Source of the DNA: Nanobdellota archaeon
GTDB lineage: Archaea; Nanobdellota; Nanobdellia; Parvarchaeales; Parvarchaeaceae
Direction of reading: 5' to 3'
Length of the DNA stretch: 54,850 nt
Assembly (NCBI GenBank): GCA_021802105.1
Contig: JAKAAW010000003.1
Coordinates: forward strand, 1-54,850
Both the position numbers and the translations under genes were made by a program. Below, piece after piece: positions 1 through 54,850 of the stretch. The notes under the pieces were generated by a model. That model saw nothing but the letters and a program-made list of their open reading frames with translations. It was not told where the DNA came from and searched no databases. The first letter of the stretch is position 1; each line of letters begins with the position of its first letter.

Positions 1-318
1 ACGATGAGGTAAGATTGATTTTAGTTATGTTTATAGAGTAACCTGTGGAATCTCCTATTGATACTGTGAAGCTGGTGTTGCCTAGGCATTCAGCCTGCAC
101 GCTCCCTAACCCGCTGAAGCCGGTTATAGTCGCCGATATGCTTGACGATGGGGAGAATATCCCAAAAGAGTATAATACTGCCGCAACTATGACTATGATA
201 AGGATGGCCCAGCCATACGTCATCATGTACTCCAGTGCAGACTGGGATCTTTTGTTAGCTAGAATTTTTCTGTCTGTCTGTCTGTCTGTCTGTTATATAT
301 AGGGAGATGCAAAGGCAT
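1..318 (-). CDS. Class III (archaeal type IV pilin-like) signal-peptide surface protein, 5' part; continues past the window start. The cassette start codon ATG(318) is out of frame with the mature part
   Basis: The minus-strand frame (codon starts 250, 247, ...) reads ..NKRSQSALEYMMTYGWAILIIVIVAAVLYSFGIFSPSSSISATITGFSGLGSVQAECLGNTSFTVSIGDSTGYSINITKINLTSS. This is a basic leader, a QSALEY cleavage-type motif and a hydrophobic helix, nearly identical to the N-terminus of the ORF at 27976..29154. ATG at 318 matches the paralog's start, but the (ACAG)6 tract shifts it out of frame. Confidence 0.6.
270..293. repeat. Perfect tetranucleotide microsatellite, (CTGT)6 on plus = (ACAG)6 on the coding minus strand
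   Basis: Read directly: ctgt x6 at 270-273 ... 290-293. This is consistent with the LSVCLSVC stretch in the plus-strand ORF 45..302. Confidence 0.98.
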
Positions 319-341
319 GATTTATATTTGGCTTTAGATGA

Positions 342-348
342 ATTTAAA
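342..348 (-). promoter_or_regulatory. TATA-like box TTTAAAT (minus strand), 23 nt upstream of ATG(318)
   Basis: The same heptamer is conserved in all three cassette copies (342..348, 2043..2049, 29180..29186), 23-25 nt upstream of the conserved ATG. This spacing is typical of archaeal leaderless promoters. Confidence 0.5.
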
Positions 349-394
349 CCTTGTCTTACGGCTTCCTGTTTGCTTGGACTCCGGCTTGCTAGGT

Positions 395-1678
395 TCAAAG
401 TTTGAGGAGCCATTTCCACAGCGGGATGAACCTTATCTTCTTGCCTTTGACTTTCTCCTCGGCTTCGTAGTCCCAGGTTATCACCAAAAGATTGTTGCAG
501 CGAAGTTCTTCAGAAGCGACTAAAAGATTGTCGATTTCTCTGTCAGCGATTTTATTTCCGCTCGAGGTATAAGTCACTTGTATAAGTTCAGTTATCTTAG
601 ATCCTTGTTTTACGACAAAGTCGATTTCTCTTTGTTTATAGTCCCTCCAATAATAAATTTTACTAGTTTTGCCCAGCCGCCTAATCAGCTCAATAAACGC
701 TATATTTTCCATTATATTGCTTTTTTCGTTTAAAGGATTATTAGAAGCAGCGGCCGCCAAAGCGTGATCTACCGCGTAAATTTTCTTTGGCGATCTTATA
801 ATTTCTGCTTTAGAACTTGAATAATTATCTACGGTAAACAGGAGATAGGCGTTTTCTAAATAGGATAAAAACAATTTCGCCGTGTTTGGGCTGCCCAGAT
901 TAAAAACCTTTTGTAATTTAGAAAACGACGCGTTCTTTCCATATAATCCGACAGCGTACATGGCAAACTCTTCAAATCTTTTTGTGTTTCTTATTTCATA
1001 CCTACGCAGGATGTCCCTGTTTATAATGTCCCTCAGATACGCATATATCAAGTCTTTCCTGTCTCTAAGTATGACCTCTGGAAACCCTCCATATTCAATA
1101 TATTTTTCAAATTTAGTTCGTATGGCTGCCAAACCCCAGCTTGTGTAAGGTTCCACATCTCCAGCGAATTCTCTAAAGGACATGGGAAATTCTTCAAACA
1201 AAACATTTCTTCCAGTAAGCGCGGCAGAAACGTCCGATTTTATTAAGCTGCTGTTGCTCCCGGTGACAGATATCCTTATGTCTTCGAATTCCAACATTCG
1301 ATTTACCCATTTTTCCCAGTTCTCCACGTTTTGTATCTCGTCTAAAAAAACATATATTCTTCCTTTCGGCATATATAACTGTAGGTAAGCCTGATACAAA
1401 CGCTCGAAATCACTGACTTCAAACGAAATTAATCTTTCATCCTCAAAATTTACGTAAAGTATATTGTCTTGGTTGACATTGTTTTCCAATAAAAACCGCA
1501 TTGTTTGAAAAAGAAGAGTAGATTTTCCGCACCTTCTCACCCCTGTCAGAATTATCGCTTCCTTAAATTTTACGTGTTCTTCTATGTCGTTTAGTAAATC
1601 TCTTTTTACGCCCTCTTCCCGCCTAAGTATAGCTTCCTTCTGCGTTTTGATTATAAGCTTTAATGCTTCTACTTCCAT
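395..1678 (-). CDS. AAA+ ATPase of the AAA_14/DUF4143 type (COG1373-like)
   Basis: 427 aa with an ATG start. It has a Walker A motif GVRRCGKSTLL and a Walker B-like motif IYVFLDEIQ. The C-terminal half has the layout I associate with DUF4143 proteins. Confidence 0.75.
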   Translation of the reverse strand: MEVEALKLIIKTQKEAILRREEGVKRDLLNDIEEHVKFKEAIILTGVRRCGKSTLLFQTMRFLLENNVNQDNILYVNFEDERLISFEVSDFERLYQAYLQLYMPKGRIYVFLDEIQNVENWEKWVNRMLEFEDIRISVTGSNSSLIKSDVSAALTGRNVLFEEFPMSFREFAGDVEPYTSWGLAAIRTKFEKYIEYGGFPEVILRDRKDLIYAYLRDIINRDILRRYEIRNTKRFEEFAMYAVGLYGKNASFSKLQKVFNLGSPNTAKLFLSYLENAYLLFTVDNYSSSKAEIIRSPKKIYAVDHALAAAASNNPLNEKSNIMENIAFIELIRRLGKTSKIYYWRDYKQREIDFVVKQGSKITELIQVTYTSSGNKIADREIDNLLVASEELRCNNLLVITWDYEAEEKVKGKKIRFIPLWKWLLKL

Positions 1679-1700
1679 AATAATTATAACCGATTCCTAT

Positions 1701-1707
1701 ATTTAAA
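1701..1707 (-). promoter_or_regulatory. TATA-like box TTTAAAT, 22 nt upstream of the ATPase ATG(1678)
   Basis: The minus strand reads GTATTTAAATATAGG, then 22 nt, then ATG. Confidence 0.45.
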
Positions 1708-1918
1708 TACTTCATTATAGTGATATAATTAACGTTTTTATTCCATTATAATGACGTAATTTAAATAAATTCTTAAGCCTTGTAGGATATAAAGAAGAAC
1801 AAGAAATGGTACAAAAGCTGCCAATGAAACTTTCCCAAAAATAATGTCTCACTGTTCAAAATCCGGCACTGAAGACTGGAAGCCCAAACAATGAAATACC
1901 TGATATTGAGAGTTAGAG

Positions 1919-2017
1919 CTAGCGAGATGTAGAATGTATTTGTTTGATAGCAGACTGTGATCTTTTGTGGATCAGTGGCTCCTTCCGTCTGCCGTTTGTA
2001 TGTATGTGCAAGGGCAT
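1919..2017 (-). pseudogene. Orphan 32-codon fragment of the pilin-like cassette: the leader only, then unrelated sequence and a stop
   Basis: The minus strand reads ATG CCC TTG CAC ..., giving MPLHIHTNGRRKEPLIHKRSQSA and then IKQIHSTSR*. The first 23 codons match 29154..29086 (MPLHIHTNGRRKELLIHKRSQSA). Homology ends exactly at the predicted signal-peptidase site. Confidence 0.55.
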
Positions 2018-2075
2018 ATAATTGGTATTTGGCTTTGGACGGATTTAAACTTTGCTTCCAGGCTTCCTGTTTGCT
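1950..2075 (-). repeat. Copy B (partial, ~126 nt) of the cassette: upstream block, TATA box, ATG and leader only
   Basis: 1950..2075 aligns with 29087..29212 with only a few mismatches. It also aligns with 315..377, which is more diverged. Confidence 0.9.
2043..2049 (-). promoter_or_regulatory. TATA-like box TTTAAAT of cassette copy B, 25 nt upstream of ATG(2017)
   Basis: The heptamer and spacing are conserved as in copies A and C. Confidence 0.4.
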
Positions 2076-2335
2076 GTGCGGATCAAACGGACTGATAGGG
2101 GCATCCCTATTCTTCAACTCTACAGATTTCATTGGAGATAATAACTCCCCAATTACAAATATTCAACAACATGCACCCTGCTTAGTGCGGCTTTCACTCT
2201 CAGAGATCAAGTGTATGCGATAGTTATAGCGCTTACTACAACGCTAGTCTTTATGTCATTGCTGATGTATCTCTTGATAAAGAACCGACCGCTAAAAGGT
2301 AGGAAAGCTTAAATTATTTAAAGAGTAGATAGCTT

Positions 2336-3595
2336 ATGCACTACGATCTTAACTATGTAAAGGAAAACAGGGAAGCGCTGGTGAAAAGCATGCAAAAACG
2401 GGGCATAGACTACCCTGTGGACAAGATAATAGACGTTTACGAAAAAGTAAAAGAACTGAGAAGACAGGTAGATGAGGATAGGCATAGGAGGAATGAGATA
2501 AGCGAAGACTTTAGAAAGCAGACCGATGAGGACAGAAAACTGGTAAAAACCCTTAAGAAAGGTATAGAAGAGAAGGAAAAAGAGATAGAATCTCTGATAA
2601 AGGAGGCTTACTCGCTGTTTCAGAGGATGCCAAACATACTTGATGATACCGTACCTATAGGTAAGGACGACAGTGAGAACATAAGCATAAAGAAGCATGG
2701 AGAGATAAGAAAACTTGACTTTATACCAAAAGGACACGAAGAACTGGCAGAGAACAAAGACCTTATTGATATGGAGAGGGCCGCAAAGATAACTGGCAGC
2801 AGATTTTATTACCTCAAAGGTAAACTCGTGATTCTAGATATGGCACTACAGAGATATGTTATGGACAAACTCATGCCAAAAGGATATACTCCTATTGTAC
2901 CACCTTTCATGATGAATAGAAACGCGTATGAAGGTGTCACATCCCTGCAGGACTTTGAAGAAGTGCTATATAAAGTCAGCGGAAAAGAGGACACTGGTGA
3001 CACTGAGAAGTATATGATAGCCACATCTGAACACCCTTTGGCAGCTATGTATATGAATGAAGATATACCTGAAGAGAAACTACCTCTTAAGTATATAGGT
3101 ATAAGCCAGTGCTTCAGAAGAGAAGCAGGCTCTCACGGAAAGGATACTAAAGGGATATTCAGAGTCCACCAGTTCAACAAGGTTGAACAATTTATGTTCT
3201 GTAAGCCTGAAGACTCGGCAAGCATGCACGAAGAACTCCTTAAAAACGCGGAAGAAATCTACCAGGAGCTGGGACTTCCTTACAGAGTTGTCAACATATG
3301 CACAGGGGACATAGGGATAATAGCGACTAAAAAATACGATATAGAAGGGTATATGTATTCTCAGGACAAGTATAAAGAGCTTGTATCCTGCTCAAACTGC
3401 ACTGACTGGCAGAGTCGCAGACTTAACATAAAATATGTGGACAGGAGCGGAGATAAAAAATTCTTGCACACCCTCAACAGCACTGCGATATCACAAAGGC
3501 CGCTCGTGGCGATTCTTGAGGCTTATCAGCAGAAGGATGGCAGCATAAAGGTCCCTGAAGTACTTGTCAAATACACAGGATTCGATACTATCTAA
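2336..3595 (+). CDS. serS: Seryl-tRNA synthetase
   Basis: 419 aa with an ATG start. It has an N-terminal coiled-coil arm, then class II motifs (..SQCFRREAGSHGKDTKGIFRVHQF.., ..LNSTAISQRPLVAILE..). Confidence 0.9.
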   Translation: MHYDLNYVKENREALVKSMQKRGIDYPVDKIIDVYEKVKELRRQVDEDRHRRNEISEDFRKQTDEDRKLVKTLKKGIEEKEKEIESLIKEAYSLFQRMPNILDDTVPIGKDDSENISIKKHGEIRKLDFIPKGHEELAENKDLIDMERAAKITGSRFYYLKGKLVILDMALQRYVMDKLMPKGYTPIVPPFMMNRNAYEGVTSLQDFEEVLYKVSGKEDTGDTEKYMIATSEHPLAAMYMNEDIPEEKLPLKYIGISQCFRREAGSHGKDTKGIFRVHQFNKVEQFMFCKPEDSASMHEELLKNAEEIYQELGLPYRVVNICTGDIGIIATKKYDIEGYMYSQDKYKELVSCSNCTDWQSRRLNIKYVDRSGDKKFLHTLNSTAISQRPLVAILEAYQQKDGSIKVPEVLVKYTGFDTI

Positions 3596-3865
3596 CGACA
3601 GACCAAGAAAACCAAGTTTAGACAGTCACCTTAAAGGTAAAGTGCGCCGATCGAAGTGTAAGACATACCAATTGGTGAATTTTAATGGAGAGCAAAATAA
3701 TGATGCTGATCTTGACAAGATATTAAAGAGGATCAAGCAGGCGTCTGCTGATGGCCCCTGCGGCGGTTATGACGCCAAACTATAGTTTAAAGCACCGTCG
3801 GGTTGTCTATTTCACGCAGATGACCGGATATCTAGATTATTTTAACATATGAAGAAAGGAACTGT

Positions 3866-4576
3866 TCACTGAATTTTCACACTCTTATCCATATCAGTGA
3901 CCTTAGCGGATAACTCGAAAAACCTCCTTTTATTCTTAATGCGGAGTTTTTCTCCAGTTGGCTGGACTATCTCCCCCAATCCAGAGAAAATACTGAAAGC
4001 TATGCTACCGGAACCGCATGCGGTCTCCTTCACAAAGGAATCAACCTCTTTCACGTAAACGTATGGGGTTATCCTGTTTCCGTCGTAGATTATCCCTCCA
4101 AAAGCAGGAAGTCCATACTTTTTTGAAAAGGTCGAAAGCTTCCTTTTTTCTATTTTAGAGTTCTCTTTTGCACTGTAGAGAACAAATCCTATTCCGTCCA
4201 ATAAGATTATATTCCCGTATTTCTTGAAACTTATAGGTATCCGAATTGTGGTAGTTCCATTTTTATTCGAGTAAGGCACGGAATCTTTCAGGCAGCTTGT
4301 TTTTAGTTTTCCGTCTTTTTCCAGCATTGAGGCAAATGCAAGTGTTGCATTGACGCAGAGTTCACCTCCCATCATAGTCATTGTTGGAAGAGCCGAAGTT
4401 GTGGAAATGAAACCAACCTGTTCTACGTCTTTTAGGAACATCTTTGAGATTTCTTTTCTATCCGAAACCGGACAATTTTGTACAAGTGCGGTTGAATTTC
4501 CACTGGCTACAAGAAATTTTCTAACTTCCATGTTATTGGGCAGAGCACCCATCTCTGCCGTTTTCTCTGCCAGCAT
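3866..4576 (-). CDS. DapF-fold (diaminopimelate epimerase-like) protein, short form
   Basis: The motifs FLVASGNSTALV (compare GNDF), GGELCVNATLAFA (compare CGNGxRC) and ETACGSGSIAF (compare the second catalytic Cys motif) are present. The start is either ATG 4576 or TTG 4585. Confidence 0.5.
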   Translation of the reverse strand: MLAEKTAEMGALPNNMEVRKFLVASGNSTALVQNCPVSDRKEISKMFLKDVEQVGFISTTSALPTMTMMGGELCVNATLAFASMLEKDGKLKTSCLKDSVPYSNKNGTTTIRIPISFKKYGNIILLDGIGFVLYSAKENSKIEKRKLSTFSKKYGLPAFGGIIYDGNRITPYVYVKEVDSFVKETACGSGSIAFSIFSGLGEIVQPTGEKLRIKNKRRFFELSAKVTDMDKSVKIQ

Positions 4577-4642
4577 CCGCTCCAAATCCCGCGTCTGTTG
4601 TCCTCTTTTCCTAACTTCTTTTATTTTCCATTTTGTACCGGC

Positions 4643-6928
4643 TCAAAACAAGACTTTATACCGGTTTAGGAGATCCTTAGTACGCTCTAGTTTTTTCATG
4701 TACATTGACCTCTCCTCATCGTTTTTGGCGTAAGCAAGCTTTCTTTCAAGGTACTGCACCCCTGCCAATCTCTCAACACTGGAACCTCCAGAGTGCCTGA
4801 GTCTGTTTTCTAGGGCTTCGTTGGGAACCATCTCGAATACTATGTATCCTGTTCCTATTTCAGGGTTTGAGGGTACTTTGAGAGATATGTAACCTTGTGG
4901 TGAAGGCTCTTTCCCTATCTTGTTGCTCTCAAAAGTAGTGTAGTCCTGGAACGCCTGTGATCCTATCCCTACAAGTGCATTCATTTTCCCATTGCACATC
5001 TTATTAGTTAGAGATAGATGTGGCCTGTGCTCATCTCCTTTGTATTGTATCACCGCTGGGCTGGTTGTTCGCGTGGGCCGCTCTGACAGTGCCCTGCCTC
5101 CATCCATTCCTCTTATAAAAATACTGTGTTGCATACCGGCAGGGTAAGGTCCTATATGCACGGTTTCGCGCCTTAACATCATCCTTTCTGGATATATGAC
5201 ATTCGCACCGTTCGCCTCTAAGATAGCTCCAAGAGCTTCTGCTTCGTGAAGGTTGTTTGCTGCTTTCTCTACGTGGTTTCCGTTAAGATTATAGAACGCT
5301 TTGAAACCGATATCGGTGAGCTCTTTAAGGAATATAGCGCTCTTGTTCAACTGATCCCCAAGATTTATTATAGGCTCTCCATACACCATCTCCCTTACTC
5401 TTCTCACCATTCTATCATAGGAGATATCCCTTTCCGTCTTGTATAGATCACGTATAACATCCCCATACTGCATTTTTTGGGGGTCTTGTATATCTCCTCT
5501 CATAATCTTGTCTACTGCCCCCTGCAGCATGTCTCCCCCTAATATGGTATACCTCTTGTCTTTGTTTATCCCATCATGTTTTATGTCTTCTAGCAGGGCT
5601 TCGAGAAGTTCGTATTCAGTGTAACCTCCTTCAGGATTGTAACTTGACGCGCCTATGTGGGTGTCGCTTATCCCGTATATCTTTATCATATCTTTTTCGA
5701 GTTCCTTCGGGTTTACCCCTTCTTTAAGGGTCCTGTAATTTATCACTCTTGTCTGTGTTCTACCGTCCTTCATTACCGTGAACATTGTTATACCGCTGTA
5801 AAGGTCACTTCTTTTGACGTCTTTCGTGACATTTCCGGAGGACTTCTTCTTTCTAAGGACAGAGTCGTCGTGCAGAGGAGATACATGCAAAAAATGCGCA
5901 ACTTTGCTCGGTGTCTCTGACTCAGTGTCAGTGTTATATTTTATGGCAGTGTAATACGTTCTTGCTTCATGTCCCCATATATAGACATCCGCCAGCCTTC
6001 CTTCACGCCAGTCCCTATTGGCCTTTTCTATAGCCCGTCTCTCACCATTCAATAGGGGCTCCGGCTCCTTTATTCCGCCATAAATATCTATGTTTGCAGT
6101 GGCGTTTATAGCAGGGGATACTGAGAATTCCACCCCATTTACTTTTAGTCTAACGTCTTCTATGGTTTTTATTATATTGGCACTGTACACCGTTTCGTCT
6201 TTTTTCTTGTAAGACAGGAACGTATCAAGCACTTCTTCCTTGTATATCTTGTTGGCTATATCCACTATCCCGTCCTCATCAAGGTTTCTCCATGCAGACG
6301 CATCTATGTTCTGGGATTTCAAGTGCTGTATAATTTCTGGGTCTAAATCTCTAAGTACAGTGTCAAGATCATCGTCGTCTTTATTCTCATGAGACTGCTT
6401 GTTTATATTAGAAGATCTCTTATGGGATTTTAACAGTTGTTTTATTCTGTCGCCGACATTCGCATAGTCTTTTGGACCATATATCATCGAGATGGGGATG
6501 TTTTTCTCTGCAGCCGCTTCTATTATAGGTCGCATCTCATACTTAGCAAGCAGTGTGGCATCCTCTAGCGTATCCACCGAGTTGCTCCCACTGTTCTTTC
6601 CTTTTATCGCCTTGTGTACCCTTGCTCCATACCTCCCCTTTATATCATCCTCTAGCATGGCTAGGGAACTTTTGTCGCTTCTGCTGTTGCTGTTAAGCGC
6701 ATTTAGAGGATATCTGTACGCACCTCCTAACATTATTATCGCGTCTATCTTATACGGGGAACTTTTTATGAACTGGCCGACATTGTAAAGAACATCCGGA
6801 TCGCTTAGCTTTGTGCTTAGAGCTATATTGGAGAGAACAAGAACGTTTGCTTTGGGTTCGGAATCAAGGTTGTACTCCGAACTTATTTCGCTGTTTAAAA
6901 GCAACTCCTCTAAGTTTTCTTTCATCAT
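4643..6928 (-). CDS. Large two-domain calcineurin-like metallophosphoesterase: an N-terminal degenerate domain plus a C-terminal domain with intact metal-binding motifs
   Basis: 761 aa. The C-terminal half has YGISDTHIG (DxH), ILGGDMLQG (GD), NGNHVE (GNH) and GDEHRPH. The N-terminal half has the same strand pattern but lacks the ligands (VLVLSNIAL, IIMLGGAY, IYGPKDY, IWGHEA). Confidence 0.55.
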   Translation of the reverse strand: MMKENLEELLLNSEISSEYNLDSEPKANVLVLSNIALSTKLSDPDVLYNVGQFIKSSPYKIDAIIMLGGAYRYPLNALNSNSRSDKSSLAMLEDDIKGRYGARVHKAIKGKNSGSNSVDTLEDATLLAKYEMRPIIEAAAEKNIPISMIYGPKDYANVGDRIKQLLKSHKRSSNINKQSHENKDDDDLDTVLRDLDPEIIQHLKSQNIDASAWRNLDEDGIVDIANKIYKEEVLDTFLSYKKKDETVYSANIIKTIEDVRLKVNGVEFSVSPAINATANIDIYGGIKEPEPLLNGERRAIEKANRDWREGRLADVYIWGHEARTYYTAIKYNTDTESETPSKVAHFLHVSPLHDDSVLRKKKSSGNVTKDVKRSDLYSGITMFTVMKDGRTQTRVINYRTLKEGVNPKELEKDMIKIYGISDTHIGASSYNPEGGYTEYELLEALLEDIKHDGINKDKRYTILGGDMLQGAVDKIMRGDIQDPQKMQYGDVIRDLYKTERDISYDRMVRRVREMVYGEPIINLGDQLNKSAIFLKELTDIGFKAFYNLNGNHVEKAANNLHEAEALGAILEANGANVIYPERMMLRRETVHIGPYPAGMQHSIFIRGMDGGRALSERPTRTTSPAVIQYKGDEHRPHLSLTNKMCNGKMNALVGIGSQAFQDYTTFESNKIGKEPSPQGYISLKVPSNPEIGTGYIVFEMVPNEALENRLRHSGGSSVERLAGVQYLERKLAYAKNDEERSMYMKKLERTKDLLNRYKVLF

Positions 6929-7152
6929 AACATATCCTCCACAGACTGTTTAGTACCACTACTCTATTAAAGTATTGCTTCCTTTCTTTATAAAATAATT
7001 TTGTGTATTACCATAGTATTACTCTCTTTTTGCAATCTAAATCTTACAATTTTTACTTTTCAGGGCAGTAATTTGGAAATTTTGGATTCTGACACCCTTG
7101 AAGCGAAATGAGTATAAATATTCGTCTAGTCTATCTATGTTATAAACTAAAA

Positions 7153-7225
7153 GGGTCCATGGTCCAGTGGCTACGACGTTCGCTTGACGTGCGAAAGATC
7201 AGGGGTTCGAATCCCTTTGGGCCCA
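7153..7225 (+). tRNA. tRNA-Val (GAC), no intron
   Basis: Acceptor stem GGGTCCA/TGGGCCC, anticodon stem TTCGC/GCGAA with loop TTGACGT, T arm AGGGG-TTCGAAT-CCCTT, discriminator A. Confidence 0.9.
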
Positions 7226-7580
7226 TATTATAAAAGGTTATAGTGTATCTCTTTCTTAATTTCACCCTTTACTCAGAGATATAAAAAAAGTAGGTGGGGA
7301 CATGCTGATGCACTTGTGATATCCCCTCGCCGGTCTTTTCTTTTTTAAGGTAGACTTCATTATTGATATTATTATGTTTTTCACTTTGGCTTTTGCTTTC
7401 ATCTCACGATTTAAATCGTGGGTTTCCCCTCTCACACTTTATAATATCATTAACATAAAAGAAATAAATAAATCAATGCATTATAACTGATATGTCGAAA
7501 GCATACAAGTTTTCAGTAGTATATATGAGTAATGGTTCATCGAACTGGGGGCAATCCAACTTATTATGGAGTAGTTCACT

Positions 7581-8654
7581 ATGAAAGATTTTGATAAGAG
7601 GGCAGCAGTCACGAGAGTAATGGATTTCATCAAGAAGAATGACAATTTTTCCATATTTTACCATCTCGACAGCGATGGTATAACTTCAGCAGTGATATTA
7701 TCAACAGCTCTGGAGAAGATGGGGAAGAGAGTCTACTCATTTAGGGTTACGAACTATGAAGACTTCGAGAAAGGCATTGACCTCAGCTATTTCAGCGACA
7801 ACATTATTCTCTGTGATATGCAGCCTTCGAAAAGCTTTATGGACAGATTCAATAACAGAAAGCTATGCGTTATAGACCATCATGAACTAATAGACAATGA
7901 TAATATAGTGTATATTAATCCTAAGATGTGGGGAGACATGACGTACACGCCTTGCTCACTGTTAACGTACAGACTATTCGAAGATTTTATCCCTGAGCTA
8001 GATTGGGTGGCTGCTATAGGCGTGGCCGGAGACTCTGGTGGGAAAGAAAACGGTGATTTTGTTAGAAAAGTGGCTAAAAGGAACGTTGTACAACTAAAGA
8101 ACGATGAATATCTGTTTGATAATGATTTCGGCCTTGCATCAATTATGATAGGTTCTATGACACTGCAATATGGTAGGATAGGAGCGGAAGAAGCAGTAGG
8201 CATAATCAAATCAACTCCTTCGCTGAAAGATCTGATTGAGAACCAGAGGCTAGTCTCTGCCAGCGCAAGTGCGAAAAAGGAGCTACTCTCGCTGAGAGAG
8301 CATTTCGAACAGAAAAAAGAGCTCTATGACGATCTTGTCTACTTCTTTGAGGCAAACCCTTTAAAGAAGAGGTATTCATCATCACTTATAACTCCTCTCA
8401 GCCTTGAAAAGGAATATTATGGAAAGGTGATCGTCTTTATGACCAGAATTAACTCAAAGACAACCAGAGTAAATATACGCGCAAACGGAGTCAATATAAA
8501 ACTACCCGAGGTTTTAAAGGAGATATTTAAGGAGATCAACGGAAACGGAGGAGGGCACAATATGGCGGCTGCTGCGGCGATAAGACCAACTGACACAGAA
8601 AAATTCAAGAGACTGTTCCTCGAAGAGAGTAAGAAAAATATAAGCAAGAACTAA
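7581..8654 (+). CDS. DHH/DHHA1 phosphoesterase (archaeal RecJ/GAN-like or nanoRNase-like)
   Basis: 357 aa. Motifs: HLDSDGITSA, VIDHH and GGGHNMAAA. Confidence 0.75.
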   Translation: MKDFDKRAAVTRVMDFIKKNDNFSIFYHLDSDGITSAVILSTALEKMGKRVYSFRVTNYEDFEKGIDLSYFSDNIILCDMQPSKSFMDRFNNRKLCVIDHHELIDNDNIVYINPKMWGDMTYTPCSLLTYRLFEDFIPELDWVAAIGVAGDSGGKENGDFVRKVAKRNVVQLKNDEYLFDNDFGLASIMIGSMTLQYGRIGAEEAVGIIKSTPSLKDLIENQRLVSASASAKKELLSLREHFEQKKELYDDLVYFFEANPLKKRYSSSLITPLSLEKEYYGKVIVFMTRINSKTTRVNIRANGVNIKLPEVLKEIFKEINGNGGGHNMAAAAAIRPTDTEKFKRLFLEESKKNISKN

Positions 8655-8920
8655 AAGTCCGGCATCCTTGACACGTCAACTATTGACATCTCTGCGTCCT
8701 TAAACTCTGGAAATTCTGATTCGAGCTTTGAGCTACCTTCGGACTCATCTATTATCAGCGTTACCATTATGACGTTGAGCCCAAACGCTAACGGCTCGAT
8801 TTCCAACTTGTAAACGCTGCCCTTTGATGCAAGGAACTCCTTTACCCTTGGTGCAAGCTCATTGATGTCGGCAGACACATCCTTCGGAAGAGCCTTTATC
8901 TTAAGTACTACCTTTCCCAT
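8651..8920 (-). CDS. Translation elongation factor aEF-1 beta
   Basis: 89 aa counted from the internal ATG (MGKVVLKIKALPKDV...VDVSRMPDF). The ORF-track start at 8965 would overlap the upstream Zn-ribbon gene. The usual Zn-ribbon/EF-1beta gene pair is present. Confidence 0.75.
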   Translation of the reverse strand: MGKVVLKIKALPKDVSADINELAPRVKEFLASKGSVYKLEIEPLAFGLNVIMVTLIIDESEGSSKLESEFPEFKDAEMSIVDVSRMPDF

Positions 8921-8921
8921 A

Positions 8922-9113
8922 TTACGGCCCAATGAAACCGCATGATCCGCACACGAATTCCACACTTCTTATCCTGCATTTACCGCATCTTGCTATGTCA
9001 TTCCCACAGCTAGGGCACTTAAACATCACTGAATCCTCTATTATTGAGATGTCCTTTCCACACGATGTGCAGAAGTGCTTTCCGACGTTCTCTTTAACAC
9101 TATCGCTTTCCAT
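8922..9113 (-). CDS. Small Zn-ribbon protein (COG2888-like), usually paired with aEF-1beta
   Basis: 63 aa with four CxxC pairs (CTSCG, CPSCG, CGKC, CGSCG). Confidence 0.65.
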   Translation of the reverse strand: MESDSVKENVGKHFCTSCGKDISIIEDSVMFKCPSCGNDIARCGKCRIRSVEFVCGSCGFIGP

Positions 9114-9194
9114 TGCTTAATGTATCACACTACTCTATTTATAACTTTCTATTGTGTCTGGCATATATTTAACCGTAGAGATTATTATTTCTTT

Positions 9195-9587
9195 ATGTTC
9201 GGAAGAAACGCTAAATCGCCTCTCATTCACACGGGAAAGATAAAGCAGGTTATATTGATAATAAAGAATCTCGATATGGGAACAGGCAAGATAGCCGCTC
9301 AAGCGTCTCACGCCAGCCTTGAGAGCTATTTAGAAACTATGAAAACCGACCAGAATATAGCGAGCAAATGGCTTGAAGAGGGACAGACTAAGATAGTCCT
9401 CAAAGTGAAGGACCAGACTGAAGCTGCTTCTATAAAAAAGAAGCTTAGGGAGGCAGGCATCCCGTTCAAAGCGGTAAAAGATGCAGGTCAGACACAGGTC
9501 CCACCTGGCACAGAAACGGCTATAGGAATAGGCCCTTATTATGAGACAGAGCTCGACAAAATCACAGGTGATCTGCCACTTTTATGA
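9195..9587 (+). CDS. pth2: Peptidyl-tRNA hydrolase, archaeal type (Pth2)
   Basis: Motifs KQVILIIKNLDMGTGKIAAQASHAS ... GIPFKAVKDAGQTQVPPGTETAIGIGP. The start is set to ATG 9195 to avoid an overlap with the divergent Zn-ribbon gene. Confidence 0.75.
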   Translation: MFGRNAKSPLIHTGKIKQVILIIKNLDMGTGKIAAQASHASLESYLETMKTDQNIASKWLEEGQTKIVLKVKDQTEAASIKKKLREAGIPFKAVKDAGQTQVPPGTETAIGIGPYYETELDKITGDLPLL

Positions 9588-9955
9588 GCGCTTTGCAGTA
9601 TTCGAGTGCAAACCCCTTGCAGCTGATGTTAAACACGATATATTATGCAAACCCTGCCGTGTTCTACGTTTTTATGGCGGCGATAATGCTCGCAGTGGCG
9701 GTTACGTATTTTGAGAATCTAAAGATAGGCTTGTTGACTACTATGATATTGTCAACTTTTTTTTATGGGATAGGAATGTTTATACCTTACATTTATGTAC
9801 CACTTGCTCTGTCGCTCGCACTATTTATTCTTGACATATTCGGTTTCAGAAATGTGAGCAGATCAATAGAGAACTTCATAAATTGGATGTACTTGTCCAG
9901 AAAGATGAAGAGCACCAAACAAAGGCAGCAGCGAAAGCAAGACAAGGCAGCCTAA
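9584..9955 (+). CDS. Small integral membrane protein, function unknown
   Basis: 123 aa with about 3 hydrophobic helices and a basic tail. It has an ATGA overlap with pth2. Confidence 0.45.
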   Translation: MSALQYSSANPLQLMLNTIYYANPAVFYVFMAAIMLAVAVTYFENLKIGLLTTMILSTFFYGIGMFIPYIYVPLALSLALFILDIFGFRNVSRSIENFINWMYLSRKMKSTKQRQQRKQDKAA

Positions 9956-10038
9956 TCACGATGTACAAAAGCCGAATAAAGTCAACGTAGGCACTGGTAA
10001 ACCTTATAAATCTTTATGTAGTAGTATCATTCTATCAA

Positions 10039-10123
10039 GCATCGGTAGTCAAGCGGTAAGACACCACCCTGCCAATCTAACAGCAGTCCGGTGGAGGCCC
10101 GGGTCCGAATCCCGGCCGATGCA
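10039..10123 (+). tRNA. tRNA-Gly (GCC) with a ~14-nt intron in the anticodon loop region
   Basis: Acceptor stem GCATCGG/CCGATGC, anticodon stem CCACC/GGTGG enclosing CTGCCAA plus 14 extra nt, T arm CCGGG-TCCGAAT-CCCGG, discriminator A. Confidence 0.8.
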
Positions 10124-10129
10124 ATCACT

Positions 10130-10570
10130 ATGTATTTCGACGTGGAGCTAAAAAACGAGAAAACAGACTGGAAAGCCTTTGAAAAGCAGGTAAATGACGT
10201 TTTTGAAAGCTTCGGCTACACGGCCGAGGCTGATGTAAGATTCAAAACAACGAGGCGGTTCCAGATAGACGTTGTCGCATACGATGAGAAAAGATGCTTC
10301 TTTGTGGACTGCAAGGACCATGCATATATACCGCCTTCAGAGGAGGACGAGTTCCTGCAAAAACAGAGGATAAGGGCTGAAAATCTCATAAAAATTCGAC
10401 CGGATCTAACTTATAAAAAGAAGATAGTGCTTTTAGTTACGAGAAACAGGACCAACTCTCTTCTGCAGCACTCTGAGAGTACTGGCAACATCTTTGGTGT
10501 CGATATGAGCGGGTTGAGAGAACTTCTTATTAACCTGCCTTTATATGAGGATGACCTGTTTTCTTTCTGA
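10130..10570 (+). CDS. Restriction-endonuclease-fold (Mrr-cat/PD-(D/E)xK-like) protein
   Basis: FESFGYTAEADV...RFQIDVVAYDEKRCFFVDCKDH fits the D...(D/E)xK pattern. The start is moved to ATG 10130 because the GTG start in the track lies inside tRNA-Gly. Confidence 0.45.
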   Translation: MYFDVELKNEKTDWKAFEKQVNDVFESFGYTAEADVRFKTTRRFQIDVVAYDEKRCFFVDCKDHAYIPPSEEDEFLQKQRIRAENLIKIRPDLTYKKKIVLLVTRNRTNSLLQHSESTGNIFGVDMSGLRELLINLPLYEDDLFSF

Positions 10571-10574
10571 ATAA

Positions 10575-11315
10575 CTATTCGATTCTGTTGGCTAGAACAA
10601 AGGAAAGTTTTACTGTCTCATCAAGGTCATAATCTAGCCTCAATGGATAATTATTTGAGAAGGACATCTTGACAGGTTTTTCTGGATCTAGGGCGTTCAA
10701 AAACTTCGTTAGGTATTCTATTGAATACTTTGACCTTGTGAGCCCTTCAGATGTGACATTGAAGAGTTCCTTATTATCGTTTATGTATAGATCCTCGGAG
10801 AATTCTTTCTCCTCGCTTCTCGCGCTGAGTATAAACTTTTGGTTATCGACGGTTAAGTAAAGTGAGTCATCAACCAAGAAACCGGCTTTTATGGCATCCT
10901 TGATGACTGAACTTAGGAGAGTGACCTCTGCAGTGAACTTCAACTGCGGCACTTTCTGCGCAGTGTAGTTCTCGTCTATAAGAGGAATGCCAAAGTGCAG
11001 CTTAGTCTTGCCACTTATATCAAGATTCATCTTGGAACCATTATCGTTTATTTTTAACTTGTCGCCTTTCTTCAGAAGTCTAAGTATACCATTCAGATCA
11101 TCGAGCGATACGGACAGTTTTGTATCTTTATCCACCTTAAAAGAGGTGAACATTTCCTTTCCGCTTTCAAAAAGGATCATCGCTATGTTAGCAGGATCCA
11201 TTGCTTTTATTGATATTCCCTGCGGTGTAAAGTCGATGGATACGTCCGCCATCAGGCTGCCGACCGTATCCATTATCCTTTTAAATAGTTCAGAGTCTTT
11301 CAGTTCAGCTTCCAT
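10575..11315 (-). CDS. pcn: DNA polymerase sliding clamp PCNA
   Basis: 246 aa with the typical two-domain length and motifs (..GISIKAMDPANIAMI.., ..FGIPLID.., C-terminal ..FVLANRIE). Confidence 0.85.
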   Translation of the reverse strand: MEAELKDSELFKRIMDTVGSLMADVSIDFTPQGISIKAMDPANIAMILFESGKEMFTSFKVDKDTKLSVSLDDLNGILRLLKKGDKLKINDNGSKMNLDISGKTKLHFGIPLIDENYTAQKVPQLKFTAEVTLLSSVIKDAIKAGFLVDDSLYLTVDNQKFILSARSEEKEFSEDLYINDNKELFNVTSEGLTRSKYSIEYLTKFLNALDPEKPVKMSFSNNYPLRLDYDLDETVKLSFVLANRIE

Positions 11316-11643
11316 TACTTAATAAGTCTCCCCTTTGCTTTAAATAGCTATTGTATGTTTTGTAATCTTCGTCCGTTATATCCTCTATATAATCAGTCCT
11401 TATCTCTATATCATCATTTCCTGCAGGAACTACCCTACCGACGACGGTCACGAGCTGCCCCTTCCTTGGCTTCGATTCGGAGGATACGGGCGGTAGACAT
11501 GTCACATTGATGCCACTGTCCGTTATGACGAAGGTCCCTATGCTCTCATCGACTGATTCTATGCTACCGACCACTCTTATTTTAGAATCGGTTTCTTTGT
11601 TTACCGTAGCTAGTGTCCTGTCCTGTATGCTATTGCTCTCCAT
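11305..11643 (-). CDS. Small OB-fold-like protein (RPA-like single OB domain?)
   Basis: It has a beta-rich pattern (RVVGSIESVDESIGTFVITDSGINVTC...GQLVTVVGRVV). The internal ATG 11643 is chosen as the start. It overlaps the PCNA start by 11 nt. Confidence 0.35.
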   Translation of the reverse strand: MESNSIQDRTLATVNKETDSKIRVVGSIESVDESIGTFVITDSGINVTCLPPVSSESKPRKGQLVTVVGRVVPAGNDDIEIRTDYIEDITDEDYKTYNSYLKQRGDLLSNGS

Positions 11644-11731
11644 ATATATAGTATATCTATAAGGTATGCACCTTATCTTATTTTGATATATAGATATCAA
11701 CGTTAATAAATCTTTCACGTGATTTATTAGT

Positions 11732-12334
11732 ATGCTAGATTCTAACAAAGATAGTCATGTTGATGAAGGTTTTGTATACGAACCTGCGGATGATTCTCTA
11801 TTACTTATGGAAGCTGTTAAGTATGCTAGAGGGGATGTGCTTGAACTTTTCGCGGGCAGCGGTGTTGTCGGTCTTGCCGCTGCCGAGAAGGCTAAAAACG
11901 TGATACTTGCCGATATAAATGAGGACGCTATACACATGATTAACAAACGGATAGAGGAGAAGGGCCTGGCGAACTGCAAGGCGGTTAAATCCGATCTTTT
12001 TAGCGGTCTTAATGGCAAGGTTTTTGACGTTATCTATATGAACCCCCCTTATCTTCCCGATGTCGGCAGGGGGAAAAATTCAGTGGAAAATGCCCTTGTC
12101 GGTGGTGAGGAGGGTTATGAGATAACGCTAGAAGCCCTGCACCAGTCTAGAGACCACCTTAGAAGTGATGGTGAGATTTATCTAATAATTTCTTCTGTTT
12201 ATGATGTCCGCAACGTTTATAAGGCGATAAAATCTATTAACTTTGAGTTTGAGGTTCTAAATACGAAGAAATTCTTCTTTGAAGAATTGTTATTGGTAAA
12301 AATTTATGAAGAGCGCAGGGATAGCGGTAATTGA
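11732..12334 (+). CDS. HemK/Mtq2-type SAM-dependent methyltransferase (NPPY motif)
   Basis: ELFAGSGVVGLAAA (SAM motif I) and IYMNPPYLP. Confidence 0.7.
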   Translation: MLDSNKDSHVDEGFVYEPADDSLLLMEAVKYARGDVLELFAGSGVVGLAAAEKAKNVILADINEDAIHMINKRIEEKGLANCKAVKSDLFSGLNGKVFDVIYMNPPYLPDVGRGKNSVENALVGGEEGYEITLEALHQSRDHLRSDGEIYLIISSVYDVRNVYKAIKSINFEFEVLNTKKFFFEELLLVKIYEERRDSGN

Positions 12335-12638
12335 CGGGCGAATGATAGTCACGGTGTTGATAAATTCCACAGTGCAGATACACAGAGTTAAGAATGTAAA
12401 CGAGGCTAAGGAGATACTTGACACAGCCAAACCTGACATTGTGGGGATGGATGAAAGCACAGCAGAAATTTATGAGGATGTAAAGTTTCAGTTCAATACG
12501 GTTAAGGTCAGGCGACTACAAAAGAACGAGATGGATTCCCTGTGCAACAGCCTTACCATGCTTAACATAATCAAAGACCAAGACAAACCTGCCATAGTAG
12601 CAGCAAGCCTAGCCCTGACTGAAAAAAGCTCTGATTAA
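12306..12638 (+). CDS. Hypothetical protein
   Basis: 110-aa ORF with an ATG start and protein-like composition. I recognised no family. Confidence 0.35.
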   Translation: MKSAGIAVIDGRMIVTVLINSTVQIHRVKNVNEAKEILDTAKPDIVGMDESTAEIYEDVKFQFNTVKVRRLQKNEMDSLCNSLTMLNIIKDQDKPAIVAASLALTEKSSD

Positions 12639-13027
12639 GCCTGTGGAATCTGGGAGAGTATCTCACCCTTTTCAACTTTAACGAAATTAGGCACTACAAG
12701 TATATAGTCCTCGTCTATCCCGACTACCTGAGCTTCAGCTGCATCCGCGCTCCTCTTTATCTTGGATATAGTTCTCTTAAGCTCCTCTATGCCACCCTTC
12801 TCCCTTATCTCCTTTATTTTTATGAAAAGGAGTGTAGAACCAGATCTTATATCGTTAAGAACCGATCCAGAGTCCTCAAACTTTATCAATGAGAAATATT
12901 TGACATACATTTTTGCTATAGGTCTGTCTTTCTGATCGACTTCTAACTCAACGTATTCATTTGACTCTTCAAGATTCACCTTCTTCTTAAAAAGGTCCAA
13001 AAACTTATCGAACGGCAAATTTACCAT
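12635..13027 (-). CDS. sepF: SepF-like cell division protein
   Basis: The C-terminal domain pattern is ..IKFEDSGSVLNDIRSGSTLLFIKIKEI...ELKRTISKIKRSADAAEAQVVGIDEDYILVVPNFVKV. Confidence 0.6.
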   Translation of the reverse strand: MVNLPFDKFLDLFKKKVNLEESNEYVELEVDQKDRPIAKMYVKYFSLIKFEDSGSVLNDIRSGSTLLFIKIKEIREKGGIEELKRTISKIKRSADAAEAQVVGIDEDYILVVPNFVKVEKGEILSQIPQA

Positions 13028-13209
13028 AGCACCTCACATTTTTTATTTTTTAATAATACTACTTTATGGCTCTAGTTATATTTAAATGCTTTTTACTGTT
13101 TTCAGAAAAAATCGAGTATGCCTCCTGAAGCTAATGACACCATCCTACGAATGTTTAGTGGTCCTAATATTAAATCGAATAAAAACATTGTATCCACACT
13201 TTAGAACTT

Positions 13210-13294
13210 TGCAGGGGGAGGGATTTGAACCCTCGAGGGCCTAAGCCATTAGGTCCTAAGCCTAACACGTTGGACCGGGCTTCGTTACCCCTGC
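13210..13294 (-). tRNA. tRNA-Leu (TAG), class II with a long variable arm, no intron
   Basis: Minus strand: GCAGGGG..CCCCTGC acceptor, anticodon stem TTAGG/CCTAA with loop CTTAGGA, variable arm TGGCTTAGGCCCTC, T arm GAGGG-TTCAAAT-CCCTC. Confidence 0.85.
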
Positions 13295-13737
13295 TTTTTT
13301 CGTTTTATCTGTGCGATATCTTCAAAAGAAATTTCATTGTCGGTACTACTCGGCTCGAACGTTCCAATCACATCCTCATACAGCGAAATGCCCAGGGCAC
13401 TTTCCAGTTTTCTTACGATCTCATCCGCTGGTATTATTTTTCCATTAAATATCTTTTTAAGCTCGTACGGGGACTCTTTTATCGTCTCTGCGAGCTTTTC
13501 TATGGTCAGCTGCTTTTCGGCCACGGCCTGCTTAATCGTCTTCGGGTAATCCAGTTTTAGACTTCTTTCTATAAATCCGTAGGATTTCTGTGGCTTTCTA
13601 TCCACTTTATGCGTGTCTTCTACTTCGCATATTATTTTTCCAAAAAGAGCACATCCAGAACACACTACAAGCATAGAACCTTCTATCTCAGCTCTATAAA
13701 ATTTACCATCGGTGTAACCACACAGCTCACAGTTCAT
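13285..13737 (-). CDS. Archaeal MBF1 (Zn-ribbon plus HTH multiprotein bridging factor 1)
   Basis: 150 aa with an N-terminal CxxC...CxxC (CELCG..CSGC) and an HTH region (..LTIEKLAETIKESPYELKKIFNGK..). The last 10 nt, including the stop codon, overlap the 5' end of tRNA-Leu. Confidence 0.8.
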   Translation of the reverse strand: MNCELCGYTDGKFYRAEIEGSMLVVCSGCALFGKIICEVEDTHKVDRKPQKSYGFIERSLKLDYPKTIKQAVAEKQLTIEKLAETIKESPYELKKIFNGKIIPADEIVRKLESALGISLYEDVIGTFEPSSTDNEISFEDIAQIKRKKQG

Positions 13738-15383
13738 AATCCAAGTCCATCTAGATGTATTTCGGCAAAAGCAACTGGAAGTTCAATCCCGAATTCATTC
13801 AGTACTCTGGGATGGACTTCGCCAAGAGCTCCGATATTAACATCTCCGTAATATACTACTCCACCTCTGCCTTTTATAACCATTTTTGACAGCCCATCCA
13901 GGTCTTTTTCGTCGGATAACCTTACCTTCCCTGCGCCTACAGCCTCATTTATGATTTTCTCAAGCATAACTACTATCTCACTTATATTGGTGTCTGCGCC
14001 GCACGAAAGTATACAGAGCCTAAGCTTATTGGCAAAATCAACATCGGTATCCGCTTTTGAAACAACAAAACCTATATCAAATAGCTTCTGTGGAAATCTT
14101 TTATGTAAGTTATTTGAGACGAAGCGCAATGCCTCTGGCGTTATGTTCAATCGTGCCATCGTCGATTCCGCGCTCTTTGTTCCCAAGAAAGACGCGTAGT
14201 TGCTTGGGTCTATCCCCGTTTTCTTAAACTGATACATTTCATTCGTGAATATATTTAGATCCAGTTCCTGATAACCGAAACCAATAAGAACGTCACGCAT
14301 TAGCTCTATAGCCTGTGCGTTCTGAAGAAACTTTCCAGAGGTGTAAACCCTATTGTCATCTGCCTTTATCTTGTCAACGCCGTATACTCTCATAATATCG
14401 TCGACAATATCCACCTGGTGTGTTATATCCTGTCGATAATAGGGTGGAGTCACGGCAAGACCATCTGCTGCAGATTCTACTGCGTAATCTAGACTGGAAA
14501 GAATCGATTTTATGTCCTTTAGTGACAGTTCTACCCCAAGTAGCCTGGAAGCCTCATTTTCACTCAATACAAAGCTTGTTGCCTTGAATTTCAGGTTTGT
14601 AGTTATATTAGCATTTGAGTATTTCGGTTTCATCACACTCACAGCACCGAAGAACTGAAGATTAAACATAAGGGCCTTCGTAAGCGAATTCACACTGTCG
14701 TGATCTGTCCCCGTTATGTCGACTAGTATGGATTTTGTATCTTCAGTAAGGGATGCAAAGCCAGCGTTTATAACGGGTGGGAGGGCGAAAATCTTACCGT
14801 CCTCCTGTCTCCACACTATAGGTTTATCGTCTAGGAGGTGTCCGTACTGTCTTCCTTTCTCCGTGTCCTCGAGTATCTGTTTATAGGTCTTCTCTTCATC
14901 CGAACCCAGCGGTGCAAAAGAGACATCTTCCGTTTTAACTTCTAAATATTTTATTGGGAATTTTATCATTGAATAATCGAACATTCCTATTGCCGCCAGT
15001 TTCCTATCCCTACCTGCCACTTTATCCAACTTTTCCTGAATCATAAGCAGATCGGCCATCCTCTCACCCAATCTACCGTCAAGTTTCACATAAAGAACAT
15101 TCACGAACGGCCTATACGTACTATTGATGGTTATGTCAGCGCTTTTTGAAGAAACGGTTTCTGATCTATGGACTTTTATTCCAAGTAACTGCCCTAACAA
15201 GAAAGCGACCGAGTATTTTGAACTTAGTTCTACTCTATCGGAAGACATATCAAAATTCAGGTATTCACCGCCGCCTTCTAGGTCTATCCCGTAGCGCAGA
15301 CACAGCTCCTCATAATCCTTTCTGCTAAGACTCTTTCTCAGTATTGCATTCATTTCTTTTAGAGTAGTGTTAACCATCACCAT
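13734..15383 (-). CDS. pheT: Phenylalanyl-tRNA synthetase beta subunit
   Basis: About 549 aa with archaeal PheT length and motifs. It has an ATGA overlap with MBF1. ATG 15383 is preferred over the TTG 15392 in the track. Confidence 0.85.
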   Translation of the reverse strand: MVMVNTTLKEMNAILRKSLSRKDYEELCLRYGIDLEGGGEYLNFDMSSDRVELSSKYSVAFLLGQLLGIKVHRSETVSSKSADITINSTYRPFVNVLYVKLDGRLGERMADLLMIQEKLDKVAGRDRKLAAIGMFDYSMIKFPIKYLEVKTEDVSFAPLGSDEEKTYKQILEDTEKGRQYGHLLDDKPIVWRQEDGKIFALPPVINAGFASLTEDTKSILVDITGTDHDSVNSLTKALMFNLQFFGAVSVMKPKYSNANITTNLKFKATSFVLSENEASRLLGVELSLKDIKSILSSLDYAVESAADGLAVTPPYYRQDITHQVDIVDDIMRVYGVDKIKADDNRVYTSGKFLQNAQAIELMRDVLIGFGYQELDLNIFTNEMYQFKKTGIDPSNYASFLGTKSAESTMARLNITPEALRFVSNNLHKRFPQKLFDIGFVVSKADTDVDFANKLRLCILSCGADTNISEIVVMLEKIINEAVGAGKVRLSDEKDLDGLSKMVIKGRGGVVYYGDVNIGALGEVHPRVLNEFGIELPVAFAEIHLDGLGL

Positions 15384-15384
15384 A

Positions 15385-16911
15385 TCAATCAAAATCCTCC
15401 AACAGCCTCCTGCCTTCCATATTTCTAAGAAGATCCAGGTCCGTCAGTGCACCGTATAGCGACCTTATATCATTTATCCCGAGTCTCATAGCCAACGCTC
15501 TCTCAAGACCAAATCCCCAAGCTATTATATTTTTCTTTATGCCGAATGGATATAGGGTTTCAGGTCTAAATACTCCTGAATTCCCAACTTCTACCCACTC
15601 TTTTCTGCTCTTACTGAATGCTTGTATCTCTAAACTCGGTTCCGTGTAAGGATTATATGTTGGCTTAAGTCGTATGCCAGAAATACCTATCCTTGCGTAG
15701 AATTCTTTTATGAAGCTTACCAAATTAGCAACGGTTATGCCGTCATCATAGACTATTCCTTCTATCTGGTAAAATTCAGGCAGATGTGTTGGGTCCGATG
15801 TCTCATTCCGAAACACCTTACTTACAGAGAAATATTTCGCGGGAACTTCTTTATTCTTTGATATTTTGTCGTAAATGTATCTAAAAGTCGTAGCTGTGGT
15901 GTGACCGCGCATTATGAGGACTTTGCTTTTTTCAGTGTCAAACTTCCTATCATAACCTATTGACTTGTCATTCTTTCCGCGATAAAAACCGCTCTCATAT
16001 ACATCTTTCACGTTATCTAATAATCCCGTAGGTATCTTTGCAGATCCGCTGTTTACGTAAACAGTGTCTTGAATATCTCTATCAGGATGATTTTGTTTGA
16101 ACATCATAACATCGAAGTTCCAGAAAGCAGATTCGACGTAATTGCTCTGCATCTCCTCAAAACCCATCGACACAAGGACATTTTTGATATGCGATATAAA
16201 CTGCTTTGTTATATGTTTTTTGCCGAAAGGCGGCACCGGTGGTCTTGTATCGAGAGAATACCGCCTGAACTCTTTATCTCTCCAATCAAGTATTATTCCT
16301 GTTGTAAGTTTGTCTATTAGCTCCTTTGAGAACTTTTGTGACTTTATTACGCGCTTTCCGTCGTTGTCTATCTCCACTTTCTCGCTCTGCGAAAGTGTCT
16401 TTTCTATTATCTTCCTTTTTATAAGATCTCTCAAGTTATCATCCTCTATAATTTCCTTCCCACTGCTTATTTTTTCAAGGATATCATTTTTTGACGCTAT
16501 CGCTTCTATCTTTTTTTCATCTATATCAAATCTGCCATTGGGCTCGAATACAACTCCTGCTTTCTTAAGCTGACCGACGCCAGCACTTAGCTCGTCCGGT
16601 TTCAGCACTCTATTAAGTGCAGAATAGTTTGTGGATTTGTTTTTTAGCATCTCTCTAATTATCACATGCTCTGGCAGCCCTGTTTTAAGGTAAGTTTTAC
16701 CATTGTCTGTGAGAGAATACGCTACGCTGGCTTCAGTAACGATGCGAACAAGACCTTGATCTAAGAGTTTTCTTGCCGAGTTTAGAAGCGCTGTTTTATC
16801 TATCCCAGTAGCCTTTGATATATCTGACAGGAATTTCGGTGAATTTTCGATTTCGATAAGTATAGTCTTCTCATTTTTATTTAGAGAGGCAGCTATCTCA
16901 TCTACATCCAT
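15385..16911 (-). CDS. pheS: Phenylalanyl-tRNA synthetase alpha subunit
   Basis: Class II motifs (..KVFRNE.., ..GFGLERLAM-like GFGLERALAMR). The start is set to ATG 16911, which lies 25 nt after a TATA box. The track start at 16932 is TTG. Confidence 0.85.
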   Translation of the reverse strand: MDVDEIAASLNKNEKTILIEIENSPKFLSDISKATGIDKTALLNSARKLLDQGLVRIVTEASVAYSLTDNGKTYLKTGLPEHVIIREMLKNKSTNYSALNRVLKPDELSAGVGQLKKAGVVFEPNGRFDIDEKKIEAIASKNDILEKISSGKEIIEDDNLRDLIKRKIIEKTLSQSEKVEIDNDGKRVIKSQKFSKELIDKLTTGIILDWRDKEFRRYSLDTRPPVPPFGKKHITKQFISHIKNVLVSMGFEEMQSNYVESAFWNFDVMMFKQNHPDRDIQDTVYVNSGSAKIPTGLLDNVKDVYESGFYRGKNDKSIGYDRKFDTEKSKVLIMRGHTTATTFRYIYDKISKNKEVPAKYFSVSKVFRNETSDPTHLPEFYQIEGIVYDDGITVANLVSFIKEFYARIGISGIRLKPTYNPYTEPSLEIQAFSKSRKEWVEVGNSGVFRPETLYPFGIKKNIIAWGFGLERALAMRLGINDIRSLYGALTDLDLLRNMEGRRLLEDFD

Positions 16912-16936
16912 AACATAAGTATATACTTGCAACGAA

Positions 16937-16944
16937 TATATAAA
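16937..16944. promoter_or_regulatory. Shared bidirectional TATA element (TATATAAA / TTTATATA) for pheS and the Fap7-like gene
   Basis: It lies 21 nt from ATG 16966 on plus and 25 nt from ATG 16911 on minus. The whole intergenic spacer is only 54 nt. Confidence 0.5.
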
Positions 16945-16965
16945 CCGACTTGGAAGTAATAGAAT

Positions 16966-17487
16966 ATGATAATAGCGATAAGCGGTACGCCCGGTGTAGG
17001 CAAGAGCAAAGTGGCTGAACTCTTAGCTAGGAAACTAGGATATAGAGTTATCGAGGTGAACAGGCTTTTGGGTATACCGCATGGAAAAGAAGTGGAAGTT
17101 TCAATAAGTAAGCTTGAGAAGACGGTCGAGCACAATCTTAGTGATAATGTCGTGATTGTATCACACCTAGCGCATTTCCTACACGACAAAAGGATAAAAT
17201 ATTTCTTTGTGCTTAGATGTGAGCCCCCTGTGTTAATAAAAAGACTTAGGAGAAGAGGATACAATAACTTGAAGGTTTATGACAATGTGATGTTCGAAGC
17301 GATAGACGGCACCTATCTAGAAGCGTCTAAGTTGCATAGAAATATAATCCATATTGACAACACCAAAAATATCGACGAAACCGTAAACGCTATACTATTT
17401 TTGATTAAGAAGGGAAAAGTGCCTACACAGTTCAGCGGAGATTACAGCAAGTACATAATAAGTCTGGAGAGAGCGCTCAAAAGATAG
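16966..17487 (+). CDS. Fap7/AK6-type adenylate kinase-like NTPase
   Basis: P-loop at the N-terminus (MIIAISGTPGVGKSKVA). 173 aa. Confidence 0.65.
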   Translation: MIIAISGTPGVGKSKVAELLARKLGYRVIEVNRLLGIPHGKEVEVSISKLEKTVEHNLSDNVVIVSHLAHFLHDKRIKYFFVLRCEPPVLIKRLRRRGYNNLKVYDNVMFEAIDGTYLEASKLHRNIIHIDNTKNIDETVNAILFLIKKGKVPTQFSGDYSKYIISLERALKR

Positions 17488-17491
17488 AGCT

Positions 17492-18151
17492 TTATCTGCT
17501 CGATTCTGCCTGTCTTTCTGTGTCTATTCTCTTAGAGATTGGGAAAACGGAATCCTGATTGTTTGCTGCTCCTACTAATATATCATGCAGAGCATCATCG
17601 GCTTTTTTACCCGAAAAAGATGACTGAAACGTCCCTTGTGCTATCCACCTGAGAGCCATGTCGAGTCTTCGTATAGGAGCAGTATCAACCTGTTTCGCTA
17701 TCCTCTGACCTGCTATCAGAAGAGACATTACCTCCTCTTTAGGCGCTGAATTTTCTATAGCTTTGACAAGAACCTGTATAGGGTTCTTCCCTTCCTTTTG
17801 TATCCTATCAAATGCGCTGTCAACTATAAGGAAGGTTGTATAGAATCTTCCTGATGCAATCTTTGACGTCCTAAGATGCTTTTTACCTTTATGACCCGGC
17901 ACCATAAGGTGTGTTATGAGTCTCTCTACGATGTTTACCCTGCTTCGCGCAAGTCTCTGCTGAGAGGTTCTACCACTGCTTTTTGGCATGAGCATAGGCT
18001 TAAGCGCAATCACTTTCGCCAGCCCAGGGTCCTTGACTTCTACATTGAAATCGTACTTACCGAAAAGCTTTATTTCAGAGATCTCTTTTTCTTCTTGCTT
18101 CTCTTCTTTCTCGTGTTTTCTCTCTTTCATAACATGTTCAGTTTCTTCCAT
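17492..18151 (-). CDS. rps7: Ribosomal protein uS7 with an E/K-rich N-terminal extension
   Basis: ..IKLFGKYDF.. through ..AESSR. It sits after S12 in the conserved cluster. Confidence 0.9.
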   Translation of the reverse strand: MEETEHVMKERKHEKEEKQEEKEISEIKLFGKYDFNVEVKDPGLAKVIALKPMLMPKSSGRTSQQRLARSRVNIVERLITHLMVPGHKGKKHLRTSKIASGRFYTTFLIVDSAFDRIQKEGKNPIQVLVKAIENSAPKEEVMSLLIAGQRIAKQVDTAPIRRLDMALRWIAQGTFQSSFSGKKADDALHDILVGAANNQDSVFPISKRIDTERQAESSR

Positions 18152-18155
18152 AATT

Positions 18156-18593
18156 TTATCTCATTGGTTTTTGTTTTCTTCCCTTTACTAGCTCCTTAAG
18201 TGCTATACCGTTTACGCTTACTATCTTAAACTTTACACCTGGGAGGTCTCCCCTCGCTCCTTTCTGCGCACCGCCTATCCTCTCTACGACGACATCATTG
18301 TGCTCATCCACAAAAGAGATTCCCTTATTCAGGGGGATGTACGCAGTGACTACTTTACCATTCTTTGTAAGTTGCACTTTACAGGACTTCCTCTTTCCAG
18401 ATGAAGGTTTCTTAGGCGTTACTTCAACCTTTTCTAGGACTATTCCTTTTGCTTGTGGTGCTCCCTCTAGTGGGTCGTATCTCTCCCAGTCCTTAAAGAA
18501 ATAGGACCTGCTTCTGTTCTTACTGAACCTCACTCTTTTCTTACGCTTCAGCAGCATCCTTCCATTAAACAAACCTCTTGTTTTATTTCCCAT
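18156..18593 (-). CDS. rps12: Ribosomal protein uS12
   Basis: ..PKKPSSGKRKSCKVQL..GVKFKIV.., 145 aa. Confidence 0.9.
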   Translation of the reverse strand: MGNKTRGLFNGRMLLKRKKRVRFSKNRSRSYFFKDWERYDPLEGAPQAKGIVLEKVEVTPKKPSSGKRKSCKVQLTKNGKVVTAYIPLNKGISFVDEHNDVVVERIGGAQKGARGDLPGVKFKIVSVNGIALKELVKGRKQKPMR

Positions 18594-18597
18594 AATA

Positions 18598-19002
18598 TTA
18601 TCTGATATTTACATTAGTTATATTAAAATACCTTTGCATTAGCGATTTTATCAGTTTTATCTTTGAATATGAAAGTTTTGTCTCGACGGTCACCTCAAGT
18701 TTCTTGGAATTATCCTGATCCTTTGCCACATAGCCAGAAAGCAATTTGTTTGGTCTTATCATATTTTCAAAGAGCTTAACTGGATCATCGGAGTACTCAA
18801 CGACTATTACTTCCTTTTTAAGCATCTCCTGGAGCATCTTTATCTTTGTACCGTTCTTTCCTATAGAGATGCCAGCCTGACCCTGACTTACAACGAATAT
18901 TATCTTATCGTCCTCTGTGAGGGAATCCCTCGCTGGTATGGACGTAACATCCGAAAAAACGTTCATTGCAGAGATGGTATCACTATCTAATTTTATACCC
19001 AT
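18598..19002 (-). CDS. nusA: Archaeal NusA-like protein (two KH domains)
   Basis: 134 aa with ..GQAGISIGKNGTKIKML... It sits between L30e and S12. Confidence 0.8.
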   Translation of the reverse strand: MGIKLDSDTISAMNVFSDVTSIPARDSLTEDDKIIFVVSQGQAGISIGKNGTKIKMLQEMLKKEVIVVEYSDDPVKLFENMIRPNKLLSGYVAKDQDNSKKLEVTVETKLSYSKIKLIKSLMQRYFNITNVNIR

Positions 19003-19005
19003 ACT

Positions 19006-19269
19006 CTATTTTTTAATTCCTAGAACTGATATGTTGAATGACTTACCGCAAGCGATTGATAGAGCCTCGTTGTCACCGTCGTATTCATAAAGCTGTACTC
19101 CTGATTCGGATAATTTATTCTTAATGCTATCGCTAACGTTCGATGCGTATATCACGAACTCAATCTCACCGTTCTTGGTCGCCCTAACGACTGAGTTAAG
19201 ACCTATATAAACGGCTTTATTCTTTATTTTCTCTTGCATCTTTTTCCTTATTTTCTCTTCCATTTTCAT
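19006..19269 (-). CDS. rpl30e: Ribosomal protein eL30
   Basis: ..[24 protein letters not shown]...[13 protein letters not shown]... The start may be one of the downstream ATGs (19263 or 19239). It overlaps the end of rpoA''. Confidence 0.8.
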
Positions 19270-20338
19270 TCACTACTAACTTTATTGCTCCTGTCCCTAT
19301 AGGTATAACCTGATTGGACATTATATTGTTTGCCACGAAGCTGAACTCATCAACTTCATGGTAAAGACTGGCCTCAATTAAGTGTTTAAGGGGAATCTCA
19401 AAGGATGCCCTCGCAAACACTGATTCTGTTTCACCGCTAAGACCATACCTTCCTATACCACGCACTGTACCGTCTACGCACATCGCGTCGGCAATTAAAA
19501 AGATATGTCGCAGATCTACGTTAAGACCTACGTTCTGAAGCGTGTTATAAACTTCATCTATAATAAGATTCCTAGCAGCTTCTATACCTAATACGTTGGA
19601 AACTTCCACAACATCGTTCGATATTGTCCTTGTCTGATCGACTTCGTCTAGCTTTAATATCTCTTCTACGTTTGAACCCATTGTTTTTATCCAGAAAGTG
19701 TCATCTTTGTCCCTCGTTAATATCGCCCTGCTTACACGGGGTATGCCTGATAGTGTTATGTCGACCACTTTATTGTGAAGTTTTATCAGTTTCTTCACGC
19801 TGTCTACTGTCTTGTCTATGATTATTATTTTATCATCGTTTATGTGGGCGTTAAGCTTCGTCTTTCCAAGCTTTGACTCAATAACCTTTGTGCTTAAACC
19901 ATATTGTTTTATTGTGTCTTTGTCAATCACCAGTTCAACTGACTTCTTTCTTATAGAGATATCATAAGAGGAGATTATATCTCCTATTTTTATCTCTATG
20001 ATCCGAGATGCGATATCCGACACTTTTTGCTTGGATTTTGCGTATTCTGGCTTTAAGTATATCTCCATGACAGGTGTCGAGATCTCTTTTTTGGCATCAA
20101 ATATCTCAACTAGTCTAGGAAGTCCGGAAGTTGTGTTTATAACGGTAAGACCAGCCGCGTGCTTTGTTCTAAGTGTAAGCTGAGTACTTGCCTCTCCTAT
20201 ACTCTGTGCAGCTATAACCCCCACAGCTTCTCCTGGTGTTATAAGAGAATGCTCGTACAGTTTCCTAAGTTCTTCTATATCGGCCTTTTCGCCATATTTA
20301 TCCTTGTAAGCTTTCACGTATTTTTCTGGTATTTCCAT
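19217..20338 (-). CDS. rpoA2: DNA-directed RNA polymerase subunit A''
   Basis: ..[25 protein letters not shown]... The start is set to ATG 20338, 1 nt after the rpoA' stop. Confidence 0.9.
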
Positions 20339-20339
20339 A

Positions 20340-22862
20340 TTAAATCTTAAGTTCCCCCTTGTCGCTGGCAGATACATCAATGCCATCCTCTCCATACTTG
20401 AACTGGATTATCTTATTGCCTAGCCTTACTGAAAGATCATTTTTGACTTTTAGATCTTGAAGAGCAGATGATAGACGCCTCTGCATGTAACCAGAGATGG
20501 GAGTACGTATTACATTGTCCATTAATCCCTCACGGCTACTTGCTGCGTGCAGGAAGTATTCGACTGGGTTAAGACCTTTCTTATAATTTGACGTTATGAA
20601 ACCGCGTGCCATAAGCCCGTTGTCTCCCTTCTTAGAGTGCGATGTAAGCCTGCCTTCGAACCCGTTGCTTATTCTTACGTCTCTAAGGAGCTGCTGTCCT
20701 ACAAGGCCCACCATAGGGATCAAGTTTGTCATGCTACCTTTAGCACCAGTGTTCATCATTGCTTCGACGTTATTATTTTTACTCTCTATGAACGCGCTGA
20801 TTACATTTCTAACGCGCACTTTAAGTTTGTTAGTCAAACTGACCATCTTAGGCTCCAAAAGAGGATCTTGTTCCTTAATGATGTCATTTGCAGCGTCAAT
20901 GCCATCCTTTACTACCTCGGAGATCTTTGTGTAAGCGGCATCTGGGAGATCAAAATCGCTCATGCTTATACTCATGCCATTCTTAAGCAGTACTATAAGG
21001 CTGAGTTTTGAGAACTGATCTATGAAGCGGGATGTTATATCAGGTCCGTACCTTACGAACAGGAATTGAAGAAGACTTCCATTTTCTTTACCGATGGTTG
21101 CGCTGTCTATTACGCCGGTGGTAAGCTTCCCATTCTTTATCCTAACATATGAATCATCATCGTTTGTTATCTTATAAGTCGTACTTTGACTTTCAAAGTT
21201 GAGATCGTCTGGCAGAAGCATACTGAACACTTCTCTGCCGGAGTATTTCTCCTTCTTGAGAGGTGCTGGTATTCCTATCGCTGACAGAAGGAATTCTACC
21301 GTCGCTTTGTCGACAATGGTGTTCTTGTCGGTGAGTATGGCGCATCCGGATATATAATCTTGTACCGCTCCTATAAGAGGTAACCCGTGCCTAGGCGAGA
21401 CGATATTGTGCTTTATGTTTATTATCATGTCAGCTTCGGCGAGAGCCTCTTCATTCTGAAGGACGTGTATGTTCATCTCGTCGCCGTCGAAATCTGCATT
21501 ATAAGGGAGAGTCGCTGAAGGGTTTATACCAAGAGTGTTATATGGGAGGACCTTTGCGTAATGTCCCATAATCGAAAGCCTGTGAAGTGACGGCTGCCTA
21601 TTAAAAAGCATGATGTCACCGTCTATTATGTGCCTTTCAACGATGTATCCAGGCTTCAATTCATCTATGGTGTTCTGAACTGTAGACTCAGTTATCTTTT
21701 TCTTTATACCGTCTGGTGTTATTATATAATTCGCTCCAGGGTAAGAGTTGTAGTTCTTTACAAGTACTTTCATCCTGTCAAGATTGATTTCTGTTATATA
21801 CTCTGGGAAGGTTATTTCCTTTGCTATCTTTATAGGTACTCCAACTTCGTCAAGGCGAAGGAACGGATCCGGGGCTATGACCGAGCGGGCCCCGTAGTTT
21901 ACCCTCTTACCTAAAACTGAGCTTCTAAAGCGACCCTCTTTTCCTTTGACCCTATCCTCAAGTGTCTTAAGCTTCTTTCCGGATTTGTGTCTTGCTACGG
22001 GTATCTGTGCTGTTCCATTTGATATAAATGTAGTAACATGATACTGTAAAAGATCCCAAAGCTCGTCTATTATTATTTCAGGCGCACCTGATTTTATGTT
22101 CTCAGCAAGCCTCTGATTGGTTCTTACTATGTCTGTAAGTTTGTGTGTAAGGTCATCTTCACTTCTCTGACCATTCTCAAGAGTTATAGAAGGCCTGATT
22201 GTTATTGATGGCACAGACAATAACGTTATTATCATCCATTCAGGTCTGGAGTGATCTGGATCAAGACCCATAAACTGAAGATCTGAATCTTTTATCTTTT
22301 CCAGCCTCTCAAGGATATCGACAGCAGTAAGCTTTTGACCTGCGTACATGAATGTGTAAGGTTTCTCTAGCTTTATTTTCTGCTGCTTTTCATGGCAGAA
22401 AGGACACACGCTGACGTTTTTTGCATGCTTTACTATAGCTTTTATCGTCCTATTCTTCTTCTGTAACCCTTCGTGCGCTTCTACAGTTACTAACATCTCG
22501 CTGAATTTCTTAAGGTTATTTTCTGGTATAAGTATCCTGCCGCACGCGTTGCATGTAGAGTTTATAAAATTGTATATAAATGGGACCATCTTAATGTTAA
22601 AGACAGGTCTTGCGAGTTCTATGTGTCCAAAGTGACCTGGACAGTCTCTTATAGTATTTCCGCATGTCTTACATATCAGTCCTGGATCAGTTACGCCCAT
22701 CCTAAGGTCTGATAGCCCTCCATCTACAGGGAAACCATCAATATCATAAAGTTCTGATGAGGTTACAGCGACAGTGCTCATCTTCTGTATCGTCTTCGGA
22801 GATAACACTCCAAATTCTATTCCATCTATCTTGTTGAAAACAAAGTTCGAATCGAGTCTCAT
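20340..22862 (-). CDS. rpoA1: DNA-directed RNA polymerase subunit A'
   Basis: 840 aa with a Zn-binding CKTCG..CPGHFGH and the catalytic [10 protein letters not shown]. Confidence 0.95.
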
Positions 22863-24661
22863 ACCTTTTTACCTAACAATATCTTTGGATATATACCGAC
22901 AGCTTTAAGCTCATCGAGGAGTATCTTGAACGAAGCAGATACTTCTATGAGTTTTATCGGAGCGTCCTCTCCGTCTATCTGGCAATATCCCGTTTTCTTA
23001 CGTACGTTGTAAACGGCGGTCAGACCGCACTTCGAGCATACTGGGATGGATATCTTATCCGAATCGAATCTTTCTTTAAGAGCCAACGCCGCACCGTAAG
23101 CCACGAAACAGTCTTTCTCCATTTCTCCCAACCTTAGACCACCGCTCTTGGACTTCCCCTCAGTTGGCTGTCTTGTAAGAAGCTGTATAGGGCCCCTCGA
23201 GCGCCACTGTATCTTGTTCGCTACGAAGTGCTTTAATCTTATATACATCATATCTCCAACAAATATCCTAACTTTCATTTCTTCACCGGTTATTCCATTG
23301 TACATTGTCTCTACACCGTTCTCTCTAAAACCGTATGACTTTAGTTCATTTCTTAGCTCTTCTTCGCTCTCTCCTGTGAAAGGAGTGCCGTCAACATGCC
23401 TGCCACCAAGGGCACCTACTTTCCCAGCTATGAGTTCTAAAAGGTATGACATTGACATTCTTGAAGGAAGCGAATAGGGCGAGAATATTAGATCCGGCGT
23501 TATTCCTGAGTATGTGAATGGCATATCCTCTTCATTGAGCAGCATACCGACGACTCCTTTCTGTCCGCTCCTGGAACCAAATTTGTCACCAATCTCTACT
23601 CTTCTATCCTGTCTTACCTTAACTGATACGTACTTATTACCATCGAATGTTGAAGTTAAGAAAACGTTGTCAACCGTTCCGCTCTCTCCGGTCCTGCACT
23701 CTACAGAGGTTTCTATCTGCTTCTGAACGCCTAATCTAAACTTATCTATTGAGGAGATAAATCTAGGAGGAGAAACCCTACCTATAAGTACATCGCCACT
23801 ATCTACTTCCACTGAAGGGAATACTATCCCATCCTCATCAAGGAATTGGTAGGCATCTTCAGATCTATATCCAATTACATCCTTATCTGGTATTATTATC
23901 TTATCACTCTGTCCACCTATATACCTAGTCTCCTCTATTTTATATGGCCTAAAGAACATCGACCTGAAGAGCCCTCTATCAACCGAAGCCTTGTTTATTA
24001 TTACGGCGTCGTCCATATTATATCCCAGGTAGGATACTACTGCTACGACTATATTTTGACCGAAAACGTGGCTGTTAAAGGCAGGATCGTCGTACATTTT
24101 TGTCTTGACTATAGGTACCTGTTGATCCACAGCAACCATTGAGTCGTTGTCCATTCTTATAAGATAATTGTTCGAATAGATTCCTACACCCTGTTGTACA
24201 CTTTTAACAGCGGTAACATTTCTGTGCGCATTACTGTGATTTACAAAAGGAAGCATAGCCACTTGCGTACCGAAGATAGATAAAGGCGTAATTTCCATGT
24301 GCGTGTGTTCGGCAGTCAGTTCTTCTTCGCTGAGTGCAACGTAAGCATCCTCTTCTTCATCAGCATCTAGATACTCTATCTTCCCATCCTTCACGAGGTC
24401 CCCCCATGTTATATGACCATCACTTAAAAGACTTACGTCTTCTTTGGTAACCATAGGTTTCCCGTTCTTGACAACGATAAGAGCCCTGACTAGACGACCT
24501 CCATCAGTGTTTATCACGACTGTGTCTGTCTCTTTCCTGTACCTTACATTTAGACTACTAGGGAGTTTACCGCTTCTTCTGTCTGTTATGAGATTCTTTA
24601 CAAGTTTGCGGGGTTCTTCTATCTGGCCGCTAAGCACGCCATTTAAAAATACGAAACTCAT
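22859..24661 (-). CDS. rpoB1: DNA-directed RNA polymerase subunit B' (C-terminal part of split RpoB)
   Basis: 600 aa with ..GDKFGSRSGQKGV.., ..GGLRLGEMEKDC.. and a C-terminal Zn ribbon. ATGA overlaps at both ends. Confidence 0.95.
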   Translation of the reverse strand: MSFVFLNGVLSGQIEEPRKLVKNLITDRRSGKLPSSLNVRYRKETDTVVINTDGGRLVRALIVVKNGKPMVTKEDVSLLSDGHITWGDLVKDGKIEYLDADEEEDAYVALSEEELTAEHTHMEITPLSIFGTQVAMLPFVNHSNAHRNVTAVKSVQQGVGIYSNNYLIRMDNDSMVAVDQQVPIVKTKMYDDPAFNSHVFGQNIVVAVVSYLGYNMDDAVIINKASVDRGLFRSMFFRPYKIEETRYIGGQSDKIIIPDKDVIGYRSEDAYQFLDEDGIVFPSVEVDSGDVLIGRVSPPRFISSIDKFRLGVQKQIETSVECRTGESGTVDNVFLTSTFDGNKYVSVKVRQDRRVEIGDKFGSRSGQKGVVGMLLNEEDMPFTYSGITPDLIFSPYSLPSRMSMSYLLELIAGKVGALGGRHVDGTPFTGESEEELRNELKSYGFRENGVETMYNGITGEEMKVRIFVGDMMYIRLKHFVANKIQWRSRGPIQLLTRQPTEGKSKSGGLRLGEMEKDCFVAYGAALALKERFDSDKISIPVCSKCGLTAVYNVRKKTGYCQIDGEDAPIKLIEVSASFKILLDELKAVGIYPKILLGKKV

Positions 24662-26136
24662 AACGATTTCACTCCATACTCTTTTATCTTATTAATAACT
24701 TCAGTGTTATCGGCTCCGTCCTCCGATATCCTAGCGAGTATCGCTATGTTTTTTGTCAGTCCAATATTGGGACCTTCAGGGGTCTCAGTTGCGCAGAATC
24801 TACCAAAGTGTGTACCGTGAAGGTCCCTAGCCCTCGAATTTTCCCTATTAGACGTCAATAGAGATTCAACTTTTCTAAGATGTGAAACGGTATCAGGGAA
24901 GCTTCGTCTGTTGAGGTGCTGTGTTATCCCAACTCTTCCGCCAACCCATTGACCGGTGGCAAGAGAAGACCTAAGCCTTGATGTTAGCTGGTCTGATGTA
25001 AATATGTGCTTTGGGTTTGGGATCCTGTCCTTTCTTATTCCTCTCTCGAAGTTATACTTTGCGTCATTAAGTATCTGCTTGAAAACGAACCTGAAAAGCA
25101 TATCTAAATTATAACTTTCTGCATGAAGTCTCTTATTTGAGTAGTGATCTTTGTCAACCTCTTTCTTGTTCATGGAATACGAAAGCATAGTGGAAATAAC
25201 ATAAATTAGATACTCTCCTTTCATCCTCCTAGACTGTTCATCTCTGCCTAAGAAAGGAAATAGCAGAGCATCTATGTTAGATGACGCGGTATCGATTGGG
25301 TGAACAGAGTGTAAAGATTTACCTATAGTCTCTAAAGCGTCTTTCTCGCTATCAGCGTTGTAAGCAAGAAGATTTATGTTTACAGTGTTCTCTATGTCCT
25401 CATCGCCCTTTGCCACTTTTTTTATCAGTTCGTTTTCGTTGGTGAAACCGAGTGCTTTAAGAAGTGTAAACACAGGGATCTTTTTCAATTTGCCAAAAGT
25501 TATGTAAAGAAGATTGCTGCTAGAAAGCTGCACTGTGTGTGGAACCTTTATGTTCTCTGCATCAGCGAAAATCTTTGCAGAGTATACGAATCCTTCCTGA
25601 CTCTCCTTGCTTATCAATATGTTATTTGGAGCAAGATCCTCCGTAGTTATTATTATTCTTTCTGTTCCATTTATTATAAAATAGCCCCCGGGATCGTCCG
25701 GATCTTCATTAAATTTTACCAGCTCTTCCCTTGATAGGCCGTTAAGGTTGCAGTATTTAGATTTTACAACGACAGGTATCCTGCCTATAAAGACCTCCTC
25801 TTCGGCTATCTGCTTCTTATCAGCTATATATGACACATTTAGAACCATCGGTGCATCGTATGTAAGATCCCTTATTCTTGCCTCCATAGGAGTCAGCTGT
25901 CTCAGCACGCCATCCGCCTCTAATATATCTGGTTTGCCTATGGTTATCTTACCCAATTTTATAATGAAAGTTGTGATGCCCTGCGGTTTCATTACAGGTT
26001 CTACGGCGTTCTCACTGTCTACTATTTTCTGTATACCCTGATCTAAGAAATATTCAAATGATGAGATATGGTGTCCCGCTATATTATTCGACTTTATGGC
26101 CATCTCCAGCAATTTGTCATTAGTTTCCCTATTCAT
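24658..26136 (-). CDS. rpoB2: DNA-directed RNA polymerase subunit B'' (N-terminal part of split RpoB)
   Basis: 492 aa with ..HFGRFCATETPEGPNIGL.. near the C-terminus. Confidence 0.95.
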   Translation of the reverse strand: MNRETNDKLLEMAIKSNNIAGHHISSFEYFLDQGIQKIVDSENAVEPVMKPQGITTFIIKLGKITIGKPDILEADGVLRQLTPMEARIRDLTYDAPMVLNVSYIADKKQIAEEEVFIGRIPVVVKSKYCNLNGLSREELVKFNEDPDDPGGYFIINGTERIIITTEDLAPNNILISKESQEGFVYSAKIFADAENIKVPHTVQLSSSNLLYITFGKLKKIPVFTLLKALGFTNENELIKKVAKGDEDIENTVNINLLAYNADSEKDALETIGKSLHSVHPIDTASSNIDALLFPFLGRDEQSRRMKGEYLIYVISTMLSYSMNKKEVDKDHYSNKRLHAESYNLDMLFRFVFKQILNDAKYNFERGIRKDRIPNPKHIFTSDQLTSRLRSSLATGQWVGGRVGITQHLNRRSFPDTVSHLRKVESLLTSNRENSRARDLHGTHFGRFCATETPEGPNIGLTKNIAILARISEDGADNTEVINKIKEYGVKSL

Positions 26137-26142
26137 AATAAA

Positions 26143-26403
26143 TCACTTCACCACAAGGCGATAATACGCTGCTTCACCTGCTGTAGCGCTATCACGCGTT
26201 ATCTCCAGCACGTCTCCTTCATTGGCATTAAGCTGCTTCACCGCCGGATCGGTTAGTTTTATTTTCGGCAAATCTCTCATTGAAATCTTAAACTTCTCTA
26301 AGAGTGCCGATATTTCATCTGGAGTAAGCACTCTATATTTCGGCGAAAGGCGGCTGCTAAAAACGTCTAAATCCAAGTGGGAAACCTCGTAAGTGATTTT
26401 CAA
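26143..26403 (-). CDS. rpoH: DNA-directed RNA polymerase subunit H
   Basis: 86 aa with ..LPKIKLTDPAVKQL..GDVLEITRDSATAGEAAYYRLVV. The start codon in the track is TTG. Confidence 0.8.
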   Translation of the reverse strand: MKITYEVSHLDLDVFSSRLSPKYRVLTPDEISALLEKFKISMRDLPKIKLTDPAVKQLNANEGDVLEITRDSATAGEAAYYRLVVK

Positions 26404-26520
26404 TTAGTTAAAGTGATATTACGACTATATAAAGCTTTCGGTCCGTTTATTTTACGTAAAAAGTCCAAAAAAACGGTTAGAAAATACACTTTTAACTACT
26501 CTATAATAAGTTTGCTATCT

Positions 26521-27294
26521 TCAGACAGGGTTGCTTAGTATACTAGCCATAAACGGCGGTCTCCTGTATGTGCTCTGAGCTTTTATTATCTTATACAATG
26601 TATCTGAACTAAACAGAAAAGACAGAGAAATAAACGGTACAAATATGCTTAGCAGGAGTATCCTAATTGCTAAGGATACGTTAAACGCTAAGGATATGTA
26701 TAGTAGTACCGCCGCCATAACAAAGTATATTACTAATAAGAGCATACATTTCACAAATGAGCCTCTTGCGGTTTCTGTGGACTCCTTAAGCGCATCCATA
26801 AAGGTGAAATCCTGGCCGTGGTTGAGCACTGAGAAGAAAACTATTCTTGTGCCAAAATAAAACCCTGGTATTATAAACAACACCGCACCGCCTATAAAAA
26901 CGAACAGCTGGAATACGCTTGCAACTAGGAATTTTGGATACTTTAAAGCAGCAACCACAACAAGTTCCTTCCAGCGCATTCTTGCTTTTGTTTCCATCCT
27001 TCTCTTTACCTCAAGCCCGAGCGACAGCAGATAGAAAAAAAAGAAGAATTCCAGCGCAACTAAAGCCAGTGCTGAAGGTATCACATATGAAGGGTATATC
27101 GTTGTATATTCAGTACTAAACGGAGCAGAAGAGACTAGGTTTAGAACTGAATACAAACCTCCATAGCTTATCAAGAAAAGAGTGGCTACCATTGCGACGA
27201 AAACCGGCAATATATTTGCTCTAAAAACGCCGTTGCGCACTATACCTGAATAAACAGAATTCATCAAATCTGACTTTATGTTTACTGAGCCCAT
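26521..27294 (-). CDS. Polytopic membrane protein, function unknown
   Basis: 257 aa with about 6 hydrophobic segments. No family recognised. Confidence 0.5.
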   Translation of the reverse strand: MGSVNIKSDLMNSVYSGIVRNGVFRANILPVFVAMVATLFLISYGGLYSVLNLVSSAPFSTEYTTIYPSYVIPSALALVALEFFFFFYLLSLGLEVKRRMETKARMRWKELVVVAALKYPKFLVASVFQLFVFIGGAVLFIIPGFYFGTRIVFFSVLNHGQDFTFMDALKESTETARGSFVKCMLLLVIYFVMAAVLLYISLAFNVSLAIRILLLSIFVPFISLSFLFSSDTLYKIIKAQSTYRRPPFMASILSNPV

Positions 27295-27322
27295 GGATAA
27301 TTATACTGCTCTAAATTTATAA

Positions 27323-27973
27323 TCATTTAGAGATTAGCTTGTTTCTATAATATCCCTTCTTATCATATTCACAGTAGCTGTATATTGGACAACGGTAACA
27401 CTTAGGGGCTATCGGTTTGCAAGTATCTCTGCCAAATTGGACAAGAATATGATTGGTTATCAAGCGGAGATTCTTTGGAAGCATAGTCTCCAAAATTTCC
27501 TCTGTCTTCTCCGGTTTTTCCTTTGGCTTAACTGCGCCCAGTCTTTGAGCGATTCTGTTAACGTGCGTGTCTACAGGTATGTAGGGCAGCCCGAAAGCCC
27601 ATACCAGCACCAGTGCAGCGACCTTGTTGCCCACGCCAGGTATTGATATTAGGTCTTTTTTGTTTCTAGGCACCTTTCCATGAAATTTTTCTATAAGCAC
27701 AGAGCACGCTTCTTTAAGTAGCTTTGATTTTGTCTTGTAGAAGCCCACTGGATATATCAATTTCTCTATATCACTAGTTTTCATATGCATCATTTTATAG
27801 GGAGAATCTGCTTTGCCTAGAAGTCTTTTTTGCGCTGGGAATGTCGTCGTATCCTTGGTCCTTGTTGAGAGTATACCGTGCACTAGTATCTCGAACGGAT
27901 CCCCTGTCTCTGCCCTTACTTTATAAATTTTCGCCAGGGCTTTTATCGCCTTCGACAGTTGTTTTTTATCCAT
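27323..27973 (-). CDS. nth: Endonuclease III (HhH-GPD glycosylase with a 4Fe-4S cluster)
   Basis: ..ISIPGVGNKVAALVL..DTHV.. and the C-terminal CKPIAPKCYRCPIYSYC. ATG 27973 is preferred over the TTG 27979 in the track. Confidence 0.85.
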   Translation of the reverse strand: MDKKQLSKAIKALAKIYKVRAETGDPFEILVHGILSTRTKDTTTFPAQKRLLGKADSPYKMMHMKTSDIEKLIYPVGFYKTKSKLLKEACSVLIEKFHGKVPRNKKDLISIPGVGNKVAALVLVWAFGLPYIPVDTHVNRIAQRLGAVKPKEKPEKTEEILETMLPKNLRLITNHILVQFGRDTCKPIAPKCYRCPIYSYCEYDKKGYYRNKLISK

Positions 27974-27975
27974 GG

Positions 27976-29154
27976 TCAAGGCGCCTGATAATTGCTAGTG
28001 TACACTATGTTCGCCTGGAGCCCATTATTTCCATTGCCACTGTAATCTTCTGCCGTGCCATTCAAAGGCCACCATCCAAATAAAGTGTTTGATACCTGCT
28101 TTGACATTAAGCCACTGTTGTATATAGAAATTATTTGTGTATGATTTAGCGCGCTTTTGTAAACTTGAATCCCTGACATCATGACATCCGTAACGTGACC
28201 TCCGTCGGGAGCTCCTATAAAAACACTGTCCGAGCCGGCACTTGTACCGGAATATCCACCTCCTGCACTTTCAGCATTGTTGAAATAAAGAGAAGCTGTC
28301 GTATCAGAGGCGTTATATACCCCCACAACAAGATACCAAGAGGTCATGCTTGGTGTAAATGAGTTAGGCTGTGCGCCACCATGGACAAATTCTAAGGGCC
28401 ACGGGCCGGATGTAGTGTAGCCTCCGTTAAAACGCAGATCTCCGCAATGGTAGCCGCACGCAGATGAGTTGCCTAAGGATATCGGATCGAACTGAGGATT
28501 CTGTGTGTCATAAGTTTCTTTTCCTACATTTACCCATGCAACCAGAGAAACGCTGCTTGAGTTGGGAAAATTAAGATTGGATTTTATAATACTTATTATG
28601 GAACTTGTTGTAAAAAATGCTACATACAAAGGTTGAACTGTCAAAGATACTCTACCTGAAACTGTTCCGCTTGACAAGTAAGGGCCTGAAAACGTCTGTC
28701 CGGGTTCTGTGTAGTTAACGCTGACAGATACTGAAAATTTTGAGCCTGCTCTAGGGCATATATTTGACAGGGAGAAGGTGTAAGTCCCGCCTGGCACTAT
28801 CTCCGGATTGGGATCAACCGTTGAGTTTCCAGAGAAAGAAACCGTGTTGCTGTTCCCTGTTGCGGTTATCTTAGTTATGTTTATCGTATTCCCTATATTG
28901 TTACCGAGTTGGATCCTGAGGACCCCATTTGAATAACACTGAGCTGTCACACTACCTAAGTTTGAGAAGCCGGTTATAGTCGCCGATATGCTTGACGATG
29001 GGGAGAATATCCCAAAAGAGTATAATACTGCCGCAACTATGACTATGATAAGGATGGCCCAGCCATAGGTCATCATGTACTCCAATGCAGACTGTGATCT
29101 TTTGTGGATCAGTAGCTCCTTCCGTCTGCCGTTTGTATGTATGTGCAAGGGCAT
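27976..29154 (-). CDS. Class III signal-peptide (pilin-like) surface protein with a C-terminal LamG/concanavalin-like domain
   Basis: 392 aa. The N-terminus is MPLHIHTNGRRKELLIHKRS-QSALEYMMTYGWAILIIVIVAAVLYSFG. A Ser/Thr/Asn-rich middle has several NxS/T sites. The C-terminal LamG-type signatures are SWYLVVGVY...LYFNN...VFIGA...IQVYKSALNHTQIISIYNSG and WWPLNGTAEDYSGNGNNG. Confidence 0.75.
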   Translation of the reverse strand: MPLHIHTNGRRKELLIHKRSQSALEYMMTYGWAILIIVIVAAVLYSFGIFSPSSSISATITGFSNLGSVTAQCYSNGVLRIQLGNNIGNTINITKITATGNSNTVSFSGNSTVDPNPEIVPGGTYTFSLSNICPRAGSKFSVSVSVNYTEPGQTFSGPYLSSGTVSGRVSLTVQPLYVAFFTTSSIISIIKSNLNFPNSSSVSLVAWVNVGKETYDTQNPQFDPISLGNSSACGYHCGDLRFNGGYTTSGPWPLEFVHGGAQPNSFTPSMTSWYLVVGVYNASDTTASLYFNNAESAGGGYSGTSAGSDSVFIGAPDGGHVTDVMMSGIQVYKSALNHTQIISIYNSGLMSKQVSNTLFGWWPLNGTAEDYSGNGNNGLQANIVYTSNYQAP

Positions 29155-29179
29155 ATAATTGGTATTTGGCTTTAGATGG

Positions 29180-29186
29180 ATTTAAA
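29180..29186 (-). promoter_or_regulatory. TATA-like box TTTAAAT, 25 nt upstream of ATG(29154)
   Basis: The element is conserved in all cassette copies. The spacing implies a leaderless mRNA. Confidence 0.5.
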
Positions 29187-29231
29187 CTTTGTCTTACGGC
29201 TTCCTGTTTGAGGGGACTCAAGCTTGCAGAT

Positions 29232-29291
29232 TCAAAGTTTGAGGAGCCATTTCCACAGCGGGACAAATCTTATCTTCTTGCCTTTGACTTC
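29232..29291 (-). pseudogene. Orphan 3'-terminal remnant (19 codons plus stop) of a DUF4143 ATPase gene
   Basis: The minus strand encodes EVKGKKIRFVPLWKWLLKL*, compared with the C-terminus KVKGKKIRFIPLWKWLLKL* of the intact ATPase (395..1678). There is no ATPase body upstream. Confidence 0.7.
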
Positions 29292-29475
29292 TTTCAAAAG
29301 TTCCTTCGTCCTCTTCCGACGTCCGGAAAGCCACTCTCCTTTAACTTTTTGGCTTTCCAAGCCATTTTATGTTATTGTTAAGAACGCGGCTTCCTGAAAT
29401 GCTTTTTAGTCCCTATTTTGGGACTGGTTTACTTCTGTGGATAGCTATAAATAGTATTTCGAGTACGATAAAAAT

Positions 29476-29799
29476 ATGAAATATGAGCTTAATGAAGGAT
29501 TAAAGAGATTGTACGACAGCTACGATATAGATTTCGATGCGATAATAGACAGCATAAAAGCAAAGGGATATAATAAAGTCGCAGTACAATTGCCCGATGG
29601 TTTCAAACTGCATTCGCTTGAGATATCAGATTTTATACGTGAGAATTCCGGCGCAGAAGTCTTTATATGGGGTGGTAGCACATATGGTGCCTGTGATGTC
29701 CCATTAGGGTTAGAGAGACTAGGCGTAAAAATGATCATCCAGTTAGGTCACGCTAAATATAGAGCAGACCAGACGCAAAAGCCATTGGAGATAAAATGA
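29476..29799 (+). pseudogene. dph2: N-terminal ~100-aa fragment of diphthamide synthase Dph2
   Basis: IKAKGYNKVAVQLPDGFKLHSLEISDFIRE..GAEVFIWGGSTYGACDV...MIIQLGHA matches the Dph2 domain-1 pattern (..RVxLQxPEGL..., YGACD, HxGHS). The ORF stops after 107 codons, while full-length archaeal Dph2 is about 330 aa. Confidence 0.6.
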
Positions 29800-30452
29800 A
29801 CAGGATTGGCGTTGACGAGGCTGGGCGCGGTCCGGTCATAGGGCCTCTTATAGTCGCCGGCGCCAGCATGGATGAGGAAACTGCTGCTAGATTTAAAGTT
29901 GCTGGTGTTAAAGATTCTAAATTACTTAGCATAAGACGGATATATTTACTAGAAAGACTGATAGTTGAAAACTGCGCTGGCTATAAAATAGAGAAAATAG
30001 ATCCTTCAGACATAGACGAAAGACACAACGACGGCACGAACCTAAACATGATGGAGTTGGATAGAATGTCGATAATAGCCAATTCACTAGTTGGTGACGT
30101 GGTTATAGTTGACTCACCCAGTGTTAATACTAAAAAGATAAAGTCTTACCTAGCTAAAAAGATAGTTGGAAAGGAACTGATAGTCGAAAACTACGCTGAT
30201 AAAAACCATGTGGAAGTATCTGCAGCGTCAATACTGGCAAAAGCGGTTCGTGAAAGAGAGGTGGCCACTATAAAGAGAGAATGGGATTACGACTTCGGAA
30301 GCGGTTACCCGTCAGATCCTAAAACGAGAAACTTCCTTAAGATAATAAAAGCAAACGGGCTTATATTGACTCCAAAATACATGAAATATATACGAAGAAC
30401 ATGGGCGACCTTAAAAAATCTTGATGACAAGAAACTTCAAGACTTCTTCTGA
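29796..30452 (+). CDS. rnhB: Ribonuclease HII
   Basis: IGVDEAGRGPVIGPLIVAG..., DSKLL, and ..ADKNHVEVSAASILAK... Confidence 0.9.
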   Translation: MNRIGVDEAGRGPVIGPLIVAGASMDEETAARFKVAGVKDSKLLSIRRIYLLERLIVENCAGYKIEKIDPSDIDERHNDGTNLNMMELDRMSIIANSLVGDVVIVDSPSVNTKKIKSYLAKKIVGKELIVENYADKNHVEVSAASILAKAVREREVATIKREWDYDFGSGYPSDPKTRNFLKIIKANGLILTPKYMKYIRRTWATLKNLDDKKLQDFF

Positions 30453-30844
30453 AACAGTGCATCTATTATTTCCCCAGGTATTTGGACGGATTTCCATTTA
30501 GTCTTGTCTATAGCCACCTGTACGATATACCCTTCGCAAATAAGGTCATCGTCCCTTTTTATCCTAAAATCGAAGCGAAGCGCTTTCTCCGATAGTTGTG
30601 AAGGTAACAGATTTATCTTCAGCCTATCCCCAGTCCTTGCAGATTTGTAATATTTTGCATTTGATTCTACCACAACAAACCACACTTTATCATTTACCAA
30701 GGGAAAAATCCTGCCTGTTCTTTGATTAGCAAACTGCTCCAGTGCGTCAGTAAAGAACCTATAATAACCAGCATAATGCACCACCCCTTGGGCGTCAGTA
30801 TCGTATATCCTTACAGTCTCTTCGTAAACGAATGCGTCTTCCAT
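30437..30844 (-). CDS. Hotdog-fold acyl-CoA thioesterase (4HBT/YbgC-like)
   Basis: 135 aa with ..VRIYDTDAQGVVHYAGYYRFF... Confidence 0.7.
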   Translation of the reverse strand: MEDAFVYEETVRIYDTDAQGVVHYAGYYRFFTDALEQFANQRTGRIFPLVNDKVWFVVVESNAKYYKSARTGDRLKINLLPSQLSEKALRFDFRIKRDDDLICEGYIVQVAIDKTKWKSVQIPGEIIDALFQKKS

Positions 30845-30872
30845 TAAGTGTATACTATTTTTAATGTGGTGA

Positions 30873-31045
30873 CATCTCTCATGAATGAATTCATGGGCTT
30901 CCGGCCCCCATTGAAAGCCTGGGCTTCATCAGAGCGTATAGTTCCCGCTCCTCTGGATACAGTCTGAATTTGCATGCTGTCAGCATATTGTTATTTTATT
31001 ACTTCTGCTATTTATGTTTTCTATTTTTGAGTCCTCTTTCATCCC
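30873..31045 (-). repeat. Copy 1 of a ~150-170-nt promoter-plus-short-ORF module (partner 36105..36250)
   Basis: 30921..30995 is identical to 36127..36201 (75 nt), with recognisable similarity on both flanks. It has a 26-nt internal duplication at 30901..30926. Confidence 0.9.
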
Positions 31046-31116
31046 ACCTATAAAGATATGGGTTTTCCAAGTAACACCCTATAAAGGGTTAAATTTACTG
31101 GTTTCAAAGAGTAACT

Positions 31117-32298
31117 ATGAAATTCATTCACATAGGGGACACTCATATAGGAGCGGTGTATAAAAACGAGACTAGGAATGAAGACGTTAAAGATTCCTTT
31201 AGACAGGTAGTAGACTCTGCAGTACGTGAGGGAGTTGATTTTATAGTGCACGCAGGGGACCTATTCAATGAAGGGAACCCGTCGCTGGATGCGCTCCTCT
31301 TTGCAACAGATCAGTTAAACAAGTTAAAAACTGCTGGGATAAAGATGTTTATAGTACCTGGATCACATGATGTTGGGATAGGGGAAAAAGACAGTATTTT
31401 AGAGCTTTTCGATCGAAACGGTCTTCTAGTAAACCTGAATTCAAAGAGATACATAAAGAATTCCGAAGAATCTTTCAAATTATATGGAGAAACGTACAAA
31501 AATGCATTCATCTGCGGTGTACAGGGTAAGAGAAGCAGAGTAGAGAATGATATCTTTAAGCGTTTATCTATAGATATAGACTCGGACGCATGGATAAAAA
31601 TATTCATATTCCATCACACTATATCAGCACTCGGAGAGCAGTTCAAAGACCTCGATACTGAGAGTCTACCTAAGGATTTTGACTATTACGCAGCAGGACA
31701 CTGGCACGGACATAAAGACGGTATAAAATATGACAGAGGGATTATACAATACCCGGGGTCTACAGAATATTGCGATGAAAAAGAGATTGTTGATAACCCA
31801 AATAGGGGCTTTTACTTGATAGAGTACGACAATAATGGAATAAGATACATAGAGTACAAGATATTAAAAACTAGGCAAAAAGACATTTTTGAACTGTCAG
31901 CCAGTGGAAGAAGCGCTGACGATATAAATGATGAGATACTCTCAAAACTAACACAAAACGACGGTAAAATATTAGTGGTTAAAATAACTGGAAAGATGCT
32001 TGGAAAAAGAAGTGAGCTGAATATAGCAGGGATAAGACGTGCTGCTAACGCAATCGGTTATTCGTATAGTAGTATCAACACGGCTAAACTTACAGACAAT
32101 GACGATGTGTCTATAGCTACACAAGAAGTAGACCTAACTAGAATAGAAGCTGATTTTTTAAAACAAAGAAATTACAATGCTGAACAGATACAATTAGCCA
32201 AAATTCTTATAGACGCGATGGAGAACGGCATGGACGCACATGGCATAAAAAAGAAAGCAGAAGAGTGGTTTGAAAAATATGATAATAAAAGAAATTGA
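31117..32298 (+). CDS. mre11: Mre11 DNA double-strand-break repair nuclease
   Basis: HIGDTHIG, HAGDLFN, VPGSHD, FHHT and GHWH motifs in order. Confidence 0.85.
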   Translation: MKFIHIGDTHIGAVYKNETRNEDVKDSFRQVVDSAVREGVDFIVHAGDLFNEGNPSLDALLFATDQLNKLKTAGIKMFIVPGSHDVGIGEKDSILELFDRNGLLVNLNSKRYIKNSEESFKLYGETYKNAFICGVQGKRSRVENDIFKRLSIDIDSDAWIKIFIFHHTISALGEQFKDLDTESLPKDFDYYAAGHWHGHKDGIKYDRGIIQYPGSTEYCDEKEIVDNPNRGFYLIEYDNNGIRYIEYKILKTRQKDIFELSASGRSADDINDEILSKLTQNDGKILVVKITGKMLGKRSELNIAGIRRAANAIGYSYSSINTAKLTDNDDVSIATQEVDLTRIEADFLKQRNYNAEQIQLAKILIDAMENGMDAHGIKKKAEEWFEKYDNKRN

Positions 32299-34684
32299 AC
32301 TTAATAACATACGAAGTCATGTACACACTACTATAAACTTTACTGACGGAATAAACATAATAACTGGTAATACTGGCAGCGGTAAATCCTCGATCCTTAT
32401 GGCTTTAGAGTACGCCCTTTTTGGAAAAATAGGGGAGGGCAGAGAAGAGGGAAAAATGCTTCTGCGTAGAGGCGAATCTACCGGATCTATTGCCGTAAAA
32501 TTCGGAGAGAGTGAGTCCGAATATTATATTAAGAGAGGTCTTAAACGCACTGCAGGTGCTGTGAGAAATGATGATTCGGAAAATGAGATAAGAAAAGATG
32601 ACGAGATGGTAAATCTTCAAAATAGGGCTTCAGACCTAAACGATTACATACTCAAGACATTAAAAATAGAATCGGACACTCCATTGAAAACGTTTGAATC
32701 AATCACATACATAAAACAAGATGAACTGAAGGAATTAATATTCGACAGCGGACAGACAAAACAGGAATATATAGATCAGCTACTTCAACTAAACAAATAC
32801 GTAGACACTTATAATGCTCTTAAAGACGTTATATCACTCATAAAAGAGGAAGTTGATGTAAAAAGACTCGAAGAGGCATTGACGGTAGACGAGAACGACC
32901 TCATAAGAATAGAGAGTAGAATTAACGAGCTTAAAACTATAAATGAAGTCGCCAGAAAAGAGTTATCAAATATTGATAACGAGATTAAGAGCAATAAGTC
33001 TGGGCTTGAACAGGCAGAGAGCAAATTAAAGTTCTATAATGAAAAGAAAAGTGAACACACTAGATTATTAGCAGAAAGATACGAAAAGCTATCAAGATTA
33101 GAAAAACTAAAAGAGAGCATAAGCAAATTAGAACGTGAGATAGCAACCAGAAATACGGATATATTAAACATAGACGAAAAAAAAGAAGACACTATTAAAA
33201 AGAGAATAAGAGAGATAGAGATTAAACGGGATGAGAAGACACAAGAAGAGAGATCTGCTTTCAAGTCATTGTATGAGAAGAAGGCACATGAGAAATCAAA
33301 AATAGATAAACTTAAAGACTTGGAGTCAGAGATATCTAGACTAACTTCTGACAGATTAAAACTAGAGACTGAGCTGTCTAAGGTAGAAAAGGACCTGAAA
33401 GATGCTACCGAAACGTTATCCACTGATGAGCTGAACGGTAGAATCAAACAAATCAAAATAGAAATAGAAGGAATAAATAAGGACAAGAATGAAGCAATAA
33501 ATAATAAAGTGTGCCAGATATGCGGTGAGAATATAACAAACACAGCTCACTTAGAGAAAGAATATAATTCAAGACTATCAGAATACAACAGAATAATATC
33601 TGACCTATCAAAAATGATAAACTTGAACAAAATAGGAAAGACAAAAGCAACCTTAGAAAAGGATTTCAGCGTATTTATAGGGAAAAGAGATGACATAATA
33701 AAAAGGCTCGAAGAGAAAATAAAAGAAACCACTGAAGTAAATTTAGAAGAGATTAGAGCCGTTATTGAAACTGACAACAAAATGTATGAAGTGCTTTTAT
33801 CTGAAGAAAAACTTCTTACGAACGAATTAAAGGAACTTAACTTAGAGTTAGATTCTATAAATAAAATAAGAAATGAGCTTAAAGAGTTAGAGATAAACAG
33901 GGCTAGAAAGGACTCATTGGAATCAGAAGCAAAAAAGTTAGATGAGGAATTAGAGATTACACTATCCAAGATCAATTCAATTGATTTTAAACAAGAAGAA
34001 CTCAATGAATCGGAATCTATATACAAAGATATCACTCTACTCATACACAAACTTACATCTGAGTCTTCTAGGCTTAAAGGCAATGTTGAAGCAAGAGAGT
34101 CAGAAATAAGCGAGAATTTACACAAGCTAGATGAAGTAAAAGAAAAACTTAAAAAACGCGATGAGTTAAGAAGAGAGGTAGAAAAGAGGGATAACTTCTT
34201 GACTCTTATAGATAACCTAAGAAAGGACATACGCGATATAAGAGAGTACGTTAGGAATCGTTTCATTAATGATTTCAAGGCCATTTTCCAATCCAGATTC
34301 TCTGAGATAAGAAGTGAGAGCGAATACACTATAGATATCGATAACGACTACAATGTCAAGGTTATCGCAAGCAATGATATATTGGATGCTAAAGCACTAT
34401 CTGGTGGGGAAAAAACGTCAGTAGCACTTGCCTATAGAATGGCTCTCTCATCTATAGCTTCGTTGCTTGGCGGTGTAAACAAGAATGAGTCTCTGCTGAT
34501 GGATGAACCGACTTCCGGTCTTGATAAAGAGGACATAAATGCTCTCTCTAGTTGCATAACCAAAATAACAGACATAAACCAGATAATTATAGTAACACAT
34601 GAAGATACAATGAAGAATATAGCTGATAACATGATAAGTGTCTCTAAAGTGACTGGTGAATCTAAGATATCCTCATCAAAATGA
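32279..34684 (+). CDS. rad50: Rad50 ATPase
   Basis: Walker A GNTGSGKSS, a long E/K-rich coiled coil with a central CxxC hook (CQIC, about 33512..33523), the signature LSGGEKTSVALAYR, and Walker B LLMDEPTSGLD. ATG 32279 (MIIKEIEL) is preferred over the TTG 32270 in the track. Confidence 0.9.
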   Translation: MIIKEIELNNIRSHVHTTINFTDGINIITGNTGSGKSSILMALEYALFGKIGEGREEGKMLLRRGESTGSIAVKFGESESEYYIKRGLKRTAGAVRNDDSENEIRKDDEMVNLQNRASDLNDYILKTLKIESDTPLKTFESITYIKQDELKELIFDSGQTKQEYIDQLLQLNKYVDTYNALKDVISLIKEEVDVKRLEEALTVDENDLIRIESRINELKTINEVARKELSNIDNEIKSNKSGLEQAESKLKFYNEKKSEHTRLLAERYEKLSRLEKLKESISKLEREIATRNTDILNIDEKKEDTIKKRIREIEIKRDEKTQEERSAFKSLYEKKAHEKSKIDKLKDLESEISRLTSDRLKLETELSKVEKDLKDATETLSTDELNGRIKQIKIEIEGINKDKNEAINNKVCQICGENITNTAHLEKEYNSRLSEYNRIISDLSKMINLNKIGKTKATLEKDFSVFIGKRDDIIKRLEEKIKETTEVNLEEIRAVIETDNKMYEVLLSEEKLLTNELKELNLELDSINKIRNELKELEINRARKDSLESEAKKLDEELEITLSKINSIDFKQEELNESESIYKDITLLIHKLTSESSRLKGNVEARESEISENLHKLDEVKEKLKKRDELRREVEKRDNFLTLIDNLRKDIRDIREYVRNRFINDFKAIFQSRFSEIRSESEYTIDIDNDYNVKVIASNDILDAKALSGGEKTSVALAYRMALSSIASLLGGVNKNESLLMDEPTSGLDKEDINALSSCITKITDINQIIIVTHEDTMKNIADNMISVSKVTGESKISSSK

Positions 34685-34790
34685 TACACACAGATAGATT
34701 CTTTCTTCCCAAGATTGCAAGAAGATGTTATGCTGCATCACCATATCAAAAACTATTTCCACACATTTACTAACAAAATTTATAAAAATA

Positions 34791-34892
34791 TGCAGGGAGG
34801 GAGATTTGAACTCCCGAACCCACAAAGGGAACAGATGACCCAAACGCAAATTCTTGAGTCTGTCACGTTTGGCCAGGCTTCGCTATCCCTGC
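34791..34892 (-). tRNA. tRNA-Leu (CAA) with a 16-nt intron at 37/38
   Basis: Minus strand: acceptor GCAGGGA/TCCCTGC, anticodon stem ACAGA/TCTGT enclosing CTCAAG + 16 nt + A, a long variable arm, and T arm GGGAG-TTCAAAT-CTCCC. TTTATAAA lies 23 nt upstream. Confidence 0.85.
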
Positions 34893-34953
34893 ACACTATT
34901 TAGTAGGACCCCACGTTTATAAAATTATGAAGAGAGCTTTATGACTTGTATAA

Positions 34954-35178
34954 TCATTTATTTTTTACGTTACCGCTTATATCTAAGAAAAGCTTTTTCA
35001 CATCGTTGTTCATCTTTGAAAGCATCCCAGTTACATCATCTAATTTTTTCTTATTGGCATCGTGTATTTTTGATATGCGCTCTAAGTACTCTTCAACCTT
35101 AGGAATCTCCCTCTTGAAGTCGTCGTACTTTGCCTTTACAGAAAAAGGCAGACCAACAAAGATGTCATCTCTCTCCAT
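34954..35178 (-). CDS. Small charged, probably coiled-coil protein, function unknown
   Basis: 74 aa with an ATG start and K/E/D-rich helical composition. The overlapping plus-strand ORF is F/S/L-rich and looks like an antisense artefact. Confidence 0.4.
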   Translation of the reverse strand: MERDDIFVGLPFSVKAKYDDFKREIPKVEEYLERISKIHDANKKKLDDVTGMLSKMNNDVKKLFLDISGNVKNK

Positions 35179-35237
35179 TTAAGAAGATTATCCGTTCTAG
35201 CTTAAATATCTTTTTCCTTCCATTTACAAAACATATT

Positions 35238-35351
35238 TGCAGGGGGTGGGATTTGAACCCACGAGGGCGCTAGGCCGCAGGATGTCCTATTCGTGCTATT
35301 ATAACGTAAAGCTTAAGTCCTGCGCGTTGGGCCGGGCTTCGCTACCCCTGC
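35238..35351 (-). tRNA. tRNA-Leu (TAA) with a 28-nt intron at 37/38
   Basis: Minus strand: acceptor GCAGGGG/CCCCTGC, anticodon stem CAGGA/TCCTG enclosing CTTAAG + 28 nt + A, and T arm GTGGG-TTCAAAT-CCCAC. TATATATA lies 25 nt upstream. Confidence 0.85.
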
Positions 35352-35434
35352 ATTAAGGAATCTAAAGCGTTTTAGTTATATATAGCCGAGAGATAGTTGT
35401 CCAATACTACTTTCATTAAACGTTGAGAGAGGGC

Positions 35435-35551
35435 TTATGCACTTCTCTCACGCATCAATCGTCTCCTTCTTTTTCTCTCGAGCATTTTCTTCTTTCTGGT
35501 CTTCCACCTATCTTTGTGATATTTCTTCCAGTTCTTTGAACTTCTTTTCAT
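35435..35551 (-). CDS. rpl41e: Ribosomal protein eL41 (38 aa), below the ORF-track size cutoff
   Basis: The minus strand encodes MKRSSKNWKKYHKDRWKTRKKKMLERKRRRRLMRERSA*. It is extremely basic and matches the length and K/R/W pattern of archaeal L41e. It lies 24 nt downstream of dcd. Confidence 0.7.
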   Translation of the reverse strand: MKRSSKNWKKYHKDRWKTRKKKMLERKRRRRLMRERSA

Positions 35552-35575
35552 ATGTTTACCTTTAACTCTTAGGAT

Positions 35576-36097
35576 TTATACCTTTGCTCCCACAGCTCCA
35601 TCGCTGTTCTGGTATTTCCCAGAGTATGCTCCCTTCACCTCACTCCTTGTAGTACTAAATACCAGATGCAAAAATCTTGTTCCCACTTCAATCTCTATAG
35701 GTACAGCGCCGCCGGACACACCAATTGTGAGATCTCCTCCATAACCTGCATCGACAATGGTAGGCGGGATAGAGATACCTAAACGGGCAAATGTAGATCT
35801 TAAGTTACAGAAACCTATAATATCATTTGGCATTTTGACTCTCTCTTTTATCTTTACTAATATCTTCTCATTCGCATTAAGAACGAAACTGCCGCTCACT
35901 TTTTCCTTCTTGGATATTGCTGCAACAGCATCCTTATCGGATATTTTTATGGTACTGCCCATATCAGCGAACCTTATTATCTCATCACCTATTCTTAAAT
36001 CTACGCCGTTCTCCCTTATCGTATCCTCTGACAAAGGTATTATCCCTAGTTTACCCTGCTCTAGGTACTCTTTTATGTCGCCGTTTCCGAGTATCAT
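35576..36097 (-). CDS. dcd: dCTP deaminase (dUTPase-fold)
   Basis: It starts MILGNGDIKEYLEQG.. at the canonical family start. The ORF-track start at 36181 adds 28 residues that lie inside the repeated upstream module. Confidence 0.8.
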   Translation of the reverse strand: MILGNGDIKEYLEQGKLGIIPLSEDTIRENGVDLRIGDEIIRFADMGSTIKISDKDAVAAISKKEKVSGSFVLNANEKILVKIKERVKMPNDIIGFCNLRSTFARLGISIPPTIVDAGYGGDLTIGVSGGAVPIEIEVGTRFLHLVFSTTRSEVKGAYSGKYQNSDGAVGAKV

Positions 36098-36104
36098 ATT
36101 GTTA

Positions 36105-36250
36105 CATCCTCTATGAGTGGATTTATGGGCTTCATCAGAGCGTATAGTTCCCGCTCCTCTGGATACAGTCTGAATTTGCATGCTGTCAGCATATTGTTAT
36201 TCTGCCTCTCCTGCTATTTATGTTTTCCATTCTTTCAGTCCGCTTTCATC
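36105..36250 (-). repeat. Copy 2 of the promoter-plus-short-ORF module (partner 30873..31045)
   Basis: See copy 1. It lies immediately upstream of the dcd start. Confidence 0.9.
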
Positions 36251-36326
36251 TCATCTATAGAGAGTCTGGGCTTTCATGCTCACGTCGATAAAATATTTTC
36301 TATAGTAATCCCAAAGTATCGCAAAA

Positions 36327-37046
36327 ATGAAATATAGCGGCAAAAACTTAAAAGATTTATACTTGGCTGAATCTAATAAGTATATGGAGTATAGAGGTGT
36401 GAAAATAGAGTGGTTACACCACAATTGCTTCAGGATTACCGGTAAAACCAAGGTAATCTATACTGACCCGTATAAAATTACGGGTAATTACAACGATGCC
36501 GATTTAGTTCTTATAACACATGACCATTATGACCATCTGGATCCAGATAGTCTGAAAAAGGTGTTGTCAGAGTCAAGCGAAATAATAGCGCCTACGGACT
36601 GCAAAGAAAAGCTAGCGCAGTTCTCTAATAGAAAAATCTTAGTAGTCCCATTTGAGGTAAAAATAGTGGATGATGTTACAGTAAAAACGGTACCATCATA
36701 TAATACAAACAAATTTCGTTCTGGAAAAGAAGTCTTTCATCCTCTGCAGAAAGGAAATGTAGGATACGTGTTTATAGTAGACGGCGTCCGTTTTTATATA
36801 GCTGGAGACACTGACTTCATAAAAGAAATGAAGGACATAAAGACGGACGTAGCTCTTTTGCCGGTTAGCGGGGTATATGTTATGACGTATGATGAAGCGG
36901 CCGAAGCAGCGATTACGATAGGCGCAGCACTTACTATACCTGCACATTACGGATCTGGTATAGGCACAGCAAAAGAAGCTGAAGAATTTAAGAAACTTTT
37001 AGGTGACAGATTAAAAGTTGAGATACTTAAATCATCGGAGAAGTAA
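36327..37046 (+). CDS. Metallo-beta-lactamase-fold hydrolase
   Basis: LITHDHYDHLD (HxHxDH) and ..YIAGDTDF... Confidence 0.7.
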   Translation: MKYSGKNLKDLYLAESNKYMEYRGVKIEWLHHNCFRITGKTKVIYTDPYKITGNYNDADLVLITHDHYDHLDPDSLKKVLSESSEIIAPTDCKEKLAQFSNRKILVVPFEVKIVDDVTVKTVPSYNTNKFRSGKEVFHPLQKGNVGYVFIVDGVRFYIAGDTDFIKEMKDIKTDVALLPVSGVYVMTYDEAAEAAITIGAALTIPAHYGSGIGTAKEAEEFKKLLGDRLKVEILKSSEK

Positions 37047-37388
37047 TATTAATACTAAATATTTTAAAATTAATAACCCGCCAAGTAAAAAAGGATGAAT
37101 AAAATAGCTACTTGAGGAAAGCTGCTGACCCATGAGGACTCTACTCCTTTGTATGCTGCCCAGATTTTGATAATGGACTTTTAAGTGAGTTTTAACTCTT
37201 TTTCGACCTTGGGGGTTAACGGCTACTCATTGACGATAAAAAAGGTTTCTTGTACAGATTCAAGAGAATGGACTATGTGAAGAGTGTTTGAGTTTCATGA
37301 TAATTCTACAGCGGCCAGAAAAAGAATAGGAAGATGTTTTCAGACCTGTGTAAATGCTCTGGAAGCCTTCTATGGGGGATTAACAAGA

Positions 37389-37396
37389 TTTATATA
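37389..37396 (+). promoter_or_regulatory. TATA box TTTATATA, 24 nt upstream of the S8e ATG
   Basis: It has consensus-like sequence and the same spacing seen at other genes in the window. Confidence 0.5.
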
Positions 37397-37420
37397 CTTA
37401 CTAAATTATAAGATACAGAT

Positions 37421-37807
37421 ATGTCGAAAAGTACAGCGCCGAGTCTTAAGAAATTAGGAGGCGGTTTCAAGGGAAAGAGAAGGGATAAAAGGAAAAGCGA
37501 GACCATAGCAACGACCATACCCGTACAGGTCGGAGACAATGATAAGCGTGGTTCTGTAAGAACCCTTGGGGGTAACAAAAAGATAAGATTGCTTCGCGTT
37601 AAAACTGGGAACTTGTTTGATCCATTAAAAAAAGAGTTCAGCAAAGTAACGCTAATAAGAGTTATTGAAAACAAATCGAACAGATCCTACGCTAGAAGAA
37701 ACATAGTAACAAAGGGTTGCGTGATCGAAACATCGTCCGGTAACGCCATGGTTGTTAACAGGCCTGGACAAAGTGGACAGGTCTCCCTTATAAAACTGGA
37801 AAAATAA
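37421..37807 (+). CDS. rps8e: Ribosomal protein eS8
   Basis: 128 aa with ..KRGSVRTLGGNKKIRLLRVKTGN.. and ..GNAMVVNRPGQSGQV... Confidence 0.85.
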   Translation: MSKSTAPSLKKLGGGFKGKRRDKRKSETIATTIPVQVGDNDKRGSVRTLGGNKKIRLLRVKTGNLFDPLKKEFSKVTLIRVIENKSNRSYARRNIVTKGCVIETSSGNAMVVNRPGQSGQVSLIKLEK

Positions 37808-37882
37808 GCACAACCTGCTAAATAGGGTTTTTATGAAAAGATTTTATATTGTACACTGCACATAAGAGTTCATAGAAAGCAT

Positions 37883-40153
37883 ATGAATCCTAATCTAAAT
37901 GATTTTGACCTGTGGATAAAGCATAATCGAAAATATATAATTCTAGTTTGGGTTATGGCGTTCCTTATAGCCGCGCCATTTGCAGCAAATCTGTTCAGTA
38001 TAGTATCTTATAATGTGACGGGTGGGAATTCAAGTGCTATAAACGCTACACATACACAGGCAATCGTGTTCACAAACCCTAACTTATTATCTAATAATTC
38101 AAAGCTGATGTTTGAAAACTTAAGTAGCACTTATGCTAAGACCGGGTTTACCTCAGTGTATTCTGTTGAGTTTTTGCTTCTAAATTCTACTTACAATGCA
38201 ATAATTTCTCAGGCACATATAATAGAATCAGCATTATACGCTGCTAATAATATAACTGCACAGGATGTGAGCCCATCACTGAATTATACAATACATAGGG
38301 AAGCTATCTTCAAGATATATTCAGGCTTGAACTCATCGGATAACCTAAAACCAGGACCCACACTACTTTCATTCGTATCTGACTCGGTAAACGGGTACAA
38401 CAACGCGACTCCTGAGTATATATTCAATACATACAATTTCCCACACTACCCTGTAATGCCCACAAACGGCACCATGCTTACGCTTATCAACGCTGAGCAC
38501 AACGCTGCTATAGCCGTCGTAAATACTTCTAATTACACTGCTGTTTCTAGCACAATCGGCAGGATAAGCGGCTTTTTCAACACCCACTCGTATGTAACGG
38601 GATCCAGCGCGCTTACTGGCAGTATAAAATCCAGTACACAAACTGGGACAACCATCGCGATAATGATAGGGATCTTAATCGCAATAATAGTTACAGGGTT
38701 CATATTTAGATCTCCTGTAGCCGCATTTGTACCTCTACTTATATTCGGCGTGGACCTTACTATCGCTTACGCGATATTTTTTGCTATTTTCAGATTCATA
38801 GCTGATAAGAGCGTATCTTTTTTCGATCCTGCTATAACATCCATCTTGATGCTAGGTTTGTCAACAGATTATATAGTGTATATACTTTATAGATACCGAC
38901 AGGAGAGGGGTTATGGCGTTACTTCGCGGAAGGCGGCCAGCCTCTCTCTCAAATGGGCAGGAGGCGCTGTTCTTATCAGTAGCATAACCATAATAAGCGC
39001 CTATATCGTATTGTACGCGTTTAACATGGCATTTATAGGGAGTTCTGGTGCGATGAATGCCGTCGGCATAGGAATAGTTCTACTCTCGGCGCTTACACTG
39101 CTGCCTTCTATGATATACTCTGCAGGAGACAGATTGATATACCCCCACAAAGGGAGACGCATTCGTGACGGAAAGTTTTTCAGAAGTCTGGCTAGGCTAG
39201 ACCAAAAAAACAGTAAAAAATTCATAGTCATATTCATAGTGGTTGCACTCATATCTGCTTACATATTTATAAGTGTCTCCTCTGGATTCGATTTCTTGGG
39301 CCTTCTTCCCAATTCGCAAGCCAAATCTGCGTTCTATGTTTCAACTTCTAATTTCGGATTCGATGTTCTTGATCCTATGATCCTGACCATAACGAACGCG
39401 AACGCCTCCAGCACAGCAACGCTGATAAGTGGGCTAGATAATATAAGCGGTGTATACACCACTGTCCCAGGGGCCAATGCCAGGACTTTTAACGTTTATC
39501 TAAAGTCCAACGGATTCTCAAATGGGGCCCTATCTACATATAATAAGATGATTTTTTATCTGTCCTCCTCAAATGTTAGCTACAGCCTTGTCGGATTGCA
39601 GTCTTTCCTCGGAGATTCTCTGAATTCTTTCGCAAGAGATATCCCGTTACTGGTGACTGTGTTGGGGATAGTCATATTTTTTATACTATTAATTCTGCTT
39701 CGCTCGATCTTTACGCCGCTTCGGCTTATACTTATGCTTATGGCAATCGTTCTTATAGCAAATGCCATCACAGTGGGCATATTCTATTTTGTATTTTCAT
39801 TTCCTATTATCATAATAGCACAGGTTTTCCTGATAATAAACATAATGGGTGTCGGAGTGGACTATGACATATTCCTTGTTCTTAGGATAAGAGAACATGT
39901 AAGAAAGGGATTGAGTACCGAGAAAGCGATAGAAGAGGGACTAGTTAAAAGCGGACCGGTTATAATAAGCATAGGCGTTATACTTGCAACTGTGTTCCTA
40001 TCTCTTATATCCAGTGGGATACCTCTTCTTGCAGAGGTAGGATTCATGGTTGGAGCTGGTATACTTCTTGATACATTCCTGTCTATATTGATAATAATCC
40101 CGTCCTTCATGTTTATAATATCAAAATATAATTGGTGGCCGTCCAAAAACTGA
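37883..40153 (+). CDS. MMPL/RND-superfamily membrane transporter
   Basis: 756 aa. Two 5-6 TM bundles each carry the MMPL signature (GLSTDYIVYILYRYRQE and GVGVDYDIFLVLRIREH), and each follows a large extracytoplasmic Asn/Ser/Thr-rich loop. Confidence 0.75.
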   Translation: MNPNLNDFDLWIKHNRKYIILVWVMAFLIAAPFAANLFSIVSYNVTGGNSSAINATHTQAIVFTNPNLLSNNSKLMFENLSSTYAKTGFTSVYSVEFLLLNSTYNAIISQAHIIESALYAANNITAQDVSPSLNYTIHREAIFKIYSGLNSSDNLKPGPTLLSFVSDSVNGYNNATPEYIFNTYNFPHYPVMPTNGTMLTLINAEHNAAIAVVNTSNYTAVSSTIGRISGFFNTHSYVTGSSALTGSIKSSTQTGTTIAIMIGILIAIIVTGFIFRSPVAAFVPLLIFGVDLTIAYAIFFAIFRFIADKSVSFFDPAITSILMLGLSTDYIVYILYRYRQERGYGVTSRKAASLSLKWAGGAVLISSITIISAYIVLYAFNMAFIGSSGAMNAVGIGIVLLSALTLLPSMIYSAGDRLIYPHKGRRIRDGKFFRSLARLDQKNSKKFIVIFIVVALISAYIFISVSSGFDFLGLLPNSQAKSAFYVSTSNFGFDVLDPMILTITNANASSTATLISGLDNISGVYTTVPGANARTFNVYLKSNGFSNGALSTYNKMIFYLSSSNVSYSLVGLQSFLGDSLNSFARDIPLLVTVLGIVIFFILLILLRSIFTPLRLILMLMAIVLIANAITVGIFYFVFSFPIIIIAQVFLIINIMGVGVDYDIFLVLRIREHVRKGLSTEKAIEEGLVKSGPVIISIGVILATVFLSLISSGIPLLAEVGFMVGAGILLDTFLSILIIIPSFMFIISKYNWWPSKN

Positions 40154-40154
40154 T

Positions 40155-40916
40155 ATGAATATCCTGAAAAGACTATTTGCAAAAGAGGATGAGAAGACAA
40201 TAAAGACGATAAAAAATGAGGATGATACACTGTCAGTTGCAGAGAATAATGAGGAGATTACGCTCAAGATAAACAATATAGTGTATTCAAGGCTTAACAA
40301 AAAATCGTTGTATACAGGATCGTACTGGGATTACTTTGCGCCTTTACCGATGCTATACCCCCACCCAAAGATAGCTATGATAGGCCTTGGAGGAGGAACT
40401 ATACTATACCAGCTGACGCACCTCTATAAAAAAATAAATATTGATGCGATAGAGATAAACACTTCTATGGTAGAACTATCAAAGTTTTTCCTGCGTGAAA
40501 AATTAAAGAATGTAAACATAATCACAGAGGACGGCTCGAAGTATATCAAGAGGATAAAAGATGGTTATGATATTCTGATATTGGACGCGTATGAGAGGGA
40601 TCACATACCTGATGTGTTCCTTAAGGAGAAGTTTATAGAGGACGCTTTCAACGCGTTAAAGGATGATGGAGTTATGGCTATAAACTACGCTTTGAACCTT
40701 TCCGCTCTTGTTTATCTAGATAGATACACCGCAAAATTGAAGAAACTGTTCAATGTATACACAATAAATAACCCCTTCACATCTGGTAACATGATAATAT
40801 TATGCTCCAAAAAATTTGACAGAGACCAATTACTCCAAAAAATAAGTGCTAACTTCAAGGAGACTGGAGAGAGCAGGAGTGTTATGATAGGGTATAGAGA
40901 TATGAGTCCAGCATAG
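40155..40916 (+). CDS. Spermidine-synthase-like SAM-dependent transferase
   Basis: IAMIGLGGGTILYQL, IDAIEINTSMVE, ILILDAY. It starts 1 nt after the MMPL stop. Confidence 0.55.
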   Translation: MNILKRLFAKEDEKTIKTIKNEDDTLSVAENNEEITLKINNIVYSRLNKKSLYTGSYWDYFAPLPMLYPHPKIAMIGLGGGTILYQLTHLYKKINIDAIEINTSMVELSKFFLREKLKNVNIITEDGSKYIKRIKDGYDILILDAYERDHIPDVFLKEKFIEDAFNALKDDGVMAINYALNLSALVYLDRYTAKLKKLFNVYTINNPFTSGNMIILCSKKFDRDQLLQKISANFKETGESRSVMIGYRDMSPA

Positions 40917-40928
40917 CAAACAATCAGT

Positions 40929-42443
40929 ATGTCTATAAATTTCACGCGTGCAATCAATTTCCGTAGTGATATGAGAACAGCACCTAAATTCAAAGAGCCT
41001 AATTTCACGAAGGTGACAGATAATATCTGGGACGTTGATAAGAGTTTTAAGGAAGGTATGAGAGTACCTGCTAGAATATACTCAACAGAAAGACTTCTTA
41101 AGAATATGGATCTTCAAGTCTTTGACCAAGCGGCCAATATAGCCATGATGCCAGGTATAGAAAAGTATGCATTTGTAATGCCAGACGGGCACAGTGGGTA
41201 TGGAAGTCCTATAGGAGGGGTTGCAGCCTTCGATGTAGATAGAGAGGGTGTCATATCGCCTGGTATGGTTGGTTTTGATATAAACTGTGGGATGAGACTG
41301 ATCCTTACAGACCTTACTCTCAAGCAAGTGAGACCAAAGATAAAGGAATTGACTGATAATCTATTCAAGAGGATACCTGCAGGGGTCGGAAGTAAGAGCA
41401 GTCTGGTCCTAAACAGAGATGACTTCAAGGAACTATCAGAAGAAGGGGCGAGATGGGCGATCAAGAAAGGTTATGGATGGAAAGAGGATTTGGATGTTAC
41501 TGAGTTAAATGGAAAAGCAGACTGGGCTGATAACTCAAAGATATCTGAGAAAGCAATAGAGAGAGGTATGAAACAGATAGGTACTCTCGGTTCAGGCAAT
41601 CACTATCTCGAAGTACAGTACATTAAACCTGAAGACATAAAGAATAAGGCTCTCGCCAAGAAGTGGGGTGTCTTCCCTAATCAAATAGTCATTATGTTCC
41701 ATACCGGATCCAGGGGGGCTGGCCATCAGATAGCAAGTGATTATACACAGTCATTTCTTGAAGTTATGGATAGTAAATACCACATAAAAGTAAACGACCG
41801 GGAGCTGGCTTGTGCTCCTTTCAACTCCAAAGAAGGCCAAAACTATTATGAGGCAATGGGCTGCGGCGTTAACATAAGCTTTGCCAATAGACAGCTGATT
41901 TTGCATAAGATAAGGGAGGCTTTTTCCGAGGTGTTCAAGAAAGATGCTGAAAAGCTCGGTATGCACCAGTTGTTTGATATAGCTCATAATAGGGCTTCGT
42001 TGGAAAGACATAAAATCGATGGAGAGATTAAAGAGCTACTTGTCCATAGAAAAGGTAGCACGGGTTCTTATCCTCCTGGAAGGAAAGAGATACCGAAAAA
42101 GTTCAGAGAGGATGGTTCTCCTGTGATAATAGGGGGCAGTATGGAGACCGGATCTTATCTTATGGTTGGCGGGCCAAATGCACCGGAGACGTTCGATTCT
42201 ACAGCGCATGGTAGTGGAAGAACTATGAGCAGAACTAAAGCTAGAGGTATGGTTAAAGGAAAGGATCTATTTGAGAAGATGTTACGAAACGGCATCTACG
42301 TGAAAAGCGTCTCGTGGTCAGGTCTAGCAGAGGAAAGTGCGGAAAGCTATAAGGATATAGATGAGGTTGTCGATGCAGTTGACTCTGCAGGTCTATCGAA
42401 GAAAGTGTCCAGATTCACGCCACTCTCGAATGTTAAAGGATGA
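40929..42443 (+). CDS. rtcB: RtcB RNA 3'-phosphate ligase (tRNA splicing ligase)
   Basis: 504 aa with ..MPDGHSGYG.., ..GFDINCGMR.., ..GSGNHYLEVQ.. and ..HGSGR... Confidence 0.9.
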   Translation: MSINFTRAINFRSDMRTAPKFKEPNFTKVTDNIWDVDKSFKEGMRVPARIYSTERLLKNMDLQVFDQAANIAMMPGIEKYAFVMPDGHSGYGSPIGGVAAFDVDREGVISPGMVGFDINCGMRLILTDLTLKQVRPKIKELTDNLFKRIPAGVGSKSSLVLNRDDFKELSEEGARWAIKKGYGWKEDLDVTELNGKADWADNSKISEKAIERGMKQIGTLGSGNHYLEVQYIKPEDIKNKALAKKWGVFPNQIVIMFHTGSRGAGHQIASDYTQSFLEVMDSKYHIKVNDRELACAPFNSKEGQNYYEAMGCGVNISFANRQLILHKIREAFSEVFKKDAEKLGMHQLFDIAHNRASLERHKIDGEIKELLVHRKGSTGSYPPGRKEIPKKFREDGSPVIIGGSMETGSYLMVGGPNAPETFDSTAHGSGRTMSRTKARGMVKGKDLFEKMLRNGIYVKSVSWSGLAEESAESYKDIDEVVDAVDSAGLSKKVSRFTPLSNVKG

Positions 42444-42444
42444 T

Positions 42445-42876
42445 ATGGGATACAGATTCATTGAAGACATAGCTATAGCTGACATCGCGTTTGAGGCATC
42501 TGGTAAGGATATTAATGAACTTTTTGAATATTCTGCGTACGCACTGGAAAACACTATGGTTAAAGATCTAAAAAGTATAAAGCATGAAAGCACAAAAGAA
42601 TTCAAAGTAAATGCAAAGAATCTGGATATACTCCTAGTACAATTCCTTGATAGGCTGATCTTTTACAAAGACACTGAGCAGTTAGTGTTCGCTGAAGTTA
42701 ATGTTAACGTGGAAAAAAGCGGTGAAGGTTATGAAGCACACTGTAGTGCGATGGGGGAAACGCTTGACTCTGAAAGACACAGTTTACTTGTCGACGTTAA
42801 AGCAGTGACTATGCACATGCTTTATGTTCGCAAGGAAGAAGAAACTTGGAAGGCTATGGTGGTGCTGGATATATGA
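42445..42876 (+). CDS. Archease (RtcB activator)
   Basis: MGYRFIEDIAIADIAFEASG... through ..VKAVTMHMLYV... It starts 1 nt after the rtcB stop. Confidence 0.8.
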   Translation: MGYRFIEDIAIADIAFEASGKDINELFEYSAYALENTMVKDLKSIKHESTKEFKVNAKNLDILLVQFLDRLIFYKDTEQLVFAEVNVNVEKSGEGYEAHCSAMGETLDSERHSLLVDVKAVTMHMLYVRKEEETWKAMVVLDI

Positions 42877-43994
42877 AGAGAGGAATCTCTATTCATTACG
42901 GTGAGATAGCCCTTAAAGGGAAACTCAGGTCAAGATTCGAAAAGATGCTGATAAACAATATAATATACGGTACTGGTTACAAACCTGCTACAGTCGAGAA
43001 CAGGCTATTCATAGATAACCAAGACGACAGCACTGTAAACAAGCTGACACTTACGCCTGGTGTTTCGTGGACCGGAAAATACATTATGATCGAAAGAGAT
43101 CAGGACTCCCTAGAAAAAACTCTTAATGAGATAATCAAGGACCCTGGACAACCTATAAATTTAGATGTAAAAAGGATAGATAAGAATTTTGAGAGCACTT
43201 CATTGGATATTAAGCAGAAGATCCTTAAGGACATGCATATACAACTCTCTTCAACTGGACCAAAGATACGTGTAGAGATAATGAAAGATAGCTTCATAGT
43301 AAATTACGATATAAAAAGAGGGATTGGCGGCGTTCCATCCGGCAGTGCTGGAAGGGTCATATCACTGTTCTCTGGCGGAATAGACTCGGCGGTAGCCCCA
43401 CTCGAAATGATGAAAAGAGGCTGCAATGTCGATCTGCTGCATGTTTATGCAGTCGCCACAGACGCCCAAGTTCTTGAAAGCAAAGTTGGTGAGATAGCAA
43501 GGAATTTATCCTTCACGGCACCCCTTAGGCTTTACATGGTGCCTTTCCACATATTCAATCTAAAAGTAATGTCAATAAACCCAAGATATGAGCTTGTTAT
43601 GTTCAAAAGATTTCTTTTGAAACTTGCAGATGGACTATGTTCACTGTATGGTTACAAAGGGATAGTTACTGGTGATTCTCTATCACAGGTTGCTTCACAA
43701 ACTCTTGATAATATAAGCGCCATAAGCTATGGCATAGATGTACCTGTCTTCAGACCGCTGTTATCACACAACAAAGAGGATATCATTGATAAAGCAAAAA
43801 TGTATGGCACATATGAGTCCTCTATAAAGAAATACAAGGACTGCTGTTCTATAGTATCTAAAAAGCCGCTAACCACGGCGTCAAAAGAGAAGGTTTTAGA
43901 ATTTGAAAAAGAACTTTATCTTGACGCGATAGTAAAAGAAAGCCTCTCAAAAATAAGTGTGAAGAAGTTTGATTCGGCTATGATAGATAAGTAA
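42873..43994 (+). CDS. thiI: ThiI-type tRNA sulfurtransferase (THUMP plus PP-loop)
   Basis: The PP-loop is SLFSGGIDSAVA. It starts with GEIALKG.. and has an ATGA overlap with archease. Confidence 0.8.
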   Translation: MKRGISIHYGEIALKGKLRSRFEKMLINNIIYGTGYKPATVENRLFIDNQDDSTVNKLTLTPGVSWTGKYIMIERDQDSLEKTLNEIIKDPGQPINLDVKRIDKNFESTSLDIKQKILKDMHIQLSSTGPKIRVEIMKDSFIVNYDIKRGIGGVPSGSAGRVISLFSGGIDSAVAPLEMMKRGCNVDLLHVYAVATDAQVLESKVGEIARNLSFTAPLRLYMVPFHIFNLKVMSINPRYELVMFKRFLLKLADGLCSLYGYKGIVTGDSLSQVASQTLDNISAISYGIDVPVFRPLLSHNKEDIIDKAKMYGTYESSIKKYKDCCSIVSKKPLTTASKEKVLEFEKELYLDAIVKESLSKISVKKFDSAMIDK

Positions 43995-44186
43995 CTTCTA
44001 CTATTTTAGCCGCTCCTCATAAATATCAGCTATAACTGCATGTTTCAACATCACGGCGGATATACGTTGCGTTAACTATTATCTTTTATTATCTCCGCTA
44101 GCTTTTGGAACGCTTTGTTTGATATATGCACTTCTTCATAAAGGTAGGGCATGCAAACAGAGTTACAAATAGTCTCCGCAAAGGAG

Positions 44187-45005
44187 TTATTCTCTTATCC
44201 CATTAAGTCTTGAGTAGTTGTATAGGAATAACTGCGCGTAACCGGAGTATCTGCCAAAGTACCTTATCATCATCTCTCTTTTTGCTCTGTAACTTTTCGC
44301 GTCTTTTATTATGTGGGGATAATAGTTTTTTACGATCCTTAACATCCACACATCCATAGGAAAAGCCTGCAAATCGTGAAGTCCGTAAAGGAGTATGCAA
44401 TCCAAAACCTTTTCGCCAACGCCTTTTATCCCCAAAAGACGCTCTTTAATGTCATCAACAGGCATGGATTCATTTATATTGTGTTTGGAAAAGTTCTCTG
44501 CGGCAGACATGACAAACTTCGTCCTAAACCCTAGTTTGAAGTCTCTTAGCGCGCTTATCCCCCTATCGTATACTTCCAAAAAACTTGGGAAGTTATACAC
44601 CTTCATTCCCCCGAAATCCTTAACTTCTCCGTAAAATTCCGACATTGCAGATATTCTCCTTTGGATTAATGGAATATTGGACTGTATAGAAAGTATAAAC
44701 CCAAGAGTTGTAGGCCACAGATGATCGTTTATGACCCTCAACCCTCCAGAATACTGTATGGCCTTGTCTAGAAAGTCGTCCTTGTCGAGCTCTATTTTTA
44801 TTGAGGTTATATCATCCGATAAGCCAAGTCTTATTTTTATTTCTGACTCGCTGCAGCCATAATATTCTATCTTATCACCAATCTGGCGTGCTCTGATAGG
44901 TTTGCCTACAAACGAAAACCAGTAATCTCCTACTCTCTTCCATGTGAAAGTTTGCCCTGACTTGAGGGTAGCGTCTAGAGAGAAGTCGGTCACCTGCATT
45001 TCCAT
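44187..45005 (-). CDS. ogg: OGG1-type 8-oxoguanine DNA glycosylase/lyase (HhH-GPD)
   Basis: An N-terminal ..LKSGQTFTWKRVG.. and the HhH ..LLGIKGVGEKVLDCILLYG...D.W... Confidence 0.65.
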   Translation of the reverse strand: MEMQVTDFSLDATLKSGQTFTWKRVGDYWFSFVGKPIRARQIGDKIEYYGCSESEIKIRLGLSDDITSIKIELDKDDFLDKAIQYSGGLRVINDHLWPTTLGFILSIQSNIPLIQRRISAMSEFYGEVKDFGGMKVYNFPSFLEVYDRGISALRDFKLGFRTKFVMSAAENFSKHNINESMPVDDIKERLLGIKGVGEKVLDCILLYGLHDLQAFPMDVWMLRIVKNYYPHIIKDAKSYRAKREMMIRYFGRYSGYAQLFLYNYSRLNGIRE

Positions 45006-45076
45006 ATTTTAAACTTAAACGAATAAGTTATATATAAGTGATAACTATATAGGTTTAAAAATTTCATAGGTGTTAT

Positions 45077-45171
45077 GCTGGGTTGGCTGAGCGGTTAAAG
45101 CGCTGGTCTTGAGAAGACTCAAGTAAACCAGTTTCCGAAAGGATGCGTAGGTTCAAATCCTGCACCCAGCG
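45077..45171 (+). tRNA. tRNA-Ser (TGA) with a 12-nt intron
   Basis: Acceptor GCTGGGT/ACCCAGC, discriminator G, anticodon stem CTGGT/ACCAG enclosing CTTGAG + 12 nt + A, a long variable arm, and T arm GTAGG-TTCAAAT-CCTGC. Confidence 0.8.
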
Positions 45172-45287
45172 TTTTTCCCTTACAGATTTTTTACGGTGAA
45201 AAGTTAAATTTTATAAAAAACTACTCGCTGATACGAAGGAAACTCTGTAGAATCTGCCATGAAAGAACGAAAACAGCGTGAAATGTT

Positions 45288-45614
45288 TCAAAGTTTCCTT
45301 AATATAAACCTATCAGGAACCTTATCGCCCTTTAACTCTATACCGTCTCTCATAAGTTTGCGCTTCTTTATGACTATACTGTTCTTATCATTTGCATCAC
45401 CAAGCGTATAACCTCCCAGATTCCCGTCGGACCTAATGACCTTATAACAGGGGTATTCTTTGGGGTGCCCGTTTTCACTCAGTATTCTCCCGACAAATCG
45501 AGGGTTTATGCACAACTTTTTCCCTATAGCACCATAAGTAGTAACTTTTCCCCCCGGTATACTCTTTAGCAGGGAATAAACCCTTTGGTATTCATTTCCT
45601 TTGGTTTTCTCCAT
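45288..45614 (-). CDS. MGMT/Ogt DNA-binding-domain protein (single domain) with a variant active-site motif
   Basis: 108 aa with ..GKVTTYGAIGKKL.. and PCYKV in place of the canonical PCHRV. Confidence 0.6.
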   Translation of the reverse strand: MEKTKGNEYQRVYSLLKSIPGGKVTTYGAIGKKLCINPRFVGRILSENGHPKEYPCYKVIRSDGNLGGYTLGDANDKNSIVIKKRKLMRDGIELKGDKVPDRFILRKL

Positions 45615-45617
45615 AAG

Positions 45618-46307
45618 CTACTCTACTAATATGCTTTTGACCATCTTTTCCTCAGATATTATATTCTTCTCACCTAGACGTGAGAACCAATTGTTTATGT
45701 TATGTATATCTCTGATCAGAAATTCCTTAGTAAGACTCGTAAGCTTTAGCGACTGAGAAAAATCTATAAGGTATGGTTCTCCATTGAAGTTCAGTATATT
45801 ATATGGGCTTAAATCACCGTGTATAAAACCTCTTTTGCCCATCTTTACTATGAAACCGACCAACTTTGTATACCAAGAATCTACATCAAAGTCCGTGTCT
45901 TTTATCGCTAGCCTTGCTGGAACCAAGTCCTCTCCTATAAACTGCATCACTATGATGTTCCCGAAAAGACGATATGGCTCAGGTGCGTTTACTCCTATAT
46001 TGAATGCCTTCTCTAAAAAGTTATATTCAAACCTTGACCAATCATCTATCTTCTTTAGGAAACCACCTGTTTTTGACCCTCTAAGTCTAAGATAAACAGG
46101 TATCTTATTGAAAGATTGTATATTGTGCCTATGGATTTTCACCGCTACTTTTCTACCTTTGTAGTCGGTGCTCAAAAAAACGTATGACTCTTTCCCGCTT
46201 CCTACGGGACCTATAAGAGATCCGATATAGCCATCACTCTCTAATTTGTTCAGATTATACACGGTGTCTTTATCGAATACGTGCTGGAATGTTTTAACTT
46301 TCGGCAT
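45618..46307 (-). CDS. RIO-type serine protein kinase
   Basis: [26 protein letters not shown] and IDFSQS. Confidence 0.75.
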
Positions 46308-48213
46308 AGCGTTTTTGCAGCGCCTTCTTTATGGAAGCGATAAGTTTCTGCTTGTTCTTGCTTTCTACCATGGCATATTTGACTACTTCAGTTATGTTCT
46401 GGACAGGTATTATCTTCACAGACTTGTATGTTGATACTATGTCCCCGAGATTCGAGGCAGGTATTATAACTTCGCTCATACCAGCGTTGACTGCTGCCTC
46501 TATCTTTGCATTTACTCCTCCGACAGGTAAAACTTCTCCAAGTATAGATATTGATCCTGTCATCGCCGTCGACTGCTTTATAGGCACCCCTGTAAGGGCT
46601 GATAGAATGCTTGCAGCCACGCTTATACTCGCACTGTCTCCCTCTACACCGGAGTATGCCTGCAAGAACTGTATGTGGATATCATAATTAGTAAGGGGCT
46701 CTTTTGCGTACAGCTTTACTATAGCCGATACGTTTTTGACCGCTTCCTGCGCTATTTCTCCGAGTTTACCTGTCGCTATTATCTCTCCTGCCCCCTTTCT
46801 CATGCTCTTTGTTATTATAGCCTCAATAGGGAGCATAAGGCCAGAATCTGAATTCTCTATAACGGCGAGACCGTTGACCCTGCCGATCCTTGAGCCCTTG
46901 TTTTGGATTATGTCATATTCCTTCTTCTCTTTTATGTATTTTGATGCTATCTGCTGTTCGAAAGACTTTGCAAAGTTTCTTGCGCGCTCTATATCCGAAA
47001 CTGTGACTACAGAGTGCCTATTTTCTTTGGCTACGTCTCCGGCGACTCTTATCACTCCGCCTAAGTCTCTCAGGAATAATGTGAGGGAGTTCTTCCTTCC
47101 TGCTTTCCTGCGAGCTTCTTTAACTATCTCCCCAACAGCTTCACGCGAAAAAGGAGGTATCTTCTTGTCCTTGGCTACTTCTTGCGCCACAAATCTTGCT
47201 ATCTTATCCCTGTTTTCTATCGTGTCTGGCATGGTATCATTCATGTACACTTCATAACCGTATCCTCTTATCCTTGACCTCAAAGCGGGACTCATATTAG
47301 ATATTGAATTTGGATTTCCAGCGCCGACCAGGACAAAGTCACAAGGTGCAGGAGTAGTTTTTACCATCGCTCCGGCACTTCTCTCGCTCCTACCTGTTAT
47401 AGTGGCTCTCTTATCCTGCATGGCGGTTAGAAGCTGTATCTGCATTTCTGGAGATAAATTTGCTATCTCGTCTATGAAAAGCACGCCACCATTAGCCTTG
47501 TGTATATCCCCCATTACCACTCTCTCGTGCGGCGGGGTCCCCAGACCGCCAGACTGGAACGGATCGTGCTGCACGTCTCCCAGCAGTGCGCCTTCATGGG
47601 CACCTGTAGCGTCTATAAACGGTGCGTTTTTCATCGACGAATTATCTATAAGCAGTTTTGGCGAAAGTACGCTGACACGTGCTCTTCCTAGCCTGTACAT
47701 CAATATGACTATGAGAAAGCCTATCAACATCGTTATTATGAAGAGCGTACCTGATATCTGGTTGGCAGCTGCAAGTATTGCATTGCTCTGGTTCTGGACA
47801 AAAAGATTCACTATGTAGCTTGCTATGAAAAAAGCGACTAGGATGCCTATGAATATTAGCATGTTATTGCCACCGTTCATTGCAGCTACGTTCTTAGCTT
47901 TGGCCTGGGTGACTATCCTTCTGCCTTCTCCCGCCGGAACAGTCTTTATTATTGGTTCATTCTCATCCTTTGGGTTTGGTAAGGATATCATGTCCACCAG
48001 TTTCTCTGCTGGCAGTAACTCAGAAAGCGCTTGCCCTAACATACTTTTACCAGTTCCGGGAGAACCGATCAAAAGCACATTTCTTCTCTGTGTAGCGGCC
48101 TTTTTGATTATCTCTGAAGCCTCATCCTGTCCTATGACTTGATCGACTATCTTTGACGGTATTTTTATATCGTTTGTCGTCCTGAACTGGATCTCAAATA
48201 CCTTATCAGCCAT
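46294..48213 (-). CDS. lonB: Archaeal membrane-bound Lon protease (LonB)
   Basis: 639 aa. Walker A is GSPGTGKSM, two TM helices are inserted in the AAA+ domain, Walker B is VLFIDEI, and the protease Ser motif is ..[10 protein letters not shown]... Confidence 0.9.
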
Positions 48214-48264
48214 ATCCTCTTTTTAGCAAGTTGTCTCTTATAAGCTTTGTATATATGTTTTCAT

Positions 48265-48546
48265 CTATAGAATCGAACTCGGAGCTTCCTCCTCAGAAGG
48301 AGATGAGACTATGCTAGATATTATCATTATATCATCTATCGCTCTCACGAGGCTGTGCTGGATTATCGCACCTCTTGCCCCTTTTATCATCTTTGAGAGA
48401 TTGGAAGAAGCACTAGCTTTTACTCTCCAACTCACTATTCTATTGTCCAGAATTATAGCCTCATCAACCTCACCGAAGTACGAACCGCTATCGGTAAAAA
48501 CCTTAAGACCTGAGGTGCCTGTTACATTCTTTAATTTCAATGCCAT
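48265..48546 (-). CDS. PRC-barrel domain protein
   Basis: 93 aa with ..LKVFTDSGSYFGEVDEAIILDNRIVSWRV... Confidence 0.45.
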   Translation of the reverse strand: MALKLKNVTGTSGLKVFTDSGSYFGEVDEAIILDNRIVSWRVKASASSNLSKMIKGARGAIIQHSLVRAIDDIMIISSIVSSPSEEEAPSSIL

Positions 48547-48605
48547 ACATTAGTTTCTCTCTCGGTGCTTAAATATTTAACTATCCCCCAAGATAGGAAG
48601 ATCGT

Positions 48606-49025
48606 CTATAAACGGACCTCCTCCCAGCTCACTCTCTTATTCTCCACTGCGTCTTTTACGAGCTTTTCAGACAAGTTTAGCCTCGCTGAGCCCGTCTTGA
48701 CTTCTACAAATTTTATATTTATTTTTATGTTTGCATCTGACTGTTCTGACAGCCCCTGAAACACGACATAATCTATGGGATCCCCAACGAACCTAAAATC
48801 TGCCACGTCCCCGAACCTTCTTGAAACCATTGGGAATAGCTCCTCGCTTATCTGGCCCTTCACTATCGATCTCTGCGCATTAAGTGCTCTGTCCACTTCC
48901 TTTGATAGTTCCTTTTCTTTCCACCTTCTAATGTAATTCTTAAACAAGAAATAAAAAGTTGCACCCGAGACTGCGGATATGATTATACTTCCTAACATGA
49001 GACCGATGATAAACCCAGACGTCAT
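48606..49025 (-). CDS. Membrane-anchored Holliday-junction-resolvase-related endonuclease (COG4741-like)
   Basis: An N-terminal TM helix, then ..GDPIDYVVFQGL...IKFVEVKTGSARLNLSEKLVKDAVENKRVSWEEVRL. Confidence 0.55.
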   Translation of the reverse strand: MTSGFIIGLMLGSIIISAVSGATFYFLFKNYIRRWKEKELSKEVDRALNAQRSIVKGQISEELFPMVSRRFGDVADFRFVGDPIDYVVFQGLSEQSDANIKINIKFVEVKTGSARLNLSEKLVKDAVENKRVSWEEVRL

Positions 49026-49056
49026 AGTTATTGTTGGTTTTTTATAATAATAACCT

Positions 49057-49140
49057 TGTCGGAGAGGAGATTCGAACTCCTGACCTCCGCCTTTCTTAAA
49101 AATTCATGAGGGCGGCGTACTACCGCTGTACTACTCCGAC
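49057..49140 (-). tRNA. tRNA with anticodon CAT (elongator Met or Ile2) and a 12-nt intron
   Basis: Minus strand: acceptor GTCGGAG/CTCCGAC, anticodon stem CCGCC/GGCGG enclosing CTCATG + 12 nt + A, and T arm AGGAG-TTCGAAT-CTCCT. It is not initiator-like (G1, and no GGG/CCC in the anticodon stem). Confidence 0.8.
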
Positions 49141-49283
49141 TTATCTTCTGTATCCAATGTCTCTTAAGAATTTATGCCTTTGCCTCTTATCTTCGTCGTT
49201 ATTGATGCAGAATGGTATCTTTTTAGTCTATTACTAAAAAATAACTTCATCTTCTTTTCTACCATACATCCAAGAAGTGATTA

Positions 49284-52200
49284 TTAAGAAGAGCATTTAA
49301 CATTCGTGCGCTTAATGCTAGAATAAGTATATTTTATATTAGTATTGCCACTGCCGGCTACTGCATTTCCTGAACTAGGATCTGGGGTGTAGTAATACTC
49401 ATAATATACACCTGACGTACTACAGTTGCTATATACTCCATTATACGCCTTGAAAGGGTAAGAGCTATCCTGCAAAGCAGATGAATCTATCTGCAATGAA
49501 CTCGTACTGCTACTGCCCACTGCTCCATCAAAAGTGACCGACCAGGAAAAAGAACCGGACGAAGAAGAACTAGATGGAAGTCCGGATTCCTGGAATGTAG
49601 TTATCGAATCTATAGTGCAAATTTTGCTGCTGGAAAATGAGATAGGGTTATTGGAGCTTCCAGACACGGCGTTGCCGGAGGAAGGAGATGGGGAGTAAGT
49701 CCACACATAATGCCCTCCCTCCCTCCAATTACCGCATGGAGCACCTTTAATCTTCAATGAAGGGACGTTGAAATTATAAGTCTTGCCATAACTGCTTGGG
49801 AACAGGTTTATATTTACTATATCAAGCTGAGGCGGGTAGCTGTTGTTGGTGGTAGTATTATATGTTAGGGACCACTTCGTGTTTTTCGGCAGACCATTCT
49901 CTAAGAAGGAAGTAGTCACGTTTTGCGTTAGAGCGAATTTAACCTTCACTGTGGCGCCTGCGTTTGTTTGCCCAAACGAAGGCGAAGCCGAATAGAAACT
50001 GTGGGGACTGTTTACGTTTGGCACGGAGAAATAGTACGAACCTGCGTCTGAGCTTATGCTTATATTGTTAGGAGAGCGCGCTGAGTATGTTGTCCCAGAA
50101 TAAACGACTTTCCACACGTCTCCGGGAGGTAGACCTGTTTCATTAAACACCGTAGTACAGTTAGTCTTTGCGCCGAAGACTATCTGCTTTGTGGTTCCTG
50201 CAGTCAGATTTCCAGAAGCAGGGTTTGGAGTGTATGTGGAAGTGCATGTTTGAGATGCCGATGAATTCACGAGTGTTGGCAGAGAGAAGCCGTGTTTTCC
50301 GCCAGGTGTCAAGAAGGATATTGAATTGGATGCAGACGTCTTAGTCACATTGTCGTAAGTCATCGTCCACGCTTTCCCTTGAGGCAGTCCATTTTCCGCA
50401 AAAGTGGTCGTCTTGAAATGATAGATGGATAAGTACGTGCCGAATTTTGAATCAACCTGATACACTGGTATGGGTATTATATTATAAGTCTTAGGTGAGA
50501 CCAGCAAAGTATAACTCACATTCCATAAGGTTGGTAGATTATAAGCCAGGTAGTACCTGGATGATGTAGTATAGGTCAGATTTCCCGGTGTCTGGTACAG
50601 ACAGTTGACTACATAGCCGTAAAGCACGTTGTTTATCGAATTGCACTCCTCATCGGATGTTAGGTTGACCGACCAGCCGTTTCCTCCGTGGTAAGTAGAT
50701 GTGAAAACCCTCGAATTACCATTAGTGCACACCGTGTTAAGGCCCGTGGCGCTGCCTGTCGTACCTAAAATGTTTACTGAAGGCGCAGATGTATTCCCTG
50801 TTTCGCTAATGCTGTAGAACTGCACCGAATGCAGACCCTGGCTAAGCGCACCTAAAGGCAAGTAAATGCCGCTAGAATAGGCTGGAGGCAGATTCTGACC
50901 CGAACATAGTTCTCCTTCTCCGAGCGAGAACAAATTGTCACTAGGTAAGCCAGGTATGCAGTTTGCAGATGTGCCGCCGGTGAACAGACTCAAAGCATAG
51001 TCATAAACACTGCCATTTACGAAACCCGGAACACCGCTTACACCGAAGTATGGGTTCTGGAGCATCAGTATATTAAGTGTATCGAATGGGAATATTGATG
51101 ACTTCTTTATGGCACTTGAGCCAAGGCTTGATAACAAAATGTTAGTGGGCAATAGATGTGTGATTATGTTTGTAAATTCATTTTGAGACACTGAGAGACC
51201 CGACATGTACTGATCTTTTATCTGAGTGTGGGAACCGCCTTGTGGTATTGATATGTTAGTCGGAAAGGTGGAGTTAATCACACCTATGCCTATCCCAAAC
51301 CCTACGGCTGAGGAACTGTTTGAATACTGCAGAGCGTACGATGAGCTTGTCTCATTCGTTATGCCGAAGTGATCTGCTGTACAGCCGTTCGATACAGTCG
51401 GTTGTGCGTATCCTTTTCCAGAGAAAGGTTTACAGCTTGTCGGCACGGCTCCATTGCTGCTGTTGCCGTTCTCTTGTGAGTAAGAGGTGTAGGATGTCAC
51501 TTCTGTATAGTTAGCCATATAGCATGAAGGGTCTGTGTTTATATTCGCCGCAAAAAGAGTTGCCGGCGCAGATACACACGATTCTATAGTACCGGAATAG
51601 CCTGATGGACAACTGTAAGTTTCACTGTAAGAACTTCCTTTGACTGTCTGACTAGCCGTAGGCGGTGTGATGTTGATAGAATCTCTGCCTATCTCGCAAC
51701 CGCCAACCTCTGGCAAAAAGGTTGTTTTTGATATTATAGGATTGTATATACCTTTGGTAAAATGCGTCCAGCTGGTGGCTATCCCTGCGTTTAGATTGGC
51801 TCCTATAAGGTTCGTAAAGTTACCGCAAGTATTATTGGCAAGCGGGCCGGTCGGGTTTGATTGGGAAGCTGAGATGGAGTTCATTGTCAGATTCATAGAT
51901 TGGCTTATTATATACGGGTATGATGAACTGCTGTAAGAGATGCTGCACTCTGTCACTATTTTCGACTCGTTGATGCTTTGCGCTATGCTAGTGAGAACGA
52001 CAGACGAAGAGCAGTCTGTTCCAGCATTGCCGTTGCTGCATGAAATTGTCGTGTTCTTGTATGATTTCACTCCTGACGAACTGTTAGCGGCATATACCCA
52101 GCCGTTGCAGTTAAAAAGAGCGTCAATCCCGTTTATCGGTGAAGTTGAATTTTCGTACACTTTAGGGATAGTATATGTGGTAGTGCCGGTGGTGCTGGCA

Positions 52201-54850
52201 GAAGAGATTGGTGAAGTTATGGCGAACGCAATGGTGCCATCTGTAGGCATGCAAGAAAATGTGGTACTACCCAGACTGCCTAGGTAGCATCCGCCGCCTA
52301 TCTCGCCGCCGAGTGGAAGTGCTTCTATGTTGCTGTAACTGCCAGAGGATGGAACTGTAGGTACAGGTTTGGAACAGTAAGTCATATCTTGTATAGTGTA
52401 ATTCGCAGGGCAGGAGTTTATGAGAGATATGCCGGATAAACTGTAGACAATTCCTCCTGGACTAGCGAATTGGTCGTTTATTATAGCAGTATAGTTGGCA
52501 AGGTATCTCTCCCCGATGTTGGTAGGATTGTAATCGACCCATGTGCCGTTTACATAGAGCCTAGGCCATTTAAGAATGTACAGTTTCTCTCCGTTCGATA
52601 GCTGTTGTACCCGCGAAGTAGTCGTTACATTCTTTGTCAGGCTGCAGTCGGCGTATAGGGTCGCGTTTATGGCTTTGCCATTAGAACTCGCTGTGCTTAT
52701 GTTGTATATGCCCGGTCTATAAGTCAAGTTCACCGTTTCCCCACCCTTTGTTGCGTAGCTGTTGTTGACTGCTCCTGCCTGTGAGGTATAGGTAGGTCTG
52801 CCGCCGAAAACACAATACACTTTGTTATAGTTGCCAGAGGCGTTGTAAGTGGAATACGGCAGGGTGGTTCCACTAGAATTGATTACGTTTACATTGGCGT
52901 ATATGTTAGGCATGCAAGACATGTTAAGATTTACTCCTGTGTAGTTCGATAGGCCAACCTGTTGTTTCCCTACGTACACTTTTGAGAAGGAGCCGAAGCC
53001 TACGAACTTTGGAGGGGGCACGTAAAAACTCTGGCCACTGCTAGTTTTTACGTATGAGAAATTTGATATGAGTTCATCCGTGACACTGAACGCGACAGCT
53101 GAGCCAGTTGATGAGATTGTGTCAGTTATAACGTTTGAGTTCTTAAAGAAGCAGTAGGTGCTGGATACTGTCTGGGACGGGTTCGTTACCTGATAAAGAT
53201 TGTTGGCGTTGTAATTTATACCACTAAAGTTGCTCTCTTTCCACACGACCCGCTGGGAAGCGGAATACGAAACTAAGAAACAGTCACTTATTGGTCCACT
53301 ATATACCTCCGACACGCTCGCCTGCGATGCAGAGACGTTGTTTACTAGAAGGTCACCTATGTTCGCCCCGTTACTCAGGTGGAAGCCGCTTAAACACGGA
53401 CCGGACGATGCTTTGCAGTTACCTAAAAGCGTTGCGTTGTAGCTATCTGTGGAGAATGCCACGCTGTATGGAGTAGCGGATACGTTTGCCCAATTACTGG
53501 AATATGTTATCGGTGAGGGATTTTCACCTGCAAATATCATGTAAGAATTACCGTTGTACGCTTCGCTCTTGTTGGCTATTATAGAGTAGGTGCACGTACC
53601 ACTAAGAATTGAGTTTACCTGATATGGCAGTTCTGCCATAGGGTAAGGCGAGTTTCCTAGAACCCTGATTCCATTACAGGATCCTTGTTCTGGCAGGGAG
53701 AACGAAAGTGGCATTGGCCCTGCTGATTCGCTGCTGAAGGTCAGGTTGTAAGCTATAGAGGGAGTATCCGACACGACTACCGGGGCGATGAGCAGAAAAT
53801 CGCCAGGCAATGTTCTTGTTACATTGAGAAGAGCCGCCGTCTTGATCACAGTCTGTCCGTTACTAATCTCTGCGAATGAAAGCGTGTAGTTTCCTCTGGT
53901 CTTTAGGACGCAACCGCTATAGTTCAGAATTCCATTGGTTACGACTTTATCCACCAGGCATGATGTGGGATTGCCTGACGAGTCAAATGAGTAGATAGTC
54001 ACATTCTGCGAGTTTAGGGGCACACCGCTATCTGTTACCATCAATGATTTACCGCTTAGGTTCTGGATTGTTATGCCGAGACCCACATCTCCACTTATTA
54101 GGTACTTATTGTTCGATGCGTTCGTGAATACGGCTCTGACCCCTGTGAACGGCTTCTGCACTCTACAAAAGATAGTACCATTTGGAGTATTATAGTATCC
54201 CTGGCTTATTTCCGATGCGGATGACAGATTGTTAGGCTGGGTGTTCAACGTGTCAACTATGTTGCAGTTGAAAGGGGTATCGTTCGCATAATAAAGGTAA
54301 AGTTTTGAATTTGTGAGTATGGTCGTGCGTGGTGGCAATCCGAATACCAAAGTCAACCCATTCTTAGCATATGAAGATAAGTTTATGTTAGCGGTGTACA
54401 CACTGTTGACTTTAGAGTCGGACGAAAGATTTGAAGCTATAAAGTACACTCCATTTGATACTGGATTGGACATATTTATCGCAGAACTATTATAAACTTC
54501 CACATAGAAAGGTCCATACTGGGAACTCACTATCAAGTTATCGTTCAATGAAGATGAGGCTGAAATGCACGATGAACTTGCCACAGATATCGCCCCGGAT
54601 CCGTTTGTAGTCATGGCTGTGTTACCACAGACTGGAGTTCCATCTTTCAGAAGCGACAGCGTTACTTTTTCATGAGCAAACGTTGAGGCGTTTACCAAAG
54701 TTCTAGTTCCGACTATTTTTATAACTGACTTGTCGGCGCGTATGTTACCAGTAAATATGGAAGCACCGTATGCAGAAGACGGGATTGTCGCAATGGATAG
54801 CGATGGCTGCACGGAGAGTGAATTGTACGTATCTGACAGGCCACTCGTCA
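49284..54850 (-). CDS. Giant secreted/surface protein (>1854 aa), with the 5' end outside the window
   Basis: The frame stays open from the GTG at 54812 to the window edge (..TSGLSDTYNSLS-VQPSLSIA..), and no signal peptide is visible, so the true start lies upstream. The composition is very Ser/Thr/Asn/Gly/Tyr-rich, there are dozens of NxS/T sequons, and scattered Cys pairs occur. Four tandem ~95-110-aa modules sit at the C-terminus. Confidence 0.8.
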   Translation of the reverse strand, partial: TSGLSDTYNSLSVQPSLSIATIPSSAYGASIFTGNIRADKSVIKIVGTRTLVNASTFAHEKVTLSLLKDGTPVCGNTAMTTNGSGAISVASSSCISASSSLNDNLIVSSQYGPFYVEVYNSSAINMSNPVSNGVYFIASNLSSDSKVNSVYTANINLSSYAKNGLTLVFGLPPRTTILTNSKLYLYYANDTPFNCNIVDTLNTQPNNLSSASEISQGYYNTPNGTIFCRVQKPFTGVRAVFTNASNNKYLISGDVGLGITIQNLSGKSLMVTDSGVPLNSQNVTIYSFDSSGNPTSCLVDKVVTNGILNYSGCVLKTRGNYTLSFAEISNGQTVIKTAALLNVTRTLPGDFLLIAPVVVSDTPSIAYNLTFSSESAGPMPLSFSLPEQGSCNGIRVLGNSPYPMAELPYQVNSILSGTCTYSIIANKSEAYNGNSYMIFAGENPSPITYSSNWANVSATPYSVAFSTDSYNATLLGNCKASSGPCLSGFHLSNGANIGDLLVNNVSASQASVSEVYSGPISDCFLVSYSASQRVVWKESNFSGINYNANNLYQVTNPSQTVSSTYCFFKNSNVITDTISSTGSAVAFSVTDELISNFSYVKTSSGQSFYVPPPKFVGFGSFSKVYVGKQQVGLSNYTGVNLNMSCMPNIYANVNVINSSGTTLPYSTYNASGNYNKVYCVFGGRPTYTSQAGAVNNSYATKGGETVNLTYRPGIYNISTASSNGKAINATLYADCSLTKNVTTTSRVQQLSNGEKLYILKWPRLYVNGTWVDYNPTNIGERYLANYTAIINDQFASPGGIVYSLSGISLINSCPANYTIQDMTYCSKPVPTVPSSGSYSNIEALPLGGEIGGGCYLGSLGSTTFSCMPTDGTIAFAITSPISSASTTGTTTYTIPKVYENSTSPINGIDALFNCNGWVYAANSSSGVKSYKNTTISCSNGNAGTDCSSSVVLTSIAQSINESKIVTECSISYSSSSYPYIISQSMNLTMNSISASQSNPTGPLANNTCGNFTNLIGANLNAGIATSWTHFTKGIYNPIISKTTFLPEVGGCEIGRDSINITPPTASQTVKGSSYSETYSCPSGYSGTIESCVSAPATLFAANINTDPSCYMANYTEVTSYTSYSQENGNSSNGAVPTSCKPFSGKGYAQPTVSNGCTADHFGITNETSSSYALQYSNSSSAVGFGIGIGVINSTFPTNISIPQGGSHTQIKDQYMSGLSVSQNEFTNIITHLLPTNILLSSLGSSAIKKSSIFPFDTLNILMLQNPYFGVSGVPGFVNGSVYDYALSLFTGGTSANCIPGLPSDNLFSLGEGELCSGQNLPPAYSSGIYLPLGALSQGLHSVQFYSISETGNTSAPSVNILGTTGSATGLNTVCTNGNSRVFTSTYHGGNGWSVNLTSDEECNSINNVLYGYVVNCLYQTPGNLTYTTSSRYYLAYNLPTLWNVSYTLLVSPKTYNIIPIPVYQVDSKFGTYLSIYHFKTTTFAENGLPQGKAWTMTYDNVTKTSASNSISFLTPGGKHGFSLPTLVNSSASQTCTSTYTPNPASGNLTAGTTKQIVFGAKTNCTTVFNETGLPPGDVWKVVYSGTTYSARSPNNISISSDAGSYYFSVPNVNSPHSFYSASPSFGQTNAGATVKVKFALTQNVTTSFLENGLPKNTKWSLTYNTTTNNSYPPQLDIVNINLFPSSYGKTYNFNVPSLKIKGAPCGNWREGGHYVWTYSPSPSSGNAVSGSSNNPISFSSSKICTIDSITTFQESGLPSSSSSSGSFSWSVTFDGAVGSSSTSSLQIDSSALQDSSYPFKAYNGVYSNCSTSGVYYEYYYTPDPSSGNAVAGSGNTNIKYTYSSIKRTNVKCSS
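49287..50411 (-). repeat. Four tandem protein-level modules (FxExGLP ... W.V.Y ... Y.F.VP ... P.P.SG..AG) at the C-terminus of the giant protein
   Basis: The module starts are TTFAENGLPQGKAWTMTYDN.., TVFNETGLPPGDVWKVVYSG.., TSFLENGLPKNTKWSLTYNT.. and TTFQESGLPSSSSSSGSFSWSVTFDG... They are diverged at the DNA level. Confidence 0.75.

Follow-up and report, generated by a model that had tools for sequence, protein, structure and literature searches.

A perfect (ACAG)6 tract in the leader, most likely translated, of a gene for a prepilin-type surface lectin is probably a slipped-strand (contingency) switch, judging from comparison of the gene with its many relatives in a multigene family of Parvarchaeota. 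The tract lies at positions 270..293, minus strand, of a 54,850-nucleotide stretch of DNA (hereafter the window) from the chromosome of a Parvarchaeota archaeon (ARMAN-like, DPANN). Seen across the family, the tracts are a well-supported candidate for a multi-locus slipped-strand phase-variation system in this group: the sequences show their anatomy and reading frames, both ON and OFF alleles in different paralogs and species, OFF genes that are intact apart from the frame, and simple sequence repeats (SSRs) placed exclusively in these leaders. The rest of the window is an ordinary chromosome region which carries an RNA polymerase operon with a split rpoB and genes for Mre11/Rad50, RNase HII, RtcB/archease, LonB and SerRS. 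Searched for within the window, genes for a prepilin peptidase or for the pilus assembly ATPase/TadC were not found.

How is the focal locus built? Along the minus strand, a TATA-like box (TTTAAAT, 342..348, read from 348 to 342) is followed after 23 nt, a leaderless-type geometry, by ATG CCT TTG CAT CTC CCT ATA TAT A, by the (ACAG)6 tract (293..270), by AAAAATTCTAGCTAACAAAAGATCC and by CAG TCT GCA CTG GAG TAC ATG ATG ACG, encoding QSALEYMMT. The tract has the ATG 25 nt upstream of it and the QSALEY codons 25 nt downstream. TRF calls it at 269..293 with 100% matches and reports no second tetranucleotide array in the window; this one tetranucleotide repeat of at least four units compares with none in 200 first-order Markov simulations of the window. 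At six units the leader start codon (316..318, minus strand) is out of frame with the mature part: its distance to the Q codon is 74 nt (frame 2). Translation of the ATG frame gives a truncated ORF of 19 codons, MPLHLPIYNRQTDRQTEKF, and a TAG stop (259..318, minus strand; the stop at 261..259). Directly after the tract, the short stretch TTCTAGCTAA (255..264, minus strand) holds one stop per wrong frame, TAG at 261..259 and TAA at 257..255, and equivalent pairs of TAG, TAA or TGA codons stand behind the tract in the relatives L008, L030, L054, L056 and L013. The frame of the mature protein is itself closed just upstream of the tract by a TAA (293..295, minus strand), and from this TAA to the Q codon it contains no ATG, GTG or TTG. 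It continues through codons K-R-S (245..253, minus strand), which are positions -3 to -1 of the predicted prepilin (class III) cleavage site, a motif common to homologues, into the mature protein start QSALEYMMTYGWAILIIVIVAAVLYSFGIF (1..244, minus strand; Q codon 244..242), which is open to the window edge. The focal gene runs off the window start, which is also the contig end, and 81 codons are all that can be seen of its mature part. Since A318 and A250 are 68 nt apart, seven or four units restore the frame. The box, the tract, the 19-codon frame, the TAA and the restoring unit numbers had all been put forward in the original prediction; re-read on the minus strand and with TRF, every one of its coordinates and frame statements holds, and an allele of exactly seven units, in frame, exists at a paralogous locus (P0121, see below).

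Is the tract translated? In 86 family genes that have no tract, TATA-like hexamers start between -32 and -27 from the in-frame ATG, with a sharp peak at -29, and at the focal ATG the TTTAAA hexamer starts at -30. The TATA-like box ends 22-23 nt before the ATG upstream of the tract in every tract gene, with any type of promoter. Over the window's own 43 genes the TATA spacing gives a weak signal only. Such a TATA-to-ATG geometry is expected of leaderless archaeal mRNAs. From the family-wide geometry it follows that the tract is most likely translated with ATG(318) as start, and transcription most likely begins at or next to this ATG, which would place the tract inside the translated sequence.

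The window holds an intact paralog of the focal gene without a tract (27976..29154, minus strand). Translation, Pfam (PF13385), AlphaFold and Foldseek describe a product in which a leader, MPLHIHTNGRRKELLIHKRS, and an N-terminal helix precede a beta domain and, last, a lectin-like LamG domain. The paralog opens with ATG CCC TTG CAC and so matches the first four focal codons, as had been claimed, and the three differences across the signal peptide (TCC/TCA, CTG/TTG, ACG/ACC) are indeed synonymous. Both genes lie in a repeated module of ~340 nt (116..453, minus strand, in the focal copy; 29290..28966 in the paralog) that begins with the final ~60 nt of an ATPase gene and runs through promoter and leader into the conserved N-terminus; on comparison of 453..116 with 29290..28966 the copies diverge only at leader codons 5-17. 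The ATPase gene directly upstream of the focal gene (395..1678, minus strand; AAA_14/DUF4143 by Pfam) is context and not a component of the switch, and it served to anchor the locus in other assemblies. An orphan third copy of promoter and leader, of the paralog type, is found at 1950..2074 (minus strand, ATG at 2017) and is cut right after the Q-S-A codons. In L120, which is syntenic to this orphan copy, a complete family gene occupies the place and the ATPase is absent.

What do these genes encode? A tblastn search with the paralog returned 283 matches, nearly all in MAGs of Parvarchaeota, 'Nanoarchaeota' and ARMAN-4/5; spread over a limited set of MAGs, such a number means many family copies per genome. 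The family architecture is an invariant prepilin-type N-terminus (KRS followed by QSALEYMMTYGW) and a hydrophobic helix, then a LamG or DUF2341 lectin-like domain. The mature N-terminus, QSALEYMMTYGWAILIIVIVA.., hardly varies over 240 homologues; about 230 of them have [KR][KR]?[SGA] immediately before QSALEY, and the leader ahead of the basic motif measures from 4 to 47 residues. The sequence pattern of this N-terminus is that of an archaeal prepilin (class III) signal, with Q at +1, E at +5 and then the hydrophobic helix; the focal gene has the basic leader end, KRS before QSALEYMMTYGWAILIIVIVAAVLY and the E at +5. Curated models of pilins and class III proteins all stay below threshold for the family N-terminus: Pfam gives no match to it even at E <=10, and the NCBIfam models BasC (E 1.1e-3) and UpsA (E 0.034) score far below their cut-offs. 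The AlphaFold model of the paralog (pLDDT 80) has residues 23-46 as a helix, followed by a beta and a jelly-roll domain. For the jelly-roll domain Foldseek matched pentraxin, sialidase-lectin and carbohydrate-binding domains, in a search that was dominated by the LamG domain and did not probe the pilin-like part. Pfam identifies Laminin_G_3 (PF13385) in the paralog at E 1.4e-9 (38.7 bits, cut-off 27.6) and DUF2341 in the subfamily closest to the focal gene. The earlier description of the product as pilin-like therefore stands for its prepilin-type N-terminus and falls short for the remainder, a large lectin-like domain to which this N-terminus is fused.

All family genes in the fetched loci were scanned for repeats and frames. 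About 20 loci, drawn from three or more species-level genomes, carry (ACAG)n at the same leader position; their n ranges between 2 and 20, and roughly 9 are in frame against 12 out of frame. The tract belongs to a conserved module, TATATAT(T/A), (ACAG)n, A4-6 T2-3 CTAG.TAAC, ...AAA.A.CC and the CAGTC of QSALEY, which stands behind several different promoters. A protein search with the predicted seven-unit product retrieved P0121, a protein of 486 aa from the sister MAG GCA_027370095.1, whose leader before QSALEY is exactly MPLHLPIYNRQTDRQTDRKILANKRS. Its DNA (L111) has n=7; leader and tract flanks are identical to those of the focal gene, a few positions differ in the promoter and among the first mature codons, and the gene lies directly downstream of an AAA_14/DUF4143 ATPase gene, as the focal gene does. 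A second gene on the same contig has n=8 with a 27-nt flank and is in frame; in L118 (ERZ27237515) six units are combined with that 27-nt flank, which leaves the gene out of frame, in the wrong frame opposite to that of the focal gene. On near-identical leaders, paralogs and related genomes give n=6 OFF, 6 OFF, 7 ON and 8 ON. Relatives with n=2 are in frame in the third gene of L111, in L113 and in L120. In L112 (P0122) n=2 is combined with A5 and the gene is out of frame. Of the out-of-frame alleles most are in frame 2, and those of L091 and L118 are in frame 1. In the genome FK2.bin89 tracts of 3, 4, 7 and 17 units are in frame and tracts of 9, 10, 10, 10, 13 and 20 units out of frame; QH1S170213_bin_296 has tracts of 3, 4, 4, 4, 6, 6 and 6 units. 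A flank-anchored tract pattern, run over 185,579 species genomes, occurred only in these two genomes (16 stretches), plus one chance match. In JGI metagenome contigs the tract-plus-flank pattern gave 13 matches, all of them chance and none a family member, and the exact promoter pattern GTTTAAATYCATCTAAAGCCAAATA had no match in genome contigs.

Apart from the frame, the complete OFF genes are intact. Eight of 105 distinct family genes have no in-frame ATG before QSALEY, and all eight carry an ACAG tract of at least three units; set against the other genes, this is 8 of 19 with a tract and 0 of 86 without (Fisher p=2.7e-7, over loci that are partly non-independent, L001 and L003, for instance, being one locus). 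Past the Q codon, the reading frame of complete OFF genes is open for 371-479 codons. Of 29 residues invariant over 69 family members, OFF genes of LamG type retain 28-29. In ~686 kb of Parvarchaeota loci, 19 of 19 SSRs (at least 6 dinucleotide, 5 trinucleotide, 4 tetranucleotide or 4 pentanucleotide units) are ACAG tracts no more than 120 nt upstream of QSALEY, and outside the family leaders no SSR was found in this DNA. Several marks of a contingency locus are present: a perfect repeat in the 5' coding sequence whose unit is not a multiple of three, length alleles in and out of frame, intact OFF alleles, and SSRs confined to one class of genes. A plain pseudogene had been expected to show damage in the mature region of out-of-frame relatives, and the complete OFF genes are otherwise intact. 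With tracts at the same position in some twenty genes and SSRs placed nowhere else, the reading of the tract as an ON/OFF switch rather than as decay, which had been drawn from the one locus, gains support.

How would such a switch work? Transcription would start at or beside ATG(318), 23 nt past the TATA box, and give a leaderless mRNA, whose (ACAG)n the ribosome would translate through. As the unit is four nucleotides long, one unit gained or lost in replication shifts the frame. With six units translation would halt after 19 codons, the stops behind the tract would catch both wrong frames and no prepilin would be made (OFF). With seven or four units the leader MPLHLPIYN(RQTD)nRKILANKRS would be joined to QSALEY... 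(ON). Prepilin peptidase would then remove the leader, so that extra TDRQ repeats are proposed to cost nothing. The model presumes that slippage takes place within populations and is reversible. With several to about ten such genes per genome and an independent tract in each, a population could display differing subsets of lectin-tipped pilin-like proteins, plausibly for attachment to a host or for evasion of viruses or host defences.

Would the same lengths arise with no switch at all? The tract may be an incidental, unstable microsatellite in the dispensable, cleaved leader of a redundant family; OFF copies would then be young pseudogenes, to be lost or overwritten by gene conversion, and there would be no selected, reversible switching. 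We consider this unlikely, but of the observations several agree with it. Unit number is constant between near-identical strains at three loci: n=6 at the focal locus in all four assemblies (the window, L001, L002 and L003, one of them an NCBI MAG) with identical flanks, n=13 in both L056 and L114, and n=20 in both L008 and L121, which are 99.93% identical, these being consensus assemblies that record the majority allele only, from datasets that may share samples. An ATPase-anchored search for an ON allele of the focal locus returned only six-unit copies among the matches listed. The ON fraction, about 9 of 21, is near the one third expected from random tract lengths. Lengths do differ between corresponding loci, since for the gene after an identical 437-aa ATPase L111 has eight units and L113 two, and for the SerRS-linked locus the window has six and L120 two. 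At syntenic or orthologous loci, alleles with n=2 and with n of at least 6 also differ by linked substitutions in the flank (CGTTTCCC..TATACA versus CATCTCCC..TATATA), and in some cases the whole leader module may therefore have been exchanged instead of slipping in situ. One cluster of mature proteins at 90% identity has at least five different leaders, and with leader modules swapped among mature proteins at least 90% identical, conversion could repair dead copies. In L115 a leader frameshift (A5 to A4) that is unrelated to the tract has turned a gene OFF (P0207, called from MMTYGW). What speaks against an incidental microsatellite is that every complete OFF gene is intact and has its invariant residues, even behind tracts of 10-20 units that needed time to grow; that the SSRs, found nowhere else in the ~686 kb, sit at one homologous site in several species and behind several promoters; and that conserved stops close both wrong frames just behind the tract.

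A different objection is that the tract does not gate synthesis. Mature protein could come from OFF alleles by a downstream start, by reinitiation after the short upstream ORF, from an internal promoter at TATATAT or by frameshifting, and the tract would only modulate the level. We judge this improbable, yet in QH1S170213_bin_296 it has a concrete form: every tract gene there has an in-frame ATG six codons before Q, downstream of the tract, which would give a typical short leader, MLTKKG, directly before Q, and the stop of the upstream ORF overlaps this ATG (CTATGTTAA). The tract genes of this genome may accordingly be expressed whatever their unit number. An A-to-G change in L112 has produced an ATG that immediately precedes the tract (MTDRKILANKRS), the conserved TATATAT(T/A) abuts every tract, and a formal A-AAT-TTC heptamer is present at the tract end in L056. 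In the window and in FK2.bin89, by contrast, there is no ATG, GTG or TTG between tract and QSALEY save one TTG in L008, and a start at the next ATG (MMTYGW) would remove the cleavage site. The window's GAA AAA TTC TAG is no X-XXY-YYZ slippery site, and since both wrong frames are represented among the OFF alleles, one recoding event does not account for all of them. Programmed -1 ribosomal frameshifting was considered and set aside on these two grounds, and a single wrong frame common to all OFF alleles, which would have hinted at recoding, is ruled out by L091 and L118. Could the tract length or the frameshift be an artefact of assembly or sequencing at a contig end induced by the repeat? All contigs with the focal locus end 50-950 nt from the ATPase gene, and the assemblies disagree on the variable domain. 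The mature start is identical in L002, and in L001 the ORF is open for 265 codons and diverges ~205 nt after the Q codon; independent assemblies have variable domains of two kinds from about this point on, which may be assembly ambiguity across the repeat. Twenty-six variable amino acids of the focal-locus ORF match P0194 at 100%. The closest full-length relatives of the focal gene are of the DUF2341 type, and its own C-terminal domain lies outside the window. An artefact in the tract itself is nevertheless very improbable: four assemblies give the same six-unit tract and flanks, only 25 nt separate the tract from the QSALEY codons, on its upstream side it is tied to unique sequence, and many other tract loci are in the interior of contigs. 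A slipped-strand switch in the leader remains the reading that we favour.

Gene callers tend to mis-start genes of this family. They choose MMTYGW for a gene that bears a tract and is out of frame (P0198), a TTG just after the tract (P0009) or a far-upstream ATG (P0256). Proteins called from MMTYGW were tried as OFF candidates, and three of them (P0223, P0064 and P0194) turned out to be in frame and mis-started by the gene caller. As a practical warning, mis-started gene calls conceal the ON or OFF state.

In its mechanism the closest analogue is the opa system of Neisseria, in which (CTCTT)n lies in the signal-peptide coding region of a multicopy family of surface adhesins; the tetranucleotide loci of Haemophilus influenzae are also close, and there is no homology to either. 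Phase variation of Opa involves 11 phase-variable opa genes (PMC11868660). The likenesses to opa are an SSR unit that is not a multiple of three inside the coding sequence of a cleaved leader or signal peptide, numerous paralogs in each genome that all have a tract of their own, in- and out-of-frame copies side by side, products of surface-adhesin type (predicted here) and gene conversion among paralogs. The differences are the domain of life (Archaea, a DPANN episymbiont), the tetranucleotide unit, a prepilin (class III) instead of a Sec signal, a probably leaderless mRNA and non-homologous proteins; the archaeal system is so far a candidate. The tetranucleotide contingency loci of H. influenzae were reportedly treated by De Bolle et al. 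in 2000. Examples are lic1 with its (CAAT)n and mod with its (AGTC)n (PMC2651432). As in the archaeal genes, their tracts are perfect, have ~6-20+ units and lie near the 5' ends of ORFs, tract length sets the frame, and long SSRs are largely confined to such genes. Unlike them, the H. influenzae loci are lipopolysaccharide-biosynthesis and restriction-modification genes of a bacterial pathogen with measured switching rates, where the archaeal case has comparative evidence.

On the side of the protein, the relevant known group is that of the archaeal type IV pilin-like (class III) proteins, such as the pilin UpsA and the bindosome protein BasC of Sulfolobales and the EppA substrates of Methanococcus with their QxSxE-type N-terminus; on this group PMC10134863 cites Makarova et al. 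2016. The present family resembles them in the basic leader ending in [KR][SGA], in Q at +1 and E at +5, in a hydrophobic helix of ~24 residues, in the beta-rich domain and in its weak NCBIfam matches to BasC and UpsA. It differs in a leader that varies from 4 to 47 aa, in the large C-terminal LamG or DUF2341 domain and in reaching the threshold of no curated model. To our knowledge, phase variation has not been described for the families of UpsA, BasC or the EppA substrates. Full-text literature searches for slipped-strand phase variation of archaeal or DPANN surface or pilin-like proteins returned no description of it. Surveys of homopolymers and SSRs that included archaea, 18 species in one (PMC2831843) and 2 in the other (PMC3315296), proposed that repeats near the 5' ends of genes can reversibly inactivate them; both deal with statistical trends for short homopolymers only and describe no archaeal surface multigene family with long tetranucleotide tracts. 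In a 2025 review the archaeal distribution of phase variation is left to future work (PMC11868660), and a preprint mentions, as an aside, that archaea are known to have contingency loci (PMC12633550). The Parvarchaeota tracts are accordingly a candidate for a switch of known kind, with both the domain of life and the protein family being new for it.

Taken one step further, the tracts could form a true 'phasome', in which about ten independent (ACAG)n switches per ~1-Mb genome make a stochastic choice of the prepilin-type lectins on display, a bet-hedging for host-archaeon attachment or for escape from viruses, and it would be the first slipped-strand contingency system documented in Archaea; on this wider reading our judgement is evenly balanced. 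Slipped-strand phase variation is commonly regarded as a hallmark of host-adapted bacteria. If the switch is real, obligate archaeal episymbionts would use the bet-hedging logic of pathogens, and the pilin-like lectins that are likeliest to mediate contact between DPANN archaea and their hosts would be identified. The number of units per read would then be a countable metagenomic marker of surface switching in uncultured archaea.

Which wrong frame do the out-of-frame tract alleles occupy? Ten lie in frame 2, where one more ACAG unit is needed to join the leader ATG to the mature frame, against only two in frame 1 (loci L091 and L118). This excess falls short of significance (chi-square p about 0.07), and the loci behind it are not independent. 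Could such alleles still be translated? All tract genes of QH1S170213_bin_296 (L019, L069, L086, L087, L090 and L096) carry a second in-frame ATG six codons 5' of the Q codon, the first codon of the mature protein (MLTKKG preceding Q). The commonest wrong frame in this bin has six or three units, and there the TAA of the upstream ORF overlaps the second ATG (CTATGTTAA), an arrangement suggestive of termination-reinitiation. With three units, about 25 nt separate the pre-tract TATATATT box from the second ATG.

Leaders and promoters of the family vary in other ways as well. A tract-less family gene (L115, JGI 3300038731) is out of frame by a change from A5 to A4 about 60 nt 5' of the Q codon, so that its leader reads MPFKALNKRI followed by a stop, the same stretch in relatives being MPFKALNKKDLTLLTKRRS; the ORF from the Q codon onwards is intact over 474 codons. 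At L112 (GCA_027370135.1), TATATGA in place of TATATAA supplies the mature frame with an ATG immediately 5' of (ACAG)2 (protein P0122, MTDRKILANKRS), and the TATA-linked ATG of this allele is out of frame. The promoter type found with the short leader MSLTHKS has a CT-rich spacer, usually (CT)3-4, between its TATA box (CTATTTAT) and the ATG. The short-leader gene at L116 (GCA_021804005.1) has (CT)7 just 5' of the ATG and a shorter overall spacing; other loci listed for this promoter are L021, L025 and L051. These spacer differences could be a second type of repeat variation, acting on promoter spacing.

An AAA_14/DUF4143 ATPase gene, or a ~60-nt 3' remnant of one, repeatedly lies immediately upstream of family genes (window 395..1678 and 29269..29290; L030, L111 with two genes, L112, L113 and L075). 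The mutual identity of these ATPases is only 32-40%, and the repeated module starts inside the 3' end of the ATPase gene. In the sister MAG GCA_027370095.1, an AbiEi/AbiEii toxin-antitoxin-like pair (L111, 926..2450) adjoins the cassette of ATPase and n=7 pilin-like gene. Elsewhere in the window, two large minus-strand ORFs of 761 aa (4643..6928) and 1842 aa (49284..54812) have no Pfam match; the longer, whose first part is rich in Ser and Thr, may encode another surface protein.

How are leaders and mature domains combined? Mature proteins of the P0001 cluster (members P0258-P0262) are at least 90% identical, yet their leaders are of at least five different kinds. The reverse is seen too: one and the same context of serS, ATPase and six-unit leader has two different variable domains attached, depending on the assembly, and L001 and the window part after about 205 nt of mature sequence. 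These combinations point to either frequent module exchange or else chimeric assembly across the ~340-nt repeat.

A third promoter and leader copy, of the type of the intact tract-less paralog, sits as an orphan between SerRS and the ATPase gene (1950..2074, minus strand, ATG at 2017) and ends exactly after the Q-S-A codons. At the syntenic position, a JGI contig (L120) instead carries an entire family gene, with two units and in frame, and lacks the ATPase. From this comparison, it looks as if recombination within the leader module either inserted or deleted the ATPase along with one such module.

What the first reader, a model, noticed from the sequence alone, without database searches (positions are those of the whole stretch)
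28966..29292. A ~330-nt expression/export cassette is shared almost identically by two otherwise diverged surface-protein genes, with a sharp identity boundary
**The module.** 28966..29292 and 116..455 are the same module. Read on the minus strand it contains, in order:
- the last 19 codons and stop of a DUF4143 ATPase gene
- a conserved upstream block
- TTTAAAT
- a leaderless ATG
- the basic leader
- the QSALEY cleavage motif
- the TM helix up to ..ATITGFS

**Identity and its boundary.** Across the ~140 nt encoding KRSQSALEY..TGFS I see 3 mismatches, all synonymous (ACC/ACG, TTG/CTG, TCA/TCC). Identity stops abruptly at 28966/116. Beyond that point the two proteins are only loosely similar (NLGSVTAQCYSNGVLRIQLGNNIGNTINITKI versus GLGSVQAECLGNTSFTVSIGDSTGYSINITKI).

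**Interpretation.** This pattern suggests gene conversion or recombination that homogenises a 5' promoter/signal-peptide cassette in front of diverging surface domains. That is the substrate needed for cassette swapping or antigenic-variation-like shuffling of adhesins.
Basis: partly seen in the sequence, partly recalled or inferred. Interest (0 to 1): 0.65.

Follow-up and report, generated by a model that had tools for sequence, protein, structure and literature searches.

The report
Shared 5' module of archaeal adhesin genes
Two pilin-like surface-adhesin genes of a tiny acid-mine archaeon (Parvarchaeota) share a promoter and signal-peptide module that recombination between gene copies keeps nearly identical, and a four-letter DNA stutter inside that module may switch such genes on and off.

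Summary

It is not uniform:
- signal-peptide/helix coding part: 97.8% identical
- ATPase tail: 90%
- promoter: 83%
- leader: 60%

There is also a third, truncated copy at 1950-2090. In copy A the ATG is out of frame because of a (CAGA)6 repeat.

The genes encode type IV pilin-like proteins (class III signal peptide) with a LamG lectin domain. They belong to a large Parvarchaeota (ARMAN-4/5-like) family.

Gene conversion among the 5' modules is well supported:
- Synonymous divergence is about 0.1 in the module and saturated in the gene body.
- The similarity runs into a dead ATPase gene tail.
- One 64-nt promoter patch accounts for all 13 differences between otherwise identical strains.
- Across 18 genomes, modules cluster by genome more often than bodies do.

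Cassette swapping is not shown. Different assemblies join the same body to different upstream DNA, but the shared repeat exceeds the assembler's k-mer (141 nt), and no raw or long reads were available.

All 14 simple repeats in 468 kb of family loci lie in these leaders. Repeat number differs (8 vs 9) at one locus between strains. This points to Opa-like phase variation, still unproven.

The parts
29230..29292 (-). Copy B: remnant of the last ~20 codons and stop codon of a DUF4143/AAA_14 ATPase gene. No ATPase gene lies upstream of it.
   Evidence: It is 90.5-94% identical to the tail of the intact ATPase gene at 393-455. Upstream of it lies a Diphthamide_syn fragment on the other strand.
29155..29229 (-). 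Copy B: promoter block with a TATA-like TTTAAAT at 29180-29186. This sits 32 nt before the ATG, so a leaderless mRNA is inferred.
   Evidence: The same geometry (30-32 nt) is seen in all copies of this species.
29174..29237 (-). Promoter patch that differs between strains at the same locus; read as a gene-conversion tract.
   Evidence: 13 of the 33 differences between the window and L005 fall in this stretch (binomial P = 3e-16). Only 4 differences lie in about 5.9 kb of unique upstream DNA. L092 and L093 differ from the window in this patch and nowhere else in 7.2 kb. The window's version matches the patch of another paralog, L006.
29104..29154 (-). Copy B: ATG (29152-29154) and basic leader MPLHIHTNGRRKELLIH, in frame with the rest of the gene.
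28966..29103 (-). Copy B: KRS|QSALEY prepilin-type cleavage motif (Glu at +5) followed by the hydrophobic helix, up to ..ATITGF. This is the near-identical core of the repeat.
   Evidence: 135/138 nt are identical to 116-253. AlphaFold predicts a helix at residues 23-46. Summed metagenome depth here is 35-350 times that of the flanks.
27976..28965 (-). Copy B: ectodomain, made of a beta-rich pilin-like domain and a LamG/ConA-like jelly roll.
   Evidence: Pfam PF13385, E = 1.4e-9. AF2 model and Foldseek hits to lectin and pentraxin domains.
395..1678 (-). Intact AAA_14 + DUF4143 ATPase gene (427 aa). Its last ~20 codons (393-455) form the upstream end of copy A.
   Evidence: Pfam. PADLOC candidate defence family PDC-S01, E = 1.5e-108.
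319..392 (-). Copy A: promoter block, with TTTAAAT at 342-348.
   Evidence: 82.9% identical to copy B.
254..318 (-). Copy A: ATG (316-318) and leader region containing a perfect (CAGA)6 run at 269-292. The ATG frame stops after 19 codons, so the ATG is out of frame with KRSQSALEY.
   Evidence: Seven or ten repeat units would restore the frame.
116..253 (-). Copy A: coding sequence for the KRS|QSALEY motif and the hydrophobic helix.
1..115 (-). Copy A: start of a different ectodomain (GLGSVQAECLGNTSFTVS..), which runs off the window. Its linkage to the cassette is uncertain.
   Evidence: L001 continues from the same ATPase and cassette into another gene body. Depth is 168 here against 20-28 for the ATPase.
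1950..2090 (-). Copy C: orphan promoter (TTTAAAT at 2043-2049) with ATG (2015-2017) and a B-type leader. It is cut off right after ..KRSQSA and fused to unrelated DNA upstream of the ATPase gene.
   Evidence: 94% identical to 29087-29210. Sequence read. Present in L001-L004 as well.

Best explanation
The repeat is the 5' module of a large paralogous family of surface proteins in an acid-mine-drainage Parvarchaeota (ARMAN-4/5-like DPANN archaeon).

**What the module contains**
- an archaeal TATA-type promoter 30-32 nt before the ATG, implying a leaderless mRNA (inferred)
- a short basic leader
- a class III (type IV prepilin-like) cleavage site, KRS|QSALEY, with Glu at +5
- the hydrophobic alpha-1 helix that would anchor the protein in the membrane or in a pilus core

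Behind the module come different exposed domains: a beta-rich pilin-like domain and a LamG lectin-like jelly roll, presumably adhesins for the host cell.

**How it evolves**
Non-reciprocal homologous recombination (gene conversion) between paralogs keeps the module nearly identical within a genome. Conversion tracts have variable ends. In this pair the downstream end falls just after the helix. The upstream end lies in the tail of a DUF4143 ATPase gene that was carried along when the module spread.

**The leader**
The leader between the ATG and the cleavage site is the one hypervariable part. In many copies it carries a (CAGA)n repeat whose length sets the reading frame. Copy A of the window is out of frame.

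**Shown:** the repeat, its boundary, the fold classes, the depressed synonymous divergence, the mosaic tracts, and the clustering of modules by genome.

**Inferred:** promoter function, processing by a prepilin peptidase, the adhesin role, and any switching.
For: **Repeat and boundary**
- 3/138 against 62/115 mismatches, 0/2000 permutations.

**Protein class**
- Basic leader, KRS|QSALEY with Glu at +5, hydrophobic stretch.
- AF2 helix at residues 23-46, beta domain at 59-168, jelly roll at 178-386.
- Foldseek hits to ConA-like, LamG and pentraxin lectin domains.
- Pfam Laminin_G_3 above its cut-off.
- 1302 homologs, named LamG proteins of Parvarchaeota/ARMAN.

**Gene conversion**
- dS is 0.06-0.2 in the 47-codon module (A-B 0.12; up to 0.46 for the pairs of copy A or L001 with the second body type, P0011). 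In the bodies pS is 0.52-0.92, i.e. dS from 0.87 to saturated.
- Identity runs through the non-coding promoter and a dead ATPase tail.
- Copies share patches in mosaic fashion, and downstream end-points differ..GGCTTC| for A/B and ..GCATATC| for the second body type, P0011.
- The window and L092/L093 (same locus, same flanks) differ only in a 64-nt promoter patch that matches another paralog (P = 3e-16).

**Family-wide pattern in 18 genomes, including the Sanger-era ARMAN-4**
- Helix variants are genome-specific, while bodies fall into cross-genome groups.
- The nearest neighbour lies in the same genome for the module in 52/71 cases and for the body in 26/71 (chance 0.08).
- Among pairs with bodies under 70% identical, 31% of within-genome pairs have modules at least 85% identical, against 0.6% of between-genome pairs.

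**Multicopy state in nature**
- Summed depth of the core is 35-350 times that of the unique flanks in four metagenomes.
- Independent k=31 contigs cross the body/module boundary by 30 nt at flank depth.
- The window's arrangement around copy B recurs in 9 contigs.
Against: - All sequences come from short-read metagenome assemblies. No raw or long reads could be inspected.
- In four public runs that hold both flanks of copy B at about 40x, the exact B-type leader is absent. The leader joined to body B therefore differs between samples, or the window's join is sample-specific.
- In most other genomes the modules of paralogs are only about 80% identical at the DNA level. Homogenisation is thus partial and episodic. 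ARMAN-4 pairs reach only 0.70-0.90.
- Some nucleotide conservation could reflect codon or sequence constraints. A 29-nt exact match to the core occurs in an otherwise unrelated contig, L007.
- No prepilin peptidase or pilus assembly genes lie in the window, and no transcript data were found.
Confidence: 0.75

Rival explanations
1. Purifying selection alone: the signal peptide and helix are conserved because pilus assembly requires them, and the nucleotide identity follows from protein and codon constraints after an old duplication.
For: - The amino-acid sequence QSALEYMMTYGWAIL[IV]IVIV is nearly invariant across the whole family and across species.
- A 29-nt exact match occurs even in an unrelated contig.
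- The conserved H-domain of Haloferax PilA1-6 is functionally required (PMC4371748).
Against: - Synonymous sites are several-fold to more than ten-fold less diverged in the module than in the body.
- Identity continues through about 140 nt of non-coding DNA and an ATPase gene remnant with no coding role.
- Between genomes the same peptide is encoded with only about 72% DNA identity, so protein constraint does not fix the nucleotides.
Confidence: 0.05
2. Assembly artefact: the near-identity, the sharp boundary, or both arise because a short-read assembler collapsed or mis-joined a multicopy repeat in a mixed-strain metagenome.
For: - Copy A sits at the window edge.
- Public contigs carrying the same ATPase break off inside or within about 1 kb beyond the repeat. 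One of them, L001, continues into a different body.
- Depth of window 1-121 is 6-8 times that of the adjacent ATPase.
- Contigs with 0-7 SNPs in 3.9 kb downstream carry four different upstream contexts, and the shared exact repeat is longer than k=141.
- The B-type leader is missing from four runs that hold both flanks.
Against: - The two flanks of copy B have equal depth in four runs (42.3/37.6, 44.6/42.6, 133.5/138.1, 10.4/7.2).
- Independent k=31 contigs enter the module from the body side and from the upstream side at that depth.
- The same arrangement recurs in 9 contigs from different samples.
- A and B differ at 3 positions spaced less than 141 nt apart, so a k=141 graph can separate them.
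- The same module-versus-body pattern is seen in SPAdes MAGs and in the Sanger-era ARMAN-4 assembly.

The artefact reading applies to long-range linkage, especially at copy A, and not to the existence of the shared module.
Confidence: 0.1
3. Programmed cassette swapping: a dedicated recombination system joins one expression module to alternative gene bodies, as in Mycoplasma vsa, Moraxella pilin inversion or Neisseria pilE/pilS.
For: - The same body is found with 3-5 different leaders, and the same leader with 2 bodies, in different assemblies.
- The module coincides with breaks of gene order between contigs that are 99.4-99.9% identical.
- An orphan promoter-plus-leader copy (C) exists.
Against: - Every full copy has its own promoter and start codon, so there is no single expression site with silent cassettes.
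- No recombinase gene lies beside A, B or C.
- A and B are direct repeats with the essential rpo operon between them.
- The alternative junctions are not reliable, because the repeat is longer than k and than the read length.
- Tract end-points vary instead of falling at one fixed site.
Confidence: 0.1
4. A recent segmental duplication of an ATPase-tail/promoter/5' segment, followed by very fast diversifying selection on the ectodomain, with no continuing gene conversion.
For: - The ATPase tail shows that the module was copied as DNA from an ATPase-pilin junction.
- Exposed domains of adhesins often evolve fast; dN in the bodies is 0.36-0.58.
Against: - Synonymous sites of the bodies are saturated too, so the bodies are old.
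- Bodies have closer relatives in other genomes than in their own.
- A strain-specific 64-nt replacement inside the promoter shows exchange is recent and patchwise.
Confidence: 0.08

Closest known systems
Haloferax volcanii adhesion pilins PilA1-PilA6 (Esquivel et al. 2013; reviewed in PMC4371748)
   Same: - Several paralogous archaeal type IV pilin genes are scattered outside pilus operons.
- All share an almost completely conserved signal-peptide H-domain in front of different exposed parts.
   Different: - In Haloferax the conservation was described at the protein level and for six small pilins.
- Here the family has dozens of members per genome, each carrying a LamG lectin domain.
- Here the conservation is at the DNA level, includes the promoter and a foreign gene remnant, and shows the marks of gene conversion.
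Neisseria opa genes (from my own knowledge, not checked with the tools)
   Same: - Many scattered paralogs of a surface adhesin, each with its own promoter.
- A short repeat whose unit is not a multiple of three lies inside the leader-peptide coding region and sets the reading frame.
- Recombination between paralogs produces mosaics.
   Different: - Opa proteins are bacterial outer-membrane beta-barrels with a Sec signal peptide and a CTCTT repeat.
- Here the host is an archaeon, the signal is a prepilin-type one, and the repeat is CAGA.
- On/off switching has not been observed here.
Mycoplasma variable surface lipoprotein families (vlp, vsp, vsa) (from my own knowledge)
   Same: - A wall-less or minimal-genome organism living on other cells.
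- A gene family with a highly conserved promoter and signal-peptide 5' region in front of divergent surface domains.
- Variation driven by simple repeats or recombination.
   Different: - Those systems use lipoprotein signals.
- They rely on promoter poly-A tracts or site-specific recombinases acting at fixed sites.
- No recombinase or fixed crossover site is seen here.
Expansion of LamG-like jelly-roll proteins in DPANN archaea (Golyshina et al. 2017, PMC5498576)
   Same: - The same kind of protein in the same kind of organism: ARMAN-type acidophilic episymbionts.
- These proteins were proposed to mediate contact with the Thermoplasmatales host, and some are linked to type IV pilus loci.
   Different: That work noted the expansion only. 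It did not describe a shared 5' DNA module, concerted evolution, or leader repeats.

Membership tests
Type IV pilin-like proteins (class III signal peptide) | A short positively charged leader, a small residue at -1, and a cleavage site that precedes the hydrophobic domain | tested here: met
   ..HKRS|QSALEYMMTYGWAILIIVIVAAVLY.. in copy B, with the same motif in copy A's frame and in all relatives.
Type IV pilin-like proteins (class III signal peptide) | An acidic residue at +5 of the mature protein (near-universal in bacterial pilins, present in a subset of archaeal ones) | tested here: met
   In Q1-S2-A3-L4-E5 the Glu is invariant across 16 aligned relatives.
Type IV pilin-like proteins (class III signal peptide) | An N-terminal hydrophobic alpha-helix followed by a beta-rich globular domain | tested here: met
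   The AF2 model has a helix at 23-46 and strands at 59-168 (mean pLDDT 70). No solved pilin appeared among the Foldseek hits, which were dominated by the C-terminal domain.
Type IV pilin-like proteins (class III signal peptide) | Processing by a PibD/FlaK/EppA-type prepilin peptidase and assembly by a PilB/PilC-type machine | not testable with these tools
This needs the full genome and proteomics.
LamG / concanavalin A-like lectin domain proteins | A jelly-roll beta-sandwich matching the family profile | tested here: met
   PF13385 scores 38.7 bits against a cut-off of 27.6, residues 193-341. Foldseek hits include carbohydrate-binding protein 4dqa (E = 4e-9), the neuraminidase lectin domain and pentraxins.
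Multigene family under concerted evolution by gene conversion | The converted tract is more alike between paralogs within a genome than between genomes, while flanking parts are not | tested here: met
   - Mean identity within and between genomes: module 0.805 and 0.717, body 0.583 and 0.560.
- Nearest neighbour in the same genome: 52/71 for the module and 26/71 for the body.
Multigene family under concerted evolution by gene conversion | Depressed synonymous divergence in the tract, extension into non-coding DNA, and mosaic tracts with variable ends | tested here: met
   dS is 0.06-0.2 in most pairs (up to 0.46) in the tract, against 0.87 to saturated in the bodies. The tract includes the promoter and an ATPase-tail remnant. 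Patches and differing end-points are seen.
Simple-repeat contingency locus (phase variation by slipped-strand mispairing) | A repeat with a unit not divisible by three, lying between the start codon and the functional part of the gene | tested here: met
   (CAGA)6 at 269-292 lies between the ATG and KRSQSALEY. All 14 simple repeats in 467,764 nt of family loci lie 0-120 nt upstream of a QSALEY codon.
Simple-repeat contingency locus (phase variation by slipped-strand mispairing) | Repeat number varies between closely related strains at the same locus and changes the frame | tested here: inconclusive
   - n = 8 (L008) against n = 9 (L090, L091) at the same HEPN-flanked locus; these are assemblies only.
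- n = 2-20 among paralogs.
- Every tract of six or more units but one (L037, n = 7) is out of frame, and short ones are mostly in frame.
- Public k=31 contigs break inside the repeat and cannot count alleles.
Simple-repeat contingency locus (phase variation by slipped-strand mispairing) | Reversible on/off expression within a population | not testable with these tools
   No raw reads were available, and nothing from the three metatranscriptome runs could be laid on the locus.
Programmed cassette-swapping systems (shufflon, vsa, pilE/pilS type) | A dedicated recombinase and/or a single expression site with promoterless silent cassettes | tested here: not met
   Neighbours are endonuclease III, RNase HII, a Dph fragment, seryl-tRNA synthetase and an ATPase. 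Each full copy has its own TTTAAAT and ATG.
Programmed cassette-swapping systems (shufflon, vsa, pilE/pilS type) | Alternative junctions on single DNA molecules from one population | tested here: inconclusive
   Alternative junctions exist between assemblies. However, the repeat exceeds k=141 and the flanks are clonal. No long reads were found.

The most novel reading that the evidence does not exclude
The pilin-like LamG adhesin genes of Parvarchaeota are contingency loci of the Neisseria Opa type. Slippage of a (CAGA)n run (or a (CA)n run in some genomes) inside the cleaved leader switches translation of individual paralogs on and off. Gene conversion between the shared 5' modules moves 'on' and 'off' leaders and promoters among paralogs. 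A clonal population of this episymbiont would then display changing sets of host-binding adhesins. This would be the first repeat-driven phase and antigenic variation system described in Archaea.
Probability: 0.35. Interest if true: 0.8.

Novelty: new member of a known kind. Interest (0 to 1): 0.58.

Why it matters
DPANN archaea such as ARMAN live attached to other archaea. How they recognise and hold on to hosts is largely unknown. Their expanded LamG and pilin-like proteins are the main candidates.

If these genes share a recombining 5' module, that explains three things:
- how the family stays compatible with a single export and assembly machine while its exposed parts diversify
- why these genomes fragment at these genes in metagenome assemblies
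- why contigs joined across them should be treated with caution

The leader repeats offer a concrete, testable route to on/off switching of adhesins. Such switching is well known in bacterial pathogens and mycoplasmas. I found no report of it for archaea in the literature I could search.

Tried and rejected
- **Species-representative genomes.** An exact 29-mer of the core found nothing there.
- **JGI metagenome contigs.** The same 29-mer found only one, unrelated, contig. The cassette census had to come from protein-guided searches instead.
- **Read-level checks.** Only k=31 Logan contigs were available and no Nanopore runs. These contigs break at the repeat. They gave depth and short boundary crossings but no linkage and no allele counts for the CAGA run.
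- **Transcripts.** Three metatranscriptome runs from the same study gave nothing on this locus.
- **NCBIfam.** It has no model for either the adhesin or the ATPase.
- **ATPase tail as sign of an intact ATPase upstream of every copy.** Rejected: in most copies, including 8 of 9 in MAG FK4.bin88, only the tail remains.
- **Module as a mobile element.** Considered, but I did not search the module's ends for inverted repeats or target duplications. Every full copy sits in frame at the 5' end of a family member, and only the truncated orphan, copy C, does not.
- **Alternative leader/body/upstream combinations as proof of shuffling.** Rejected after finding 0-7 SNPs in 3.9 kb downstream and an exact repeat longer than k.
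Full report
**1. The observation**

I cut the module into its parts and compared copy A (window 1-455) with copy B (28851-29292).

| Part | Identity A vs B |
|---|---|
| ATPase tail | 57/63 (90.5%) |
| Promoter block | 82.9% |
| ATG-to-Lys leader | 60%, with a 14-nt length difference |
| KRSQSALEY..ATITGF coding stretch | 135/138 (97.8%) |
| Next 115 nt | about 57% |

- A maximum chi-square scan of the gap-free coding alignment puts the break at 116/28966. There are 3/138 mismatches on one side and 62/115 on the other. None of 2000 permutations reached this value.
- A 29-mer of the core occurs twice in the window, with none expected by chance.

The core observation is therefore correct. "Almost identical over 330 nt" overstates it.

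**2.

- *A third, truncated copy (C, 1950-2090).* It has the promoter, TTTAAAT, the ATG and a leader 94% identical to copy B's. It stops right after ..KRSQSA and is fused to unrelated DNA upstream of the ATPase gene. The ATPase gene thus sits between two direct copies of the promoter module.
- *Copy A is out of frame.* A perfect (CAGA)6 run (269-292) lies between the ATG and the cleavage motif. It is the only perfect simple repeat in the 54.8 kb. The ATG frame ends after 19 codons, and the KRSQSALEY frame has a TAA just before the repeat and no start codon. Seven or ten units would restore the frame. As assembled, copy A is not an intact expression cassette.

**3. What the genes are**

- Copy B encodes 392 aa. 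The sequence begins with a basic leader, then KRS|QSALEY with Glu at +5, then a hydrophobic stretch.
- The AlphaFold model (mean pLDDT 70) has a helix at residues 23-46, a beta-rich domain at 59-168 and a jelly roll at 178-386.
- The jelly roll matches Pfam Laminin_G_3 above its cut-off.
- By fold it matches carbohydrate-binding proteins, a neuraminidase lectin domain and pentraxins.
- The protein has 1302 relatives. Those that carry names are LamG proteins of Candidatus Parvarchaeota or ARMAN-4/5.
- The runs that hold the sequence are mine-drainage and tailings metagenomes.
- Golyshina et al. noted an expansion of LamG-like proteins in DPANN archaea and proposed a role in host contact (PMC5498576).
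- The window otherwise holds housekeeping genes: the split rpoB and rpoA operon, tRNA synthetases, RtcB and Lon. It has no pilus machinery.

**4. Is the 5' identity due to selection or to recombination?**

- *Synonymous divergence.* Over the 47-codon module dS is 0.06-0.2 in most paralog pairs (A-B 0.12) and 0.36-0.46 in the two pairs of copy A or L001 with the second body type, P0011. Over the next 37-120 codons pS is 0.52-0.92, i.e. dS from 0.87 to saturated. Protein-level selection alone cannot produce that contrast.
- *Non-coding extent.* The similarity continues through the promoter into the last ~20 codons of a DUF4143 ATPase gene. That gene is intact only next to copy A. Next to copy B, and next to most relatives, only the tail remains.
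- *Mosaic structure.* An alignment of ten copies from this species shows different downstream end-points, and patches of synonymous variants shared by copies with different bodies.
- *The clearest single event.* Two other assemblies of exactly the same locus (L092, L093: same flanks, same leader, same body) differ from the window by 13 changes packed into 29174-29237 and nowhere else in 7.2 kb. The window's version of this patch matches the patch of another paralog, L006. Against L005, only 4 differences lie in about 5.9 kb of unique upstream DNA, against 13 in the patch (P = 3e-16). The patch lies within 141 nt of unique DNA on one side and of the B/C-specific leader on the other. A k=141 assembly therefore ties it to this locus.

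**5. Does the pattern hold outside this assembly?**

A protein-guided scan of species-representative genomes found 489 relatives. I examined 78 loci from 18 Parvarchaeota genomes, including SPAdes MAGs and the Sanger-era ARMAN-4/5.

- The helix carries genome-specific variants, for example ..VAVILYSMGIFNP.. in ARMAN-4 and ..VAGVLYSLGIF[ST]P.. in FK4.bin88. The ectodomains fall into groups shared across genomes.
- Within genomes the 126-nt module is 80.5% identical on average, against 71.7% between genomes. For bodies the figures are 58.3% and 56.0%.
- The nearest relative lies in the same genome for 52/71 modules, 37/71 upstream regions and 26/71 bodies. Chance expectation is 8%.
- Among pairs whose bodies are under 70% identical, 31% of within-genome pairs have modules at least 85% identical, against 0.6% of between-genome pairs.

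This is concerted evolution of the 5' module. It is partial: most pairs sit near 80%, and ARMAN-4 pairs reach only 0.70-0.90. The near-identity in the window reflects recent events.

**6. Copy number in nature**

- In four metagenomes the unique flanks of copy B have equal depth on both sides: 42.3/37.6, 44.6/42.6, 133.5/138.1 and 10.4/7.2.
- Contigs at least 90% alike pile up over the module. Summed depth is 35-50 times the flank over the 3' half of the helix, 250-350 times or more over QSALEYMMTYGWAIL, and 8-35 times over the promoter and ATPase tail.
- The leader stays at flank depth.
- The core is thus shared by a very large number of genes in the community.
- Independent k=31 contigs enter the module from the body and from the upstream side at flank depth. 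This supports the boundaries.

**7. Cassette swapping: why I do not accept it as shown**

Protein clusters show the same body with different leaders:
- Body B occurs with MPLHIHTNGRRKELLIHK, with M[RP]LRFPIYNRQKN[PS]LINK, with MTDRKILANK, or with no in-frame start.
- A second body (P0011) occurs with the first two of these leaders, or behind (CAGA)8-9.

The contigs show that each body keeps its downstream neighbours, while the upstream neighbours change:
- Rad50/Mre11...RNase HII
- SufBD...primase
- a second DUF4143 ATPase
- AbiEii
- MNT/HEPN

This looks like shuffling. However:
- The downstream 3.9 kb differs by only 0-7 SNPs between these contigs. L009 and L010 have none, yet have different upstream DNA.
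- The exact repeat shared by such copies (3' promoter, leader and helix: about 175-240 nt) is longer than the k=141 of these MEGAHIT assemblies and longer than typical short reads.

Long-range joins across the module are therefore unreliable.

- In four public runs that hold both flanks of copy B at about 40x, the B-type leader is absent and only copy C's version is present. So the leader in front of B is either truly variable between samples or mis-joined somewhere.
- The window's own arrangement around copy B recurs in 9 contigs and is the best supported one.
- At copy A, public contigs carrying the same ATPase stop within about 1 kb beyond it. One of them, L001, continues into a different body. 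The depth of window 1-121 is 6-8 times that of the ATPase. That join is uncertain.
- A and B are direct repeats with the rpo operon between them, so reciprocal exchange between them would be lethal. Only non-reciprocal conversion is plausible for this pair.

**8. The leader repeat**

- In this species the CAGA run has 2, 6, 8 or 9 units, or is degenerate (1 unit, as in copy B).
- At one locus (MNT/HEPN upstream, P0011 body downstream) it has 8 units in one MAG and 9 in two other assemblies.
- The first ATG always lies 30-32 nt after TTTAAAT. With 6, 8 or 9 units it is out of frame. The two leaders without a long run are in frame. A TATATA-to-TATATG variant creates a second, in-frame ATG.
- In MAG FK2.bin89, paralogs carry (ACAG)n with n = 2, 2, 3 and 7 in frame, and n = 10, 10, 13 and 20 out of frame.
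- Other genomes have (CA)n at the same place.
- In 467,764 nt of window plus loci, all 14 simple repeats lie 0-120 nt upstream of a QSALEY codon, in gene orientation. That space is 1.3% of the sequence. Some of the 14 are the same locus seen in different assemblies; about 10 are independent.
- When in frame the repeat encodes (TDRQ)n in a peptide that is cut off, so length changes would be tolerated.

This is the layout of a contingency locus, closest to Neisseria opa. That comparison is from my own knowledge. Switching within a population has not been observed here.

**9. Comparison with known systems and novelty**

- Conserved H-domains among scattered archaeal pilin paralogs are known from Haloferax PilA1-6 (PMC4371748).
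- LamG expansions in DPANN are known (PMC5498576).
- Gene conversion and leader repeats in surface-protein families are classical in bacteria.
- Full-text searches for Parvarchaeota/pili/LamG, archaeal pilins/gene conversion, phase variation in archaea, and DPANN/phase variation found no description of DNA-level concerted evolution of pilin 5' modules or of leader repeats in DPANN.

I file the finding as a new member of a known kind. The repeat-switch reading is the more novel possibility.

**10. Verdict**

- The gene-conversion reading is supported (confidence about 0.75).
- Cassette swapping is not shown and is partly explained by assembly limits.
- Opa-like phase variation is a plausible extension (about 0.35) that long reads or amplicons could settle.

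Noticed in passing
window 269-292 (-); also L008, L090, L091, L013, L037, L053, L064, L066, L073, L080, L067: Simple repeats sit between the ATG and the signal-peptide cleavage motif of pilin-like genes in several Parvarchaeota genomes. They are (CAGA)n, written (ACAG)n on some loci, with n = 2-20, and (CA)9 in ARMAN-4. All 14 simple repeats in 468 kb lie there. Repeat number differs (8 vs 9) at one locus between near-identical strains.
   Followed up: partly
window 1950-2090 (-): An orphan copy of the promoter, ATG and leader. It is cut off after ..KRSQSA and fused to unrelated DNA. Together with copy A it brackets the ATPase gene as a direct repeat.
   Followed up: partly
window 395-1678 (-): The AAA_14/DUF4143 ATPase matches the PADLOC candidate defence family PDC-S01 (E = 1.5e-108). 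In metagenome X1 its depth (20-28, two alleles) is lower than that of the rest of the window (about 40), so it may be present in only part of the population. In other assemblies the genes found upstream of cassettes are also defence or toxin-antitoxin types: AbiEii, MNT/HEPN and a second DUF4143 ATPase.
   Followed up: partly
window 29042-29109: In four mine-drainage metagenomes, contigs at least 90% alike to the QSALEYMMTYGWAIL coding stretch sum to 5,000-50,000x where the flanks have 10-135x. An exact 29-nt match also occurs in an otherwise unrelated JGI contig (L007, Ga0315275_10073408). The nucleotide sequence of this core may be shared well beyond this species.
   Followed up: no
window 30920-31028 and 36126-36234: Another direct repeat: 109 nt, 93% identical, 5.2 kb apart. 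One copy lies upstream of the Mre11-like gene and the other near 36.1-36.3 kb. It is unrelated to the pilin module.
   Followed up: no
window 49284-54812 (-): A very large ORF (1842 aa) with no Pfam match. The 761-aa ORF at 4643-6928 (-) also has none.
   Followed up: no
L006 92-2608 and L009 652-3168: The SufB-like gene in the alternative upstream context carries faint intein and LAGLIDADG endonuclease hits. A short HTH_OrfB_IS605 fragment lies right before the cassette there.
   Followed up: no
FK4.bin88 loci L019, L027, L030, L034, L047, L049, L055: In this genome the ATPase-tail remnant ..TGGAAATGGCTCCTTAATCTTTAAAT overlaps the TATA-like box: the ATPase stop codon TAA lies inside TTTAAAT. 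In the window species the equivalent box is degraded to TTTGAAT, and a second TTTAAAT lies about 50 nt further on. The tail may have spread because it is part of the promoter.
   Followed up: partly
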